NCBI GenBank assembly: GCA_024679065.1
Contig: JAGIQG010000016.1
Span: 50,406,001-50,470,000, forward strand
DNA length: 64,000 nucleotides
Source: Sphyrna mokarran
Taxonomy: Eukaryota
Reading direction: 5' to 3'
The notes beneath the pieces are model-generated. The model was not told the origin of the DNA. It saw only the letters and a program-made list of their open reading frames with translations, and did no database searches. The translations under genes and the position numbers were made by a program. Positions 1-64,000 of the stretch are shown in pieces. How positions within the stretch are numbered: the stretch's first letter is position 1; every line of letters begins with the position of its first letter.

Positions 1-2419
1 TTGGAATTCCTGCAGGGGGGGAAGGGGAGAGGTGGGTATAGCCAGAAAATCCCACCCATTGTTTTTGTCCTCAGCGCTCTCATTAAATTTGGTATTAATT
101 CCCAATTCAAATCTGATCCAGAACTGATTGTCAAGGAATGTTGTGTTAACCTTAGTTACAAGTTATAAACAGATATGCACATTAACAGATGACGCGTAAG
201 TGAGAAGTCTGGTGCTACTGCTGTTCAAGGCTTTTCTCATGAAAGCTTGACATCATCTGCCATCTGTCAACTACAACTGATGAATGCGTTAAAACTATTT
301 TGATTGACCTGAAGATCTCCCTTTCATAACTCAAGGCTTTTTGCATTTGTGCTTTAATAAGCCACAGAGATGAGTAAGGCAAATGTACTGAAATCTCTGA
401 TTTATTGTATAAATTAGACTTTACAATTTTTGATGTTGAATTTCCACATGTAAGTAAGCATAACAAGAAACCATTGGGACTAAATATTAAGAGATTTTGT
501 CAAGAAGTATTGTTCCAATTATGTAGGTTACAAAAGCCACAGAGCCAGAATTTTTGGCTTAAACAGCTAGTAAATCAAGTGTGACTACTAATCAAGGTTT
601 CTTTCAAGAGACAACTTCTTTTAAGAAGGCATGTGGCCACAAAACATGGTGAGATTTAACATGTCGTGCCTTCACCTAATGGGGTGTTGGTTTACGCCTG
701 AATTTCTGTGCGAGATGATAAGTGTAGCCCTCCCTGCAAATGTTGACAATAATTTTGCATTCAAGTGTGCTGAAATATGGTCAGTGATATCAAATGTTGT
801 AATTTGGAATGAGTTTTTGCAGTCAGCAGCATTTTATTATCTTTGGCATCACATTTGACCAAATAGCAAAAGGTGCTCAAAGGCATCAAGTGTGCTCAAA
901 GCTATTGATTATACTCAAAATAATCAAATCACTCAAAAATGGAGAATATGCCTAGCCATCTGTATTGTAAAATACAAAAGAATTAATTACTTAAAATAAT
1001 ATCTTGTTATTCAGTTTTTTATTTAGAAACATAGAAATATAGATACTAAGAGGAGTAGGCCGTTCGGCCCTTTTAGTCTGCTCCATCATTGATCTTGTTC
1101 ATGGCTGATCATCGAATGTAATAGTCTTTCCATGGCACAGTATGTGCTTGAGAGCATCACCACACTCAGGGCCCAGGAAAGAAGGCCAGAAGGGAAGCTA
1201 TGTGGATGATACCAAATGCTAGGGCCCAGAGTTAGGGAGAAGAGGTGTCTAGGCTTGCTGCACTAAACAGAATTTCTTGTTTTCTCCCACCTGAGCAGCC
1301 AGAGGCAGTGCTCTATAACTGAAAGACTGGCTTTAAAGAACTTCTGAACCTTCAGGCGGGGTTTCCAATGTTTTTATAAAGGTAGTCTGTCAGTTTTAGG
1401 CCATTCATACTGAGCTGCTGAACTGTTGCTTCCAACCTTAAAGCAGCTCGTTGGCCTGATCTTTTTGAAAAGCCTGCTAAAAAAAGACCTGCAAAACTGT
1501 CTGAAGGTTGGAAACATCTGTGCAGCAATTCAAAGAGTTCTTGCTTGAAAGATGGCGAGTCAAATTTTAGGGTCTATTTTTAGAGCAGGAGAAAGTCTTC
1601 CACTTCTTCTACAGAATGGAAACAATCACATGCAAGTATTGAATCCTGTTTCCAAATATGAATTCACTGTCATCGTGTTCATATCGTGCAATGTGCATAA
1701 CATGTTAATGAGATCTGAAGCAGCCACTAAAATCAAAGTTATCATTTACACCGTATTATAAATAACCAATGAGATATTTTTCAATTCAGATTTATAATAT
1801 TGCGTGGTGCCAATACAATAAAATTTGTACTGTCTGGTTTGTTTAATAGTCGCAGTGGGATGACTTATAGGACACACACAAACTGACACTGCGTTATACT
1901 GTTGCTGCTCTAATATTAATGACTCATGTTGCATATGTATCAGATGATATTTATAACCAGATGCTAACAGTTTATGTCATCATTTCACTGGGACTTACTG
2001 TGATTACTGGATTGATATGTGAATCTTGAAAGGTGTAAAATATCATGCATCATTGAGAATTTAAAGGTGGAGTGGGGGGGGGGGGGGCTAGGTGGTGAGT
2101 GAGGAGACCAGAAGGGTGAAAAGCATCACACCCATAATTTCTCTTCCTGACCTTGACGAGATCCCCAAAAAATTAATTCATTTTCGTCTCAAGGTCTATA
2201 CATCACACTCCTCTACTGTTCCACTCCCCGGCAGTCTGACAGTCTAAACTGTCTCCTCTCGCATCCTCCCCCCCCACCCCCCGCCCGCCTCACCCCTCCC
2301 CGTTTCAGAGTCTAGGTTCTCTTTCCTCTCTCTCTCCCATCAGTCTTCAAACTCTCTCCTTTTCTCTTCCTCCACATCCATGGACATACAGTCTGCCTAT
2401 TTTAGCTAAATGAAATAAG

Positions 2420-2710
2420 TGACAGCCATTTGCTGGTTCATTCCTCAGGGTAATGTGTAGACCAATCAGAATTAATTTGCCTGATTTGAAATTACAAACA
2501 ATATTTTGCAATTAACTGTGAGTCACTTTAACTGGTGCAATTTTCATGACACCGCCAACCAATCTGCACTCTTTTATCATATAGTTATAGCTTCCTTTAC
2601 ATTTGGTATTATTGCGAATTCTCCTGATATATGCAAAACAAAAAAACTTTGACAAAAGATGTCTCATTTTTTTCAACAATACTCAAGTTCTATACTATCA
2701 AATGACTGTG
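2420..2710 (+). mobile_element. Old repeat, possibly Penelope-related, with a strongly decayed hammerhead-like remnant near 2619-2655
   Basis: ttctcCTGATatatgcaaaacaaaaaaactttgacaa resembles an eroded stem I-core-stem II-GAAA-palindrome layout. The family assignment is from recall only. Confidence 0.3.
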
Positions 2711-3777
2711 GGTTTTGCGTGTTAGTGTATTAGTACCTTCTATATTTTCCAGAGCAATAGGGTGAATAAATGAATCCTTATCTTTTTTAAATATAAATGC
2801 TTCTTTTCTGGGTGATTTTAAATTACATTTCTCATTCCACAAGTGGGATTTTTATCACCTTGCTTGGGCAAAGCTCGTAAAATCCCGCCTGAGGCCAACA
2901 GGGAATCCTGTTCTGCGAGTCTCACCCATCCTGGAATCAGTAAAGCAATAAAATTCCAGCCAATGACTAATAACAGACAAATACATTGTTACAGGTAACA
3001 TTGAGGAAACATCTTTAAAATGTCCATGACAAAATTTATAAAATCTAGCCATACACATACATGTAAGATACCATTGGTATTTTGTTGATGTATGGAGTTT
3101 TATAAAGTTATAAATTGCTGTTAACAGATGCTAAATGCATTTGTTTGTTCTTTTAATACAACCATTAATACATTAAGCATGATAAAGACATTGTCCTTTT
3201 AGAAAAGCACCAGAGACATGCCATACGAACGTGTTGAACTTTGATTTGTCACTAACAGTAATCTCTGACCTATATAGTTTTTGTATCTTTGGCATTTCCT
3301 GGGCTGAAGCATGAACCTAAAGCAGATGGCCCATTCTGGGTTTTTGTTATTGATTAGCTGAAGATTCTGAGTTAAGCTCACATTAGAGGACATTTGCTTC
3401 AAAAGTGGCCATACTCCGAATTTATGGAAATTGGCAGGCAACATATTGATCTGTCTAAATTACAAACTGCCCTGCATATTTTCATATCATTTGTAAATTT
3501 GCAACTTGTTTTATTCATCCCCTTATCCTATTCGTTTGAGAAGATAATGGATAATAGTAGTTTTAACACAGCGCATTATAGAATGCCATTTGTAATCTTT
3601 CTGCATTCAAGTCTGTTGCATTTAACGACAACCTACTGCCTACAATATTTCACCCTGTAACCTATTCAGAAGAATATTTGTTTAACAATGTAATGAGATC
3701 GATGGTGGAACTTCCCAATTCTGCAACTAAGCTTTGGTAGGATTCCCAGAAAAATGTTACAATCTTTCACTGAAAGT

Positions 3778-4060
3778 TGTGGGGCATAGGTTTAAGGTAT
3801 AAGGAGCAAGTTTAAAGGAGATTTTCGAGGCAAGTTTTTTTACACAGAGGATGCCTGAAACTCACTGCCAGAAGAGGCAGTGGAAACGAATAAGATAATG
3901 CCTTTTAAGGGGTGTTTGGACAAATGCATGAATAGGACGGGAATAGAAGGACATGGTCCCCAGAAGGGTGAGGGGTTTTAGTTCAGGTAGGTAGTATGTC
4001 GGTACAGGCTTGGAGGACCGAAGGGCCTTTTCCTGTGCTGTAATTTTCTTTGTTCTTTGT
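3778..4060 (+). mobile_element. CR1-clade LINE 3' end fragment
   Basis: ggggcataggtttaaggt...tttaaaggagattttcgaggcaagtttttttacacagagg (RGH..K...FFTQR motif); tail ggaccgaagggccttttcctgtgctgt. Confidence 0.8.
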
Positions 4061-4830
4061 GTGGTGACAGATTTTGAACTCCAACCACAAGCAATTCTAA
4101 ACGTAAATATTTGTAATAACCTTCCACTTGTCAATTTATCAAAAACTTCTTGAGCTCAAGGGGTAGAGCCACCGCACTGGGTGCAGTCATGAAATTGCGG
4201 CCAAAGTACACTTGAAACGACACTGCTTAGGTTACAGTGCAAGTATGCATTAAAATTTATTTACATAATCACAAACATTCCTGCAGCCATCAAATAATGT
4301 AATAACACAGAACTTTTCTTCCATTAAGAAGTAATATTGATGTATGTAAGAGGATGTGTGTAGAGCATGAACACAGCTAAAATGGGTTTGTCACTAAAAA
4401 TAAACATTTTTAAGAAAGATGTCAGTTCTCTGCTCATCAGTGACCTGATTTCAAATCACTGAAGATGACTTAAAAAAAACTATACTAATTTAATTGGCAC
4501 ACACTAGACACTTTATTTATAAATTAATTATTTTTTAAAATGAGAATACTTCTAAAACCCTCTCACCAGTGCCTGTAAAATGAACAAAATTTGAAGAGCC
4601 TTCCTGAACCAGTACAATCAGTGAGATTTTAACATGGACACATGATAAGCCCTTGTGGACATAAACTAGTAAATTGACATAAACTAGTAAAACAAGGTTG
4701 GAAACTTGCACTAAATTAATTTGAATGCAATTCATTTATGTTCAAAATTCTCCAATTTTTGCACTGCTTCAGCTGATTCCTCCTGAGTCGAACAAATATT
4801 ATTCATGAAAACCTTCACCGAAGATATATA

Positions 4831-5718
4831 GGCTGGGATTCTCCCAAAACAATTCTAAGTCCCAAAGTGTGGGAAAATGGGAGTAAATGCTGCTAGTTTT
4901 CTTAGCATGATTTGCGGAATGGATCTCCGGCACTTTGAGCATCACGGAATGTCTGAGCCTGATTCACTCTGAAAGTCAGGGGATGAAGCCTATCGGAAAG
5001 GTTGACAGCATAGCACTGAGCGAGCCACTGTGAATGCACCAATCTGTCAGTGTGGAAATGGATGCATGTGCAATAGCCTCTCCTGTCCCCTGCCCCAACA
5101 TTACTAGTCTCCTAATCACTGGCCTGCCCCCCCATCCCCCTGGGTCAGCCCCCATCCCAGCCAGTCCTGATCTCCTTGAACCCCCACCCCCAGATACTCC
5201 TCATCTCCCCCCACCATCGACAGTCTTGACTCCCCTAGCATAGCGATGACCAAACCTCACCCCCAGACAGCCCCAAACCCCCATCCTCATGCTAATGGCC
5301 AGCCCTGATTGCCATTCTTCCCAGGGCCAGGCTGGTACTGCTAGGGTGGCACTGCCCAAGGATCACCCAATTATCCTGGACCTCTAAAGGTGGTGGGGCC
5401 TTCATGGTTTCTCTTTCCTCCAGTGGGGTCAAGTCGCTTATTTTACTTCAGTGGGGAACAGGAGTAGATCCTACTGGAGGTTGGTGGGAGGTATTTGCAG
5501 GCCTGGAGAATTGTCCCAGGTCCACTAATCAGATGCAAGTAGGGATTTCCATATTGTAATCCACTCCATGCCATTTTCTGGCATGGAGCTAATTACTGTG
5601 GAAAGTTTGGTAGCAGTGACAATGATGCCCAGTGGGAAGCTTGGGACATGGCTGCCACCTATATTTCCCCACCCGCTGTGCTACTAGACAGAGCAGTGGG
5701 CTGGGAGGATCATTCCCA
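4831..5718 (+). mobile_element. MITE-like non-autonomous DNA transposon (Harbinger-type TIRs)
   Basis: Imperfect TIRs ggctgggattctccca / tgggaggatcattccc. The 5' 170 bp aligns by eye to the reverse complement of 56830-57005. Confidence 0.6.
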
Positions 5719-5973
5719 TCATGTCAATCCATTTTATTATACAAGGTACCTAGAAATCTCTCAGCCTGTTCAATGGCATTTCTGATTTGGAGGCCAGTTA
5801 GGCGGGTTTGAAACAGACACAAAGTGGATCACCTCTGGGAGTGCCAGACCCTGGCAGTGGGTGACAATACCAGCAAGGTCGCTGTGCCACCATGTTGTGA
5901 TTGACATATGTGTACTAGGTTAACTATCGAATCTCAGTTACATTGTTTTAATTAGTTGATAAATAGAAGATTT

Positions 5974-6284
5974 GGGTGGCATAGTGATTAGCACTGCTGC
6001 CTCACAGTGTCAGAGATCTGGTTTCAAATTCTAGCCATAGGTCACAGTCTGTGTGGAATTTGCATATTCTCTCTGTGTCTGTATTGGCTTCCTCCGGGTG
6101 CTCCAGTTCCTCCCAGGGTCCAAATATATGTGGGTTAGGTTAATTGGCTGTGGTAAATTGCCTCTTGGTGTCAAGGGGACTAAGCAGAGTAACTACATGA
6201 GGTTACGGGAATAGGGTGTGATTGTGGTTGGTGCGGGCTCGATAGGCTGAATGGCCTTCTTCAGCACTGTAGGGCTTCTACATG
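5974..6284 (+). mobile_element. HE1/V-type tRNA-derived SINE with CR1-like tail (tail A)
   Basis: tRNA-like head (gattagcactgctgcctcacag...ggtttcaaattc), central gtttcctccgggtgctccagtt-type block, tail ggctgaatggccttcttcagcactgtaggg. Confidence 0.85.
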
Positions 6285-7290
6285 CAAAAAGTGGTAGTTA
6301 AGAGCCATGTTCACATTCTTGATGTAAATAAGTCTGTATTGAAAGTTAATGGAGTCAGTTTGTAATTAAAGCTACTTCAGTTCTGCTTACAAATAACCTA
6401 TATTTATACAGGCCATTTAGCATTTACTGAAGGTATTAGCATCAACACGTCTGCCAGAAGGGGGGTGAGGACTGTAATAAATGGATCTATCTGTTTGATC
6501 ACCGTATTACTAACTTTTCTGTATGTTCAAGCTGTCAAGATAGCTCTTTGTTATGTCCTGAGAACCTATATGGAGCTTTCGGCTGTTGACATCAAATCTA
6601 TTTAATGAAAGTACTGGAATTAAGCAAGATCACACTTCCTCCATGAGCTAATGGCCTTTAGTTGAGAGTCAAATTGCATACCAGTATCTTAGAAAATAGG
6701 TAAAAAGCAGGTCGCCCACCCTGCTGTTACTGAGCTCATCAACAATAATGTGAGGTCTCCCACAACCTTTGCGTCCCATATCGATTGTATGTACCTGTCA
6801 TATCCTGTAATAAGCCTATATAGGTTCTGTGCTACGAGTGTCACAAAGACAAGAGCTATAAATTTGCCTCTGGCAGCAAATGCAATTGAACATGTGAAGC
6901 ACCGAGGACAATAATTTTATTGCAGTGGAAAACTTTAAAACAAAGGGAAAAACATTCCTTAATAATGAGTAATTCTTACGTAACTCAACTTCGATGCAAA
7001 GTCAGCGACTTGAATCAAATCAGAGACAATTAATCCTATTGCTTCTGATATGTAACTTGAAAGTAATAAGGATTTTCCAATATCCAAAGCTTCTTGGTTA
7101 AATAAGGTTTGATCTATGCCAAGGTTTTTTGGGTTTTTATTTAGATAGCTTAAATACCACTGCAGCTTTTGAAATTACCATTTTGAAATGTCTGAAATGT
7201 TTTTTTGGTTGCATTGAAGTATCAGAGTTCGATATGATCTATGTAGAAAACTTGAATATTATTGCACTTTCTATAATGGCAATTTTGAAA

Positions 7291-8227
7291 TGCGACCAGA
7301 TCAGAAACTCCAGGGTATATCATGAAGTTAGACTTAACTATTTTAGATTTCAGCATTAGTGTGAGCACAAGGTGTTTCACTCCAGGTGTGATTCTATTGA
7401 TAAAGAAGCTTATATGAAAACGAACTTTATTTAACAATGATGTGGAGATGCTGGTGTTGAACTGGGGTGGAAACAGTAAGAAGTTTCACAATATCAGGTT
7501 AAAGTCCAACAGGTTTATTTGAAAATCATCAGCTTTTGGAGCACTGCTCCTTAATCAGGTGAATCACCTGATGAAGGAGCAGTGCTCCAAAAGCTCATGA
7601 CTCGAAAATAAACCTGTTAGATTTTAACCTGGTGTTCTGAGACTTCTTACTTTGTTTAACAATAATTTGACTATAACAAATTAGTGTAAGTTTTACCAAT
7701 TGAAATACTTAAACAAGAGATAATTCTTTACTGCCAGCTATCTCTATTAGTTTGAATTTAAGCAATATTCTTCATAGCTGTAAACTCCTCTTCAAATCAG
7801 TTAGCAAAAACACACAGGCTTACATGGTTTTTAACATTTCTGAAGAGAGATATCTATTTCCTAGTGAGTCCCAGACTTCAATCTCCAGATAGAGAGAGGG
7901 AGAAATGCTATTGCTTCCTGCAAATTCAGACAACTGCCTGCTTTTCTGTCTGTAAACCTAGCTTTGTCTAGTCATATGACTCAATTTCTTGTCATTCAAT
8001 CTAATTAAACCAATTGAAACTCTTGGGGAAAACCTAAAAAAATAACAAAACTGCATTAGGTCAGATTAAAACACCCCAATAATCAGAAAAAAGTTATTCT
8101 TTTACAGGCTCAGTATGTGGATTGCCAGTTGCAGACAAATTAGCAATGATCAGGCTTGAAGTTTAAATCATTTCCTTCACAAGAAACATGACACAAATAC
8201 ATTTCTTAAAAACACAATACCGTCACA
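7291..8227. mobile_element. Solo-LTR-like repeat, interrupted by the palindromic insertion at 7438-7650
   Basis: 7291-7437 aligns to the reverse complement of 17630-17779 (accagatcagaaactcc...atgaagttag...aaggtgtttcact); TG...CA-type ends; no clear TSD. Confidence 0.5.
7438..7650. mobile_element. Palindromic non-autonomous Penelope-type insertion with degenerate hammerhead motifs on both strands
   Basis: Inverted arms span 7475-7651, centred near 7563. CTGATGA-aGGAGC-agt-GCTCC-aAAAGCTC lies at 7568-7596. Flanking direct repeat actttatttaacaat (7424-7438) / actttgtttaacaat (7649-7663). Confidence 0.75.
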
Positions 8228-8980
8228 AATGTTTGCAATGTTCTTTCAGATATTTTATGAGTAAAGTATTTATTTGCAAAAAAATTGGTTTCAAAGGGAC
8301 ACTTTTATGTTTAAGCAGCCAAACAATTAATCATGGATTTTAAAAATTTGACTTAAAGCAATGGGAATTTCATCAAAATATAGAGAAGGCTTGAGTATAG
8401 GATATTTCAAAGTGTCAAAAGTATAACATTATGGAAAACAAAAATAATACAGTATGCAACTTTTTTGAGAAGTATATGTCAGATTTGCAAATTTTTGTGT
8501 CATACTTAGGAAAAACAGGAAAAAAACACAAGTATATCTTGTTCGTTTCTTTGGATTTTAGAGAGAGGCTTGGGACATTTATGCATCTATCAATTTATAA
8601 ATACAACTTGGTCTACCAAAAATACTTCCAATTGACCTCATGGTCACCCAAGAACAATCAGCCTTTAACTGATCTCACGATGCACTTATTATAGTAATTA
8701 GCTTTTCAAGGAACAGACTATCTTCCACACAAATCCAGGTTAAAGAATAATATTTGTTGTGTAACACAGTGCAATATTTCCATCTTTATTAATACCTTAT
8801 CTTCTGATTTACTGCAAATAAACCATGAAAGATCTATTGGTATATTTAAACTTTTTACATTTCTCGCATTAAAGTGACTGCCAATCTTTCAGCTTCCATC
8901 ATCAGCAGTAATTAAGTTCTACATGGCTTCAGATTATTGATGCTTTCAATTATTAAAAGCTATGGCCTTATAGGTGAGGT

Positions 8981-9280
8981 GGGGCAGTACAGTGGTACAG
9001 TGGTTAGCATTGCTGCTTCACAGCTCCAGCGATCTGGGTTCGATTCCTGGCTTGGGTCACTGTCTGTCTGAAGTCTGCGCATGCTCCCTGTGTCTGTGTG
9101 AGTTTCCTCTGGGTGCTCTGGTTTCCTTCCACATTCTAAAAGATGTGCTGCTTATGTGTATAGGCCACACTAAATTCTCCCTCAGTGTACCTGAACAGTG
9201 TGGTGGCCAGGGGATTTTCAAGTAACTTCATTACAGTGTTAATGTAAGCCTACTTGTGACACTAATAAATAAACTTAAAC
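8981..9280 (+). mobile_element. HE1/V-type SINE with alternative tail (tail B)
   Basis: Same head and core; tail ctaaattctccctcagtgtacc...gttaatgtaagcctacttgtgacactaataaataaact. Confidence 0.85.
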
Positions 9281-9939
9281 TCAACTGCAAACCAGTTACA
9301 GAAAAATACATTGTATGCTTCATTCTTTCATAAAGTAGTTATTATCTGCGGGTAGTTCAGTGTCTGAACTGTGAAATGCCATTGAGATACATCAGTAAAG
9401 ATGGAAATCATTGCTGAGTTCTCTATTTAAAGTAGGTCTAACTGCAGTAGCACAACCTCCTGACAAACAGGGCAAGGAGGCAGATTACAAATCCCTCCAG
9501 CCATAATGAGAACTGAACTACCATGCTGTTGGCACCAATTCTGATTCATATCAATTATCCAGTCAACTGAACCAAACAGCTCCCAAGGAGTCCAGGTTGC
9601 TGTAGCAGACATACACTTTTACACGCATGCTGTAACATGGACCTACAAATCCTGATGGTGGACGCTCAAATTTCTTCCGACCACATGGCTGGACTTCTCG
9701 TGCTCTTACCACTTACTATAGGCATATGTTGGAAGGATTTACAAGTTGATATTCAACCTGCTTGACCAGTCTTTTAACACATCTTTCTTGACTATCATGT
9801 CCTGGAGTGGGACTTGAACCCAGAGCTTCTGGGTCAGGGGCAAGGATGCTAACTATGATGTCACAGCATCTGCCAAAGATGGAAATAAATCAACATAAAA
9901 AGGTATTGTACTTGAAAACTGCATTAAGCTTCACAAGAT

Positions 9940-11317
9940 AACTCTTTTTATCAGCTTTGTTTTATTTCATTATGTAGGTGGAACAACAAGATGTACGTAT
10001 TTAACCAAGTAAACAGTAATTTTGTCTTTTAACATAGATACATACATTTGGATGCACAATCACAACAAAAATTGCACTAAAACAGTGTCTGAACAGTGCT
10101 TATTTCCGTAAATAATTACAATACTCAGCACTGCAACAAAGTTCAGCTTTCTTTTCGGATTTACAAACATCACTTATAAATTACATTTCTTTCGGTGAGG
10201 CAAAAGCGCCACTAATGCCCTGATCTCAAGTATTAATGACCTGAGACTTCAACAAATTCAAACACAGTTTAGTACCTGGAATGTGTTAAACTACAGTTGG
10301 ACTCCGGTACATTGTACAGAAGTCTGAAATTGCTCTCTCTTTTTGTATCTCTGCCCTATAAATAATGAGTGCTTTGCCCCAATGACTATTTTTAGTCCAC
10401 TAATAACTCCACTATTTTGGCCAGTGGAGGATTAATGCAATAGAGCCCCAGTATAACTCTGTATACCTGCTGCTGCTGCTGCAAAAAGGCTGTAAACATC
10501 CCTTATTAAAATTTCTGATCATTACATCCCTATTTGAAGCTGTTCAAATTATTCAGTGAGGAAGGCTTCTAAATGCGTTACTCTACAATACATTTAAGTT
10601 CGCAGACTATGCTGATTCCAAACTCAATGTCACATAACAGACACATTGACTTACAAAATAAATATACATCAATCACAAAAAATGGCTCTTAAGTATTACA
10701 GTAAGGACTCTTTAAATTAATTTGCTTAAATATCAAATAAATAGTAGTTAATACATAATTTTGCTTTAGCAGTGGTAAATGTCTGAAAAATATCTTCATG
10801 AATAGGAAAAAATATTAACAAAATCAAAACATTTTCTGAAAAATTATCAAAACATGTCAGTTATAAAATATTCTCACTCCACATAAAAAGGGAATAAATC
10901 ACATTAATAAAGTAATAAATAATACAATACAAAAATAACTTGACTTGTGTTAATTAAATTCATAAAAGCTTGTGCTGGAGTAGCATAAGGAATATTACGG
11001 CCTTCATGCATGCCAGAAGCTTGTGTTTTCTTTAAAAATTCTGTTTTATCTGGATTAAAAACAAAGCTAAATAAATAGACAAACGTTAAATAAATAGGTA
11101 GAGTCAACATACAGAATTCAGAATAGTTTACATATTTGCTTTCCAGATTCATCTTAAACGTTATTTTAAAATTTACACAATAAGATTACGGACTACTTGT
11201 TCTAAACAAGTGCAATTTCTATGTTCGTAATTGCTATAAATATTTCTAAATCAATATCAATCACAAATTTACTGTATTTACAGAGTAGGTGAACATTTCA
11301 TATACAATTTATTTTTT
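9940..11317 (-). other. MYT1: Probable MYT1 3'UTR (about 1.35 kb)
   Basis: AT-rich stretch with no recognisable repeats after the stop codon, ending near AATAAA; repeats resume below about 9870. The 3' end is inferred. Confidence 0.6.
9961..9966 (-). promoter_or_regulatory. Candidate polyadenylation signal AATAAA
   Basis: Plus-strand tttatt at 9961-9966, at the end of the repeat-free UTR block. Confidence 0.5.
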
Positions 11318-63972
<52,655 letters not shown>

Positions 63973-64000
63973 CTGAACAAGAAAAATGATCAATACTTTT

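Follow-up and report, generated by a model that had tools for sequence, protein, structure and literature searches.

Opposed 5' ends of a Penelope-like element in a shark genome: a dead head-to-head insertion, likely primed at both target nicks

Insertions of Penelope-like elements (PLEs) are known to combine an inverted truncated copy, a one-sided tail and a target duplication (PMC8557442, PMC3846280, PMC8969392). In the endonuclease-positive PLEs with inverted pseudo-LTRs (pLTRs), as portrayed in PMC8557442 and, for Pen2a_Av, in PMC3846280, an inverted 5'-truncated copy lies beside the main copy, a tail of 30-40 bp is found on one side only and the duplications measure 8-10 bp; the pLTR carries TATA and Inr-like motifs, and the protein a CX2-5CxxC linker and a CCHH endonuclease. 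How PLEs come to form tandem and inverted structures has been named as unexplained (PMC8557442). The family that we describe here from the shark Sphyrna mokarran resembles these elements in such features, but differs from them in that both arms comprise only the first 90-127 nt, with stubs of this kind forming a large class, and in that the 5' ends of the stubs cluster at one base and carry an extra G. The insert under study lies 7.4 kb into the stretch of 64,000 nucleotides that was analysed (the window, to which positions refer unless a locus is named). It has an inverted 5'-truncated copy, a one-sided tail and a duplication of the variable kind, and its head-to-head layout is already known for PLEs. 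In the open-access literature we found no paper that treats PLE palindromes of sharks or attributes inverted pLTRs to dual priming, nor, in the openly accessible portions of that literature, a description of a sharp 5'-end cluster with an extra G in PLE stubs.

Three further systems can be compared. The minimal hammerhead ribozymes of metazoan PLEs (PMC4209133) are, like those found here, of type I, with an extra base between positions 9 and 10.1, G10.1-C11.1, a palindromic 15.2-16.2 and a short stem I; they are located in the pLTR and occur as thousands of dispersed copies, some of them in opposite-strand pairs. The shark motifs differ in having a stem II of 5 bp and, in the 7.4-kb copy, broken cores. 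We came across no mention of sharks in the account of minimal hammerheads in PMC4209133. The anole Poseidon element PAc nicks and extends both strands in vitro, from two start sites flanking the tail, and accepts RNA that has not been cleaved (PMC11167929). The shark elements, as we read them, resemble PAc in having two internal RT start sites on either side of the tail and in that both strands are nicked and extended, cleavage being unnecessary for insertion. They differ in that the PAc ORF starts inside the hammerhead and the PAc start sites lie in the ORF, whereas both sites here lie at or before the start codon. No link between double extension and inverted insertions is drawn in the parts of PMC11167929 that deal with these reactions. 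Lastly, non-LTR retrozymes (bioRxiv 10.64898/2026.07.22.740005), which are present in the one chondrichthyan sampled in that work, share with the insert the absence of an ORF, a type-I hammerhead and a derivation from PLEs; they are described as head-to-tail tandem units with a hammerhead each, whereas the 7.4-kb insert is head-to-head and forms no tandem array.

The original prediction for this locus was a near-perfect inverted repeat of about 175 bp. The repeat is real, with two arms of 88 nt and a spacer of 1 nt (Table 1), but at 86% complementarity "near-perfect" is too strong a term. The predicted fold of the palindrome has an energy of -126.1 kcal/mol (z -15.7), and none of 200 shuffled sequences did as well. 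No ORF had been seen, and indeed stop-free stretches wholly inside 7424-7663 never exceed 32 codons in any frame.

Table 1. Coordinates of the insertion at 7.4 kb and of its surroundings
Feature	Position	Strand	Remarks
Left target-site duplication	7424..7438		7427-7436 unambiguous, ends common to element termini
One-sided 36-bp PLE tail	7439..7474	-	Last part of parent 5' UTR
Left (long) arm	7475..7562	-	PLE 5' UTR, decayed minimal hammerhead, core 7558-7552
Head-to-head junction	7561..7565		Putative 5-nt overlap of two cDNA ends stopping at +1
Right (short) arm	7564..7651	+	PLE 5' UTR, end at inner priming site
Decayed minimal type-I hammerhead	7564..7600	+	Sequence, family covariation, fold
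Right target-site duplication	7649..7663		One mismatch at 7654; 7649-7651 common to arm end
Host dispersed repeat split by insertion	7295..7812 (minimum extent)		71-73% identity, both sides

The insert is flanked by a direct repeat with 14 of 15 positions identical, previously taken for a 15-bp target duplication. We conclude that it is a true target duplication, since other copies of the host repeat carry the target once: this is the case in empty-site homologues at locus L166 and at 17.6 kb of the window, and at the empty site of L166 the two insertion flanks cover the same bases where they overlap. The exact length of 15 bp did not hold. Five of the 15 bases also match the element ends (7649-7651, 3 nt, in the right copy and 7437-7438, 2 nt, in the left one), so that the duplication measures 10-15 bp. 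The earlier layout had also left out of the insert the 36 bp that separate the left arm from the duplication on its side. This segment is part of the insert, is present on one side only, and elsewhere runs on into the start of the PLE ORF (loci L037, L042 and L046-L075, with a profile match over +1..+131). Here it ends at the start codon of the parent ORF, the AT at 7438-7437 being shared with the duplication. The host repeat, first described as LTR-like, is a dispersed repeat and 71-73% identical to 17771-17448 of the window and to locus L166. It was observed at 7295-8227 and 16947-17771 and is several hundred bases long, its second copy in the window starting with TG; old dispersed copies, 68-76% identical, were seen at loci L166, L176, L193, L221 and L126.

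A genome search with a 240-bp query gave 7,390 candidates in 2.77 Gb. Among the 40 candidates that were scored, the best other copies were 81-86% identical, and one 26-mer had 17,463 exact genomic matches. Among loci with an intact 36-nt motif, the arm is preceded by an ORF end and 3' UTR at L034, and followed by an ORF start at L037 and L042; extension from these loci led to the long copies. About 3 kb of loci L186-L190 could be aligned at 77-81%; all six long loci fetched contained the arm, and L186, L187, L188 and L190 had direct terminal repeats (pLTRs) containing both arm and hammerhead. As long copies contain the arm next to the ORF start, the arm corresponds to the hammerhead and 5' UTR of a 3-kb PLE. 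Whereas the long arm extends to the start codon, the short arm stops about 36 nt before it. At the 5' side of the long copies L186, L188, L190 and L191 we observed inverted pieces of ORF or pLTR; these pieces are the long form of the stub layout.

All genomic parent ORFs examined are broken. When nine genomic ORF fragments were compared with Pfam, one RT fragment matched RVT_1 (E 3.7e-5, below the cut-off) and none matched GIY-YIG. The RT fragment has 31 relatives, the best of which are shark proteins, 79% and 74% identical, with RVT_1 and PF26215. The relative P0004 aligns across the RT, a C-X4-C-X2-C linker and a GIY-YIG endonuclease with CCHH; the GIY-YIG CCHH motif could be read in P0004 and in translations of L186-L191, and Pfam gave a weak GIY-YIG match on P0001 (E 7.6e-4). 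The C-X4-C-X2-C zinc finger lies between RT and endonuclease in genomic copies and in P0001, P0002 and P0004. A CX2-5CxxC zinc finger defines the Neptune/Nematis type (PMC8557442), and by the definitions given there the parent, judged from its sequence motifs, is a 3-kb PLE of this type with RT and GIY-YIG. The PLE origin first proposed is thus upheld, the arm being part of the pLTRs of 3-kb RT and GIY-YIG elements; such elements sharing the arm were found, though with broken ORFs.

Hammerhead motifs are present in both arms where the original prediction placed them. In the right arm the core occupies 7568-7574, stem II 7576-7580/7584-7588 and the GAAA box 7589-7592; an AGCU stem III is present, and the cut site lies after 7596. 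This motif is damaged by the replacement of G12 by A at 7589 and by an A as the first stem-I base at 7597. In the left (mirror) motif G8 is replaced by U (7553) and G12 by A (7537), and stem I is broken. An intact CUGANGA / GAAA / UH core is therefore absent from both arms here and stem I is broken in both, in agreement with the earlier view that this copy is probably inactive. The longer stem I drawn previously makes use of junction bases and had to be given up; in the family, stem I is 4 bp long (7564-7567/7597-7600). No hammerhead was among the 17 matches that an Rfam scan of the palindrome gave with E no higher than 10, and none of the 17 reached the gathering score. The miRNA-type matches were rejected as hairpin artefacts.

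An intact core is kept in 28 of the 91 family arms that reach +1, and a 36-nt intact hammerhead motif has 15 exact matches genome-wide. We aligned the 28 intact-core arms with the two arms of the 7.4-kb copy (30 rows, 28 distinct), omitting the fifth stem II pair because of the alignment. In these rows, which are related and chosen for their intact core, 84.3% of the stem cells were paired, compared with 72.6% after shuffling (0/500) and 30-49% when the stems were slid; likewise, the 30 related rows contained 31 double changes in stems, compared with 11.1 in shuffles (0/500). Two pair-count measures of covariation were not above shuffles (144/500 and 373/500). On the evidence of this alignment, stems I and II covary across PLE subfamilies, as was anticipated for a minimal type-I hammerhead. 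In the predicted fold of an intact solo arm both stems form with a probability of at least 0.94. Folded singly, the arms of the 7.4-kb copy retain only stem II; for a transcript of the full palindrome the prediction is one hairpin, with zero probability for either hammerhead stem. A ribozyme dimer between the two arms was considered and rejected, as the hairpin dominates; moreover, the motifs lie on opposite strands, so that no such dimer can arise within one RNA. We also observed that the antisense of family positions +1..+9 (7556-7564 here, decayed) resembles a splice donor: these first nine bases of the hammerhead match, in antisense, the donor consensus. Intronic stubs could supply cryptic splice donors.

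The abundance and pairing of the arms were determined in an unselected census by profile search of 134 evenly spaced 10-kb tiles (1.34 Mb). It gave 122 profile matches in 88 groups, and none in the reversed control. When arms within 150 bp were grouped, 55 groups contained a single arm (a count that refers to that distance), 30 were head-to-head and three were same-direction, none with more than two units. Extrapolation to the whole genome gives about 180,000 insertions and about 60,000 close head-to-head pairs, among which the 7.4-kb element is an ordinary one; its value lies in the evidence that it offers on mechanism. A duplication score of at least 7 was obtained for 21 of the 30 pairs but for only 49 of 870 mismatched flank pairings, with lengths of 7-17 bp. 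Such variable target duplications support the target-primed insertion that had been proposed. A second head-to-head stub was seen in the window at 49356-49556, with a long and a short arm, one of them truncated inside the hammerhead, and a 13-bp duplication. Two same-direction arms of the family occur on the minus strand at 21371-21641; one of these begins at +1, and a G stands before it.

A motif-anchored sample of 50 loci, all from one contig end, supplied 19 extra pairs. Among the resulting 49 pairs, 39 join a long and a short arm, two are long plus long, three short plus short, and five include an end that could not be classed. Of the single arms found in the tiles, 28 were long, 24 short and 3 other, from which a quarter of the pairs would be expected to be long plus long, against the 2 of 49 observed (p 1e-4). 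The two arms share their subfamily class in 20 of the 24 pairs of this set that could be classified (shuffled mean 6.2); two of ten class-a pairs join differing sub-variants. Paired arms are 13% divergent, compared with 17% for unrelated arms of the same class, and no fewer than four subfamily classes are represented among the pairs. Beyond the cut site, the paired arms at loci L114:7006-7572 and L294:3946-4167 belong to different sub-variants, a hint that two RNAs served as source. At locus L165:3485-3623 we observed an inverted pair with non-overlapping arms (-3..+53 and +63..+131), resembling an inversion without duplication.

The 5' ends were analysed for 194 arms (two of 196 were dropped at locus edges), with an accuracy of a few bases. 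Taking as +1 the A six bases before the core, 45 of the 120 arms at risk ended at -4..+5. This is a rate of 0.0375 per nt, compared with 0.001-0.007 upstream of -45; 23 of the 194 arms ran past -295. CA occupies -1/+1 in 78 of 86 long copies, and TATAW lies at -38..-21 in 50 of 86 versus none of 86 at -18..-1. In the 49 arms without upstream continuation the base before +1 is C in 22, G in 21, A in four and T in two, and many of these 21 G could derive from the partner arm. A genome-wide +1 pattern was designed to exclude long copies as well as the commonest ends of partner arms. By hand counts of the 100 truncated copies listed out of 140, the base before +1 is G in 63, A in 19 and T in 18; one base further out, G accounts for 15 of 82 non-C bases among the matches listed, also counted by hand. 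At +4, used as a control, G was likewise frequent (16 of 30, the other 14 being A), and the difference from +1 reached only p 0.02. Reverse transcriptases add C opposite an RNA cap. From these positions we infer that the PLE RNA would start at +1 and be capped, the start and the cap both being putative. A search of sequencing runs with a long copy listed assembled contigs, which do not reveal a start site, and no RNA set. A similar TATA-Inr pair is found in a rotifer pLTR (PMC3846280). The Penelope promoter of D. virilis is internal and TATA-less (PMC2377424), so that short copies might still be transcribed.

Ends at the ribozyme cut site were few. About 8 of the 100 junctions read by eye, out of 221, start there, compared with 1-3 per neighbouring base, and 3 of the 8 are accounted for by microhomology. 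A bump of arm ends at +36..+38 is partly an artefact, as inserted bases of longer subfamilies are mapped to one coordinate. In the junction rows read by eye, many short internal deletions bounded by microhomology were also seen in the hammerhead region, which suggests template jumps or repair.

The insert at 7.4 kb is best regarded as a dead pair of opposed PLE 5' ends, likely the product of one event in which both nicks were primed. On this model, the parent RNA would start at +1, capped and with stem I at its very 5' end. The PLE protein would nick both strands 10-15 bp apart, and one cDNA would be primed at each of the two internal RT start sites. Synthesis of both cDNAs would continue to the 5' terminus of the RNA, which would be mostly uncleaved, and a C would be added opposite the cap; their 3' ends, complementary at 4 of 5 bases with the extra C, would then anneal, and repair would give the palindrome. 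Annealing of such run-off ends would yield the centre length of the 7.4-kb copy. The product would be devoid of the upstream promoter motif, with a hairpin hiding both ribozymes, and would likely not move again. The arm ends are read as priming sites because the anole PLE starts at two sites bounding its tail (PMC11167929). However, no difference in start site between the two strands was seen for the anole element (PMC11167929), a result that would not on its own predict the near-exclusive pairing of long with short arms.

A different origin, which we hold to be unlikely, is that cDNA made from a single nick folds back or switches strand and copies itself into the second arm; a variant of the same low probability is that antisense RNA primes itself, as proposed for head-to-head repeats in PMC3846280. 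The sharing of subfamily class by paired arms and their lower divergence would be expected from fold-back too, and weigh to that extent against two nicks; the arms of one pair (L229) are even identical over the hammerhead. Fold-back leaves unexplained, however, why the second arm of the long-plus-short pairs should stop at the second priming site, a site that single arms use as often as the first. The pairs at L114 and L294 combine different sub-variants, many centres show overlaps or foreign filler sequence of the sort that end joining typically leaves, and the extra G is what a capped template in sense orientation would give; all three speak against fold-back.

The original prediction envisaged instead a non-autonomous palindromic family akin to retrozymes, whose members would be transcribed whole and moved as units by the PLE protein. 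We now consider this quite improbable. The very high copy number seen with the 26-mer would suit such a unit, as would the internal promoters that PLEs can have (PMC2377424), and the 5-nt centre length of the 7.4-kb copy does recur in 12 of 30 loci selected by the query; in the 30 unselected pairs it was found in only three (both read by eye). Centres differ across these unselected pairs, the central base being G, C, A or T in one orientation, so that a fixed unit copied from a master element was not borne out there. The occurrence of pairs in at least four subfamily classes is also hard to reconcile with one such family, and copying of a palindromic RNA should truncate the far arm variably, yet the far arm ends at a fixed site, both outer ends of the stubs falling at the two priming sites of the parent. 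The predicted hairpin would moreover remove both hammerhead stems, same-direction groups are rare (3/88) and never exceed two units, and short copies lack the upstream TATA-like motif. The element is therefore most likely not a self-propagating retrozyme; a minor master element is possible among the roughly 10% of pairs with the shortest centre. That the insert is a DNA-transposon MITE with a chance likeness to hammerheads has almost no probability left: it is a short, abundant, ORF-less inverted repeat, but its duplications vary from 7 to 17 bp where a MITE would have them fixed, its ends are asymmetric, its centre is variable, its stems covary, and direct continuity with an RT-bearing PLE ORF refutes the idea. 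In annotation, palindromes of this kind should be entered under PLE rather than under MITEs or miRNA hairpins.

Returning to priming at both nicks, we are inclined to take the stubs as a genome-wide fossil record of PLE integration. One ribonucleoprotein with coordinated priming would use one nick per RT start site and copy a capped RNA whose first bases are hammerhead stem I, and the two cap-extended cDNA ends would be joined; the few ends at the cut site may record cleavage in vivo. The data suggest that the RNA begins with the hammerhead, which in most cases is copied without having been cut. If true, this reading would explain head-to-head PLE insertions with no need of an antisense template. 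Three quantitative predictions for the anole in vitro system follow from the pairing of long with short arms, the sharp peak of 5' ends and the extra G.

The window contains other features. Exons of a MYT1-family zinc-finger gene lie on the minus strand at 24437-63971, with finger motifs at no fewer than 12 places and a Pfam MYT1 match at 51666-52109 (E 2e-21). A direct repeat of 555 bp, 86% identical, occurs at 12317-12864 and 13577-14117, 1,260 bp apart. A dispersed repeat roughly 300 bp long is represented by copies with 70-80% identity at 5975-6273, 8980-9276, 38721-38898, 39503-39763, 42938-43236, 53539-53847 and 59113-59412; this is presumably a shark SINE.
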